Part shown: piece after piece, positions 1 through 64,000 of the stretch | How the letters are laid out: each line of letters begins with the position of its first letter | Position numbering within the stretch: the first letter of the stretch is position 1 | Assembly (NCBI GenBank): GCA_949358305.1 | Contig: OX442314.1 | Coordinates: forward strand, 23,932,001 to 23,996,000 | Direction of reading: 5' to 3' | Source of the DNA: Strigamia acuminata | Lineage: Eukaryota | DNA: 64,000 bases | Position numbers and translations under genes: made by a program | Notes under the pieces: generated by a model | The model's database searches: none | Seen by the model: only the letters and a program-made list of their open reading frames with translations | What the model was told of the DNA's origin: nothing

Positions 1-749
1 AATGTCACCAGTGTATCATCTTTTGTTGTGTATTCAAAGAGTTGCAATAAAAAAAAAATATTTTTCTTCTTTCCGTGTCTTAGAAACGCAATAAAAAAAA
101 TGGAGAAACACCCAAAGAATCCAGGAAGGAAAAATAAGTCAAGAACCAAATTAAAAGTTTATTTTTTTGGAATAACAGGGGAGTGAAAAGAAAAAAATAG
201 TCCACTTACAACATTAGAAATATATAGAGAAAAAAGAAATATTTTTTAAAAAAAACTACAAGCTGGCACAAACTAGGGGGAAAATGAACAGCAATCCCCT
301 TGGTATGAGCGGCACGGTGCCAGAAAGCATTTCCATCCCAGTAAATAAAATTGTAAAAGGAAAAAAAATATTAGGGTAGAAAATTTGCGTCAGTGGTGCT
401 AGCATTCCATTGGTACATCATCACATTTCTCAAATTCAACGTTGGAACGAATTCCCAACTAATGAATCAACACATTTACACAGTTCAGACTAACAAGATG
501 TTTTCATCAATTGTTATTCCTGTTTTGCCTTTTCAAAGAACGGTCGAGGAATGAATTTTGACCTGCGTAAAAATATTATTCTTCTAATTTTGTATTCTAT
601 TGTGTGATTTATGTGATTAAACAGCGGTGTCGGATGATTCATCGTTGATAATGTCAAATAAAGTTACATTAAGTTTAAATTTAAATTAAATAAAATCTAA
701 GTCTTTAAAAAAATTCATAAATAAATCAAAGTTATTAAAAAAATTTAAA

Positions 750-1150
750 AAACTTAACTAAATCCTTAAAAAATCAACTGAATCCTTAAAAAATCAACTA
801 AATCCATAAAAAATCTACTAATTCCATAAAAAAATCAACTAAATCCATAAAAAATCAACTAAATCCTTAAAAAATCAACTAAATCCATAAAAAAAATCAA
901 CTAAATCCTTAAAAAAATTCCACCAAATCCATTTAAAAAATCAACTAAATCCATAAACAATCAACTAAATCTATCAAAAAATCGACTGAATTCAACTAAA
1001 TCCAAAAAACCATCAATAAATCAACTAAATCCAAAACACCATCAATAAATCAACTAAATACACCAAAAAATATAAAAGCTCAATAAAAAAATCAACAACA
1101 AAATCAACAAAATCAACCAGAAATCAACAAAAATCCACTAATTCCAACAA
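750..1150. repeat. Degenerate ~20-bp tandem repeat (AAAAATCAACTAAATCC(T/A)TA-like)
   Basis: Recurring AATCAACTAAATCC core with variable A-runs. Confidence 0.8.
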
Positions 1151-1841
1151 CAAGATAATATGAATCATTAAAAACTCATAGTATAATAATAATAATTACA
1201 TATTTCAAACCTTAGCTATGTCCTGTTGGGGCCTGTTGATAGATGGCGCCAATGATAACACAGTTTTTCTAAATGTTCAACGTTACGTAATAAGCATATA
1301 GTTTTATCTTCTCAAAAAAATAAATTCGACAATAAAAAACGTCTATTTGAATGGAAAAAATAAATAAATTAGAAAAACGTAAAATATTATTTACCAAATT
1401 GTAACCTTCAATACTTTACCTTTGAGAAAACCAACGGCAGTTTAAGCGTGGAATGCATCAAACAACTGAGCTATTCATAAAGTTTTTTAAAAAGATCAAT
1501 AACCATTTTAAACATTAAACTGTGCATACATTCAAACATCTAATGGGCTGGAAACTGTAAATATCAATTAATACATGTTTAAATAAGTTTTTACAGCGTT
1601 ATTACGAATAAAAACGTATTTAAGACCCGGATTTTACGTTTAAAAATTTATGTGTAAATTTTTTGACCGAATAAATTATTCGGCGCAATTTAAATCGCCA
1701 CTTTAAATTACTTCAGTTTTTGCGACTAAAAATACACACATGACTTATCAATTGGGTTGAATTGAGTAAACATTACTGAATTTCTGTTTGCTATTTCCTC
1801 GGGTATTTCTCTTCCCTTCCGTATATTTACAGTTATAATGG

Positions 1842-2684
1842 CTAGGGTTGCCAGGCATCCTGTATTTATCTGTCTTGTTCCAGTGTCTAGTGTTTGAGTG
1901 GCGCCAATATCATAAATAAAATTTATTATCAGCAAAAAAAAAGATTTATTAATTAATTTGTGGAAAAAATTGTTTTCATTGGAAAATAAAATTAATTTTT
2001 AGATGACAGCTTAAAAAATGTTGGGTTAAAATTAAAATGTATGATAAAAAAATTGAATTTTGGAGGTAAAAATTGAATTTTGGAGGTAAAAATTGAATTT
2101 TAGAGGTAAAAATTGAATTTTGGAGGTAAAAATTGAATTTTTGAGGTAAAAATTGAATTTTTGAGGTAAAAATTGAATTTTTGAAGTAAAAATTGAATTT
2201 TTGAGGTAAAAATTGAATTTTTGAGGTAAAAATTGAATTTTTGAGGTAAAAATTGAATTTTTGAGGTAAAAATTGAATTTTTGAGGTAAAAATTGAATTT
2301 TTGAGGTAAAAATTGAATTTTTGAGGTAAAAATTGAATTTTTGAGATAAAAATTGAATTTTTGAGGTAAAAATTGAATTTTTGAGGTAAAAATTGAATTT
2401 TTGAGGTAAAATATTGAATCTTTAATCAAAAAATTTATTTTTTGAGGTAAAAATTGAATTTTTGAGGTAAAAATTGAATTTTTGAGGTAAAAATTGAATT
2501 TTTGAGGTAAAAATTGAATTTTTGAGGTAAAAATTGAATTTTTGAGGTAAAATATTGAATCTTTAATCAAAAAATTTATTTTTTGAGGTGTAAAATTGAA
2601 TTTTGGAAGTAAAAATTAAATTTTTATTTTTATTTTTCCATTTTGTCTGTGCCATTTTACAAATCTAAACACTGGCAACCCTAG
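1842..2684. mobile_element. Non-autonomous TIR element (hAT-like termini) containing a minisatellite
   Basis: Perfect 13-bp inverted termini CTAGGGTTGCCAG (1842-1854) and CTGGCAACCCTAG (2672-2684); no target-site duplication (TSD) seen. Confidence 0.6.
2047..2620. repeat. 20-bp minisatellite (TTGAGGTAAAAATTGAATTT)n
   Basis: About 25 near-identical units; a variant block ATATTGAATCTTTAATCAAAAAATTTATT occurs twice. Confidence 0.95.
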
Positions 2685-5029
2685 TCAAATCAGACAAAAA
2701 TTACTGCCCACAGAGATGAGTATTCATTCAGATAGCGCAACACATACTCGGAGAAAAAATACCTGATGATCAAATCCCTCGAAGAGACACAAAATCGACG
2801 TGATAACTAAAATGATAAAACAAAAATCAAAAAACGAATAAAATTTTGTTTTCGCTTTTATGTAACTCGGGTATTATTTACTCAGATCGATCTTATCAAC
2901 AAATGAATCATAATTATTTCTGCAATCAATCACACTGACTCACTAGGTAATAAAATCAAATTCGTAATATAAATTAACTTTTATTTTAAAACACCGAAAA
3001 TGATTTACGAGCATCAACACACTCACAAGGACACGAGAAAAGTTAATAATGCACAATTTAAAACCAATTTCCGGCGCATAGATTCTTTATTCGGCGAATT
3101 CCGATCGGAAATTTCGTTTTACATCGGTTACTAATCGTCTTTGCGAATTTCAAGATGAAGTTTGGTATTTTCGTAATCTTATTTCTTCCTGGATGTCACT
3201 CGGGTCATTATTTACGTCATCGATAGCTTGTGTGTGTGTATGATTTAATTGCAGTAAAATCGCGGATTGGATTGTTGAATTTGAAAGTTTGAGATTTGTT
3301 GGAACATACCTTAAATTAAATGGATAATTCGCCAAAAGAGCAAATAATTTCAATCTTGCTAATATATCGTCCGCCATTGAAACGTCCCGGATATTGCTTT
3401 TTTTTTTTAGAGATGTACCCAAAGTCTAACTGCAGACCGATCCTCCAATTTAACTATTAGTTTTTGAAGGTTGAATTAAGATATTTAATAGTTTAAAGAG
3501 GAAATAAATGAATAAAATGAGCAATGAGGTAATGTTTTCTAAGTACGATAATTTTGGTAAAAATCTGGAGTTATAAAAGAATTAGAAGTTTTAAATGTTA
3601 ACACTAGAGGTCTCACCAAACCAACGCAGTCTGTACTCAAATAAACCCTTCAAAAACTCTTCAAAAATAAATTGATCGGAATAAAAATCGGGAAAATCGG
3701 AGCGCAATCTGCACACGGCGGCCCAGCATGTTCAAAATGCATTTTTTTAACACAAAAATGCAAAGGAATTTTTTTTCTTTCAAAATGCTCGAAAGTGCAT
3801 TTTTATTCTACTAGGGACCATTCCTAAATATTTAATATTTCTATTGTTTTTAAATGTATTAATTAGTTGTCTTTTGTGATTTTTTTGGCTCTTATAATTA
3901 TTCTATAACTTCAGAATTTGTATCGATGAAGAGATAAATGGGAATAATTATTAAAATATTATATAAAAAATAAACGTTTGGCTTATTATTACGCCTCCAG
4001 CTATATTGCGTATAATACGGTAGCTGCATAAAAGTGCTGCTACGGCTGGCAAACCATTTCCTGGCCTTCTGATAGGACGCATAGTTGGTTTGTAATTTTC
4101 TCTAAACGAATTTAAGATACGTTTTGTTTTAATCTTCTACAACTAAAATTTGTGTTTTATCTAATCTTGGACGAGACCAGACCGATAACGTTTTAACTCA
4201 CTAATCCTTTATTTCCAATGACCCATATGGTCATTTTGCAAGGATTTAAGTATATTATTTAAGCATTAAATAATGCTTTTCCTAATACAAGTTTCGAAAT
4301 GTATTTTGTCAATGTATTCATATTTGACAAATAATAATAGTGGGGCGTGCATTTTATAATGCATTTTACAAAATGTATTAACACTATTTGTAAACCAATA
4401 GCATGCAACAGCATCGCGAAATTTAATGCATTTCAAGTCAAGATACATTCTAATGCATCGTAATATAATTTCAATGTATTTTTTTAACCATATGGAAATT
4501 TAGCGAGCTTTTTCCACCGCGGAAAACTTGTCGACCTTGCTCAAACATCCTCTCTATTCATCCGAAGCCGAATTAAACCTTCGGCAGCCTCCACAACATA
4601 CATTCAAAAATTCATAAATTCATTTTAAGGTGAGACAATTACATTTGCATGCAAAACGATGCACTTAACAATAAAATAAAAATGTCTAGTTTATGCAACT
4701 GGTTTTATACTCACTTGTCAGTTTAGATTGACATTTTTATTGTCAATAAAAGCAACCTCCGTGGAGAAAAAAGAACAATGTTACTTCCTTTTATTTTATG
4801 TAATTTTTGCATCGTTTCTGATCGTACGTAACTTCCAATCGCGGTCATAAAAATTGTCGCCTTCTCCCTTAAGCCACATTATGTTTTCTCTTCTATTACT
4901 TCTACCCTATTTATCAGACACATTAAAGATCACGACTCACGTTATCGGAAGTTAAAACTTATCTCTAACCTTTGAAATCAAATGTTATGGGGAGACTCAA
5001 TCTTAGAGCACGTTTTGTTTCAAACTAAA

Positions 5030-5371
5030 ATGTCGGGCTTGGTTAGACTACGGAGGATTTCTTATTCAAAGATATTCTCGTACGCTTCATCGTCATCACA
5101 TAAGGTAAGAAGTTTACATTTTACTTTTTATATTTCCACAAAATGAAATTAATAGGAATCGAATTTTTTTTAAGTTCCACACTCAATCGACGTTAAGTCA
5201 AGGTCCAACCGAAGCATTCACAACATTACAAAAAGTCAGAAATGACCTCGACCACAAAAAAATTATTTCGCCCGAATATTTTAATTTTGCAAGCGACATC
5301 ATTGACAGCTGGGCCAGTATTGACCAGGTTGTTGAACTTTGAAATTTAATTTCAAAACTAATTTCTTTTTT

Positions 5372-5404
<33 letters not shown>

Positions 5405-8400
5405 TAACATAGGAAATAAAAGACAAGCCTTGTGCTTATTGGTTTGTATACCAAAATGGTCGAGAAGTAAAATGGACCTATGAAGAATTATCTAGATATT
5501 CAAAGAAATCTGCAAATGCACTTTTGCAATTGGGCTTTGGATCCAAATGGACAAATTGCATGCTCCTTATGCCTAAAATGCCTGAATGGTGGCTCCTTAA
5601 CTTAGCTTGCATGCGAGTAGGTAATAATATCGTTTGCACATCTTTGTAAATCATTAGTAGTGTAAGCTGTCCGTCTAGTACAAGCAGAACTGTTCTGCGA
5701 CCATGTCCCTCGTCCTATTTGTCCAGAGACCATTTCCGGGGCTGCAGTTCTGCGAGACAGTTAGCACTCTTCAGACTCTCTTCTCTCTGGTTGGACATGA
5801 TGACGTATTCCTAAGATTTGCCAGAAGTCTGAATCGTAAAAGTGTAATTTATTCCTCTTAAAGTCTTCCACAAGGCAGGGATACGTCTGCCTAGCTATGT
5901 CAAAGGAAGAAAAGAAGTGACAACCGGTAGTCCTTTACAAATTTAATGCACTTACCGGTAACTTATATGCAGGAATCGTTACAAATTTGATTGATTATAT
6001 TGTTAATTCCATACTTTGCTGGTAATCAACTGTAATATAGTCTGTGCCCGATACCTTGATGTCGAATTGAAACACTAAATTCCATTTTTTGCACATAAAT
6101 TGTTTATTGCATTATTGACTCTAGTAAAAAACATCACTGATTTCTACATAAATAATGAATAAGTGTGAACAGTCTAAAAATAAATCATTCCAGTGCTGGA
6201 CTGGCCCGGCGGGATACTGGGAATTTCCCGGTGGCCCGTCGTGGCTTGCTGTGGCCCGTCCCGACTTGATTGATTGTGGCCCGAACATCCAGATTTCCCG
6301 GCACTAAATTTGTTCCCAGTCCAGCCCTGGATCATTCACACTTGTAGAAATTAGACTTTCTAAAAGTCGCAACTTCTACTTGAGTGGTTCAGTGTGTTTA
6401 CTGCACATCTAGTGAATAGTGTGATTACCTGTTACCGTATTATTTATTAAAGTTGTATTTTTGTTGTGTTTATGTGCACAGACATAAGACTGAACTAGGC
6501 ACTATATTCACATTTGCCGTAAATAGAGATAGAACAAATCCCAAATTCTTTTACCACTGACTTTAATGATTTTTCCACCAAAAGAAAGAGGACATTTGCT
6601 TCTATAAATCCTGCTCAAGACTAAACCTCTCTTGGTTTACGAATGGATAGCAGTTAAAGATTGCGCAATAAAAACTTGTTATCAAATTCCCGAATGAAAC
6701 GATCATCGGGCTGGATTCATCATCAGGCCGGCCGGCCCATTCATCAGGCTGGCTCGTTCATCGGTCTGCCTCAATCGACATGTTGATGCTGACTTGGCTA
6801 ACAAGACTGCGTTCCAGTGGGACGGTGTGAGAAACATATGTACTTGCCATTTGAAAACTGTGAAAAGTAAAGACTTCTGCTTTGAAGGGTTTATAGAAGA
6901 ACATGTCCTCTTTCTTTTGGTGTAAAAACCATTGAAATCTGTTGTAAAATAGAATTTGGAATTTGTTCTATATTTAATTAGGATGAATGTCAATGTGGTG
7001 CCAACTTCAACATGGTTTCACAGACAGAGATTTGGAAGTTTGATTTTGACATCACAATATTGGCGTAGACTGTAAGATGGTTGGGTTATTTGGGGACATG
7101 AACTTGCAAATATTCCTAAAATTTAAAAAGGTTGTAAAAATAAACACGTCTGCCCTGAACAATTGAAGTTCCATAAAATCTTTATAAATTATAAAGTTTA
7201 TAAATTTTGCAGGAAACAAAGTTGTGCATGGTACTTCGCAGCTCACAGCACAAGATATCAAATACCGACTACAAGCAATGAAAGTTCAATGTATTATTAC
7301 AACACCAAAACTTGCAGATGCAGTTGATACAGTTAAGTTACAACCAGACATGGGTCCTACTGTTTCAAGACCTGACAAATTAACAACTTTGAAAAAAGAA
7401 ATTAATTTGCCCACAATTAGATTGTTTAATAACCTGTCATATTTGCAGAGCAATTTTAAAAGCCAAGAATGATTTAATATTTTTCAGGTGGCAGCAGAAT
7501 GTCCTTCATTAAACACTAAAATTGTTGTCGATCCGGAAAAGATGAACAGGTAAGAAAACTTGCATAGTACCACTTTTTTATAATTAAGAAATTAAATTGT
7601 GCTTAGGTCTGGTTGGTTAAACTATACAGATAACTACACCAATGCATCTGAGGAACATCAAGTAATTTTCTTGTTTAAAATAATTTTGCCCCTTCTGCGA
7701 GTAATTCTGTATCTCACTAGGCACCAGAAGCAAGTAGCAAACATCAGCCTATGGGGCGCTCTTAGAACCTAAAAAATAAATAAATAAATAAATAAATAAA
7801 CAAATAAATAAATAAAATAAAATAAGGTCGCTTGGGTCCAGTGCCACACCACGAGCTTGGTGCATTGTGGGGGTGGCACTGAATGACTGAGCCCTCTAAG
7901 GGCGCCAAAATATTATTTGCTAATGGCAGCATTTTCTCTCATAACGAATCTATACTGAGAAAACTCTACATTCCAAAACTCCTGTTTTAAGCATTTTAAT
8001 CGTGGGAGTTTTGGAATGTACTGTACATACATCTACGTCCGGTATCTTGTTGCCAATATCAAAACACTAAATTCCACTTTTTGCACATAAATTGTTTATT
8101 GCACTCAAGTGAATATTGCAATTACCTGTTATATTTTCAAAAAATCTCGCATTTATTGCACTTGTGTGCGCGCGCACTGAGATTTTTCAGTTTAATTATG
8201 GCATCAAAATAGCGCAGGGGCAGACTGCACACATTAGAGAAATAGCTACCTGAATGTTCATTTTGGTCTTTTTTTTTAGTGTGTAAAGACTAAAGGTTCA
8301 GATCCATACCAAATTTACTTTACAAGTGGAACTACAAATTTACCCAAATGTGTTATGCACACTCACAGTGGCTTTTGTCTTGGTTTCATTTGCGTATCAA

Positions 8401-11400
8401 GGTTTGTATACAACAAAAATTGAAAAATTCGAGGTATTCAGTGGGTAAGCAAGCAATGTTTTAAGTACCATCGTTTTCTAGACATTTCCCATGAATGTTC
8501 TCAAATAAAAAGTAATAATTTGAATTTGTAGTCGGAATTACACACTGAATACCTCTTTTGGTGTGACAATAATTAATATTCAACAAAAATAATTGCAGAG
8601 ATTTCGTCAAATTGGACAGAAGAGTTGTATTTTGGAACATAGCTGATACTGGATGGGCAAAATTCATGTGGAGTTGCGTAGCAATACCTTGGCTTGCAGG
8701 AGCAACAGTTTTTGTGCATGAAATGCCTCAATTTAATGTCAAACAAACAATTGAAGTAAAGAAACCAATAAGCACTTTTATAAGCATCTACCATTCGCTT
8801 TTAAAAATAATTGCACTCCATTACTTACTAAACAATGCTGGATTTACCATTAGGCACACATTTAATGCCTCTTAAAATCTTGAAATCCTTATGAACAAAA
8901 TGTTCTCGTGTGTAGATTTTACAGAAATATCCCGTGCAACGAATGTGCGCTCCTCCAACCGTATATCGAATGCTCGTAGCACAGGAACTACCAAAATTCA
9001 ACAAATTAGAATTATGTATCACTGGAGGCGAAGCATTGGTAAACTATCATATACATATATATTTTTCTAAATAATAAACTAACACTAACAACAAAACAGA
9101 ACGCAGAAGTAGGCAAACAGTGGAAGCAAAAGACCAATATTAACATACTCGAGGCATATGGCCAAACAGAAACCACAGCTCTCATCTACAATACCGTTGA
9201 TTCACTTATTACATTTGGATCTATGGGCAAAGCAAATCCAGCTGTTAAAATTGCCTTGCTGGATAATGAAGGAAAAGAAGTACCACAGGGAAAAGTTGGC
9301 CAGATAGCTACCAAAGTCAAACCAGATCGGCCAGTAGGTATATTCAAAGGATACGAGGTAATTCACTAACAATTGTTGGAGCTTTTCTGTTGCTTACTGC
9401 ACTGTTATTGATTTATTTAGGGAGATTCAGAAAAAACAAGCCAAGTGTTTGTCGGAGACTATTATTTGACCGGTGATCACGCTTATGTGGATGCAGATGG
9501 TTATTACTGGTACACAGGAAGAAAGGATGACATCATCACATCTTCAGCGTAAAAATTTGAACTAACTAAAATTCAGGGGTTCCCAATCGTCTCTGCTTGG
9601 ACGATCGTGGACAAAAAAACTTGCCTTCAGTTTAGCCGCTTTAATTTTATCTACCAGGTGGCATAAAAATCCACTGAGATTCAATGACATCAATCTTGAC
9701 CCGGTCTCTCGTCTTGCCCTAACAACAGTATTAAAAGATAGACCGGGCAAATAATGATAGATAAACTTTAAACAGCTAAACTGATGGGAAGTTTTTTTAT
9801 CCACGACTGTACAGTGGTGGGTCATAAAAATCGCTTCAGTCCAGCTTGAAGTTCACCTGCAGTATGAGTGTTTTCGGCTGTATCCACCAGGTAGTGCAAA
9901 AACTCACCGATATGTTTTGACAAATTGCCATTTAAATGATGTCACACAATCATCTAAACCCAGCTGGAGTGGGACGATTTTTATGACCACGACTCTACAC
10001 TAAGGGTGCGGTCGGATCGGTTACAATCCGACTCAAACCGAATTCGGATTGAATTGAGTCGGTTTCGGATGGCCCCAAATCAATCCGGTTGTTTTTCGAA
10101 TCGGACTGGATAATCCGAATTTTTATTTGTTCATTCCGGATCGGGTTTTGGGAAAAAACCGAAACCGATCCGTGTAATCCGATTTTTTAAAAATAACGTT
10201 TTTACGACGTTTATAAGACGTTTATATTACACTTACTTAAACGTCCAATCATTGTTCCGCTTTCCGGTATATAAATTCCATCACACGTTAGTTTAGTAGT
10301 TTTCATTATCAATATCAACGCAAAGAAAGCATAACTGTCTCCAAGCTCCATGTGCTTAAAATCACGAAAATGACATTGATGACATTGATTACAAAAAAAT
10401 CTTTGAAATTTTCAAATTTTCAACATTATTGTGAAATGTGACATCTGGAACTCAATCCGATCCGAAATCCGCATTCGGTTTGAATTGAATGCGGATAGGA
10501 TTGGATAGAACGCTATTTTTTTCCGGATAGGATTGAATAATCAATTTACCCATCCGCAATTTTTCGAATTGGATCGGATTTTTTAAAAAACCGATTCAAA
10601 CCGATCCAAACGCACCCTTACTCTACACTTTAAGCATGCTCAATGCAATGGCAGATCCAGGGAGTTGGCAATGGAGGCGATTGCCCCCACTCTGAGGCTC
10701 TAGTCAATCATATTGGCCCTACCCATCCTCGTCAGTGGGCTCACATTCACATGTAAAAGAAAATTCCTGTAAAATTGCACCGAGAAACCAGAAATTACTT
10801 TTAAATAATTAACTCGGCACATTCATAAAGATATTTAAAATTTTCCATGTTAAATTTTACATTCAGACTGGTTTAAAAAAATATGAAAAAGTTTAAATGA
10901 CTTTATGAATGTGCCCAATGTAACTGATTTTGTGTGTAAATGATTGCAGATATCGAATTGGGCCTGTTGAAGTTGAAAACGCCTTACAACAGCATCCTGA
11001 TGTTCTCGAGTCAGCAGTTATCGGAGTTCCAGACTACGAGCGCACACAGGTAATTGTGAATGCCATGCCAGTAACTCGACCTGTAAAAACACTAAAATTG
11101 CCTAACCAAAATTATATTTATAAATTTAAACTATTTACCAACATATTTTTTTGCGGACATCTTTCCCAAAAATTTGCAAGATTATGCCGATTTAAAAAAA
11201 TCAATCACGTGTTCCCCTTATTAAAAATGCAATTTTTTGACAGATCGTAAAGGCATTTGTTATCCTCAAAGATTCTGGCAAGAAAAAAGATCCGGAAAAA
11301 TTGAAAAAAGAATTACAAGATCATGTTAAAAAGACGACTGCACCTTATAAGTATCCAAGACAGGTAAAATACACAAAATTTAGAATTTTTATGTTTTTTT

Positions 11401-11556
11401 TTTAAAGTTACTCTACCATTTATTAATTTTTTCATTTCATTTCAGATCGAATTTATCGACGCTCTGCCTAAAACTCTAAGTCAGAAAATCAAGCGAGCCG
11501 AATTACGTGCAGCCGAAGAGAAGAAACTCAAAACTAATCCCGTACAAAAAAAATAA
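5030..11556 (+). CDS. Medium-chain acyl-CoA synthetase (ACSM3-like), multi-exon, probable mitochondrial presequence
   Basis: Spliced exons give MSGLVRLRR..., PEYFNFASDIID, YFTSGTT, ADTGWAK, EAYGQTET, YYLTGD..Y.D.DGYYWYTGRKDDII, YRIGPVEVENAL, TAPYKYPR and LPKT.SQKIKR; stop at 11554-11556. Confidence 0.9.
6044..6112 (+). repeat. Dispersed repeat family; other copies at ~8037-8103 (+), ~17680-17735 (-) and ~19450-19490 (-)
   Basis: Shared core (T/A)CTTG(A/T)TG.C..AT..AAACACTAAATTCCA.TTTTTGCACA, found by eye. Confidence 0.65.
6191..6329. mobile_element. 139-bp hAT-type MITE in an ACSM intron
   Basis: 14-bp TIR CAGTGCTGGACTGG / CCAGTCCAGCCCTG (1 mismatch); 8-bp TSD AATCATTC / GATCATTC (1 mismatch); internal GTGGCCCG repeats. 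Confidence 0.8.
6529..6970. mobile_element. Foldback/MITE with ~85-bp imperfect inverted arms
   Basis: 6529-6611 (ATAGAACAAAT...CCAAAAGAAAGAGGACAT...TTCTATAAA) is the reverse complement of ~6886-6970. Confidence 0.65.
9602..9809. mobile_element. Tc1/mariner-like MITE 1
   Basis: TCGTGGACAAAAAAACTTGCCTTCAGTTTAGC versus GCTAAACTGATGGGAAGTTTTTTTATCCACGA (inverted); ends ACTG-TA. Confidence 0.7.
9812..9995. mobile_element. Tc1/mariner-like MITE 2
   Basis: TA-CAGTGGTGGGTCATAAAAATCG ... CGATTTTTATGACCACGACTC-TA; imperfect ~35-bp TIRs flanked by TA. Confidence 0.7.
10001..10620. mobile_element. 620-bp non-autonomous hAT element
   Basis: 22-bp TIR TAAGGGTGCG(GTC/TTT)GGATCGGTT; perfect 8-bp TSD CTCTACAC at 9993-10000 and 10621-10628; many subterminal ATCCG/CGGAT motifs. 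Confidence 0.92.
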
Positions 11557-12142
11557 TTTAATACTTTCAACGACATTCACAAGATTGCATATGATTACAA
11601 ACGTTAACCCCCCGCCCCCCAACCCCCTAAAACAATTTAATAAACAAAAAAAAAAACAAAAAAAAAAATTAATTTCAACTGTTTATATATTTTCCTTCAT
11701 TATAACTTGACATGAATTCATTTTTGTACGTAAAATATATATATAAAATCAAATGAAAATCCAATCTCATCAAATTTCACCATTAAATTTTTCCCATCAC
11801 TTTCTACCATTCGATCTCTAAAGTCTAGAATCACATTAAAATCACTACTGCGTGTGGTCTACAATACAAAACAAATGCATCTTTCATTTTTTTCCCAAAC
11901 AGTAGAAGCAACAATCAGCAGTCAATATTCAATATCCACAAAACAAAAAATTTAAATTTAAAAAAAAATAAAATAAAACAAAATACTTTTTCAATAATTT
12001 CACCCTTTACTTTGCCACACAAAACACGAGCAAAACACTGGACTAGTAGTGGAGAAAGGCAGTCATCATCACATAAAAAAAAAACCTATTTTCAAACTGA
12101 AACCTACGAATATCAACCGCGTAATGAGCGGTTTCATTCATT

Positions 12143-13060
12143 TCAATCACTTTCCTCGTTCCTATTCTCTTTATGTTGAACGTTTTGATTCGTTTGGTCG
12201 TTTTCGTACTCTACGAAATCGTCGAAAAGGCTGGGCCAAGCCTCGGTGTCGTCGTACATGCTCAAATCGTCTTTGACCGCGTCGCAAAAATTGAGAAACA
12301 TGTTCCACGTGTCTCGCGGGATCCCACGCACATTGGGATGTTTCTCGAGGAAGGCGAGCCAGCGCGATAAAACCACGGGCTCCCGATGGGAGAACACGAG
12401 TTTCCACAAGCAAATGGCCATCTCCGAGGGCAAAATGCGCTGACCGTTCTCCGAGTCCAGGCCGAACCTGAAGGTAAAGCGATAAAGATCTTTGAAATTC
12501 TCCGCGTCCTGCGCTTCCTGCACGAGGTCCGGGAACCTGTTCTGAATGCCTTTGATCGAGTCGACTTTGAGTGTTTTGCAACCGGTCACGAACTCCTGTC
12601 TGGTGAATTTGCACATGGTTTCCGCACTGAATTTCCACGCTAGCAAAAGAACTTTGAATTCTTCCGGTTTGACCTCCAAGTCGCGGCAAAATCGTTCGAT
12701 TCCTTCCGATAAAATGGCGTCCTCCTGCCCGTCCTTGTATTGCTCGAACAGACCGATGATTTTCGGCTCGGACACGGATTCATTGCGCCCTTGACTCGAC
12801 CGCTTGCTGTCGCCGCTGCCGCTGAGAATTGGCGGAATTCGTGGGTAGAACATTCGTTTCTCACTGTTTTGGTGGCTGGTTCTGTTTCCGTTGTTGGAGT
12901 TGTCGCCGAGGCCGCCGAATAGACGACTTTCGGGCAAGTGTGCGTTTTGTTGCGCCGGAACCGAAGTCAAGTCGACTTTGTCGGTGTCGATAAATTGTGA
13001 TTCGGGTACGTTGCCACCATTTTCCTTGTGATCTTTACAGCACGCGAGGCAATTCCCCAT
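12143..13060 (-). CDS. DCUN1D3: DCN1-like protein 3 (cullin neddylation co-E3), single coding exon
   Basis: N-terminal MGNCLACC acylation motif; PONY/DCUN1 domain (ILSEGIERFCRDL, FKDLYRFTFRFG, RDTWNMFLNF, YDDTEAWPSLFDDFVE). Confidence 0.93.
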   Translation of the reverse strand: MGNCLACCKDHKENGGNVPESQFIDTDKVDLTSVPAQQNAHLPESRLFGGLGDNSNNGNRTSHQNSEKRMFYPRIPPILSGSGDSKRSSQGRNESVSEPKIIGLFEQYKDGQEDAILSEGIERFCRDLEVKPEEFKVLLLAWKFSAETMCKFTRQEFVTGCKTLKVDSIKGIQNRFPDLVQEAQDAENFKDLYRFTFRFGLDSENGQRILPSEMAICLWKLVFSHREPVVLSRWLAFLEKHPNVRGIPRDTWNMFLNFCDAVKDDLSMYDDTEAWPSLFDDFVEYENDQTNQNVQHKENRNEESD

Positions 13061-14491
13061 TAGTCACAGCCACCTTCGTCTGTTTTTGTTCATTATCTGC
13101 AATTCATTTGTATCAAAAATCAGTTTAAATTTAACAAAAATTGATTTCTTAATCTATTTACTTGACACCAATCAGATAAACTGATTTCAAACAAAAATAT
13201 TCGCCTGAAAGTAACAATTTTTTATCAAATTCGTAGGAAATTCGACATACTCACTTTTTGCTCATAATACACGTCGTTTTGGATCTTTCCACATTCTTCA
13301 AATTACATGACGTCATGTGCGGGTCAACTACAAGAGGAAAAAAAAAACACGGGTTAAGTAAATATTTTCATTAAATTTCGGGCGATTGATAAGGAAACAG
13401 CGAGGACACCGAGTAAAAAGATGTTTGTCACGAAAAATCGCCGGTTGCTTAGCACTATTTTGTTGCATTTAATTATATTTGCCGATGAAATGTTAGTTTT
13501 CAGGGTAAAGTAGGTTAATCTCGAGTTATTTTTAACCCTTTCGAGTCAAAGCTGTTTGAATAAACCTATTTTGAATTTCTCACCTCTCACGAAATACGAG
13601 CGAGTACTGCCAATGCACCACCTGATTGATAAATTTAAACAAAAAATGATTTTATACTGTTTATGTTCATCTTATCGCCGTTATATTTCACGTGAGGATT
13701 CAATTCCTTTATCACGAATTTGATTGAAAATTGCCGACCGTGGAGCCCATCGTCGACAATTTAGTCGGAACCATGCAGATACATCATAATGCTAGCCGAA
13801 GACCTAACCTAACTAACATTAAAATCAAAATTTAGATTTATTAAATAAGATATTTAAGTAGAGAATTGTAATCCAAATTAAATAACGTTTTTAATTTAAT
13901 ATTTATATTACTGGTTAATAAAATTTATAAAAAAAAAAATTATTTTGCATCGGTCTACCGCTAGACTCAACCCGTCGTGAATCATGACGGCTTATAGAAA
14001 CGATTCAATTTCACAATATAAGAGCCAATAAAACCGTCACAATTTTAACTCAAAAAATACTTTTATTCCTGCATCATCAATTATCTCACTCTATATTGAA
14101 AATTCCTACAAATTCCCTCTTCAGTACCATTTCAAATTACATTACAAATTAAGATTTTAAAAAGCATCAAACTAGAAATAAAATGTAATTTTATTACAAA
14201 AAAGAGAAAATCTGCAATGAAACACCGTGCATAGTAAGACAAATCATTACAGCACTTAGTATCCAACTAAAAAAAAAAGAAAGAAAATAGAAAGAAAAAA
14301 AAACAAAAAATTATTATGGACACACCGAATAGACAATGTAAATAATGTGCGTAGTTCGGGCTTTGAAATACAAATATTGTACAACGAAATGGAATGGGGA
14401 AAAAACGAATGCCACAAATCATAACTCAAAAAACATAAGAAAAAACACAAAATGAATAAATTTCCAGAAACATCTAATTTATTGCCTTAAT

Positions 14492-17400
14492 TTATCTCTC
14501 CTTATTCTCTTTAGGCCACTTGTCTTTAACAGTGTCATCTCGCGTTCCATTCTCATCGTTCATTTTAGTTCGACGTTCTTTTTCCGCCGACCGCGGCGAA
14601 CGTGACCGGTCGCGTCTTCTTTCGCGACTTCCGTTTCTTCGCTGCCTATCTCTGGATCGGGATCTCCGTGCCGATCTGTTTCCGCCGCGTTTCGACGCAG
14701 ATCGAGACCGGGAGCGCGAACGACGAGTACGAGAAGTGGATCTTCCACGGCGGTCGCGAGATCGCGATCTAAAACAAATAATTTTTACGTTAAAAAAGAA
14801 AAAAAACGTAAAAAGCAAAAAAAAATTTAAACTTTTACCGTCGATTGCGCCGTCGGGGACTACGACTGCGACTTCGACTGCGCGAACGACGATTTCGGAT
14901 CCTGTCTCGAGTTTCAGGATCGTCCGATCGTTCTCTTCCTTCTCTAGGCCCTCCGCCGGCACCGCCGCCGCCACCACCACCGCCGCCGCCGCCGCCTCTT
15001 CTTTCATCCCCTCTCTCGCTACGTTCTCGATCACGTTCGACCCTCTGTTTTTCTCGACGTTCGTTCACAGATTTCTAAACAAATTTAATAAAATTAAAAA
15101 CACAATTACTTTTAATTATTATTTTTCTATATTACCTTTAAATCCTCCAACTTTTCCCGAATTTTAATAAACCCAAGATGTAATTTTCCTCCAAAATGAT
15201 CAGCTAATCGCCTATCATTATCGTGAATTCCTAAATACGCTGAGCAAACTTCGCACACGCGTAATTTCTGCTGCTGGTAACTCGAAGCAGGCATTGAATT
15301 TCTATACTCTTGCTGTAAAAAAAAAATTTAAAAAAAAAAAATTAAAATATAGAATATCTAAATGGAAAATCCATTACATACCTCGGCTTGTAATTTCTTT
15401 TTCCGAATTTCTTCCACTTCCTCCATAGCTTTCAACGATTCTTCCACGTTTCCTTCCGCTCCGAGATGTTCCGCTTTGGCTAATTTTTTCCCGATCTGCT
15501 CGGCCAATTCGTGAACCTTGTTCGCCTTGGCGGCAACTTCTGCGCTCAATTCCTCCTGAGTTTCGGCGAGTCTTCGCTTCGCCAACTCCGTCCTCCTATC
15601 ACAATCGTATATGAATGCTTGAAGATGTTCCATCGCCTACAACAAAAACAAAAAACACCATTTTCATCCACTCCGTACAAAATATCCCCTCTTGGTGCCG
15701 ATTCTAAAATTTTCCATCAAATTTTCCCAAATATACTCACGTCTATATCGTAATAATAATCTTTCGCTGTGGATGCCTGCTCGTAATCAGCTCTTAAAGC
15801 AAGATCATGAATTTTGGGACATTCACCCAAATCCATCCGCTAGAAAACAAAAAAAAATGTTAATTTTTGAAATCATTTTTTTTACAGATATCCCTCTAAT
15901 AATTTCACATGATTGCCCATTGCCATATTGTATGCTTTTGAAATCGTGTTTTGATTTTAGGCTCTTGTTTTGAACCGTCTCGCTTTGTTTCACTCTATTT
16001 CGCTTTGCACGTCTCAATTAAGGCGCTGTGAGCGCAAACTGAGCAGGGTGTTTGCCCTCTGCATTAACAATTCATTGGAAAACAGAGTGAAATAAATACA
16101 GCAGAACGTCGATTATCCGAACTAATCGGGAGACACGAGTGTTCATAAAATCGATTTGGTAAGGTACGCGACAAAATGAACCAACCTCATACGAAAAGGT
16201 ATTGCCGTATTTTACCGAGTAAGAGCTGCAGCTCTTATTCAAAACTGCCACTTTCAGCCACGGCTATTAATCGAGGGCGGCTCTTATTTTAAATAGTGGC
16301 CGATATCCAATGTTATGTTCATTGAACGTATATAACCGCTGCTATTATATCAAATCGCCTCTCTCGGTCGCGGATCTTATTCGAGGGCAACTCTTAATCG
16401 ATAAAATACTGTAAGCGAGATCGCTTTTACCGAGGGATACCCGTTTATGTTTGACTTACTGTTGAAGCTAAAATATCGTGTGGGCAGCATCCTAGAAGGA
16501 AACTTTTGCACACTCTAGGATCAGTAAACTTCACTTTATACTTGTTGTTTTCTCCTGAAATTGTAACAGAAAAGAGATAATGAGTTTATCAACAATGACA
16601 ACAAAATCAATCCTGGATATTTCTCTACGCTTTAATTTCCAATCAAAAAGGTATTTTAGAAGGAAAAAAAAAGTGAAAAATCAAATCAAATCAAAAGAAT
16701 TTCTAATTTAATTTAAATTAATTTTTTTCTCTTTTAAATCTTTGATTAAAACAAGTTCAAAGGCCTCCACATTCTCCAGCAAGACTTTAAAAAACAAAAA
16801 TCATAAAAATGTCTCTCAAAAATAAAAAAAATAATAATAATAATAAAAAAAATAATAATAAAAAAAATTTTTCTTTTAAAATTTTTAAAATTTTAAATAT
16901 GGACGATTCTTTTCTTTTATAAATCAATTCATGTTTAGTTTTTTTTTTTCTTTTTCTTATTAAGAACTCACGTCCTGCTTTTTCTCACAACCTTTAACTT
17001 TTTCTATTTCTCGGGCCTGAAAAAATATAATATAAAAAAAACAAACAGCAACAAAAAGATCTCATCATTCATCATCACCCTGAAGAAAGGCAGAAGATAT
17101 ATACAAAGTAAAAATGCTTGATATACACACGTGCTCAGCCATGCCGCCCTACGACAGACTCCTTTAACACATCCCTTTAATGTACAGTATACTTATTTGC
17201 ATTTTGTACCCTAGAAACAAGAATTTGGTAATCAGTTAGGGATAAAAACCCAACTTCAAGCAAAGGAATGGGGCAAAGAACACAAAATACTGAGTGTAAA
17301 TTTTTTTCACTTTCAAATTGGAGCTAATGTTGAGTGAATTAAACTAAAAACAAATCGACATAAAACCACGTCACTTTAATACCCATTTTCTAACCCATCG

Positions 17401-20400
17401 GCCCTACAATCAACAGAAGAGAACAAATTTCTTGCTGCTAGACTCTTAGCAGGAAATTGCTTTGCAAACATGCAATTTCCCCACAAAAACGCCGGAAATG
17501 GCGTCAATTTTGCTGCATCTAACGTTTCATCAAACATTTGTTTTCATTTGAATCTGGCGGAAAAGCAAGCACAAAAATGTACACATTACAACAGCCCGCG
17601 CCGGTTACGGTAGCTTGATACACAAATTTTACAAATAACTAACGTGTGCAATTAACAATTTTAGACTTTTATGATTTCGTGTGCAAAAAATGGAATCTAG
17701 CGTTTGTATTTGCCATCAAGATGCCGGGTGCAGACTCACAGATACTTGCATCGTTTTTACAGTCAATCCCGCTGGTGTAAACAAGATATACCCAGACGAC
17801 TGTTATTTTGTTCCAGAAAAACAGATCATAAAATGAAATCACGCTAGCGATGACCTACTGTTTCTGGGTACCCCCTTAAAACCAGTACGGAGTTGGCAAG
17901 TCTAGAAAATAAAAACCTATAGTATGTTATAGCACTTAAACTGCTGCATCCTGGATTAAATCAATCAAGTGTGGAAACGTTCAGCTGGATCTAACATCCA
18001 TTAATTACTCAACATTGCTTCAATTCACTCGTTTGTATTCTTTTCAGCATGCATTTTTTTAAACATATAAACCCTCCATTTTTTTTTTTTTATTAATTTT
18101 TTTTTTTTTACATAAACAAATTTCCCATTAATAAAACAGTACCAAAATGAGTACTGATGTTATTTACATTATTTCAAACAAAAAAATACGTACTTAGAGA
18201 AAAGTAAACATTCGATGCGCTTCGCTGGGCTTAAAATTCTATCGATGTCCTTTTTTATTTTGGTCTTTTATTATTTTTAATAATAATAAAACAAGTTAAT
18301 CGACCAGAAGAAAAAAAAATAAAAATTTGGAAAAGGATTATAAAAAAAGTATACACTCATGTCTATATGAAATGATGCAACTCACGGCATTTTGGCCCCA
18401 GTACTGACTCTCAGTTTCTTAAATGGCTTGGGATTCACCAGTTTTACAATGAAGAAGCCTTTAAAATATCATGGGATTCGGATCAGCATTCGGTATTAAC
18501 ACATACTCCTTACACAAATTTTAAGGCAATTAGAACAACGAGCTAAACGTGTGCTATCGACAATCAATTTAACATTAAATCAGTCGCGTGAAATTGCTGT
18601 CCAAACGTCCACCATTTTTCTAAATTTCAATATACATTGCGGACAGTTTGCGCACGGCTACTTATAACTTCACTTACAATTTACCGCTGGGTGGGCACGA
18701 TTGGTCAGTATCGAGCGGGTGATGGCCACAAGTTTACAAGTCAGACTTATCTGTTTGCGCAAACTGCCCAATGTAATGGATTTTCAAAAATTGCATTAGG
18801 GTATCGGTAATTCAATGACACTACAATTTTTTACCTAGACAATTTTGACCAAAAATAACGAAATTATTCTCAACTTTGACCAGAAGTAATCAAAATATTA
18901 ATAATGCAACTGAAACAGATGTATTGGTCAAACATTGCTGGCACCTTACTGTATTACCCCGCTTATTGCCGCATGCCGTTGGTTTATGACCGCTTTCAAA
19001 TTGTACCAATAAAGTCTGTTTTTTTGTTTAAAAGAGCCCAGATGATAAATTGTGTTAAAATTTGGGCCTGAAATTTAAGATTTCTTAATATTTTGAAGAT
19101 TACTACTATATTTTTGGAAAATGTAAAGATTTTTAGGCCAATTTCCTACATTTTGGACATCTAAATATGTTTTAAGCATGTTTTGGGCTTAAAATTAAAA
19201 AAAAAATTTGTACTCACTTACACCGGCATTCCGGTGGCAATAAGCGGGGTAATATGGTAGCTATTTTACATAGCACTGCTAATGCTATGCTAACTACAAC
19301 TCGCGCCCAGTATCCAAAATCATACTACGCATCCCATTTCCTACTTCCAGTCGTTATTTAGCAGCGTCAAGCCAAAAATTACGCCTAAATGCTAACATTA
19401 CGCCTAAAATAAAGTAAATAAACAACAATAATCTCATTAACAAAAGTAATTTCTAGTTTGAATTTGGCATCAAGATACTGGGTACAAACTGTAGCTTTTT
19501 ATCGTTAATTCTAGACTATTTCAGTTCATTTTTCGATCTATTTACTTCTGGTCAAGCGAAAAATTGAATTCTGCAATGTTTCTTTTCTGAGATGTTCTCT
19601 GAAAATCGACTTATGTTTGAAAGAAAATATAAACTGACAGTTACAATTCGAAAGACAATTTTCTGTATTTTACACAGTCAGACCCTGATTAAAAGTCCTC
19701 GCTTCCATTTTTCTAAAATTATTTAAATATTTTAAATAAGACATCAAAAGGATGTTTAACATTCCCTTCATCATTACAACAATTAATGAACAATCAATGA
19801 ACTTGCACAATCGGCTAAAAGGTTGGCGGGTCAAACTACTTAGTACAACTGGTCAACTGTATTTATAGTTTTTTTTCTTCACTGCCAAGAAAATTAATTG
19901 CCATCGCGGCGGACCATTGGCGCTTTGTTTAGCGATAAAAATAGTGGAAAACTATCGGATTGGTTGCGCTATTTTTAATTTTCGTCCAAGATTCTGTCGG
20001 ACTTATTAAATTAGCACTGTTTCGGGGGCAAATTACAAACCGCAAAATCTAATAAGATTCAACTTTAGTCGACGTAAAAACGTTGCTTCATAATGAAACA
20101 GATTTAGGAAAAGCTGTTGGGGAACATTAAATTCAACTAATTTTGGAAAATGGTACTCATTACATTAAATGGTAGTAATAATCAAAGAAAACTACCATTC
20201 CAACTTTCCAGTCTCTTATTTGTCGACTTTCGTGATAAAATGTTGTTTTAACCCTAAAAATCGACGATTTAAATATAAAATATTGATCTAATAAATCGTC
20301 AGCCGACTGTAAATATCTCAAGTCTAATATTTACGAAACATAAGTCGATTTCAGAGCTAATTTCATTAATTTACCTTTTTTTAAAAACACATTTCCTTTC

Positions 20401-20871
20401 TAAAAATAAAAATAAAATCAGAAAAAAAATATCTTTAAAGAGTTAAATTGCAGTGCACGTTGGTTAGTTAAATATTATTTATTTTAAAAAATATATATAT
20501 ATATTTTGTCTAAATAATTCTAACCAATGTGCATTCAAATGTTATACTTTACCAACATCAAACTGTTTCTGCCGATTGTGGGAATTATGCAAATTCCTTT
20601 CATTTTAGTCGTAATGTCTGAAACACCGATACTCTTTGCAAAAATAACATTGAGAATGATTTAAACGCTAAAAAATCAATAAATTATTAAGACAATTTGT
20701 TTTTCTTCCGAACTTACCACAACCTGATTTGAATTTTCTACATTTGGACTTACAATTTCACTGCAACAATTCCAAGAGAAAAAAATCGCTTAAAAAGAAT
20801 ATATGCCAGGAAATATTTTTCGCTTTCCGTAATATAATTTTCAAACGATTTTTCAAGTTGTTTTTTTCTTA

Positions 20872-20903
<32 letters not shown>

Positions 20904-21065
20904 AAAACCAAAAGCAAAGTGAGCGCTACAAAATGGCGACCACATTTTTAGTAGATAAAACATATATGCAATCAATTTGCTGTAAAGATTGCTTTTCAAC
21001 TCACCATCACGTCCAGTTCCCATCAGTTGGTCGAGCATTTGTCGCATTTGCTCGTGAGCTGACAT
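14492..21065 (-). CDS. LUC7L: LUC7-like (LUC7L/LUC7L2 type) U1 snRNP-associated splicing factor
   Basis: Exons 21065-21005, 16554-16460, 15839-15741, 15636-15382, 15312-15136, 15074-14839 and 14768-14492 give MSAHEQMRQMLDQLMG, VCKSFLLGCCPHDIL, KLRVCEVCSAYLG..DNDRRLADHFGGKLHLG and an RS tail. Confidence 0.93.
16205..16411. mobile_element. CCGTA-terminated MITE (Tc1/pogo-like) in LUC7 intron 2
   Basis: CCGTATTTTACCGAGTAAGAG ... CTCTTAATCGATAAAATACTG-TA; internal repeated CTCTTATT / TCGAGGGC motifs. Confidence 0.65.
18949..19257. mobile_element. MITE with TA flanks in LUC7 intron 1
   Basis: Perfect 19-bp inverted core TATTACCCCGCTTATTGCC / GGCAATAAGCGGGGTAATA; TA on both sides. Confidence 0.8.
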
Positions 21066-21417
21066 ATTTGCCGAGTTAACAGACGTGGCTATGGAAAAAA
21101 ATTAGACGAAGAACACTGCGACTAAAACAACAACAACACAACGAAATCAGCCGCAGCCTCGTTATCGCTTTGTAGACACGTAGCGCCACCGTTCGGCCAG
21201 AACAATCCCACAAAGCGCCGTTCAAACTGCGCGTGCTCAATACGTTCTCCCAGTCTACTTATAAACGACAACTACGTAAATTAAGTCATTCTAACGTTTT
21301 CTTCGCTTCCTCCTAGTGTCATCGGTGACAAACATTTTTCAAAGCGGCATGCTGCGATAGTTGTGGTGATAGTGCCCAAGAAATTCCATAATTGATTAAC
21401 ATTTAAGCCGCGAAGCA
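21066..21417. promoter_or_regulatory. Putative bidirectional promoter, LUC7-like / CPSF4
   Basis: Divergent ATGs 352 bp apart; CpG-richer than the flanks. Confidence 0.6.
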
Positions 21418-22522
21418 ATGCAGGAAATCATAGCTAGCGTTGAACACATTCATTTCGACATCGAATATGCCTTGGAACAGCAGCTGGGCGCTTTGCCTCT
21501 TCCCTTCCCGGGGATGGACAGTAAGAAGACCTCAGCAGCTTTATTTATTTATAACGGAATAAAAAACATTTTTCTTAATTTACAGAATCCGGCGCAGCAG
21601 TTTGCGAATTCTACGCGCGCACCACATGCAGCAAAGGAGCCGCCTGTCCCTTCCGACACGTCAAGGGCGATCGCACTGTTGTGTGCAAACATTGGCTACG
21701 AGGACTTTGTAAAAAAGGCGACCAGTGCGAATTCCTACACGAATACGACATGACTAAAATGCCCGAATGTTACTTCTATTCCCGATTCAGTAATTAAATT
21801 AAATTAAATTAATTAATTAAATGTTTATTAACAATTCTTTAACGTTTTTAGATGCGTGTAGTAATAAGGAATGTCCTTTTCTTCACATTGATCCAGAATC
21901 TAAAATTAAAGATTGCCCTTGGTACGACAGAGGATTTTGTAGGCATGGTAATGATGTTTAGATTGAGGTTAAATCGTGTTATTTAAGTTTGTTTTTGTAT
22001 TTTTAAGGTCCGAATTGTAGACATCGGCATACTCGAAGAGTTATGTGTTACAATTACATATGTGGATTCTGTCCGGAAGGAGAAATATGTAAATTTATGC
22101 ATCCGAAGTTTGAATTGCCTACTCAGGATCCGAACCAACAAGCGAAAAAGGCGAATATAGTGTGTCATTACTGCGGGGAGGCCGGTCACAAAGCAGTTTC
22201 GTGTCTTAAAATGCCGCCCGAGCTGCGGGAACAGCAACATGCGAAACAACTCGAAGCTCAGCAAAATTATCAAGCTCAGTTATCGGCGTTTCAGGAACAG
22301 AATCAAATGCAGAAACAGTATCGACCGTTGGATCAAGTGACGTGCTTCAAGGTGGTTTGGATTTATTTTCATTTGGGGAAAATTTGTTACTAATTATTTT
22401 TTTATTTTTTATTTTAGTGTGGTGAGAAAGGTCATTACGCGAACAAGTGTCCAAAAGGTCATTTGGCATTTTTAAGCAGCGCTCTACATCAGCAACAACA
22501 ACAGCCTCATCATCATCGATGA
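21418..22522 (+). CDS. CPSF4: Cleavage and polyadenylation specificity factor 30 kDa (Clipper)
   Basis: Five exons; MQEIIASV..I.FDIE.ALEQQLGA.PLPFPGMDKSG, five CCCH fingers (VCKHWLRGLCKKGDQCEFLHEYD etc.) and two CCHC knuckles (CHYCGEAGHKAVSC, CFKCGEKGHYANKC). Confidence 0.95.
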
Positions 22523-22744
22523 GATTCCACCATCGATTCATGAGATTTCATATTATTTCTTGATTTTTATTTCTGTAATCAAATTAGATGTAGAAATGAT
22601 TTCAAACGTCATCATCATATTTTAATTTCAATTTTTTTTTTCCGGGTGTATTGAAACTACACAACAATGTTACTTATCAGATTATTAAAAAAAAATAAAA
22701 AGAATTTTTTTTTTATTCAATTTGCATATTTATTTTATTAGAAA

Positions 22745-24112
22745 TTACACAAAAATCTCCGGCGTGGACCAATCGCCCGCCGAGTTTTGAGTGTTTTCCA
22801 TGACGCAAGCCAACAACCTGGTAGAATTAACACTAACTCCGTGCACCACATTTAAATACATGACATTAGGCTTTGCTTCGTATTGGGCTAACAACCGATG
22901 ACTGATAAAATCCGAACAAATCCCCACGTAACCAATCTCTACATATTCACCCGCGCAAGGTGACCACATTTGAAAACTCGTCTTTAAACTCTGCGTGAAA
23001 TTCAACTTGTGCGCGGATAAATTCACGACCCTGAAATGTATTCCGAGTTTTTTCAACTCGTTCGTCAACAACTCGACCATTTTCGCGTGTTCTAAATCCG
23101 TTTTATCATCATCGTTCTCAATTGCGATGAAAAAATTAACACGGGACGATTGAAGACTTTTAAATAAACCTAAACTCGCATCGAAATTAACGTCGTACCG
23201 ACGCCCCATGCAGAAATAGCTCAAAGGCAAATTCTTTAATCGTTCGACGCTCCTTCGCATGTAAAATCCGTAAAACGACTCCAACGACGCTCCGCCGACT
23301 AAATGATATCCACTTCCGGGTTCGTCCGTGTCCAGAAGAAAACTTCTGCTTTTGTCCATGAATCCGTGTCCGCAAGCTTCGACTAACGGTGGTTTACACA
23401 AATCGGGATTAGACGTCTGCGTGAATTTACACGATTCGTGAAAATTCGTGAAATAGTTGATGGAATTTAATTCAAACATGGCCGCTCTTTTGCACAAATA
23501 GTAACTCGTGGGCGACACATCGGAGGAAATAATTTCGCCCTTAATTCGTCCAATTTCCACGTGACTTTTCGGCTTGAAATCGAATCGGGGAATCGATAAA
23601 AACTCGAACAATTGCTCGTCTTGTTCGATCGGTGTTTTCGGGTGTAATTCGTTTGGTAACTGGAAAATCGGGATGATTACGTCGTTTTCCAATCGGTATA
23701 TTAACGACGACGTTTGTTTCCATTTTTCGGTTAATTTTTCCAGATCCTTGTCCATTCTGCCGTCGTTGTGTGTCTTTAAACATTCTTTCAGACGGTGTCG
23801 TTCTTTCTGAATTTCTTCTTTTTCGCTTTGCAATTTGAATAAATCTTTCAGTCCGTTTTTAAGTTGGTCTACATCGGCTTTCATTTTTCTGTGTTTTAAA
23901 TTGCTCTCGACGTTTCGAAATATTTTCTCGTGGTTGATGTTTGGTTTGAGTACAGATGCGAATTTACACGCTTTATCACCGGGGATGTAAAGGCATGAAA
24001 GGACAGGCTCCTCTTGTGTTTCAATTTTAGGCATAATCTTAGAAAATGATGAATTTCTGCGGATATATCTTGAATTGCTCAACTTTCTGATGATAATACT
24101 TGCGACAGACAT
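22745..24112 (-). CDS. Slimp: Seryl-tRNA synthetase-like mitochondrial protein (SLIMP-type degenerate SerRS paralog), intronless
   Basis: SerRS-like coiled coil, LPN.LHP..P and KSHVEIG; HLVGGAS motif; class II motif 2/3 positions degenerate (CMGRRY, VVHGVSVNSTRLLAC); basic N-terminal presequence. Confidence 0.8.
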   Translation of the reverse strand: MSVASIIIRKLSNSRYIRRNSSFSKIMPKIETQEEPVLSCLYIPGDKACKFASVLKPNINHEKIFRNVESNLKHRKMKADVDQLKNGLKDLFKLQSEKEEIQKERHRLKECLKTHNDGRMDKDLEKLTEKWKQTSSLIYRLENDVIIPIFQLPNELHPKTPIEQDEQLFEFLSIPRFDFKPKSHVEIGRIKGEIISSDVSPTSYYLCKRAAMFELNSINYFTNFHESCKFTQTSNPDLCKPPLVEACGHGFMDKSRSFLLDTDEPGSGYHLVGGASLESFYGFYMRRSVERLKNLPLSYFCMGRRYDVNFDASLGLFKSLQSSRVNFFIAIENDDDKTDLEHAKMVELLTNELKKLGIHFRVVNLSAHKLNFTQSLKTSFQMWSPCAGEYVEIGYVGICSDFISHRLLAQYEAKPNVMYLNVVHGVSVNSTRLLACVMENTQNSAGDWSTPEIFV

Positions 24113-24604
24113 GATTGAGAATCAATCTGAACTGTATCTGATCGTGTTTGTAATTTGTCTGAAATTGTTGATATTTATTTTAGTATAAATCAATATAAAC
24201 AGTCGTGTAATAAAAAATGTGCTCACCAATCCTCCATGCGGTTGCCGGCAATACAGCTCTTTACACGTTAAATTTTATATTGCCACCAGGAGTAATTGAT
24301 CAACAATATTTGCATGTGATGTATTGTGTTTATACATGGTTTTCTTGAAAATTAGCTCACTTTTAGAAATAAATGCATGTTATGTTAATTTGTGATACAT
24401 TTTGTAAACGTGTATTTCGATTCTTAGGGTTGGATTGATTCAATATTGATTGCAAACTCCAGGACACAGAGCAGAATTTTAACACAGGGAGCCGTACAGC
24501 TGTCATCCTGGGTAACTTTAGGGGAAAACGGACTAACGTGATTTTGTACAATTTATACAAGTGATAAAATAAGAAGAACCCTTCAAAAAGAGAGAGAAAG
24601 AAGA

Positions 24605-26220
24605 ATGACGGATTTTAAAAGTCGTTTTCGAAGTCTGGACTTTCCACAATTTGCGAAAGAAGCGCTAAATCAATTGGAAATTTGGTGTTGTAATCCAAAG
24701 TCCGGTCAGCATCAGAGGATAATACAAGAAGTGATCGATGAATTTATATTTTGTGAAATTGACAGAAGAGGGAACAGAGCCAAAGTAAAAAATTAATTAA
24801 TTAATTAATTAATTAATTCAATACGAATAATAATTTTATAAAAATCAATTTCAGAAACTCACTGCAGTTCAAGAATTTCAACTTCTGCAAGTGCTCTGCG
24901 ATTATTTCGAGAATAAGAAGACGGAAATCGTGAGAAATACCGTATTTTTGCACTTATTCCACTACGAAGGAAGTGGAAGCAACAAAATGAAAATCCTCAG
25001 CAAATTAGTATCGCTGAGTATTGCCAGTAAAAACGCAACTGTTCTGAAATGCACCGCTGTTTGGATGCAGGTTTTCATAAATAATTTCAAATTTTCCCCA
25101 AAATAAATGCAAATTACAAATATTTTTCTTTTCCAGCAACAAGGCTGCACTTCTGACATCGTAGTATCACTGATTAAAGACTTGGTTAATGATTACTTCA
25201 TCTTAGTTCCACGCTCAGCGTCTTTTCTAAACGAATTACCACAAATTTGTATCCACTTCACGTCGCATTTTGTTACGGGGGCGACGGCGCTTTATAATTG
25301 TAATATTTTATTTTTTAAATGATATAATTCTTCATATAATTTTCCATATAAATTTTTCATTTAGGTCCAAAAAAAGAACGTGAAATGCCAAGCGGGTTAC
25401 TTTTGCTTATCACGCGATGGGTATCTTCGAACGAACAGCTTTGTTTTGCACCACTGATGATAAATCTGTACAAATGTCTTCCACAAGGCACCATCATCAT
25501 GCCTTGTTTGAACCCTTTCGCAGGACTTATTCGATGGTGCATTCAAGCACCATTGCTGCAAGATCTTAACGTTTGTTTCGTGGGGCCGGAACAAGGACCA
25601 AATGAAAGATCCGGAAAAATTCAAATTTATTCCCAGGTAATAATAAAACGAGATACTAGGCCAACTTAGTCTGTTTAACAGCAAGTTAAACATGTTTTGT
25701 TGTTCGAAAAAGTAATTTTTCTAACTTAAAAATTCATCTTTGCACTTAATTGTACTTTACGTGCCTAAAAAATTAAATTTTTAAATTATTTGTACCGGTA
25801 TTTAAAATCAAATTGTAATATTATGAATATTATGAGGGGGCGTAAATTATCAATTATAAATACAAATATAATTTTCATTTTGTTAATGTAAAATATTAAA
25901 TTTTTCAGCTGTACATTGGAATCCTCGAATCCATGACAGAAGTTGAGAAACACCAATCAGAATTGATCCAAAAAGAAGTGCTAACAACTCGTGATTGGCT
26001 CGGTTTAATCGACGGCTTGCACACGCTCATCTCGAAATGTGTCCAAGTGCCCGACGAAAACAACCTGAATCTCGCATTGGAAAGACTCGGACAAACGATA
26101 CAAATGGCAGTGGCCACAGCCTCGTTTCGGGGCAACATGGCCGATATTTGTTGCCACATTGTAAACAGATTACCCAACCACAGACTGCTTAATGTCATTG
26201 TAAAAAAATATAATACCTAA
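24605..26220 (+). CDS. INTS15: Integrator complex subunit 15 (C7orf26 homolog), multi-exon
   Basis: AKEAL..LEI, IDEFIFCE, LTAVQEFQLLQVLCDYF, LSKLVSLSIA, VLKCTAVWMQ, PFAGLIRWCI.APL and LALERLGQTIQMAVA match the family as recalled. Confidence 0.82.
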
Positions 26221-26276
26221 AATTATTTTACCAAAAGAAAAAAATAACATATTTTTTTATTATTATCTTTTTCCTA

Positions 26277-27402
26277 TTAATACGGTTTGAACTTCCGCGA
26301 CTCTTTAAGCGAAGCAATTTTCTTCTTGTCGTCTTCGAATTTCTTCCGTAGCTGGTCAATGTAATCCCGCTTCGTATCTTTAATTTGGTAAGTGTAGAAA
26401 TTCAATAGTTCTCTCTGCGCCCTTTTCTTCGACTCCTTTTTGTTTATTTTTTCAACGTTGGTTTCCGTGCGCGCGAAACCTTTCTTCTTCCCACGACTGC
26501 TCACTGTCACCCAACCGTCTTCGTCCGGTTCGTCGGCTTTCTTTTTTTCGAGTGCCTTTTCCTAATTTAAAAATTTAAAAATTAATAAATGTTGATATAG
26601 AAAATTCCGGTATTTTAGATTGTGTTTTGACGAAAGTTTAAACAAATAATTGGCCATAAAAACAAATTAAAAATACTTTTATGGTCGTGGTGTCATAAAT
26701 ATCCATAAATTCATCAATTTCGGCCTTGAGTTGCTCGATTTCGGGGATCGAATTGGCATATTCCTTACACCATTCTAAAATAATTAAAATATTGGTAAAA
26801 AAGAATTAATTAATAAAATATAAATAAAATATACTTTCAACTCCAACGGAAAGTGGTTCATTTTCAGTGGATAAAACCCAAGGTGTCGTAAATTCCTTTT
26901 TCAACGCTCTTTTAACACTTTTTTCATGTTTAAAGACGACGTACGCCACTTTATAACCCTGCGAATAAATTTGCATCATCAGATTTCATTAAATTTATAT
27001 TACAAATTGTAGTTTTGTTTACTTTAATGGTGTGTTTCTTAAAAAAATTTGAATTTGTCGCTTCGTCAACACCGGAGGTTGGTTTCTCGTGAAAATAAAC
27101 AGCGTGGACTTGTCCAATAACGGAAAATAGTCGGTTAAGACACTCTTCGTTGCAATATGGCGGAACATTTAGTAATATCAAGGTTTTGTCTGTTGGTTTT
27201 AACGGATGAGGATCCCGCACTAGATGTTGTTTGAAGTACACGAAGCGACATGTTTTAAATTCCTCGCTAAACTTGACAGGTAGAACTACAACGAGAATAA
27301 TTATCATTAAAATTGTCTCCGCAAATTGTCGTTTTTGAGATTATTACCTCTGTAACCGGCAATATCCGAACGACAACACGATTTTTCCGTCGTGGTAACC
27401 AT
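26277..27402 (-). CDS. RRP7A: Ribosomal RNA-processing protein 7 homolog A, multi-exon
   Basis: TLILLNVPPYC RRM, GYKVAYVVFK, EPDEDGWVTV, ELLNFYTYQ and LRKKFEDDKKKIASLKESRKFKPY C-terminus. Confidence 0.93.
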
Positions 27403-27883
27403 GCTGCCAAAATGAAAACTAATTCCTGTCCGACTCCTAATGAAAAAATATGCGTGTATATATTTTTTTTTTTTTTTTAGTAAAAAAAAAACTAAAGCAT
27501 TTAAAGCAATTTACCAACTGAAATTTTACTAAAATAATAAAAATGAGTAACTAAAATAAACCTTTTGGTACATAAAAGTATTAAATTATACACGCTGAAC
27601 AGCGCCGCAGCTTTTACGCATGCGTCAATATGTGCTGATTTTTGGAGGCCTAAAGTGCATTTTGTATCGACTTTCTTTACTTTTTTATTGAAGAAATTAG
27701 ACGTAAAACGTGCCGTAAATTTAAAAAAAGGTAACGCAATATTGCGATGGACGAATTGAACGTGAGATCCAATTGAAATCGTCAATTTCCTGCACCAATT
27801 TCATTTATAAATTGGAAGATAATAAAACGGTGTCGTTGTTTTGCAGGAAATGTAAGAATGAGTTCATCCACAAGGGTCTATGC

Positions 27884-29186
27884 ATGAGCCAGTGCGTGCC
27901 CCTTTGCCATCAAAGTGCACTTCAACTTCGGTTTCTATGCCCGGAAGATCGCAATGAGGTGCAAAATCTTTGTACAGAATGGTTTCCCATAGAGTAAGGT
28001 GATTTACACCTTGAAAATGAATCAATTTTCTCATGTATTTTTCTCACGCAATAGGTATCCCGAAAGTTGGTATCGAGAAATAACGCACAGCGCCAAATTC
28101 TATTCATTGGCAGCCATTTATGAACATCGTATCATCGGGTTAATTGTAGCTGAATTAAAACCAAACGGGAAATGCCATAAAGAAGTAATTGGATTCGGGG
28201 GCCGCGAGTGGAGGGCTCGTTCAGAAAATTGATATTTGAGTTTTTGGAACGGAATTTTGTCAAGGTTCATAAAAAAAATTCGAGATTTACGAACAAAACA
28301 ATTGAAATTTATCAAAAATTTTGAGATATTTGAACAAAACAATTGAAATTTATAAAAAATTTTGAGATATTTGAACAAAACAATTGAAATTTATCAAAAA
28401 TTGTGCGATATTTGAACAAAACAATTGAAATTTATCAAAAATTGTGCGATATTTGAACAAAAAAGTTTAAATTTCTAAAAATTTCAAGATTATTCGAACA
28501 AATTTACCAAAAATTTGAGTACCAATTTAAAAAAAAAATTCAAGTTTATCAAAAAATGTGAAGATATTGAACAAAATGTCACAAAGATTTTAATTCTTTA
28601 AATGTTGTAAACAGGATCAAGGCATTCTTTCGCATAAATTCCCCACCGGAACACAATTAGCCTACATCTTAAGTTTGGGTGTTGTTGAAGATTTTCGCCG
28701 CAACGGAATTGCCTCATTGCTCCTCGACAATCTCATAGCACATCTAACTCATTCCGACAACGCTCAGTGCAAAGCCATCTACTTGCACGTCCTCACGTCC
28801 AACACAACCGCTATAAAATTCTACGAGCGACGACACTTCAAGCTGCACACCTATCTGCCCTTCTACTACTCCATCAATGGTGTCGCCCAAGACGGTTACT
28901 CGTACGTGCTCTATCTCAACGGTGGCCATCCACCATGGACTGTATTATATCCTTTTAGAAAAACAAAACTAATCGAAATAACGCTGCACTTTCGAATTCG
29001 AATGCATTTTTGTAAACCCTTAACGATGCGTGCACAGACTATTTCCGCCAATTCGTTCGTAAATTGTTTCATGTAGAGCCGTGTGCCATCCCCAAACGTG
29101 CAATTAACGGTCTGGCAGCTGTGATTCGCTGTATCCTACCAGGCGTTCGTCGCATCGCCCAATCCGCAGCTGCCATTTTCTCATAA
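27884..29186 (+). CDS. NAA60: N-alpha-acetyltransferase 60 (NatF); last intron is U12-type
   Basis: LCTEWFPIEYPESWYREIT, AYILSLGVVEDFRRNGIA, CKAIYLHVLTSN..AI.FYERR.F and GGHPPWTVL|DYFRQ...PCAIP after removal of the AT-AC intron. Confidence 0.93.
28280..28470. repeat. ~39-bp intronic minisatellite
   Basis: AACAAAACAATTGAAATTTAT(C/A)AAAAATT.TG.GATATTTG, about 4.5 copies. Confidence 0.85.
28947..29035 (+). other. U12-type (minor spliceosome) AT-AC intron, 89 nt
   Basis: 5' site ATATCCTTT, branch point CCCTTAAC (29017-29024), 3' end GCAC; removal restores the NAA60 frame (L-D-Y-F). Confidence 0.93.
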
Positions 29187-30155
29187 TGACGGAACTATAT
29201 TTACACCGCTGTTAGAACAACGCCTAAAATGTCCATAAAGCTTCTATACACTACAAAATTTATATATTATATTTATTGTGCATTAACTATTATTAACTAG
29301 ATAAATATTTTATTTAAAATTACCTCAGGATTGATATCAATAAATTAAAAATAAAATTTTACTTTATATAAAACGTAATGTTTGCATTCACGATATTAAT
29401 TTCCTGTGTATATTTAACGAATGTATTTAATTTTTAATTTGTTTTCTTTTTTACTGTGATACATATATTAATATATATATATATATATACTGATTAGTGG
29501 AATGTATACCAGATTAATGCTGAATTGAGCATATCAATCATCTTGTCCATATGTATATTTGCTTATTTATCATCCAATGTCGAGTAGTAGTGGCATAAAA
29601 ATTCTTTTTGTTTTCACTCAAAAGTTTGACGAACTATTTGACGCACCTGATTAAATGCTCAGAATAAAAGTAGGCTTAAAAAGAAAGGAAAAAAAAAGGA
29701 GGGATTTAAAAAGCACATAGCCTAGGATTAACGAGGAATTTTCGAAGGGATTTAACAGCAAATTCTCCAATGTAGTCAGCAAAATTTCCATTATCGATTT
29801 ATTTCCACTGTCACAAGTATTTAATTGTATTAATTTTGTCATTAAATAAAGGAAAATAGTGTAAGAAATAAGTGTAGTTGGTGATTTTTGAGCGACACAA
29901 GGAACTGAGGCTTTGTTGTTCATGTTCTCTGTCTGTAGTTTTTTTACTTTTCCCTTTTTTTTTTTTTTCGTAAGATATTTGTAATGTTTTTATGACAAAA
30001 TAATATGTATAATGATGACATGCAATATAAACCACCAAGAGTTTATCGATGTTTCACCACTCGTTAAGTTTCATCTTTGATTTTTTTTCTTTTCATTGCT
30101 ACTAAAAACGTGTCATGGTTAATTGTGTTTGTTTTCTTCCGTTTCATTTTTCGTT

Positions 30156-33100
30156 CTATGTTTTTAGTTTAATCAGGCAGAGACCGTTGTGGAATCCTTC
30201 CTCGTACTCGGCCATTGCTCCGCTAAATATCACTACAAAGAGGGCATTGGCTGCAAGATCGCGATACACTTTTGATATCCGTTGATCTAATTTGTTAAAT
30301 AAATTCTAAAAAAATAAACAAAAAATTAAATTAAATTAATTTTCTTTTTCATTTTTCGACTAAACAATATTACCTGCTGTCTGTCGGGGTCCACGTAAGC
30401 TTTGGCCAAGTTCATGTGCCCCAAAGAAAAGTGATATTGACTGGCATTCTGCCTCAAAAGTTGCGATACATCCTTATTCGTGTTTGCTGCAAATTTCGTC
30501 ACGTTTTCGGCCGCTCCAAAACCAGCCTCTTCTAAACTGCATTGTGCAAGTGCCTCGTTCGAGCCAACAAGAGCCACTTTTTCATCAAAATAAATATTCA
30601 AAAATTAGATTTTAAACTTAAAAATCATTAGCTGCCTTCAATCTTCAAAACACGAATTGTCTTATCTTTAAATCAATCAAAGAAATGACTTAAAACAAGT
30701 GAATTTGCAATTAAACACACTAAAAAGATGGCAACCTACAACATGTGTATGTTCTCAGAGAAATGATGTAAAAAACGTCATATCTTGAAAATTGAATGCA
30801 TCCTACTTTTTATTTTTTATTATTATTCTTTTTTTTACCTTTTTTATTTTGTTCCTTCAAATGATTATAAAAACTCGTAACAAGTCCGGTCCTATTCTGT
30901 AAATGTGCCGGGATTCCATCGCCAGGCAACCGTTCTGCCGTATCCGCAGCATTTTCGGTTTGTTCAACCGGTTCTACCTGTTCCACTGCAGGTGGAATGT
31001 AACCCCCAACCACAGCATCACCGTACTCTAAACCTGATCGAATATAAATCGATAAAAATAAAAATCCTTACAAATTCAACAATTCTTACAATTTTGAAGC
31101 TTATGCTGAACGAGTTTCATAGTTGCAGTACAATCTTCAGCTGAACAATGACCATCAGGACTATCCTGTATATCCGTCCTTTAAATAAACAACAATTATT
31201 CCATTTTTATCTGCATTTACGACTCACGAGCCGAAATAATTACTGAAGAAAGAGCGAAGACAATTTCTTTAAACTCGGCTTGCATTGCCTTCTTCCCACA
31301 AGATTGTATATAATACTTGTATCGATTACGTACGGATGAAACATCTTCGAAAAAACATCAACAAATTAATAAACGGACACGCACTAAACCAATAAACACG
31401 TACATTGAGCGCATTTAGATCGGAATTTAAGGATTGCCCGCACCAAATGGCATCAGCAGGTAGCAATTCGCTAATTTTTTTTTGTACATCGGATAGTGTA
31501 GTCGTAACGGGCTGTAACATTTCCATAGTGATGCCACTAAATTCCGTTAAATAATTGATTATCTTATTCGGGGGTTTAACCAATTCGTCGAGGATTATGT
31601 TCAGCTCTTCGTCCACGACGCTAACGCGCGTTACTTCGAGTACTTGTATAGTAGTAAGGCACTGTTTTAATAAAAATTATTTATATATATAAAATTGTTA
31701 CAATTAATCGATTAAAAACTCACCATTTCGCAATCGAGAGCAAACATTGGCGAATTATCCGTTACTTCGTCGTACAGATCTTTAGAGAAGACGAAACTCT
31801 TATATCGCTCGGACAGAGTTCCTTGTATTGGCAACGGGTATTTTTCCATCAACATCACTATGGGACTAAGTAACAGACGGGTTCGTGGAAACATATCCTG
31901 AGTGCCGAATCGTTTTTTCGTTGAATTTTGAATCTTGATCGATGATTCCGGTGGCATCGGAAAGCAATTACGCAACGCGCGATGGACTGCGCTCGAATTT
32001 TGACTGTTATCGGCTAATTTTCCTAGTTAAAAATTTTAAAAAACAATTAAAATTTACACATCTCAACGAACAAATGTTACTTTTTTCCATGTTGTACTTT
32101 GCTGTCACACTCACAGGTACGCATAATAATTCTTCAGCAACACAACAATTATATTGTATAGGCGGGAAAATTTCGACACCCTAAAATAAAAAATAAATAA
32201 ATAAAAAAAAAAACATTTAAAAATCAACACGATAAAAAAAAAACACTTAATTTTCCAATTTAAAATTATTATTTACCATTAAATTTCCTTAAAAGATTGA
32301 ATTTCCTCAATTTTTAATTTTTTCTTACATTCATAATTCTCCGAAAACTCGACTCCGACTATTACTAAATAGATATTTTATACCTTTACCCAATCAAACA
32401 GCGAGACCGTTTTAGGAAACCATTCTTTATGCGATAAATAGGTCTTAATGGATAATCCTTCCACAACTAAAACAACATTGTGACTGACTTTGCCTCTTTT
32501 TTGTAACTGACACCACCTAAAAAGAAATAAAACAAACATAAATCAACCCTGAAACTCGAACTAATCTGTCCATCGGTCCTTACAGTGGTTTATACGGTGC
32601 TAAATCTCCAATCATTGCGTACAACAGCAAATGCTGAATATCTTGTAAAAAGAGAGGAGTTGGTTGCTTATCACTATATCCTATTTGTGCTGCAAACCCC
32701 ATTTTTGTTAAATAAAACATAGGTTTTTGCTAAAATCAAAACAAATAAATAATTTTAGAATTGTTATCATCAAATGTCTTTAAATTAATTGCGATTTATG
32801 GCCACGAAATACCATCTTTTTTACTCTTTCACGTTGACGTTCCTTAAGTTCGGCCTTTAATGCTGCCAATTCATCCGCAGATATAATTACTCGTGGCACA
32901 TAATTCCGGCTCGTTTCGTTCGCGTCTTGTTTAAGAACAGCAACAGACATTGTTCCTCCGCCATCGTTTGATTCCCTACACGGACTGTGATCGTGTCGTC
33001 TCCGTTTTGGTTCACTACTCTCACATTTAGCCATGCTGTAATCCTCTTCACTTCGTCTTTTCATATCCAAAGTAACCTTGGCAGGAAAACCAAGAAAAAT

Positions 33101-33412
33101 GATTAAATTAACGACATGATTTGTGAAATATGACAACTATATCATCGAATGGAATGCCATTTTGTATTTAGCAGGTTTCAAACGACGAATGAATTGCGAT
33201 AAATCAATTAATAAATAAATAAATAAATACAAAATGACGGTCCACAACGTTTAGCTCCGCGCCACGTGTTTTTGTTTGAAATTCTGATTTCTTACCTTTT
33301 GCCTGTCTTCATCATTAATTTTAGCCATTTCAAGAAAAGCTTTTATTTTTCTTTTCTTATTTTCGAGTCGCTTTTGTTTTTTAGTGAAGATTATTTCTCT
33401 TAAATCAAACAT
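30156..33412 (-). CDS. REXO5: DEDDh RNA exonuclease (REXO5/NEF-sp-like), multi-exon
   Basis: PLFLQDIQHLLLYAMIG, FPRTRLLLS, SPMFALDCEMC, ELVKP.NKI.NYLT.FSGIT, GQSLNSDL.AL...HPYVIDTS, GHCSAEDCTATMKLV; ends GLCLIKLKT. Confidence 0.85.
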
Positions 33413-34413
33413 AATAACGACTGCTAAATATAATTCGAAATTTTCTTCGTACTCATGTAGCAACCATGACACGACGAGGAACTAAACTGGTAATGACATG
33501 TGGAACGGCATTTCATTCCGGAGCGAAACGTTTAGTTGTATTTTTTTTTTAAAAAATATATTTTTTTTTTAATAAAAGGAATAATCTAATCAATTGATTA
33601 TTTATTTATGTATATTAGTTTATCGCCTGCTATATGCACACTTACATTAATCGTAAACTAACTTTTTTTTACGTTTCGCTTTTTGTTGTTTTAACATTTC
33701 ACATTTTCTGGGTATCGCTAAAATGGTGCCTAATTTCAATTTACAACGAATATACCCTATCGTTAATAAAATGTTGAAATTATCTCCGCTGTTTCATTTT
33801 TTTCTTTAATCTTTTTCTTATCTAGGCTTAAAAATATTAAAAAATCTAACAAAAATTTCCGACGAAAAAGAAGAATTAACTTTTTTTTTCCTTGAGATTT
33901 TTAGTTCCGTTACGATTGCTTACGTTGCCGAAACCCACGTTCAAATACGAGTAAACGTCAAGTCAAAATAAATTGCCATTTCAACATGCCAAAGACAAAC
34001 TGAACGGGGCGAGCTCAAGATGGTGGTTGCTAGGCCGGCAGAAAAAAAGCTGGTTCACGTTCCCAATTTGTTCCTAAGCAACCCAAACAAACAACAAAAA
34101 TAACAAAAAACAATATCACTCTCGTCGCTATGACGTCAAAAACTTAAATCAATCTGGAGGACTGTAATCATTTTATTTCCAAGACCACGATTTTACAGCA
34201 AATTTTTCAAAATAAATTCCATTTCAAAAAATCCACAGAATAAAATTTAACAAACAAAACAAATTAAACTTTCTGCTTTAAACTAAGCATTTGCGCATAG
34301 TGTTACGTTAATGCGTACCATAATGCTATATAATAACCTTTTAATAGTCTTTTTATCACAAATATGAAAGCAATTCATTAAAAAAAATAATAATAAAACT
34401 TTAATTTAAAACA

Positions 34414-37400
34414 TCAATTTGAATTCGGTGTGCCGGATAAAGACAACGACGTTTTCCTCTCAAAGCATCTGTTTTTTAATTTTTCAATAGCAGAAGAAAC
34501 GTCCTCTTTGCTTTCAAAATACTCGACTAACGGCGATTCCGTCAACATGGAAGCTAAAAACTGTTCGAATGAAATCGACCACTCGGAATCGGGTTTACTG
34601 GTGGACCCACTGGAATCATCATCCTTCTGTTCCCACGTGGGCTCACCACCGGCCATGAAATCCTCGGAAACCGGGGTGGTTTCTTCGTTCTCATTCGTCG
34701 GTGTCCGGACTAACTCGCGGCTTTTAGTCAGCAAACTATCTTGAGACTCTTCTTTCTTGTTGTAGAAGTTCTTCCCGACTTCTCCGATTTGCAAAAGCAA
34801 CGTACCTATCAATTGATAAATATTTTACAATTTATAATTAAAAATTTCAATTTGTCTTCTATTCATACCAACAGTGGCGATAGAGTGATACATTTGCTGC
34901 TCATTCGGGGTATTAATGAACAAATCGTACAATGATTTCCACGTTTGAATAAACTGCTCTTGATTCATTCGTGGAACGGAATAAAGTGAGTCTTTATTAT
35001 CTTCACGTATTAAACAATACCGGAGACTTTCTAACGTGCTTTGACTGTCCAAACTGATCGATTCGCCTGTAAAAAGTGAGAAAAATCAATAATTTAATTA
35101 ACTTTCAAGTTAATTTTGTGTTATTTAACGCATTGTTCCAGATTGCGCCAGCAGACTAGCACAACTGCTTAAATTGCACGAATCGCTGTTGTCTTCTTCA
35201 AGTAGTACTGTTGAAATCTCCTCGGTTGCAGCGGTTTCTTTTCCAGGGGATAAAAGCGAATCCACCGACGACGGCGTGCGGACTGAGTCGAGGGAATCAA
35301 AAAAATCGGTTGCTTCGGCTGCAACTTCTGTATTATCTAACAAGTAACATAAAATAAAAATAAAAATCGACTCGAAAAATAGTAGAAAAGATTAAACATC
35401 GACTACCCGAAGCGGGCGAATTGAGCGCGCGCGAGCCGATTCCCGACGACGGTAAATGAATGACGTAAAACAGTTTCAATTTATCTTGCAAGTCACCGCG
35501 ACAAATTATTCCCAAAATATTAACAAATTCCTTGAAGTTGATTAAATTGTCACGGTTTCCGTCAGCTAACTGCAAAATAAAAATTAAAAATTAATTTTTT
35601 TGTTTTGTTTTTATTTTTTGGGATTTTTGTCGATTTCTCACCTGGAATAATCTGAGAGCTAAGCTTTCACTTTGTACATTTCTTCCCCACGAAGTTAACG
35701 ACGTGAAAAATAATTTGAACTGATCATAATCGACTTTATAAAGCTCGTAAAATGGCAATGTGGGGTCGTATTTCTCCTGCGAATACGCTAGGACCGATGA
35801 GCCGCAGTATTGCATGGTTAAATGCTCCTCTTTGATAAGTAGATATAAATTTTGCATTTCTTTCGAACTGAAGGATTTCTCAGCACCGACACTTCGGATC
35901 ACATTCTTCATAGTGGTGTCTTCGATTCCCTGAACAACTTTCAATCGATGTTTAAGCCGTAATCGTTCTATCGATGTCGTCGTGAGGAATCCGTAATTGG
36001 AATAAGCATTGTAAATCAAATCGGATACATCAATTGATGGCTAAAAATACAAAATTCAAAAACTTGAAAAACATTTCATAAAATTTTCATAAAAGTTGAA
36101 AAAATGCATAAAAGTTTCATAAAAATTGAAAAAATTCATAAAAAATTGAAAAAATTCAAAATTTTTCATAATTTTTCATAAAAATTAAAAAAATTCATAA
36201 AAATTTCATAAATTTTTTTATAAAAATTGAAAAAATTCATAAAAATTTCATAAATTTTTTATAAAAATTGAAAAAATTCATAAGAATTTCATAAAAATTT
36301 CATAAAAATTTCATAAAAATTTCATAAAATTCATAAAAATTTCATAAAAACTTCATAAAATTTAAAAGGAATTCATCAAAATCCAAAAGATTTCATAAAA
36401 AATTAAATTTTTTTTAAACAAATTGGACCTTTTTAATAGTTTTGTTTTCTTCCGCCTGCATGTGCTGTGGCAAACTGTCATCCACATTCGTCACGTTCTC
36501 TAAATATTCCGTCAACACTGTCATCGCTTCACCATCGTCTTTACAAGTGAGCAATTTCTCTTGATTTGCATACAAAATAGAAAGTGCCACTTGGAATATC
36601 ACTTTAGCGCCATCATAAAAGAAGCAATCGACGATGTTTACGGCGCTGCGAAACGGCATTACACTGAAATCCAATCAAAAAATTTAATCAACGTTCCCAA
36701 CACCCTAAAATAATGAAAAAACCTCAAGAAGATCGTGAGAAACCACGCGAGGCTGATCATTCCGATTAAACCGAGAGAATCTAATTTCTGATGAAGTTCT
36801 GGCAAATGGTCGCGCATCAAATCCTCAAGTACCCCCTGATCCACCAACGCCCCGACAACCTTGGTGTTATAATAATCGGGCAAAAGTCGTTCGCACATCG
36901 CCACCAAAAGCCAGAAACTCTCTTCTTCAGTGCAATATAACAGCAGCACCGATGCTACAATATTCATTGCTTGACAATAACCGATGTTAGGGTTCCTCCA
37001 CGCGTACGCGGTCAATACGCGTCGTAAGGCGCCGATTCCAACATCCGACTGAAATGCCGGATGTTCGGGCAAAGACCTAAAAGTCAAAATTATTCGTAAA
37101 TTTTAATTATTTCATAATTTTTCATTCAAAATTGACCTGTGCAAGTCTCTCTCGATCTCTTCAGTCGCTAACGAACTCTTTCCACGCACACTTTCGAGTA
37201 ATTTTTGATAGTACCCGACGTTCGATGATATTTCGTGTATGGCTCCGGAATGCAGCATCCACAATTCACCCCGTAGTGAAACGGGAATTCCTTTGAGGAC
37301 TAGTTCTTGAGCACGGCTAGTCCGGTACATGCACACCCCACGTCCGTATTCGGCAAAATGAAGTCGCCATAAATGTTCTTTAACCGATTCTTTAGCTGAT

Positions 37401-39294
37401 AATTCTTTCGAGCCTTCTAATTCCATTAAATTTACATTTAAAACGTCGTCCGTTGATGATGACGACTCGCTGGATTCAGTTAGCGAACTGAAATTGACAA
37501 ATTTCCAATATAAAACGCGTTAAGTTAAGGAAATGAGATTTAATACTTCTTGTGCGGGGGCATTTTGGCCAATAATTCGGACAATTTATCAACTACGAAC
37601 GATCTATCTGCCAAATTGGCGAATAAAAAATTGGCTTTGCTTCGAGTTGTAATGCAAATTGCATCGCTAGTCGAGATACCCGTTTGATTTTCCACGTTTT
37701 CCACCACTGTTACGTCGTGCAAGGGTATCACGAGTGAAACTAAATGTTTTACCTGAAAAAGAAGTCAAAATTTCGGATTTATGAATTAAAATAATTTTAA
37801 ATTAGGAAAAGAGAAATAAATACTTTGCTGCTGAAACATATAAAATTGTTTGAAATATACATCCGCCCAGACACGTGTTGCTTGTTATACATGGTCCACA
37901 ATGCGCAATCGGTACTTCCATCGAGTTTCTCGCCCATAGGTAGACGAAATATCGATCTGTACGCGTCACTATGAGCTCGAGCATCTAAATCTCGCTTTAA
38001 ATACGACGTTTTCTTAGGTACGTTTTTGCACAGTTTTGTTCGCAAATCCGTGTCGGTTTCAAAACCTTCTTCCGAAATCAATCTAAAATTTAAAATAAAA
38101 TTTAAAAAAAGTTAAATTTTCTAAATTTTTAATTATTATTTATTAATAAAAATGAAATTACTGTTTCATGGCTATGTTTGCTAGTTGTTCCAGTAATGTA
38201 AACGTTTCTTGCGTGTGTAGAAACATGGAGAAAAAATACTGCCAAATTAAATAATGAAAAGTTAGACTATCATCTTACGTTTTTTGGATTGTTTTTACGG
38301 TTTTTTCACGGGTGGCCACTTTAATACTTTCGGGAAATATCACGGAATTATTTCGCTCAATCTGCAGCACATCCGTCCATCTCAACGCCATCTTGGTCTC
38401 TTTGCCAAGCAGGTACGAATAAAAACAAAGATAATTAACACTGAGATACATCCATCCCTGTCTTGGAACGCGATTTTTCCAAAAACTACACGAGTAATCT
38501 TAAAAAAAAAACGTTTTATCAGTCGATTAGAAGTCAGAAATCATAACTGATATTCACAATTGACAAGTTTTTCTTGAGGCATGTTAAACAAACGATGAAA
38601 TCGAGCAAAAGTAGCTTTGTATGATGCGTCTTCTTCTGTTTTATTAAAGAAAAAGCTATGAAATATTCCAAAAAAAACGTGTAATTACTCAAATTAATAA
38701 TCACCGTCGTGGCCTGCACCATCCGGAATGTTATTCGCAATTAAACTCTCGATTTTACATCGAACAAATTCCGTTGCTTCAGTTTCGGAATTGAATTCAT
38801 TCAACGTGTAAATCATATTCGTTTCCAACCAATCCCAGTTTTCCATAATTTCCTGTTTGGTTAATGAACACGCAACCACTTAAAAAAAAAATTTTTAAAT
38901 TAAAAAAAAAAAAAAAACCGTCAAATTATAATTTTTCCTCGTAATTTCCTTACTGTAACTAACTTCGGAGGTTTGAGTTTGGTGTAAAATTCGGTAGGGT
39001 GGTGGCTACAAGTTAGAAAGTGATACGATGTACAATCAACATTAAAATTGTTATTTAAATTTTTATTAACCTTGGTGTCAAATACGGCATCCAAAGTACC
39101 AACAAAAATGGACGATAAGCCTTTCGTGCCGTGTCCTTTTCGTCTCTGAAGCACGAAAAATGGATTGGCTTGTTCGGTCACCCTAAAACAAATTAAAATT
39201 TCAAGTTTTTCCAATATCAGCTGATCGTGACTGTAATTAATTGATGTTACCATAACGCGTTCGCAATCAGAACTTCTTCGGGTCGGACCCACAT
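34414..39294 (-). CDS. TBC1D9: TBC1 domain family member 9 (GRAM-GRAM-TBC-EF-hand Rab GAP), multi-exon
   Basis: Exon 1 (39294-39251) [15 protein letters not shown], then [52 protein letters not shown] and [15 protein letters not shown]. Confidence 0.93.
36060..36400. repeat. Degenerate ~11-bp intronic tandem repeat (AAAATTTCATA)n
   Basis: Visible periodic TTCATAAAAA units. Confidence 0.8.
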
Positions 39295-39783
39295 CGCGTT
39301 CAATTGTTTCGATTACGAGTGGTGTTAACAAATAATAATCAAATATGAATGTTACAAACACAACATCCTTTCACTATAAAACCCACCTACTGTAAAGGAA
39401 AATGGTAATCACGTCTACGGCGCTCAACAAATATTTGAGGGGAAAAGTTAAAACCAAAATATGTGTAGCGACATCTATGTTTAGACTATGTAACATTAAA
39501 ATTAAAAGATTCAAACACAAGTTGTATTGGATATTAAATATTTTCATACATGTTTTGAATTTTAATAATATTAAATAAAACCAAAAAAGAATCAATACAT
39601 CAAAAGACACTCGAAAATATTAGTGGTTAAATAAATTCTCGCCAGATGGCACTAATCGACTTGTGAAAGATTAAACTCGCATTAAACCAGAATACGGTAA
39701 AGACAACTTATTTGACTTTTTAAGTGATAATAATTAGCCCTAAACATTTCTGACTGTTTTAAACTGTAAATTAAAAAAATTAA

Positions 39784-40118
39784 CCGTCAAATTATTATTT
39801 TTCCTCGTAAATTCGTAATTTCCTTACTGTAACTAAGTTCGGAGGTTTGAGTTTGGTGTAAAATTCGGTAGGGTGGTGGCTACAAGTTAGAAAGTGATAC
39901 GATGTACAGTACAATCAACATTAAAATTGTTATTTAAATTGTTATTAACCTTGGTGTCAAATACAGCATCCAAAGTACCAACAAAAATGGACGATAAGCC
40001 TTTCGTGCCGTGTCCTTTTCGTCTCTGAAGCACTAAAAACGGATTGGCTTGTTCGGTCACCCTCAAACAAATTAAAATTTCAAGTTTTTCCAATATCAGC
40101 TGATCGTGACTGTAATTA
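39784..40118 (-). pseudogene. Genomic duplicate of TBC1D9 exons 2-3 with introns (source ~38917-39239)
   Basis: Near-identical sequence including introns, with small indels; exon 1 absent. Confidence 0.9.
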
Positions 40119-40711
40119 CCGTATATCATCGATTACTACGCGGGCCATTAATAGCCCGCGGACCTTAATTAATACACGGGGTCAAAATAATTTTTGCAAA
40201 TAAGGCGCGGTACCATAATTGTTGTTACGTCTCTGAAACGTAACAATGTAGATACCTGTATACAGGGTGTCCTGCCGAACACCTACCAGGTGAATTATTT
40301 CACAGTTACGTTAATTCAAAAATACTTTTGATTATGAATTAAAGTAAATGACCTGTGACGAATTCAATGAAACATGTTAAATTGATGTGACATTGTTGCA
40401 TCACTGTTTTGCAACTCGTAACTTTTAAACCAACAATGCTACGCAAAAAATGTCAATTGCAAAGTTGTAGAGCGCCTTCTAATTAGTCTAGAACTGTTCT
40501 TAAAAAAATTATCTCTTAACTGAAAAGTTTTGAGCAAAAAAGGTTTGAAATGTTAGTCTACTCAGCTTTATAACCTAATTGGCCGATGCAAGTTTTATAA
40601 TTTTTTCGAAATAAACCGCGGGCCTCATATAGCCCGCGGGCCTCAAATAGAGCGCGGGCCAAAAAGAAATTTTTCTAATAGCGCACGGGTGCGCTATTTA
40701 CAGATATACGG
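40119..40711. mobile_element. 593-bp CCGTATAT-terminated MITE with TA TSD and a nested CAGGGTGTCC mariner-like fragment
   Basis: TA-CCGTATATC ... GATATACGG-TA; the paralogous site at 39231-39245 (CTGTAATTAATTGAT) is empty; subterminal CCGCGGGCC repeats. Confidence 0.9.
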
Positions 40712-40723
40712 TAATTGATTATT

Positions 40724-40940
40724 ATTAAAGAAAAAGTTATGGAATTTTCCCAAAAAAACGTGTAATTACTCAAATTAATAATCACCATCGTGGCCTGCAC
40801 CATCCAGAATGTTATTCGCAATTAAACTCTCGATTTTACATCGAACAAATTCCGTTTGTTTCAGTTTCAGAATTGAATTCATTCAACGTGTATATCATAT
40901 TCGTTTCCAACCAATCCCAGTTTTCCACCACTGTTACGTC
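40724..40940 (-). pseudogene. Duplicate of TBC1D9 ~38643-38845 fused to ~37696-37716
   Basis: Direct sequence identity with a frameshifting indel; junction at shared GTTTTCCA. Confidence 0.85.
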
Positions 40941-41091
40941 ATAATATGGACCAATCAAGAGCGACCAGAATGTTAGGATTTAGTCGCTGATTCGTCCATT
41001 ATTTTTTTTGCGCATGACACCATGCAACATGGGTATAAAGCTTGCGGGAAATTCGAATTCAATGTCACATTTTAATATCGTTAGTGTTATC

Positions 41092-42109
41092 ATGGACGTC
41101 CCACAAATTAAGATAGGCGAAAACGTGAGGTGAGGTGATGGTTTTTATTTTAAAATTTTTTTAAAATTTTTTTTTTATCTAGATGTAGCCTTTGCAACGA
41201 GCAAATTATGAAAGCACAGGTTTTTCGAATTCGAATTTCTTGTCAGAAAACCCAAATTTCAGTTTATCTGCAGCTGGTGATATTTATCATGTCTCAGTCA
41301 TCGTTTGTCAAAATTGGAGAAAATGTGAAGTATGATAATATTTTTAATATTTTTATATTTTTTTAAAATTTTTTTTTTAAAATTTTTTTTTTAAAATTTT
41401 TTTTTTTAGATGTAAAAAATGTAACCAAGCAATTTCGAAAGCGGAAGTTTTTGTAAAGTTTCAGAGAACATCCGAAACTATAAATGAATATAGGGTCGGT
41501 TGTATCAGGGAATCTTGTAATTATACAAGTATTTCGTGTAAGTATTTGTTTAATGATTGATTAATACGCTAAATTTAATACTTTTATTTTTTTTCAGGTT
41601 GTTGATGGAAAGCTAACAGTTGGTGCACTCGTTGATGTTGTGGATATAAATCATACTCGCTGCATTTTTGAATGCAGCTACTACAAATCAGGTTAAACCA
41701 ATGGACGTTTATGTTGACCATGATGCAATCTTAATCGGAAGCGTGGAAACGCTAGACATGTAGGAATTATAAATTCTTTTTTATATTAATACATCTATTG
41801 AAACAATACATCTACAGTCTACGGCTGACAACCGAATTAGGAGTAAATTTAAACTGTCAAAAATGTAAATTTGACATAGCAAAAAGTCACAAATTTATAC
41901 GTCGCGCCCAGATATTTCATTTGGCATTTTATGCTGTGATCTGTCCACGCGAGAGTTGTGATAACATAATTTCATTTCTGGTATGTTTTCAACTTTTAAC
42001 TTTTATAAGTTTTAAAATCATAATTTTTTTTTAGTTGTCCAGAGGTAGCTGCCAACAATTAAGGGGGGAATCTTCAACGAAGTGGAGGAAATGGAAGTGG
42101 ACTGATTAA
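41092..42109 (+). CDS. Unrecognised small multi-exon gene(s) encoding repeated CxxC...CxRESC units
   Basis: TATAAAG at 41034; GT-AG introns 41130-41182 and 41330-41409 join KIGENVR|CSLCNEQIMKAQVF and KIGENVK|CKKCNQAISKAEVF...CIRESC; a third unit LGVNLNCQKCKFDIAKS...CPRESC lies at 41818-41980. 3' exon structure uncertain. Confidence 0.55.
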
Positions 42110-42150
42110 CTCCGGAAATTTCTGACGAGTTTCAATTGTTAGGAATAGAA

Positions 42151-42515
42151 AACGTACCTATCAATTTTTTAAAAATTAAATTACATTTTTTCAATTTAAA
42201 ATTAGAAATTTTAATTTTTCTTTTATTCATACCAACAGTGGCGATAGAGTAATACATTTGCTGCTCATTCGGGGTGTTAATGAACAAATCGTACGTTTGA
42301 ATAAACTGCTCTTGATTCATTCGTGGAACGGAAGAAAGTGAGTCCTTATATCTTCACGTATTAAACAATACCGGAGACTTTCTAACGTGCTTTGACTGTC
42401 CAAACTGATCGATTCGCCTGTAAAAAGTGAGAAAAATCAATAATTTAATTGACTTTCAAGTTAATTTTTTGTTACTTAACGCATTGTTCCAGATTCCTTG
42501 GTTGCAGCGGTTTCT
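42151..42515 (-). pseudogene. Duplicate of TBC1D9 penultimate-exon region (~34799-35143) plus ~35220-35239
   Basis: Identity to the source, with a 12-nt deletion (QTWKSLYD to QTYD) and a further internal deletion. Confidence 0.9.
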
Positions 42516-42623
42516 CGTCAGATGGCACTAATCGACTTGTGATAGATTAAATCAGAATACGGTAAAGACAACTTTTTTGACTTTTTAAGTGAAAATAATT
42601 AGCCCTAAACATTTTTGACTGTT

Positions 42624-44948
42624 TTAAACTGTCCTTTTGCGTTTCTGAATCGTGTTTGGTCCTTCCTCATCGGTAATCTTGCGTTTCCTAGACTTTTTTG
42701 ACGCTGTCTCCTCTTCCCGTTTCACTTCTTCATCACGCATCATTCGTTCCTTCTGTTTCCGTCTCATCGCCTCTCTAATATTCTGCAGTTGCTTTTCTGC
42801 ACACTCAGCTTCTTTTCTCTTCCATTCAAGGACCTCTTCTTTTTTCCGTTCTTGCAGCTTTGCATCACACTCAGCTTGCTTTCTGTTCGATTCGATGATC
42901 TTTCGATTTTTCTCTTCATTCTGCGTCTTCATTTTTTCCAACTGGCGCGCACGTGTGACGTAATAAGTCGCGCGAATTTTAACATCTTTACACTTTTGCA
43001 ACATATTTCGTGCCAAATCAAACAGATTCGGATCTCCGTGAACACTCAAATACTGAAAATCTCTCTCGGCAATCCCCAACTCCTTAACAGCTTTAAGCAC
43101 TGTCGACAATTCCGCCTTTTCAGCCTTCATGGCGCCGCCAGCCATTGTTTCCAACACCACTGCCACATTAAAGCGCAACAAATTGTCTTCGGGAGCAATT
43201 CTCCGAGCTTTCAACAAAGTGGATTTGCAATCCACAAAACTGCCACTCTTGAAATACGCTCTGGCCAAGTACAAAAGAACCTGCACCGAAGACGGTTCCA
43301 ACTCCAAACACTGCTTATACAATTGGATGGCTAAATGGAACTGTTTGTACTGGACGTACATATGCGCTAAATTAATTCGCGCATCAGCAAACTCGGCGGT
43401 GGTTTCCCGAACTAAAAGGAACATTTCGCGCGCTTCCTCTAAGAACCCTTTGTACGCTAAGACACACCCAACGCCATTAGTCGCCCAAGCATTGTCGGGA
43501 TCGTTTTTCAAAGCGTGCTGGTACATTTCAAGCGCTCGATCTTGGTATGTTTTAATTTTGTTTTTATCCACTTTCATGTGCAGCATCCCCAACCACACAT
43601 TGCCCAATGCGATTAAAGCATACGAGTCGTTTTTCCCCTTTGGAATTTTCATTAAAATGCGTTCGTATATGCTTTGAGCCGGTCCTATTTCTAGCTTGGC
43701 AAAATGCATGTTTGCGATTAAAATCCACGCTTCTATATTCTCCTGATCGACGTTCAACGCTTCTTTGAAGTGGAAAGACGCGTCGAAAGTGTCGCCACGA
43801 TCTCTGGCCATGCATCCGAGTCGCAGGTAGCAATCGAGATAATTTGGATGGTCACGTAAAACGCTCTGGTAGCAATTCGTAGCTTTGTCGAACTCTCGCA
43901 AGGCTTCGTAAACTCGCGCTAGGTTGTAAGTGGTTGTTACTGAAATCGCATTGAGCGCTGTTTTGCGCTTCGATATTTCCAACGATCCGACGTAGCATTT
44001 TTCTGCAGCTTTGAAATCGCCCAATCGGAATAACAATACGGCGATATTGTTTAATATTTCTGGCTGAACTTCGTCGCGGACATCTTTCTCAATGGCTTTT
44101 CTGTAAGCGTACAATGCCGTGTCAATGTCTTTGTTTTGGGTAAGTTGCGCTAATTCGATCCAAGCTTCTACGTCGTCGGGACGTATTGCGGTGATTTGAT
44201 TTAGACGTTTTATCGCTATTTCGCGTTTCTCTTGATCCGGCGATTTGGCGTACAACGAGGCGAGGATTTTCATCGCTTCGTAATTGTCGGGTTTTGATTT
44301 CAGAACGGTTTCGAAACATTTAGCCGCGTTTTCAAAATCGCCTTTTTGGATGTAGATTTTACCCAATCCGAAAAATGGTAGAACGAACTGCGAAGAAGCT
44401 AACTGAGTCGATTGGTGATAATATTTAAATGCTTGTTCGAAATCCTTTAAAACGTGAAACACTCGTCCCAACTGATAGCAACTTTCGGCTTTGATTGCTT
44501 TGTTTTCGGTTTGCATGGCGCGAAGAGCTAAAACTTGCACGTTTTGATAATCCTTTTGATTAAAGTAATGATTAGCCAAGTGGTTAAGAGTGATTGGATT
44601 CGCTGCATCAATCGCGTAGGCTTTCGATAAGAGTTGGACTCCACAACGAATCGATTCTGGCGTATTTAAATTGATGTACACGACAGATAGTGCTACTAAA
44701 GCCTCCACGCAACGCGGATGGTGGACGAGAGCTTGTTCGAATGCTTGTCGCGCGTTTGAGGGGTCGTTTAGTTTTGCGAAACAATGTCCTACCCCTAGAA
44801 GAACTGCAGCTTTGTGAGAGCCGGAAACGTGGGTTCGTAAAACTGCTTGGTAGAGTCTCAATGCTTGAGCGAAATCGTTTTTACTAAATGCAATGCAAGC
44901 TCTGTTTAAAGTTGACGGCATGGCACGAGTTGCAGCAACTGATTCCAT
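42624..44948 (-). CDS. CTR9: Intronless, terminally truncated CTR9 (PAF1 complex TPR subunit) paralog, 774 aa
   Basis: GVQLLSKAYAID..NP..LNHLANHYF, AESCYQLGR.FH, AFKYYHQSTQ.A...FVLPFFGLG, ISVTTTYNLAR, HPNYLDCYLRLGCMARDRG and NAWATNGVGCVLA; TATAAAA ~40 bp upstream; TATCGATA (DRE) at 45087-45094. Confidence 0.88.
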   Translation of the reverse strand: MESVAATRAMPSTLNRACIAFSKNDFAQALRLYQAVLRTHVSGSHKAAVLLGVGHCFAKLNDPSNARQAFEQALVHHPRCVEALVALSVVYINLNTPESIRCGVQLLSKAYAIDAANPITLNHLANHYFNQKDYQNVQVLALRAMQTENKAIKAESCYQLGRVFHVLKDFEQAFKYYHQSTQLASSQFVLPFFGLGKIYIQKGDFENAAKCFETVLKSKPDNYEAMKILASLYAKSPDQEKREIAIKRLNQITAIRPDDVEAWIELAQLTQNKDIDTALYAYRKAIEKDVRDEVQPEILNNIAVLLFRLGDFKAAEKCYVGSLEISKRKTALNAISVTTTYNLARVYEALREFDKATNCYQSVLRDHPNYLDCYLRLGCMARDRGDTFDASFHFKEALNVDQENIEAWILIANMHFAKLEIGPAQSIYERILMKIPKGKNDSYALIALGNVWLGMLHMKVDKNKIKTYQDRALEMYQHALKNDPDNAWATNGVGCVLAYKGFLEEAREMFLLVRETTAEFADARINLAHMYVQYKQFHLAIQLYKQCLELEPSSVQVLLYLARAYFKSGSFVDCKSTLLKARRIAPEDNLLRFNVAVVLETMAGGAMKAEKAELSTVLKAVKELGIAERDFQYLSVHGDPNLFDLARNMLQKCKDVKIRATYYVTRARQLEKMKTQNEEKNRKIIESNRKQAECDAKLQERKKEEVLEWKRKEAECAEKQLQNIREAMRRKQKERMMRDEEVKREEETASKKSRKRKITDEEGPNTIQKRKRTV

Positions 44949-45586
44949 TTCAATTCGTTTGGCAAATTTTAGCGGCTAGTGGTGACTTTTTATACGGTAG
45001 CTCAGAATAACGTAGACGTTGCTAAGCTCGCGAATTCGAGTTGTGATGAGTTTCTAATCACGTTCCTTCTTTTTATATTAAATGGATATCGATAACGTCA
45101 ACGATACGTAATTCATATAACGTACGGTCTACTTTGCGCAATTTCATGTAACGTTTGGTTTACGTTGCGTAATTTCAGGATGAAATAAGTGAAACCCACT
45201 TGTATCTTTTAGGAAGATTTTAAACAAAACAAACTGAGACGAAAAATTTGAAATATTGCATGATTATGGAAATTGGAAATTGACTCGCACACTTTGCAAT
45301 TTTATTTTCTAAGAATTTTATTTTATTTTTTAGCTTTTTAAATGTTATTTAATAAAAAGAAATTTAAGAACTGAGTTTCTTCTTGGAGTTTTTCCCTGGT
45401 GGTGTCATTCATTTCTGGCTGAATTTGAAACCAATTGTTTAGAGCCGCCATGACTGAATTGCGACAACCCTATATTGTCACATCGGAGAGTAGCAGTTAG
45501 ATTAACTACAGAATGGTATCTAAAAATATAAAGTATTACACCTATAAAATAGTAATGTATAATATTTTGATTATTTTATTCTAGAA

Positions 45587-46122
45587 ATGAGATTGCTCAA
45601 GCAGGGGATTATTATATGTTTACTGCTATTAGAAACGGGTATCTTTTATCGTCATTTAAAACATTGATATAATGATTGCTTAATTTTTGCAACATAAAAG
45701 GTCTTTCATTGAAGTGTTACGATTGCACCGACATTATGAATCGTAGAAAATATGAGAACACCTGCTCGTATTTCCCACGGAGAGTTTGTAAGAGAGACAG
45801 TTTGAAGACGTATTGCGGAAAAATTACAATCGGTCATTATTATTATTATAATTTATTAGACAACAAATATTTGTATACATAACACATGCAACTTTAGCAA
45901 AATTTACTACGTATAGATGAAAATGTAATTCGATTTTGTGGGAGACTGAAATATCCTTTTGGACATCAAGACGAATGCGTGTGCTTAGAAAACGGAGTCG
46001 ATCTGTGTCGTTGTTTTACTGATTGGTGCAATGGAAAAGATGACAAAATACGTCCGGTCATGCTAACATTATTTACTGCTTTGCTTATATTAAAAGTTTT
46101 ATTAAACTTTCAAACTAATTAA
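45587..46122 (+). CDS. Ly6/three-finger (quiver/sleepless-like) GPI-anchored protein, 3 coding exons
   Basis: Signal peptide exon MRLLKQGIIICLLLLETG; LKCYDC...C...C...CGK; RFCG...C...CRCFTDWCNG; hydrophobic C-terminal tail. Confidence 0.82.
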
Positions 46123-46803
46123 CTTATAAAAATAAATTCAAGTGCTGAGCTCTCTGCATGCCCTTTTAGCCGATACAAAGGCCGATCTTAGACTGGAACA
46201 GTTTGGACAGTAACATTCTGTAATCAAGCGCATTATGCTACAATTAACTGCAGCATCTGCATCCGGTGACGATTATTAAGGAAAATTGTAATAGCGCTTT
46301 TGATATTAAAGTTAGGAGATAGGACAATTTCTTTATCTTTTTATGGTAAATATCACAAGTTTTTCTTGGTTTGTGACACTAGAGAAGCGAGGGACTCGTG
46401 TTTGTTTTTCAGACCTTTGCAATGGAATAACCATAAATTGAATATTTTGCTAAGTTATGACACAAAATATGAATTATATAAAGAGGCAATAAATGTTGTT
46501 TAACTATTGGCTTGTCCAATTAATTTAATATTTACTAGTACTTAAAAGAAAAACCAGGTGGAGGGCTTGACCTCTACTTATGGTCTAGCCCGAGACCTGA
46601 CCCCCAGTCCAATTTTAAGGAACTGAGGAATAAAACAAGTAGTTTCAGAAATAAAACTTTATTTACTGAAAACATCAAGGAGAGGTGACGGATCGACTTT
46701 ATTGGCGATCTGAAAATACAATAAAAAACCATAAACAAATGTTGTTAGGGTGGTCAAGATATCTATCAACCAAAAACATAAAATCCAAATGAGGGTGGGA
46801 AAT

Positions 46804-46904
46804 AACAACATTTATTGCCTCTTTATATAATTCATATTTTGTGTCATAACTTAGCAAAATATTCAATTATATTACAGCATAGGCAATAAATGTTGTTTAA
46901 CTAT
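46804..46904. repeat. DIRS internal complementary region (ICR)
   Basis: Reverse complement of 46436-46500 joined through CAATT to the reverse complement of ~51604-51644; overlaps the YR stop codon. Confidence 0.95.
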
Positions 46905-47872
46905 AGGCTCTTCGTAGCCTCTAAAACAGTAGAAGTAAAATCAGTCGAAATTCTCTCGACTGGATGATTATAAAATTTGAAAAATATCGAGGCAGAGGAC
47001 CAATCTGCCGCTCGAAGGATGTGAGATAAATTAACTCCTTTTGACCAAGCAAAGGAAGTGGCGGCTGCACGGGTAGAATGGGCCGAAAAAATAGCAGTGT
47101 TTACTCCTGCCATGGACAAGGTTTCCTTGATCCACCTGGCAATAGTGGAAGAAGTGACCGGTCCAAAAGGACGTGAGGACGCCAAAAAGAATTGAAGAGA
47201 GGATCCGCGAAAAGCGGCTGAGTGTTTTAAATAAAATTTAATGGCCTCGACCGGACATAATTCCTCGTCCTCGAAACGGGGTAGAACGAAAGGGACTGTA
47301 GAGGAGGATTTTCTCTTTCCTAGGAGAGGAAAAACACAAGAGTTAGCTGAAAAAACTACTTTGGATGATAAGAGTTTGAGATCTGAAGCCCTTCCTGCTA
47401 AGGAAAGGGCCAAGAGTGTGGCGATATGACGATTAATCTCTAACTTGGAGAAGGTAGGAAGTAAAAGAAACCGTGACTTAAGGAAGAGAAGAACCGGGCC
47501 TACATGCCAAATGGAGGAATATTTCGGAATTTGTGGACGCGAATTTGCGATGCCTTTCATGACGCGCCTGATAAGTGGGTGAGAACCTAGATCAATTGAA
47601 GAAATTAAACTGATGGTCTGAGAAATAGCCGAACGATGGGCATTTATTGTGCTAAGCGCAAAATTATCAGTAAAAAGAGAAGAAAGGTAATTTGCCAACT
47701 TTATGGCAGATGGGCGAACAGGGTCAACATTGTTTCGTGTAGACCAGTGGAGCCAAGACTTCCAGTGTCCGTCGTAGATCTTATTTGATGAGGACTGCCA
47801 GGAACACCCCACCAATTTGGAAGCGTTCGTTGAAAGACCTCCGTTTCCGAGGGAACCGATGACAGTTTCCAT
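46901..47872 (-). CDS. DIRS tyrosine recombinase
   Basis: SAM-like N-domain (TINAHRSAIS, HPLIRRVMKG); catalytic R (GRASDL), LCPV, HSTR, ADW and FFKFY. Confidence 0.95.
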   Translation of the reverse strand: METVIGSLGNGGLSTNASKLVGCSWQSSSNKIYDGHWKSWLHWSTRNNVDPVRPSAIKLANYLSSLFTDNFALSTINAHRSAISQTISLISSIDLGSHPLIRRVMKGIANSRPQIPKYSSIWHVGPVLLFLKSRFLLLPTFSKLEINRHIATLLALSLAGRASDLKLLSSKVVFSANSCVFPLLGKRKSSSTVPFVLPRFEDEELCPVEAIKFYLKHSAAFRGSSLQFFLASSRPFGPVTSSTIARWIKETLSMAGVNTAIFSAHSTRAAATSFAWSKGVNLSHILRAADWSSASIFFKFYNHPVERISTDFTSTVLEATKSL

Positions 47873-50157
47873 GCGGCCAGCTGCAGGGATCGCGCTAGGA
47901 GAAGCGGATGGGGTTGTTTCAGCGCATTCGTCAAAAGATTCGGGAGTTGGGGCAACCGTATCGGGGATTCCGTCGATAGGGACCAGAGAAGCTGAAAAAT
48001 AAATCTCGATTTAGTAGAAAGAAAAGAACAAATTTCCTGAATGTGGAATTACCGGAAACCAAGCTTGGCTAGGCCAAATCGGGGTGATCAGAACTATTCG
48101 AGTAGGTGTCGAAGCATTGCGGATTTTTTGAAGGCATTTTGGAACGAGGCAAAAAGGAGGAAAAGCGTAAGAAATTCCTGATCCCCAGTCCTGAACTAAG
48201 GCATCAAAGGCCTGAGCAGCAGGGTCGGGCTTCCAGCTAAAGAAGTTTTCTAATTGCGCATTATGCATTGCCGCGAAAAGGTCTAAATAAAAGGGACCCC
48301 AAATTTGATCAATGGAGTGAAAGACCTTATGATTCAACATCCAGTCACCTGAGTCTACGATCTTACCCCTAGAGGCCGCGTCCGCTTCTATATTGAGGCG
48401 ACCCGGGATGTGCTCCGCTTGAACAGAGATATTCCTTTCCATAGCCCAAGACCAAAGGTCTTGTGCTACGGCAGTAAGGTCTCGGGATCTGGGGCTGCCC
48501 AGATGATTAATGGAGGCAATCGCTGCAGTATTGTCCATTCTAATCTTAACTATACTATCGGATAAATCCTTAGCAAAAGACTTGAGACCCCAAAATGCAG
48601 CTAAAAGTTCAAGAACATTGATATGTTTCTTAACAAGGGGAGAGGGCCAGGAGCCTCCTATACTAACGCCTGAAGAAGTTGCCCCCCATCCTGTTAGGGA
48701 GGCATCGGAATCAAGGCATAAGAGACAAGGTTTAGGAAGAAGAGATCTGCCCTTGCAAAATCTCAAATTTTGTTTCCACCATAAAAGCTCTGACCTAGCT
48801 TCTTCTGTTATAAAACATGTGGATTCATAATTTCCGGTGAAATTACGGGCTTTTAAATGTTGCAGTCCCCGGTAATGTAGGGGCGCAGAGGAAATGGCAA
48901 TTGTTGTGGCGTTAAGTTTGCCGATAATAGAAGACAGTTCTCGTATAGAACAGGTTTCTGATTGAAGCAAGTCTTCGAGGGAGGAAAGAATATTCTGAAC
49001 TCTGTCTGGTGGCAAGGAGACGCTCATAGAAACTGAATCAATTAGAAAGCCTAAAAAGGTAATCGAAGTAGTGGGCTCAAGGATCGATTTTTTCAAATTA
49101 ATGATAAAACCCAGAGCGCGAAAAAGAAGGCAAACAAAATCCCTCTGTCGTGTAAGAAGTTCGTGAGATTTATTTATAAAAAACCAATCGTCTAAATAGA
49201 CTGCTAACCGAACGTAAAGAGATCGAAGGAAAGTTGCTACAGCTCTACACAATTTTGTAAAGTAAAAGGGAGCGGGACCTAAACCAAAGGGAAGCACTCC
49301 TAGTTCATACAGAACACCTTCCCAGAAAAATCTCAAAAATTTTCGAGATTCTGGGTGTATGGCCACCGAAAAATAGGCATCAGATAGATCCAGTTTAAAC
49401 ATAAAAGCGTCTTTCTCCACCAGAGACAAGGCGGTGTGAATATTCTCCATTTTGAAATGGTTGAAAACCAAAAAGGAATTGAGGGGTTTAAGATTAATAA
49501 TAGGCCGAAAACCGCCATCTTTTTTAGAAACTAGAAAAAGAAAACTAATTATTTGATCTTGGCAAGGAAGAACCGAATAAGCGGCCCCTTTAAGGATCAT
49601 GGCCTTAACCTCCTCCCTGATTAGTTCATGTTTAATCTGATCGAAAACTGGTGTACGAAATTCTGATTGAATAGGTGGACTTAAAAATTCCAATTTTATC
49701 CCTCTGACCGTATCAAGAACCCAAGAATCTGAGGTGATAAAGGACCAAGTGTCGTGACAAAGGGGTAAACGTCCAGATGAAAGACAGGCGTCAGGAAAGG
49801 AAAAGTGGCTACACCAAGCCGTTACCGTTTCTAGTGAAGCCGCCACGACCCCTTCCCCGGTTGCTGGGGAAGGGGTTTTTACGAAAGGGCTGTTGCTGCC
49901 CTTTGTTGTAATCCGGGTTACGAAAGCTTCTACTCTGATCTCTGTCGTCCGGTCGTGTGTGGGAATAATCTCTGCGCTGAAAACTCTCGACGGGGCGACT
50001 AAAACCACGGCGGAATCGATTATCGCGACGAGGACCCTTCGCGGGATTTTTACTTCTCGCTCTGTCCACTGATGCGAATTGGTCGGCTTGCTTTTCTGCA
50101 AGGAAAAACAATAAGTTGTAAGACTCTTAAATTTTTTGTATCGAAAATATGGGTTAC
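47701..50157 (-). CDS. DIRS pol: reverse transcriptase, RNase H and methyltransferase-like domain; interrupted by intron 47992-48052
   Basis: KKDGGFRPIINLKPLN, KLDLSDAYFSV, LPFGL, YLDD; SDAS..GWG, HINVLEL, DN, NIEADAASR; DLFA, YAFPPF; WFP|LLWSL...HPL...LQLAAWKLS after splicing. Confidence 0.93.
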
Positions 50158-51396
50158 TGAATCTCTCAAAAAATTGCCCTTGAAAAAGAGTGTCTCCCTC
50201 CGAATTTCGAAAATGCTTCACCATGTCGGACTTCTTCGTACCCAAACCTTGAACGACATTGAAACGTCGTTCGTCGCTAATTGCGTTCATAGCATTTCGA
50301 ACTTGTTGAAAAATGGCTTTGTTGGCGTAAAGCAATTCGTCTTTGTTCATGGGGTCGTTTGTTGACGAACGATCGTAGATTCTTGCCGTAATCGACCCAA
50401 CGCGCGCCATCATGCCGTTTAAGCGACGCAAAAAACGTTCTCGCGGAATGGAAAAGGACGTGTTTCGTGCCCCCACATAGGCCTCCACATCTTCGTCCAT
50501 TTTCTTCTTTTTCAAAAAGGGAACCTGTCGAGTCGGGCACGGAAAATCGGCCTTAAAACTGTTATTTTTGGCCGTCGAAACTGGTTTGCTCAAAATTCGA
50601 ACTATTTCCTTGGCGGACGATTCGTGGAGAAAAGGCGCATCTTCTTCGAGATCATCGGAGTCGTCCGACGATCGGTCGGATTCCTCGTCCTTTCGAGACG
50701 GCGATTTTCGCGATTTGGCGTGCGGTTTGTCTCTTTTCTCGAGTTCTCGTCGGAGACGTATAATTTCACGGTCCTTACGAGACAGTCTTGCGGAAAATTC
50801 TCGCTCATCGTCTGACGAGCTAGAGCGTGACGAACGGTCGGAATCATACTCTGAAACATCTGACTACAACCAGTCAGTAACAAGAGTGAGAATTTTATCT
50901 ACAATTCCGCATGAGAATTACTTACTTGATTTTCAGACTGAAATGTGCCCCACTCGTCTCTACGAGATCGAGACATTTTTGGCAATTCGGTAGACCCCTC
51001 CCGCTGAAGAGGGGCCCCACCTGTCTGATTCTGCGAGAAAGCCATAAAGATGAGCTTCTCGATGGCCTGGGAAGAAAGTCCCAAGTCGGGCGCCTGACTA
51101 TTCGCGACTTGCGAGGCGGTAAAGTCGGGCCCTCTCGGATCCCGTACATCATCGTTTCCAAAAGATTCGTCAAGGCGTTCTATCGTTTCATCTGATGGTG
51201 TGGGAACGATGGAACCATCTAATAGGATCCTCGATTGGGACGAGGAAGGCGGCGCGATGGGCTCGTGGTGAGTTTCAACACGCGTGGTGGTGGTGATAGG
51301 CTTAGTGGTGTTGGTGCGACCACGCGGTGGTCGTGCTCTTTTGGAGCTTAAAGAGTCATCTGCTGTCTTCTTACCTCTAACTTTAGTAGGGCTCAT
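49809..51396 (-). CDS. DIRS gag-like ORF in three exons (51396-50926, 50863-50158, 50095-49809), 487 aa
   Basis: Two 62-nt GT-AG introns; the spliced frame is open and ends in an RG-rich tail (RGRGRGGFTRNGNGLV*). Confidence 0.8.
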
Positions 51397-51712
51397 CGTA
51401 AAAGGTAGTCAAAGTGCAAAAAAGCGATATAAAACTAAAAAATAGCCAAAATTTTCTTGAACGCGAAAAATCACGTGTGGAGAACTTGGCTAGTAAAATT
51501 GGACTGGGGGTCAGGTCTCGGGCTAGACCATAAGTAGAGGTCAAGCCCTCCACCTGGTTTTTCTTTTAAGTACTAGTAAATATTAAATTAATTGGACAAG
51601 CCAATAGTTAAACAACATTTATTGCCTATGCTGTAATATAATTGTATAATGCACATTTAAATCTTTAAAGATGTTGATTTTGACATACACAAGATTTATG
51701 GTATGCTGCCGA

Positions 51713-53195
51713 AATTAAATACCGGGAGATTAAATGACAACTGTGTTACATTGATCGATTTGTGACAACTTATTTTATTTAGAATCAAAAGACACTTTAT
51801 GTAGTCAAATGGTGCGCTAATCCATTAATGAGGCTCGAAAAGATGATCCTTCATCCAACAAAACCACAGTATACTGTGAACAAAACGTATCTTAATGTCT
51901 TTTTGACTGCGGGGATATGATGTTGGCACGTATTTGTGGAACTGTTTGGAAAGATTGTGGCAAGAATTGGAGGTTTTTATTCGGAATGCGAGATGCAACT
52001 GTGAAGATAGTTTGGCTCTGATGGATGTAAGACACATGTTTTGGCAACATGCAGCGAAACGTGCCTTGCTGTGTATAATTTGATGACAAAGCACATTTGT
52101 AGTGACCATAAGTAGGATCAGCGAGAAGAACAAACAACATTCAAACGATGTCGGGGTTACGAATATAAACAACATTTAAATGCGCGACGTCGCGCATTTC
52201 AATAGTGGTGACATTCTACACGCGAACGCACGCGTCGCGTGTATGAATATCGCGCGCAATATGGATCACCAATTAATGGATGACAGATGAAGATGTCAGA
52301 AGTTTTTGTTGTAATAGATTTACAGGCGCCAATGTTGCCATTGACCTCAAGAGAAATTAGGGACACCATGTTGAGGACAATGCGGGAGGAGGAATGGAAA
52401 CACAAGAAGTTACTGACCTGTACGACCACCAATGAGAGACACTTTACTAATCCTCAGCCTGTATAAAGACTCACTTTTTAACGAATTAAAACACTTGTCA
52501 ACTTTTTCACTGTCAAACGTGTGTTCTCATTTCTTGAATATACAACATTTGTGTGTTTAAACAAGTTCAATTACTGGCTTTTAATGTGGTGCATAGCGTA
52601 ATTGCAAATTTGGTTTATTAGATTTAACATTTAAAATCTTATTCAGTTTTTAATTCGTGTTAGAACTCTGAAGGATTACGATTTGTTAAAGTGCAAGGGC
52701 GTCTGAGAATACTGGATAATTTTTTTTCCTTATTTATGTGTGAAATTTGAAATGAACGATTTCTTCGGAAGTTTACACGATTTCTAAAAGACTCTCCTTA
52801 ACCAATTTTATTTTTTCTCTTCTATTTAAAAGTAAAAATTTCTGACTTGATGGTTTATATACCGTACTGCAGAAATTGTGTTTATTAACTCACCTAAAGT
52901 ATCTACATAGAAATGCACTTGCAAAGATTGCAAGTGCAACTATAAATATTTTTTTAAAATGTTTTCATTCACTCTAATCAATATATCTCAAACTTCTTGT
53001 ACTGAAATTTAACTATTTAATTAACGTAGTACAAAAAAAAATTCATATAAGTTTTGTTGAATGAAGGATCATCCTTTCGAGCCTCATTAATGGATTAGCG
53101 CACCATTTGACTACATAAATGATTCTAAATAAAATAAGTTGTCACAAATCGATCAATGCGTACACACTAGTCATTTACTCTCCCGATATTTAATT
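51713..53195. mobile_element. Foldback element with ~150-bp inverted arms
   Basis: 51713-51864 is the reverse complement of 53051-53195 with few differences; no TSD or transposase ORF recognised. Confidence 0.7.
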
Positions 53196-53508
53196 AAAAC
53201 TACACTTTCTTTAAGAAAATATCAGCAGCACAAATCTTGTGTATGTAAAAATAAATAATCTTCAAAGTTTCGTTGAAGTAGCACATTCTTTGTAATGTAC
53301 GTAGTTTGATGGATGGTTTGAAAGGTGTTTATGGGTTTATGGGCAATCAGAGTTGCAATTAGTGGCCACTTCCGGTCAATTGGCGCTTGTCTCCAGGGAG
53401 ACAAGTCTGCCAATTGGTCCAATCCGTGATTGGACAAGAAAGATATTCTAGACCGGAAATGAAAGTGGGCCACAAGATTTTGCAACACTTCTGCAGCTAC
53501 GATAGAGA

Positions 53509-53566
53509 CATCGAGTCGCATCCAGTCGCATCCAGTCGCATCGAGTCGCATCCAGTCGCATCCAGT
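53509..53566. repeat. 10-bp tandem repeat CATC(G/C)AGTCG, ~5.5 copies
   Basis: Direct inspection. Confidence 0.9.
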
Positions 53567-53912
53567 AATTCCCGGACATTTTTCCTTCTTTGGCCACGCG
53601 GCCAAGAATGATTAAAAACGGCGATTCATCAATCAACGCAGTTACCACGTTCCGCGAAGGAGAATCGATCGCCAAAACGACGTTTTCACGTGCGCATTTC
53701 GAACAGGATTTTCTCGACGAATGCTGTTAAACCATCACGTGGATCGGGATTCCAAATTGTGAAATCCAACGAGAAGAATTAGTGCTCAACTGTAAGTTCC
53801 CTTGCTTTTTAGTCTTACGTTATTGTTACTTTTTAAATAATGCATCATTTCCTTCGTCTCTCAATCATGTCTAGGACATACGTCACGGTGAATAATCGCC
53901 ACAGTTCTCAAG

Positions 53913-55238
53913 ATGCCGCGCAGCAAATCAGCATCGAGACTGGAACAATTGTGTTTTGAAATAGTTTGCACCAATGTTGATAGATTAGAAACACAACTAG
54001 TGAATCTACCTTCTATCTTTATGTCGCGCGTGTATCAACGTATAGATCCGCAATTTTACCGGGAAGATAGACGCATATCTTCAAAGGCTTTTGTTCGCCC
54101 TGGCACCAAGTCGATTCATCATCCTGATATGTTTCATTTGCCCATGTATCCTTCTCTATTAGATAGAGTAGGACGACTTGGTGGAAACCTTTTACATTTA
54201 GACCTGGCCAGTAAGACTGATGTAAAAATACCACCTGAATACATGGTCAAACTACTGGGGCAATTGCCACAACTTCAATGGTTTCTTTTTGGAGGTTATA
54301 CGGAAGAATGCACTGAAGAAGTTATCGTTGCAATTGGTGAAAATTGTCTACAATTGCGACATCTAGAGTTAATGAACCGCAAAAAGGTTACGGATGATGT
54401 GCTTTATCATTTAAGAAATTGCAAAAAATTGGAGCATTTTGATGTCTCGTACACTAGCGTCACGTTGCAGGGATGTCTTTTTATTTTCAATCAACTGCCT
54501 CTTTTGAGAAGGTTTGTACATAATTGGTGGGAAATATTTTTTAATCAGTTAAAACAACAGTTCGTGTCGGAGGAAAAGGTGCGCACTTATTCCATCGAAA
54601 CAACTGGCTTTCAAGCAAGTATAAAAAATATTGAAGATTTCATCACTGTGACCACCATTTTCCCCAACTTATCTCGCCTAAAGGTGGATGCATCGGTAGC
54701 ATTGACTACTTTAGATTTGAATATTGTCTTGGCACGGGCACAACGATTGATCAGCTTACAACTCTCTCATTTTAAATTAGTTGATCTTAAACTTGTTGAT
54801 TATTATTGCCCATTGTTACAAATATTACATTTGGATGCTTGCACTATTTTGGACACTGCTGCACATGATTTAGCTCCGCAAAATTTGTTCAGAAACCTAC
54901 GTTTAGTAGGCATACATGCGGATGAATATGGTTTTACTGAATCACAGATGTTAGTCTTATTAACTCAGAATTTAGAATATTTATCTATTAGAAATTGTCA
55001 AACACTCACTGACAAGTTTATTTTAAAACTAGGTGAATTGTATGCAGTTAAAGGTTTGGCATTTTGTTCATGCCCCTCAATTAATCAAAGCATGATAATC
55101 AAGTTAGTAGAAATGAGAAATCCTATGGAGCGTTTAATAATACGACATTGTTTGAATATAGATTTGTCGGTTTCAGAAGAAATTGCCACTTATGTTAAAT
55201 CTAAGAACTTGAGTTTGGAACTATATTGGCGCCTATAA
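53913..55238 (+). CDS. LRR protein (FBXL/AMN1-like repeats) with an N-terminal BC-box-like motif; single coding exon
   Basis: 441-aa ORF; SRLEQLCFEIV N-terminal motif; LRRs such as IGENCLQLRHLEL...KVTD, CKKLEHFDVSYTSVT and LEYLSIRNCQTLTD; candidate 5'UTR intron 53792-53874. Confidence 0.75.
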   Translation: MPRSKSASRLEQLCFEIVCTNVDRLETQLVNLPSIFMSRVYQRIDPQFYREDRRISSKAFVRPGTKSIHHPDMFHLPMYPSLLDRVGRLGGNLLHLDLASKTDVKIPPEYMVKLLGQLPQLQWFLFGGYTEECTEEVIVAIGENCLQLRHLELMNRKKVTDDVLYHLRNCKKLEHFDVSYTSVTLQGCLFIFNQLPLLRRFVHNWWEIFFNQLKQQFVSEEKVRTYSIETTGFQASIKNIEDFITVTTIFPNLSRLKVDASVALTTLDLNIVLARAQRLISLQLSHFKLVDLKLVDYYCPLLQILHLDACTILDTAAHDLAPQNLFRNLRLVGIHADEYGFTESQMLVLLTQNLEYLSIRNCQTLTDKFILKLGELYAVKGLAFCSCPSINQSMIIKLVEMRNPMERLIIRHCLNIDLSVSEEIATYVKSKNLSLELYWRL

Positions 55239-57211
55239 TTAAACTTCGAATATTGACATCCAATTCCATGGCTGTTTTGTACCGTTTTGCCAGCGTTGGT
55301 GTCAAGCAATATGTAATTGTATGGTTTAGAAGTGAAAATAAAGTGTTCAATTTTACCATATTCATTGGAAAGTAGATCAAAAACTGCGCTAGGAAAGTCT
55401 ACTTTCCAATCTTATAATTAATTTTTTAATTTGTTTTTTTTCCAAATAACCAACATTTTAAGAACACACACTGACATCCGAATTGTGTAACTTTATTTGG
55501 ATACAAAACCAAGAAATACAAAAGACACATTATTTAGGAAGGAAAAAAAACCTTGTTGGAAGAGTGTCGTGTCCCTCTGACAACACCATCGTCTTAGAAA
55601 ATCGATATAGATTTATTTTTGGTCGCCAAGGAAACACACACATTGTACAGAATGTAAATAAAGAAACAGTTTTCGTGGTCTGAGCCGAAATCGATCGCAT
55701 TCTCACAGCCTAACTAATAAAAACAAAACAAAGAAACATTGTTTGTATTCACTTTAAAACTTTATTGACGATAAAATGGCCACACACGTAATTAATTTGT
55801 TTCTTATATATATTTGTATATATCTACCGTATATACAGTAAACAAACCGAGCATATTTACAGCTATACACATTTAAAACAAGTATACGAATGATATAATA
55901 GCCCATTTGGGTACAGCGAAATCCCAAACACTTCAACGTAGTCTCGTTCTGATGACCAGAACAAAATTGATTTAGCTGTCCTTCCGATTCTGTATTTTGA
56001 AGAAAAAACACGGGCGTTTAATGGATGGATGTCCGTAACACAGATCTTTCATGCTTTGTCGCATTAGTGAATGCCGTATAGTTAAAAATTAAGGCTATTT
56101 CAGACACCGGCACCATCTTAATCTATTACGTACCAAATTACAACATAATCACAACTTTTAATCGCATTATAGTTACAATAACCTGAGAATTTTTCTTTTC
56201 CCTTTGGAATACTTTATTAAATCTTCTCAATTCACATGTCACACGTAATTCAAATAAATTAAGCCAACAGTTCATTTGAAGTTTGCAAAAAGTAGCTGCC
56301 ATTATATATTTACATGAACAGTCATCGTTGTTGATCAAATAAAAATGGACAAAACTGGAGTATGGTACGGTTTTACAACAGGAATCACAGATTAAATTTG
56401 TTTTCTCGGTAATTATTTCATGCAGTAATGTATAGTAGCAATGCTGTGGTTGGTTTATAGTTATGTACACGTAACTATCCAAATTTAACTACCAGTCACA
56501 AATGTGGGGCCTGTATGAATAAAAATCCATAAATGCACAAAACACTCTTTACAATTTATTGTTTACTTGACGTTAAGCTAATTATCCACTTCCAGTTTTT
56601 GTATCTAACTGGGGCCAAGTGGCCGGACTAGCTTTTATTTAACTTGACATGACCGGTTGTATGTTTGTACGTTTTAACTTCCGACGTTGCTATGGTAGCG
56701 CGTGTGTCGGCGACTTAAACTACAAAAAACGTAGTATTTTTATATTTATTTGTTACCTATTAAATTTTGAAGTTAGTGCGGGATACCACACCATTGCTAC
56801 TCTTCTTATTCCATGACTCATTTTGTGCTCAACTACAAATCTAAACGTATATAGAGGAATAAATAAAATTGAGAATCGAGATGAGGAACAAATATAATAA
56901 AAACACTTTTCTCTTTCAAGGAACACGTCTTTCCTATGGGCGGATCCGATTCCATCTTTAGCCATGCCAAAATTATCACCATTTACCAAAAATAAAAACA
57001 ATCACTTTGTGCCGTATATATGAAAAAAAATTTTGACGATACTTCACTTTGTTATAATCTAAGTGTTTTCTGGTTAATGAATATATTACAACAGCTTTTG
57101 TAATAACCACCGACTTCATACACCACTTGTAAAATTTCTCATTATTAAACGGCAGACAACAGCCAATGTTTTGTTCGAAAAAAACATTCTTGTTTTAAAT
57201 TCATGGGTTTG

Positions 57212-60200
57212 CTAAAGCACTGTTTCGATTTCTGTGATTTCAATTGGAACTGGACTACATCGATATCCATGATGATGGTGTTGCTGTTGTCTTCCGAAGT
57301 ATGTCGGCGAATCCACACATTCGACCGAAATCACATGGTTTTCCTCCCAATCTCTGGTCTTGAAAACATAATTAGAACCGAGACCAATATGATAAGGAGA
57401 TCTGCAAAAAAGAATAACTAAATAAATCGAAAAACACTTTTAAATGACCTAATTGTGAACTCTACTACAATGGAGTAAGCGGTAAGCTAATCTAAGGAAA
57501 CAGAAATAGGCCTAATGTGTTTCTACTCCTATTTTTGCTTCCTTTACACTCTCTGGTAACTATAAAACTTTAAAAAAATATATCCTAAGGGCCAATTAGT
57601 GTAATGAAAGCGATTAGAAGCAACTAAGGGATTAACATTTTTATTTATTTATAAATCTGTTGCTATAAAACAAAGTTAATCTGATAAGCCTACCTTTAAG
57701 GGGATGATATACCTTACAGAAAACATAAACATCCTTTCTCTTGACAGTGATGGCTAAGGGGCAGAGGGATGCAAAGGAAACAAACCAAATAATGTTGAAT
57801 TAAACTAAGTTTAGAATTTTGTAAAACATGGATATTAATTTCACCCTATCTAATCTAAACACAATTCATTTGAAGAATCTCTCTAAGCCTTGCCAACACC
57901 TTTTTACTAGAGACATTAATAGATATGCGGATGTTAAATCGAGTTTGTACCTCTTTTGAGGAGAATTCCCACGTAGTTTTAACTCCCTTTCTAAATGTTT
58001 GATTTTGATTCTTGCCAAATCCAGATCTCGAGTCACCTTGACTAAGTGCGAGTCGCATATGGGATCATGGCAACGATGATGCTTTACAATATCGTGAGCT
58101 TCGAACACGGCGCCGCGGAATGTCAACGACTTGCCCATGGACTGCATCGACAAATCGATAAAAACCGGTATTTTTTATTATTTATTATTATTATTATTAT
58201 AATTTGTATTATATATCACCAAGCTTAGGAGAGAGCAGCAACCGCCAGTGTCCCTTTTTGCCAAATGTTTTCGCAAATACTTAAAATAAATATATTCAAT
58301 TGCGAGGAGGAGAAATGCCAAAAGAATTCCACACGCTAATAGGATGAATGCGCTCATGAACTGGTTCCAAGAGAGTGGCTTGCTTGATGTCCGCTCTTGT
58401 TTGTATGGATTGCATGCACCTGCCATCCAGAATCTTTGCAGTCGCTCAAGATCGCCTGAAAGGTGTTTCGAATTAAAATTTTATACATTTCCGAAGGAAA
58501 TTTACTACCATTTTCTCGGTATATCATCATATATCGATTGAAAGAATCTAAGTATTTGCTGTTTCTTGGAAAGGCAATACCGTATCCCGTCATGGAGTAC
58601 CAACCACCAACAGTGAGCAGTTTACATTCGTCGTCTTGACTGACCAAATAATCGAGCACGGTCGCGTCGTAGACAAATGCTTCTAGTTTACTACTCAACA
58701 AAAGTAAAAATACAATAAAATTATTTAATAGAATATGAATTGCCTAAACTAATAAAAAATATATATCAGTCCAAGTGTGTTACCATAGTTACCCTTTTTT
58801 AATATCTGACACTCCCTCCTGCACTGTTGGTCTATTAAACTTTTTCATCCAGCTGTACATTTCTGGGAAACCCTTTTGCATGATCACTTCCGTGTTGGAA
58901 TAGGGAATGGTTCCAAATCGAAATGGAGGCTTCACTGAATATGGGTTCAAAAGCTGTTAAAAAAAATAAAAAATCGAAAATAAAATATTTTATTTTTTAT
59001 TGAAATAAATGTTTAAAAAAAATACCAATTTATCGCTAATGCCTGATAATTCATAAAACTCTTCTCTGGTAATCATAAAGGCAGCCAAGTTAGCTGTGTA
59101 TATAGCGAGGAAGACAACAGCAAACAAAGCCCACATATTGGACATGAAGCGGGCCGTGTAACCACGAGGACAATCCACGTTCACTGCAGCTCCGAATAAA
59201 ATCGCCCAAACCATCCAGTATGTACGGAAAAGGGAGAATTTATGATCTACAAATCAATTCATTTAACTTTTAACATTGACAAGTACAATTTAATAACGGG
59301 AATCACCTCTAGGTGGCTGGATCTTCATGTTGTAGCCTGAAGGGCTGCACCATTCAAATATGAAAATAGCAAACGTGGCGACTTGAATACTCACGACGAG
59401 AAGCAACAACCACGACATTGTATCAAATGGTTCTGCAACAAAAATGAATTTAGCACATCGTTTACGTCCCTGGCTCCGATTTTCATATAAAAAAAACTCA
59501 TTCCAATGGGAAAGCTTATTATCTTTTACTAAATAAAAATGTTTTTTACCAAGAAAGGCTTTAGGAGACACAATGCCAGTTCTTTTAGCCACAACAACAC
59601 CTAAAATAAAACAAAAAAACATCTCAATAAAAAATAAAAAAATTACTTAAAAAAAATTTTTTTTTTTAAAATGACATTTCTCAACAGTGATACTAGACGC
59701 ATTCATAAAATAATGTTTAACTTGCAATTAAACAGATTTTTGTTGTTTAAATGTCGTGCGCAAGCCCACTGCAACTGAAAGCAGACTAAATTGTAGGGTT
59801 GCACGGAATATTCGGTTTACATTCGGTTATTCGGCATATTCGGTCAAAAAATCTAATATTCTGTATTCGGCCAAATACATTATAATGATAAAGTTAGACA
59901 AATTTGATCGCTATTTTCGAAGTTAGATCGAGACAAGCAGTATAAATATATTGTTTACAATGCTGTTTAGTTTAAATTACTTTATGAATGCGAATCCGCC
60001 TACTGTGCGACGGGAAAGACATGGTGAGAGAATATTAAAGAGGTCGCTTCTCCGCGCTACACTGAAGTCGTTGTAGCGGGGTGAAGCTAACCTCTTTAAT
60101 ATTTCCTTCCAAAGTTTTTCCCATCACAGCTACAACTATTTTTTTATTTGGTGATAAAGTATGTCGTAAAACACCATTCAAAGTACATGATATACAAACT

Positions 60201-63039
60201 TATTCCGGTTTCCATAAAGGGCACTGTAAAATCAATGACGGCTTCTCGATACGAGTTAATGTTGAGTGCAGTAAACACCACCTCCGTCTTGCGATTGATG
60301 AGGGCAGCAATTAGTCCATTCCAAACCCCGTTCTGCGCATAAAATAAATTAAAACAAAAAATAAATTCCATTTCGACTCCAAACGCTTCTATTTTTCAAA
60401 CAAAAACATATTTTTCCAATTTCTTCCTTGAGGCCTAGAAAACGAGTTTGTTTGCATTGTATTTCAACTCGCTTTTTATTTTTATCATTATTTGCAGTAA
60501 ACCAGACAACCCGATACTTTTAAAAAGCCTTTCAAAAAACTTGAAATGTCAATATCTGCATTCTGCCAACGTCCCATTATTATGCTGTGCACTAAAGCCA
60601 CGCCTAGTGGAAATTTAAAGAGAAAATAAAACCGTTTTTTTTCCTATTTAAGTGATGTGACATACGTCAAACTGAAGGAAACGCAATCTGACAAACCAAC
60701 TGCTAAAGTTGTATTTTTAATTGATAGTCGCTCTAATGGAGTCTAATATGAGAAATTCCACTTCAAAAACAGCAGCAAAACAAGCCGACACGAATAAAAA
60801 AAAAATAATTGATTACATTTTGATACAAACTTTACACTTTAGCGGTTTTAATTGATTTTTTTAAGTGCCCAATCGAAAATCAATGATCGAATTTTCTACG
60901 CCACTTCAACTAAACCTGCAGCGAGCGCCTTTTAATTCTCTCGAAAGCTGCCAATTGATAAATCAAAGTGATAAATCAAAAATAAACTTCACATGACGTT
61001 TGAAAATTTATAAAAGGAAAATTTTTGTGTTTTGTTTTGTTTTTTTCTTCCAAAAAAGCAATAGAAAAATGCTTGGCGTCACCTCTTTTTACTAGGTACA
61101 AGAAAAAACTGTGTTGTCAGATTGCTCCCACATTTCAGCAGTAGCAAGACAAGAATACCTAATAAAATAACGCAAGTAAATAAACAAGCAGAAATTCTAG
61201 AAGCTGCACAGACGGCCATAGCTAGTGGTTTGCGGCGCTGCCCATCTGTTCACTCGATCGCTCTGCCTCGCTACAGTCGTGTTCTATTTCGCATTTACGA
61301 CTATTTTAAGAGCAGGATTTGGGCGCCACTCGATGACAAATGGAACAGTCAATTCTTCTGTCATGTAAATGTGACATGTATGTATTATCGTGGCGAGAGT
61401 TTATAAACCAAATTTTTACAGTTTGAGTATGCACTTTTGCTTTTACCAACAAATCAGCAGAATAAATTCGCACCAAAACAACCACAATTCAATGCATTCA
61501 CTTGTCAGTGCATATTGAATCGATAAGTTGATGTGTTTGATGTTTAGGAATTCCTTGTGGTTTCCGCCATAGGTCAATAATTGACCCGGTTGTGTCAATT
61601 TGACTTATTGCTTATCGGATTGACGCGCTTTTAGCGGAATGACGTGCCACTAAACAGCGATTTTGACCAGACGGCCCTTAAGCCGTGGTTTTAAGGGCAT
61701 CGACATGCCACTAAAAGTGAGACGAAAAAATAGAAATAAAATTTTCTTGAAAAATGATAATTTCACTTTTAGTGGCATGTCCTCCTTTGTTGATGTTTGT
61801 TCAACAGTTTTTTGAAAAAATATGTTTTTCATGTAACGCTGCTCTGAAAAATACATTTATTGGAGGTACGTGTTATTGCAATGTTTCGGTATAAATATTG
61901 TCCAAGATACGGTGTTTTGAAGAGCGATTTAATTCGTTGTGTCAGTTTAGCGGTTTTTATTAATAAAGATTGCAAAGTGCAGTACAAGAGCGGCAGTTGT
62001 TCTATACAATAAAGCAATCCGATTGAAGTTGCATGTCAGTAGTTTGAGTTTACTAAGCTTAATTTGTGTTTCTGCAGATGAAACACCGCTGCAAAGTGAA
62101 TTATATACAATAACCAACGAAGTACCATCATTATACTCGTAGATTCGCTCGTCCGTTAAATTCTGACAAGACAATTACGACGCCCTTAAAAACACTACAA
62201 GTATAGAAAATTGCCGTAGTTGGCTTTAAGTGCAGTAGTTTATTGTAAAACTTTAGGTTAAGATGTCGACAACAAATTGTCCTCATTGAGGTGACGGTGC
62301 CATCCGTCAAATTTAGTGTACAATGTTGAATGCTCATATTGTGGCATAAATTGAAATAAATACGACCCGACACAGTCTTTAAAACTTTCGACTTAGAAAA
62401 AATGTATACTTAATCGTTTTGAAACGTAAGAAGGAGAACTATTTGAATTTAAGATGCGTTAAAAACCGTTTTTTTAAGCTTCTTTTGTGGGCTGGCAACA
62501 TGCGCCGCATACGAATCGATAAAACTAACATTCTTTAAACGGATTATGTTCTCGCACTCTACAATTCATGTGAATGAATGAACACGTGCCATTTCTATAT
62601 CTTACCGTCTCAGTTCCCCACACTCCATCTTCCACCCGTGACAATTCGTAAGTGAATCCCAAATCGGTGGCGAATTTCTGTAAAAGATCGATGCAGAAAC
62701 CAGAACAGCACTGAAAATAAGATTCGTTCCGAGATGCCATCGACTTGTTAACCCTGAAAAAAAAAATTGTGTTTTGGAAAATCTTTGCGAAACTTGCGAA
62801 ACTATTTCTATATTAAGCCTACTTGGCCATGTCGGCTTCCGAAGCAACACGACACGGAACGCCCCGATTGACACATTGGCCATTCACAGGATCGGGAGGT
62901 GACAGATGGATGAAAGGTGGTTCCTCTAAGAACATCACTTTCAAATGAAATTTCTCGGGAACACCTGGTGGAGGCACGTGCGAGTTTCCTGGCCAAACGA
63001 TGTCTTTGATGTCCAGTCCATCTTTTGCCCAAGTGCCAA
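57212..63039 (-). CDS. Nmdar2: NMDA receptor subunit 2, 3' part (5' exons probably lie beyond the window)
   Basis: [85 protein letters not shown]-terminal PDZ ligand IETVL*. Confidence 0.93.
59793..59880 (+). mobile_element. Truncated hAT-like terminal fragment
   Basis: TAGGGTTGCACGGAAT followed by repeated TATTCGG motifs; partner end not found. Confidence 0.45.
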
Positions 63040-63833
63040 TCTAAAAACAAAAAAGGAAGAAAAGACATATTTATGGTTTTGTAAAACATCACTGCGCCTT
63101 ATGTTGGTGCACTCAAATCTTTGTTCTTCGAAAATAAAATTTCAATCCACGTGGAGGTCATTTTTCCACCTTGGGTTTGTCAGTTTTACTAGACGGGAAA
63201 TAAATTTGGACAATTTAAAGGAGACAAAAGGTCGCTCTTTATGACATGCGTGATGTATGGTTGCGACAAATGTTCACATAAAGCTGAAGTGATCTAATTC
63301 AAAGAGGTTTTAATTTACGGAATAATTATTTCAAAAAGTTTCACCAAAATATTTACTAAACCAAATGGAAATTTCTAATTTGATTCGCATCTGCATAACA
63401 AACATAACGAGGTCATCTCAATTACTGACATCTGACCTTGCCTTTTGACCAATGAACGTAGGAAAATCTTACAAATTGAATCAAAAAGTTGTCTTAGGTG
63501 TTTGTGTTTTGGTTTTATCATGTTAAAAAATACAAAAACACAATCACAAACATCTAAAACACTTAAAACACGACTTTTTGAATGCGGCTGCTGTTTTCTT
63601 TGTTTTTAGCAGTCATTAAGAAGCCATTAGAAGAAAAAGTTGCCATTGAATTGGAGCTGCGCAGTGAAGCAACCCCCATACAAAAACACATAAATTACGA
63701 AGTACTATTTATCATGTTTTCCATGCAGATATCAGCACACACCTACCATAAATAGATAAAACATTGTTCTAAAAATTTTTTTTATTTGTATAGCTGAAAG
63801 AATTACTGCTTTGAAGCCTGAGTAAAACATGTA

Positions 63834-64000
63834 CAGTCGTGTTCAAAAAACTGAACCCACACATTGAGGTCACGATGTTCGTAGCGCCTCAACGGCTACT
63901 CCGATTCCCAATCTCTTTACACGGTTGGAAAGAGCAGAAAAAACTGGACCAAACGGTATATTTTACAGATTTTTGGAGTTGGTTATTAAACTTAAATAAC
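63834..64000. mobile_element. Probable Tc1-like element end running off the window
   Basis: TA-CAGTCGTGTTCAAAAAA resembles the termini of the MITEs at 9602-9995. Confidence 0.35.

Follow-up and report, generated by a model that had tools for sequence, protein, structure and literature searches.

How can an element that is copied through RNA keep spliceosomal introns in its genes? Reverse transcription is the standard explanation of intron loss, and in PMC8557442 retention is seen as a peculiarity of Penelope-like elements. The question is raised by a DIRS1-like retrotransposon in the stretch of 64,000 nucleotides that was analysed (the window), in which three GT-AG segments of host-intron size interrupt gag and pol (Table 1). 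We consider it quite probable that this element was recently mobile, that the three segments, which stay in the DNA of its family, are true spliceosomal introns gained in its lineage, and that its proteins come from spliced mRNAs and its new copies from unspliced RNA.

Table 1. Features of the element in window coordinates.
Feature	Position	Strand	Remarks
Whole DIRS1-like retrotransposon	46436..51644	(-)	CAATT at each end; single CAATT in the empty allele
Left terminus (inverted terminal repeat, ITR)	51494..51643	(-)	outer end matches left half of ICR
Gag exon 1	50926..51396	(-)	157 codons from ATG 51396; basic, low complexity
Candidate donor D0 (predicted)	51366..51377	(-)	GT at 51374; top-ranked donor; 7 codons past gag ATG
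Intron 1	50864..50925	(-)	62 nt, phase 0; each of the three frames has stops; same in X2 record 11
Gag exon 2	50158..50863	(-)	ends just past LFG-x-x-F-like Gag motif; possibly skippable, weak sites on each side
Intron 2	50096..50157	(-)	62 nt, phase 1; other copies measure 61 or about 72 nt
Gag exon 3	49809..50095	(-)	basic RG-rich tail; purifying selection in post-splice frame; overlaps open pol frame
Candidate donor D4 (predicted)	49817..49828	(-)	GT at 49825; at gag end
Pol	48053..49808	(-)	RT, RNase H, Dam-like methylase; without usable ATG
Intron 3	47992..48052	(-)	61 nt, phase 0 for pol; for the recombinase frame the acceptor has phase 1
Pol last exon	47701..47991	(-)	end of methylase domain; overlaps recombinase frame
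Tyrosine recombinase frame	46901..47991	(-)	PF00589, 1e-06; own ATG 47872, 323 aa
Internal complementary region (ICR)	46804..46909	(-)	halves meet on AATT circular junction
Top-ranked acceptor 46710 and candidate fourth intron (predicted)	46663..46777	(-)	CCCTAAC branch-like motif; 3' of ICR
Right ITR (46484-46617) and right extension (46436-46483)	46436..46617	(-)	repeat pairing

The sequence-only reading had described an intact DIRS1 retrotransposon, and both this identity and the boundaries given for it proved correct: inverted termini, ICR, RT-RNase H-methylase and tyrosine recombinase are all present. The 134-nt ITR arms are 100% complementary (134/134) and a 50-nt arm 96%. The ICR matches the element's 3' end at 65/65 positions and is complementary to both outer ends, overlapping at the short AATT circular junction. 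This junction is also the insertion target; the empty allele, seen where contigs from runs X1, X2 and X3 join 46435 to 51640, holds one copy of the CAATT that stands at both ends when the site is filled. Pfam matches were obtained to RT (PF00078, 1.7e-15), the Dam-like methylase (PF05869, 2.8e-09) and the tyrosine recombinase; no further family, DDE integrase and protease included, reached threshold in the five frames scanned. In pol, YLDD lies at 49198, DLFA at 48283 and AFPPF at 48166, and the RNase H catalytic residues, assigned by motif only, are D 48706, E, D 48538 and D 48385; the recombinase sites are R (47395 region), HSTR (47080), W (47008 region) and Y (46981 region). PAT-like and Ngaro features were not found, as the termini are inverted instead of split direct repeats and a methylase is present, which Ngaro elements do not have. 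Repeat and Pfam scans of the element gave no GIY-YIG endonuclease and no pseudo-LTRs, the features of Penelope-like elements. In the contigs several different flanks are seen at both element ends, and the site is still polymorphic, with a filled and an empty allele. The host is a centipede-like animal in which the element was likely mobile until recently, and the intact RT together with the matching termini points to replication through RNA and cDNA.

The three segments were found on the minus strand where they had been proposed, each with GT..AG ends. Their sizes agree, as had been suggested, with the short introns of the host, of which 15 out of 18 are 56-83 nt long, and within the coding span their A+T content ranks at percentiles 89, 98 and 98. 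Comparison of the intron ends with the end of the preceding exon gave no repeat (3, 6 and 7 of 20 letters). Unspliced RNA would stop after 165 codons. With intron 1 removed, the frame from ATG 51396 runs past the stop at 50899 and the broken gag ORFs are joined, as the sequence-only reading had it. The Gag N-terminus is of low complexity, and the support for intron 1, the most tentative of the three, consists of its stops in all frames, the in-frame join, a TACTGAC branch-like motif and a donor that is 4th of 231 GT in a splice-site model trained on 18 host introns only. Counting against the introns, this model gives the intron-1 acceptor a moderate rank, 29th of 290 AG, and the intron-2 donor a weak one, 123rd of 231 GT.

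For introns 2 and 3, every possible deletion was scored with homolog profiles, blind to splice signals. The GT..AG cut of intron 3 ranked 4th of 6,436 deletions with 115.0 bits (best 115.2; no deletion 65.7), and the top 12 deletions were all 61 nt long. The GT..AG cut of intron 2 ranked 3rd of 7,921, with 25.7 bits (best 26.2; no deletion 16.5). A Gag profile of 22 relatives aligns across the join of the spliced frame to residue 146 (25.9 bits), and the same profile halts on the unspliced sequence at the intron edge, residue 112 (16.7 bits). The claim that removal of intron 3 restores the end of the methylase domain was borne out: HPL and LxAW then stand at offsets 37 and 47 from PxW, which are the modal offsets in homologs (HPL 37 in 50/68, LxAW-type 47 in 47/103; PxW motif in 114/120 matches). 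Removal makes the protein collinear with homologs for introns 2 and 3; intron 1 is judged by frame.

The relatives behind these deletion scans are intronless. The Pol of 94 relative loci, 79 of them covering at least 400 aa, has no frame-breaking insertion, and inspection by eye of 50 such loci that carry the methylase motif showed no insertion at the intron-3 site. The nearest proteins are 47% identical, and a fast tree, which leaves out L027, groups the element with P0001 and the tick gene model P0030. A metagenome scan with a single Pol as query gave no relative. A search with Gag exon 2 among 1.84 billion representatives returned one match of 133 aa, and a search for short Pol fragments nothing above 50% identity, so that neither yielded the spliced protein of a close relative. 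Three host ORFs searched for as exact matches gave none.

Sibling copies were read through Logan contigs from four runs (X6 gave almost nothing; X1 and X2 belong to one study and may be the source of the window itself). Intron 2 is ungapped in X1 record 4 (depth 2483), intron 1 in X2 record 11 (depth 999) and intron 3 in X2 record 8 (depth 1034, with just 30 letters on the far side), and empty-site contigs have depths of 239 and 98 for comparison. Among the joints listed in the four runs none skips any of the three introns; contigs lose rare variants, so rare intronless copies may exist. The interior of intron 2 varies while its acceptor is kept. In a subfamily of ~90% identity all 10 gap letters fall within intron 2, which becomes ~72 nt, one near-identical contig has it shorter by 1 nt, and in three subfamilies the alignment breaks off at 50108, 50101 and 50097, on the intron-2 acceptor or slightly inside it. 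The subfamily contigs lose alignment across intron 1, and the ends of introns 1 and 3 lie outside what they read. Downstream of intron 2, the changed codons of the gag tail, read in the post-splice frame, are silent in 12/20, 11/23 and 10/13 cases, above the 26% expected (40 of 69 differences listed), which shows purifying selection on this frame. That sibling copies keep the introns is thus upheld by deep family contigs for all three segments and by diverged subfamilies for intron 2; the segments are kept in the DNA of the family and are not copy-specific decay. Based on the DNA, their splicing is likely.

Another question is how the three proteins would be made. The sequence-only reading held that splicing is needed for them, which stands for Gag, as removal of introns 1 and 2 gives a Gag of 487 aa with its stop at 49809, and falls short for Pol. 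A fully spliced RNA ends at Gag and has no usable Pol start (the first ATG of the pol frame, 49600, is inside RT), so that alternative splicing or recoding would be required, not one splice-all switch. The idea in that reading of host splicing as an on/off control is speculative. Gag may come from RNA with introns 1 and 2 out, and Pol would need its own entry to the pol frame, somewhere upstream of 49807. Our first choice for Pol would be an RNA that omits exon 2, with donor 1 joined to acceptor 2 and intron 3 out, giving 934 aa, and a +1 frameshift or another acceptor are live alternatives. The recombinase, whose frame is in frame with the intron-3 acceptor, may be reached through that acceptor from a phase-1 donor or start at its own ATG. 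This frame is open from acceptor 3 to its ATG (P=0.12), a weak hint, and the open pol frame over the gag tail is uninformative, because it is expected by chance (P=0.70); no amino-acid constraint was found there.

From the predicted sites, D0 joined to the intron-3 acceptor would be in frame with the recombinase (370 aa), and D4 with the same acceptor would give a Gag-recombinase of 845 aa. A candidate fourth intron may run from 46770 or 46777 to 46710 (61 or 68 nt), and two AATAAA, at 46703 and at 46663, precede the right ITR. The earlier reading of three introns omitted both the top acceptor 46710 and the top donor 51374. The relatives lend no clear support to a strong 3' acceptor (sense above antisense in 11/17, window included) or to a phase match of a gag-end donor and a methylase-end acceptor (1/4 and 2/7; 16 loci scored). 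Two further joins were rejected: donor 2 to acceptor 49864 looks good by eye yet is 244th of 290 in the host-intron model, and a short intron from D4 into Pol finds no AG before the GRL motif, the pol frame looking coding from 49807.

GT..AG pairs of 55-85 nt are common in the element (405), and the three segments could be copy-specific insertions, decay or assembly error with such ends by chance. Yet the deepest contigs carry the segments without change, the cuts that homology favours fall on GT..AG, and the rest of the element is intact and still polymorphic; as far as the DNA goes this is refuted, and we give it hardly any credence. Retroelements commonly recode, and it is also highly improbable that the segments are not spliced and serve as sites of ribosomal frameshift, hop or read-through. 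A +1 shift in the gag tail is possible for Pol alone, but stop codons close every frame of intron 1, intron 2 comes in three length classes modulo 3 between identical flanks, and restoring the domain spacing takes the complete loss of intron 3.

If the introns are real, the family might still multiply at the DNA level, by excision and reinsertion through its recombinase as proposed for Cryptons, which carry introns, or by duplication. Retention would then be explained without RNA sorting, a tyrosine recombinase is encoded, and intron-rich Crypton variants are mentioned in a passage of PMC13465315. We consider this unlikely, as the RT, RNase H and methylase motifs are intact, the perfect matches of the ITR arms and of the ICR with the 3' end are expected if each RT cycle restores the termini using the ICR, a subfamily shows, by eye, conservation of the pol frame at third positions just past the gag stop, and several flanks speak against tandem duplication. 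It is very unlikely, too, that intron 2 is a Copia-like switch, its splicing giving Gag and its retention a Gag-Pol read-through. In the window the pol frame stays open through intron 2, and keeping intron 2 with introns 1 and 3 out gives 1190 aa; its donor is weak, and alternative splicing separates Gag from the full-length RNA in Ty1/Copia (PMC5580714). Against a conserved switch, both the ~72-nt form of one subfamily and the 61-nt form, which rests on one contig, lose the pol frame.

Similar systems help to place true introns in this element. Goodwin and Poulter are said to have described, in 2004, intron-bearing YR retrotransposons in fungi or algae, which likewise have spliceosomal introns within an element of the DIRS order; the present element differs in being of DIRS1 type, from an arthropod and with population and subfamily evidence. 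Retroviruses, through subgenomic splicing, use spliced RNAs for protein and unspliced RNA as genome. Penelope-like elements insert by target priming. According to PMC8557442, they also retain spliceosomal introns after retrotransposition, yet they have a different RT clade, an endonuclease and pseudo-LTRs, none of which is a feature of the centipede element. Ty1/Copia elements such as Arabidopsis EVD make a spliced Gag mRNA (PMC5580714), with spliced RNAs for protein and unspliced RNA as the genome, and the way splicing is coupled with early termination offers a model of the 3' acceptor and AATAAA seen here. However, their one regulated splice removes coding sequence and the unspliced RNA still codes Gag-Pol, whereas the introns here are non-coding and host-like, in a DIRS1-like element without LTRs, protease or DDE integrase. 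With the DIRS1-like elements of PMC3266345 and PMC9210276 it shares ITRs, right extension, a two-part ICR with circular junction, ATT-type ends, a size of ~5.2 kb, the gag, RT-RH-MT and YR genes and, once the introns are removed, a +2 frame relative to pol for both the gag tail and YR. What sets it apart are the three short introns that interrupt its gag and pol. Four surveys use the word 'intron' 0 times in their main text, element annotations in the supplements of PMC3266345 or in Repbase could mention introns, and no prior report of an intron-bearing animal DIRS1 element was found in the literature searched.

In Dictyostelium, DIRS-1 was engineered with an artificial intron, and PMC7192593 reports an RNA intermediate, a required ICR, an RT that works in trans and, with the intron placed close to the 5' end, unspliced cDNA. 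The artificial intron was lost in new copies, under selection for its removal, whereas here natural introns persist across copies and subfamilies; an as yet unexplained filter must therefore favour unspliced RNA in this family. The earlier proposal of copying from unspliced RNA would hold if the family replicates like DIRS-1. In such a cycle the proteins would act in trans on unspliced full-length RNA; its reverse transcript would then be made circular by way of the ICR and enter an AATT target. A more tentative view, which we regard as possible but doubtful, is that this animal DIRS1 lineage is an alternatively spliced unit like a host gene, with Gag, Pol and recombinase made by separate splice paths (exon-2 inclusion, exon-2 skipping and a long splice to the intron-3 acceptor); spliced RNAs would be directed to a 3' terminal exon with polyadenylation ahead of the right ITR, and might lose the ICR junction as well, so that only unspliced RNA would be copied. 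If true, that filter would let a retrotransposon gain and transmit ordinary introns. Three or four 60-nt introns, inherited in a polymorphic DIRS1 family of an animal and missing from its relatives, would be a case of natural intron gain in a retroelement, and this case matters for how DIRS elements express their start-less pol and recombinase frames and choose the RNA to copy.

By every structural test that we ran, the element (46436..51644, minus strand) belongs to the DIRS1-like group, as the sequence-only reading held in calling it an intact DIRS1. Its inverted terminal repeats (ITRs) match perfectly over 134 nt, with a right extension beside them, and it carries a two-part internal complementary region (ICR). 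Pfam matches in its frames are to reverse transcriptase (RT, 1.7e-15), to a Dam-like methylase (2.8e-09) and, for the recombinase, to the phage-integrase family (1e-06); catalytic motifs are present, and the layout is that of the DIRS1-like definition in the accessible part of PMC3266345. The closest Pol homolog, the best of 120 listed, is 47% identical, and a fast tree places the element, at support 99, with P0001, a listed Pol homolog, and with a gene model from a tick. The element stands just beyond an inverted-repeat pair that is likely a non-autonomous DNA transposon. Elsewhere in the window, the repeated codon unit is likely a satellite and the two intronless frames are possibly retrogenes, the longer having what we take to be a TPR-like appearance.

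Features of the element and its surroundings in the window
Feature	Position	Strand	Details
Intron 1	50925-50864	(-)	62 nt, GT..AG
Intron 2	50157-50096	(-)	62 nt, GT..AG
Intron 3	48052-47992	(-)	61 nt, GT..AG
Two-part ICR	46804-46909	(-)	halves join on AATT
Long inverted repeat arms	51659-51864 and 53051-53270		69 nt at 97%, 39 nt at 100%; ~1.2-1.5 kb separation; adjoin element
Tandem array	53499-53576		10-nt unit, ~6 copies
Long frames of repeated unit	1979-2615		~21-codon AT-rich unit
Two long intronless frames	42627-44975 and 53892-55235		783 aa and 448 aa; either side of insertion, region otherwise intron-rich

The coordinates, lengths and GT..AG ends first proposed for the three introns proved exact, and so did their match in size to the host's short introns, which measure 56-83 nt in 15 of the 18 that we mapped with Strigamia protein. 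Introns 1-3 are 65-72% A+T, against 54.5% across the element's coding span. A splice-site model trained on those 18 host introns ranked donors 3, 1 and 2 as 2nd, 4th and 123rd of the element's 231 candidates, and acceptors 2, 3 and 1 as 7th, 9th and 29th of 290. One host exon shares 89% identity with Strigamia maritima TBC1D9, and the fused Strigamia TBC1D9 gene model maps over 30-39 kb of the window, which makes a centipede the likely host; upstream of the main gene, at 39829-40958, extra matches to the TBC1D9 N-terminus, one of them frame-broken, form a partial duplication.

Since the element holds as many as 405 GT..AG pairs spaced 55-85 nt apart, introns 2 and 3 were tested by homology. 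The methylase-end motif occurs in 114 of the 120 listed Pol homologs, and once intron 3 is taken out the element shows the spacing most frequent among them (HPL at 37 in 50/68, LxAW-type at 47 in 47/103); in a splice-blind deletion scan the GT..AG cut came 4th of 6,436, the top 12 cuts all being of 61 nt. The earlier claim that this removal restores the methylase end is borne out. For intron 2 the GT..AG cut came 3rd of 7,921, and the match to a Gag profile of 22 relatives, chosen by their LFG motif, ends at the intron edge when unspliced and continues past the join when spliced. At the DNA level the case for introns 2 and 3 is strong, and that for intron 1 is fair; we consider the intron-bearing element a real feature, its splicing being predicted from DNA.

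Inheritance of the introns is demonstrated at the level of contigs. Sibling copies were read in contigs of three runs (two from one study, one from another; no run is recorded as RNA), where both element ends lead into several dissimilar flanks and an empty allele joins 46435 directly to 51640. The sequence-only reading had proposed looking for the introns in such copies: X1 and X2 contigs (both runs of one study) about 10x deeper than the empty-site contig carry each of introns 1-3 unaltered, though depth gives just an approximate measure and the contig with intron 3 extends 30 letters past the donor; among the joints listed for four runs, none skips an intron. In one subfamily, some 90% alike, all 10 gap letters fall within intron 2, a near-identical contig has intron 2 one base shorter, and alignment to three subfamilies breaks off at 50108, 50101 and 50097. 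In a selection count of 40/69 differences, allotted to subfamilies by depth, synonymous codons in the post-splice Gag frame numbered 12/20, 11/23 and 10/13 by subfamily (26% expected); the same differences read in the pol frame gave 4/22, 4/24 and 0/12, with no enrichment. On this evidence intron 2 acts as an old non-coding spacer separating two Gag exons.

Among relatives, an insertion at the intron-3 site was seen by eye in 0/50 loci, and a frame-breaking insertion of 35-400 nt in Pol in 0/94, of which 79 cover at least 400 aa; in the tblastn alignments, 4/94 (L019, L044, L045, L069) carry in-frame Pol inserts 36-93 nt long that the query lacks. Gain of the introns in the element's own lineage is the simplest reading. 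Fourteen DIRS-like Pol matches (L081-L094) lie on bacterial or archaeal MAG contigs, some longer than 1.5 Mb (L081, L087), and are likely eukaryotic contamination or mis-assembly. Introns are reportedly mentioned in non-animal tyrosine recombinase elements by Goodwin and Poulter (2004). Full-text literature searching, judged on titles and abstract openings, returned no report of natural introns in animal DIRS1; the word "intron" is absent from the accessible main text of PMC3266345, PMC3783388, PMC9210276 and PMC6681497, and the portions seen of PMC5718144, PMC13465315, PMC5890265, PMC12477816 and PMC3212892 hold nothing on them. Judging from the available portions of the sources, the element shares intron retention with Penelope-like elements but is not one of them (PMC8557442), and resembles Ty1/Copia and retroviruses in spliced and unspliced expression but belongs to neither (PMC5580714).

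Without splicing, the frame that starts at the gag ATG (51396) runs for 165 codons to a stop; unspliced RNA gives no Gag, Pol or recombinase from this ATG, so the proteins would require spliced mRNAs. Gag would come from RNA with introns 1 and 2 removed (487 aa), and removal of all three again yields just 487 aa because the Gag stop sits at 49809. How, then, is Pol reached? The earliest ATG in the pol frame 3' of intron 2 (49600) is within RT. One subfamily retains pol-frame residues directly past the gag stop, with 6/9 changes at third positions (by eye), so that entry must lie upstream of 49807. Joining donor 1 to acceptor 2 would omit exon 2 (50158..50863), which is flanked by the two weak sites, acceptor 1 and donor 2, and give 934 aa; we tentatively place this skipping foremost. 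A phase-0 donor of any kind joined to acceptor 2 leads into the pol frame; entry by another acceptor or donor seems rather unlikely, and a +1 frameshift equally so. Retention of intron 2 with introns 1 and 3 removed gives 1190 aa; it keeps the pol frame only at 62 nt, the 61- and 72-nt forms failing, and is improbable, while some other route is very improbable.

The recombinase frame begins open at intron 3, and acceptor 3 is joined in frame by phase-1 donors at 51374 (370 aa), 50157 (755 aa) and 49825 (845 aa), each phase match having a prior of one in three and the recombinase also having its own ATG. The best donor within the 200 nt upstream of the Pol start exceeds all pol control windows in 20/39 relatives (about 1/8 expected), and in several intronless DIRS1 relatives a gag-end GTATG gives a pol-frame ATG. 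This donor-like site may serve DIRS1 elements in general as a signal for expression; a donor/acceptor phase test in relatives left the idea unsupported. Loci of relatives in which a strong donor-like site precedes the Pol GRL motif by 30-180 nt include L001, L005, L013, L017, L029, L032, L034, L044, L055 and L072, among others.

The acceptor that the host model ranks first in the element, 46710, is situated 3' of the ICR. A branch-like motif accompanies it, and two AATAAA occur ahead of the right ITR. Spliced RNAs, were they to terminate in this region, would be without the right ITR and hence uncopyable, a candidate filter favouring unspliced RNA. For DIRS-1, the accessible part of PMC7192593 describes a need for the ICR, RT acting in trans and unspliced cDNA, and by this analogy a division between mRNA and copied template would be plausible for the element.

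Follow-up and report, generated by a model that had tools for sequence, protein, structure and literature searches.

In the present study, we found that the window, that is, the whole 64,000-nt stretch of DNA that was analysed, contains a complete, intact, multi-copy DIRS1-like tyrosine-recombinase (YR) retrotransposon of 5.2 kb on the minus strand, and that its recombinase is probably produced by some splice that skips pol. The favoured form of this splice would join position 49826 in gag to position 47991 and yield a Gag-YR protein of 845 aa, a prediction to which we give slightly less than an even chance. The general mechanism was fairly well supported across DIRS1-like families, and in this element 49826>47991 is a plausible candidate for the precise junction. 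The anatomy, the reading frames and the comparative patterns were observed directly; all splicing events and the choice of donor are what we infer from sequence. The coordinates of the features are given in Table 1.

Table 1. Features of the DIRS1-like element, with predicted introns and exons, and the evidence or remark attached to each.
Feature	Position	Strand	Evidence or remark
Whole DIRS1-like YR retrotransposon	46436..51640	-	Empty-site contig, depth, repeats
Left inverted terminal repeat	51494..51640	-	134-nt arm 51494-51627, 100% complementary to 46484-46617
gag exon 1	50926..51396	-	From ATG 51396; contains phase-1 donor GAG/GTAAGA at 51375
Predicted intron 1, 62 nt, GT-AG, phase 0	50864..50925	-	Its removal makes exon 1 and the long ORF one continuous frame
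gag exon 2, conserved Gag core, RR...LF motif	50158..50863	-	Alignment to Gag sequences from 20 relatives
Predicted intron 2, 62 nt, phase 1	50096..50157	-	Reading frames; basic-tail layout as in relatives
gag exon 3, basic RG-rich tail, ends TAG	49809..50095	-	Candidate donor ACG/GTAACG at 49826/49825
pol: RT, RNase H, Dam-like methyltransferase	48053..49808	-	Pfam RVT_1 E=1.7e-15, Dam E=2.8e-9; motifs
Proposed pol-skipping intron, 1834 nt, inferred	47992..49825	-	In frame; comparative support
Predicted intron 3, 61 nt, phase 0 in pol	47992..48052	-	Acceptor proposed to be shared with the pol-skipping splice
Pol C-terminal exon, 96 aa, overlaps YR frame	47701..47991	-	Frames; homolog comparison
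YR frame	46901..47991	-	39-codon leader, second phase-1 AG 47880, ATG 47872, recombinase core
Internal complementary region (ICR)	46804..46909	-	37-nt exact match to left terminus, 65-nt exact match to right terminus
Right inverted terminal repeat and right extension	46436..46617	-	Repeat comparison

The copy number and insertion of the element were assessed with contigs from two sequencing runs of the same study, both of which behaved as DNA and may be the source of the window. Because the contig depth within the element was about 10x that of the flank, and an empty-site contig joined 46435 to 51640 in both runs at flank depth, we concluded that the element is multi-copy and that its insertion is polymorphic or recent, and probably recent. 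At the empty-site join, five letters fit either side, so that a target-site duplication was absent and only short junction homology was found, as is typical of DIRS1-like elements; AATT was present both at the junction of the ICR and at the element's right end. The inverted terminal repeats (ITRs) and an ICR complementary to both termini were likewise of the DIRS1-like type. The pol gene combined RT and Dam domains with the motifs DSDAS, ELLA, DNT and ADAASR, which we take to be RNase H-type motifs. The YR protein matched Pfam Phage_integrase (PF00589) above the cutoff (E=1e-6) and carried the motif residues R161, H265-x-x-R268, W291 and Y301, indicating a tyrosine recombinase and not a DDE integrase. 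The Gag-like ORF1 was aligned with ORF1 of 20 related loci; gag exon 1 and the gag tail gave no match in the Pfam search, and Gag exon 2 matched only eukaryotic clusters in the Atlas, at no more than 0.90. An Ngaro or PAT identity was rejected, as the termini are inverted and not split direct repeats, and a Dam domain is present (Ngaro elements lack the methyltransferase).

Several other features were observed in the window. Beside the element, at 51749-53158, inverted repeats (69 nt at 97%; 39 nt at 100%) surround about 1.2 kb without a long ORF, which is likely a non-autonomous DNA transposon with few copies as judged by depth. An uninterrupted 783-codon TPR-repeat ORF at 42624-44975 (-), presumably resembling CTR9, may be a retrocopy. 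At 53892-55238 (+), an uninterrupted 448-codon leucine-rich-repeat ORF gave a weak LRR_4 match. Within the element itself, an extra ATG lies at 51531 (-) in the left repeat, 135 nt 5' of the gag ATG.

Three short introns of 61-62 nt, each GT-AG and each with a GTAA start, were predicted in gag and pol, and these predictions are well supported. The alignment of divergent copies breaks over 50881-50948, the region of intron 1, and also across intron 3, where one divergent copy keeps TTTCAG at the acceptor while the intron is otherwise different. The contigs of the two DNA runs listed no joint for any of the introns or for 49826>47991, which counts neither for nor against splicing, as such contigs record presence only. 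Once introns 1 and 2 are out, Gag measures 487 aa and, like the Gag of 20 relatives, carries a basic tail behind its LF motif. The pol frame runs through intron 2 without a stop, and when this intron is kept and intron 3 is removed, a 1190-aa Gag-Pol results; retention of intron 2 would stand in for the frameshift that relatives seem to use. With intron 3 out, 104 aa separate the W..Q.W motif from the Pol end, compared with 94-110 aa in 29 of the 32 homologs listed. Since this removal restores a homolog-like C-terminus, the 47991 acceptor appears to be needed for the conserved Pol tail. A short splice from 49826 to about 49728 was considered as another source of Gag-Pol and was rejected, as it would, on reading the sequence, delete the conserved GRL..W start of Pol.

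The YR frame of the window is closed across pol, and some route of expression is therefore required. A preliminary description of this DNA had proposed that a phase-1 donor in gag is spliced to the intron-3 acceptor, and its geometry was confirmed. The acceptor TTTTCAG/C lies at 47992/47991. Between it and the ATG at 47872, 39 codons of the YR frame are free of stops; counted from the upstream stop, which is located inside intron 3, the open stretch is 46 codons. This frame requires a phase-1 donor; TCA/GTAACC (50158) and ACG/GTAACG (49826) each supply that phase once gag is read in its spliced frame, and their joins to 47991 give 755 aa and the stated 845-aa Gag-YR, respectively. The assertion that gag holds only these two phase-1 donors was incorrect, since the gag exons contain 71 GT sites, of which 33 are in phase 1. 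Seven phase-1 sites have a GTAA core (51375, 50779, 50158, 50054, 49922, 49883 and 49826). A second phase-1 acceptor was found at 47880, giving 808 aa with donor 49826, and YR is in frame for all seven GTAA donors with either acceptor. Because the gag tail and YR share one frame relative to pol, any cut that is phase 0 in pol and runs to the intron-3 acceptor joins them, and 47991 could in this way serve both Pol and YR.

The open frame and the donor phase, on which the proposal had been built, proved to be near chance, and the conclusion itself drew separate, partial support from 53 families of relatives and one pol-less Gag-YR contig of a Daphnia-type family. When the overlapping Pol protein was held fixed in synonymous recodings, an open YR leader lay within what chance allows (P = 0.19), and RG/K-rich Gag often contains GT sites in phase 1. 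The expectation that the upstream YR frame would stay open in related copies held in two divergent copies, both stop-free, but it did not extend to constraint on the YR frame: 8 of 10 and 10 of 11 YR-frame leader codon changes were non-synonymous, and about 81% of random copies would likewise keep the leader stop-free. These results indicated that the window alone argues weakly for the 49826>47991 Gag-YR.

A leader without YR-frame constraint, open at chance level, would also be expected if a free 323-aa YR were translated from its own ATG at 47872, by a subgenomic RNA or internal promoter or by re-initiation, with leader and donor as coding by-products. The ATG is located exactly at the start of the conserved core. 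However, it arises as a by-product of Ala-Trp in Pol (GCA TGG), and Met was found there in only about 6 of 49 related families, as judged by eye. The ATG has a pyrimidine at -3, lies 169 nt before the Pol stop and is preceded by 47 ATGs; scanning to it is implausible because of these upstream ATGs and the lack of a slippery heptamer in the overlap, and a separate RNA would be needed. In addition, 13 of the 32 short-frame families listed have no in-frame YR ATG at all. We consider this free recombinase unlikely.

The evidence for a pol-skipping splice came mainly from relatives. Ninety-seven loci were fetched from the Pol alignment (32-46% identity); 69 of them had a junction and YR and represented 53 families, and the 28 loci without a junction or YR were left out. 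The relatives showed three layouts: a single Gag-linker-YR ORF (1313-1427 aa), a YR frame that follows the gag stop and stays open across pol, and a short YR frame. Donors scoring at least 3 were counted in a gag/pol band 135-15 nt before the conserved Pol start, both the band and the classes being defined after inspection of the data. Such donors were found in 31 of 39 short-YR-frame families versus 3 of 14 families open across pol (Fisher p=2e-4; the families are related and not independent). With intact copies only, the counts were 15/17 and 3/12. The largest short-frame clade had a band donor of at least 3 in 17 of its 18 families, versus 21 of 234 control windows in pol. In the same clade, the YR frame opens mostly 68-95 codons upstream, at or just before CCTTTYAG, which encodes PPFS in Pol, and 8 of the 18 families lack an in-frame ATG for YR. 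The PPFS Ser codon is AGY in 17/17 clade families having Ser, versus 184/676 (27%) of other Pol serines, and Ser at this position is TCN in 5/5 long-frame families. In L025, L028, L039, L044, L075, L080 and others, the AGY codon makes the CCTTTYAG acceptor where YR opens, and in several loci of the clade the acceptor AG itself belongs to the upstream stop.

The relatives are distant from the element under study. The closest one found had at most 47% Pol identity, so the comparative evidence applies by analogy, and in a quick tree the element was placed on a long branch, in no supported clade. The donor phase tracks the pol frame in most relatives, with a match to the top acceptor in 11 of 17; in the window, it is the gag frame that has to be followed. 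Conserved donors and acceptors of matching phase were observed in distant clades, and one divergent copy keeps the acceptor of the window element; no close relative that covers donor 49826 was found. Scans of viral contigs did not find relatives. DIRS elements were also seen within bacterial and archaeal MAG contigs (L081-L097), most likely as eukaryotic contamination.

Joined products were then sought with a Gag-plus-YR profile. Both domains without pol were observed in 35 of 150 matches, comprising 12 long continuous ORFs and 23 short ones. The 12 continuous Gag-linker-YR ORFs indicated that Gag-YR is a natural product. For the short proteins, the source was looked up in 17 of 23 cases; 16 of these 17 were gene models with scattered junctions and were given no evidential weight. 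The remaining one, P0295, lies on a Logan contig of assembled reads (2289 nt) and is a pol-less Gag-YR ORF of 633 aa. It shares one common pol-less junction with the RefSeq protein XP_032787081.2 of Daphnia magna (P0414), in which the end of the Gag tail meets the YR frame some 60 codons ahead of the core, and both proteins keep the whole basic Gag tail. P0295 fits a spliced RNA, and it could be a DNA deletion derivative. XP_032787081.2 carries the source name 'serine/arginine repetitive matrix protein 2' and is probably a mis-named transposon product.

Donor and acceptor strengths, in the element as in its relatives, were compared using approximate scoring matrices of our own. Donor 49826, five codons 5' of the gag stop and at -78, was the best in the homologous gag/pol band, with its score of 0.9 versus at least 3 in most relatives. 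It outscored the element's own predicted intron-2 donor (-3.8), and 3 of 14 control windows in the element's own pol, the intron-3 donor among them, scored as high. A GAG acceptor at 48004 (phase 0) scored -0.6. The best of the 231 GT sites in the element was the phase-1 donor GAG/GTAAGA at 51375/51374 (score 6.4), 22 nt past the gag ATG and in frame with AGs at 50859, 50850, 50095, 47991 and 47880. Its join to 47991 gives a 370-aa YR with a 7-residue leader, a nearly free recombinase. The pol-skipping splice could start from another phase-1 donor, namely 51375, 50158, 49883, 49922 or 50054; 50158 is already the predicted intron-2 donor (its product lacks the basic tail), and the four GTAA sites of the gag tail are all phase 1. 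We regard such a start as unlikely, slightly more so than the free recombinase. A strong donor just past the gag ATG does not recur in relatives, as the gag/pol junction band does, and AGA GGT AAG at 51375 merely codes RGK in the basic N-terminus. The basic tail retained whole in P0295 and XP_032787081.2 also argues against these other donors. Finally, Gag-Pol-YR could arise if ribosomes shifted by -1 within the Pol C-terminal exon, which is very improbable: YR does sit in the -1 frame of Pol, and in the largest short-frame clade a -1 slippery heptamer occurs at the gag/pol overlap in 13 of the 15 families whose gag is an ORF of its own (so that the product there would be Gag, a short leader and YR), but an X XXY YYZ heptamer is absent from 47991-47850 and the shift would remove the conserved Pol tail.

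According to the favoured pol-skipping splice, four RNAs would arise from a single promoter, located in the left repeat. Removal of introns 1 and 2 would produce the 487-aa Gag, and removal of introns 1 and 3 with intron 2 kept would produce the 1190-aa Gag-Pol. In the third RNA, introns 1 and 2 and the long intron from 49826 to the intron-3 acceptor would be removed, taking out RT, RNase H and methyltransferase and leaving the 845-aa Gag-YR. The unspliced RNA would serve as the template for new copies. The acceptor at 47991 would then be dual-frame, leading into Pol and into YR in different frames, with 47880 as a possible alternative. More broadly, the chances seem to us evenly balanced that DIRS recombinases are generally made as Gag-YR, from a long Gag-linker-YR frame or, where that frame is closed, by a pol-skipping splice; in this element the splice would use a dual-frame acceptor that also belongs to a pol intron, and intron retention would replace the frameshift for Gag-Pol.

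If this is true, the integration enzyme would travel fused to Gag, YR annotations would miss the true N-terminus, and DIRS elements would have to balance spliced and unspliced RNA, much like retroviruses. A conserved pol-skipping splice also makes the question of YR expression checkable by one junction search in existing RNA data. The translation of the internal, often start-less DIRS YR ORF is a topic unaddressed in the literature passages. Our literature search, based on passages, gave no account of DIRS elements that express YR through splicing; reviews, Repbase reports and supplements may mention introns or splicing. Passages of PMC7192593, PMC6681497, PMC3266345, PMC5633606, PMC8547959, PMC3783388, PMC4157794, PMC9341512, PMC3950715, PMC5718144 and bioRxiv 10.64898/2026.05.21.726589 describe overlapping or frameshifted ORFs only. 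The element is of a known kind, with a likely undescribed mode of recombinase expression.

In the passages of PMC3266345, DIRS1-like elements resemble the window element in having gag, pol (RT-RH-MT) and YR ORFs, a pol/YR overlap, ITRs and an ICR, a length of about 5.2 kb and insertion without clear duplication. The window element differs from them in its three short predicted introns and its short overlap. Piednoel et al. 2011 reported long ORF overlaps in half of 28 elements; a word search of the available text returned neither 'intron' nor 'splic', and that text gives no route of YR expression (PMC3266345). Dictyostelium DIRS-1 has the same order of parts and the same repeats, and it is described in the passages of PMC3950715, PMC7192593 and PMC5633606 as having a single 4.5-kb mRNA with three overlapping ORFs, splicing being mentioned there only for a reporter intron. 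XP_032787081.2 and P0295 are like the predicted product of the window in that Gag with its basic tail is joined to YR inside the Pol C-terminal overlap, with pol absent. The Daphnia magna product, known from protein sequence, differs in its junction, which lies about 60 codons before the YR core versus 39 in the window, and the loci closest to it have gag and pol in one ORF. In retroviral and errantiviral env, a 3' ORF is likewise reached by a pol-removing splice, as is predicted in the window. Unlike the window prediction, env splicing supplies a short leader and no whole Gag fusion, and env is not an integration enzyme. Plant Ty1/Copia elements, according to passages of PMC5580714, use alternative splicing to set protein output while an unspliced genome is kept, as proposed for the window element. 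Copia splicing yields Gag alone, whereas the splice predicted in the window would deliver the integration enzyme.
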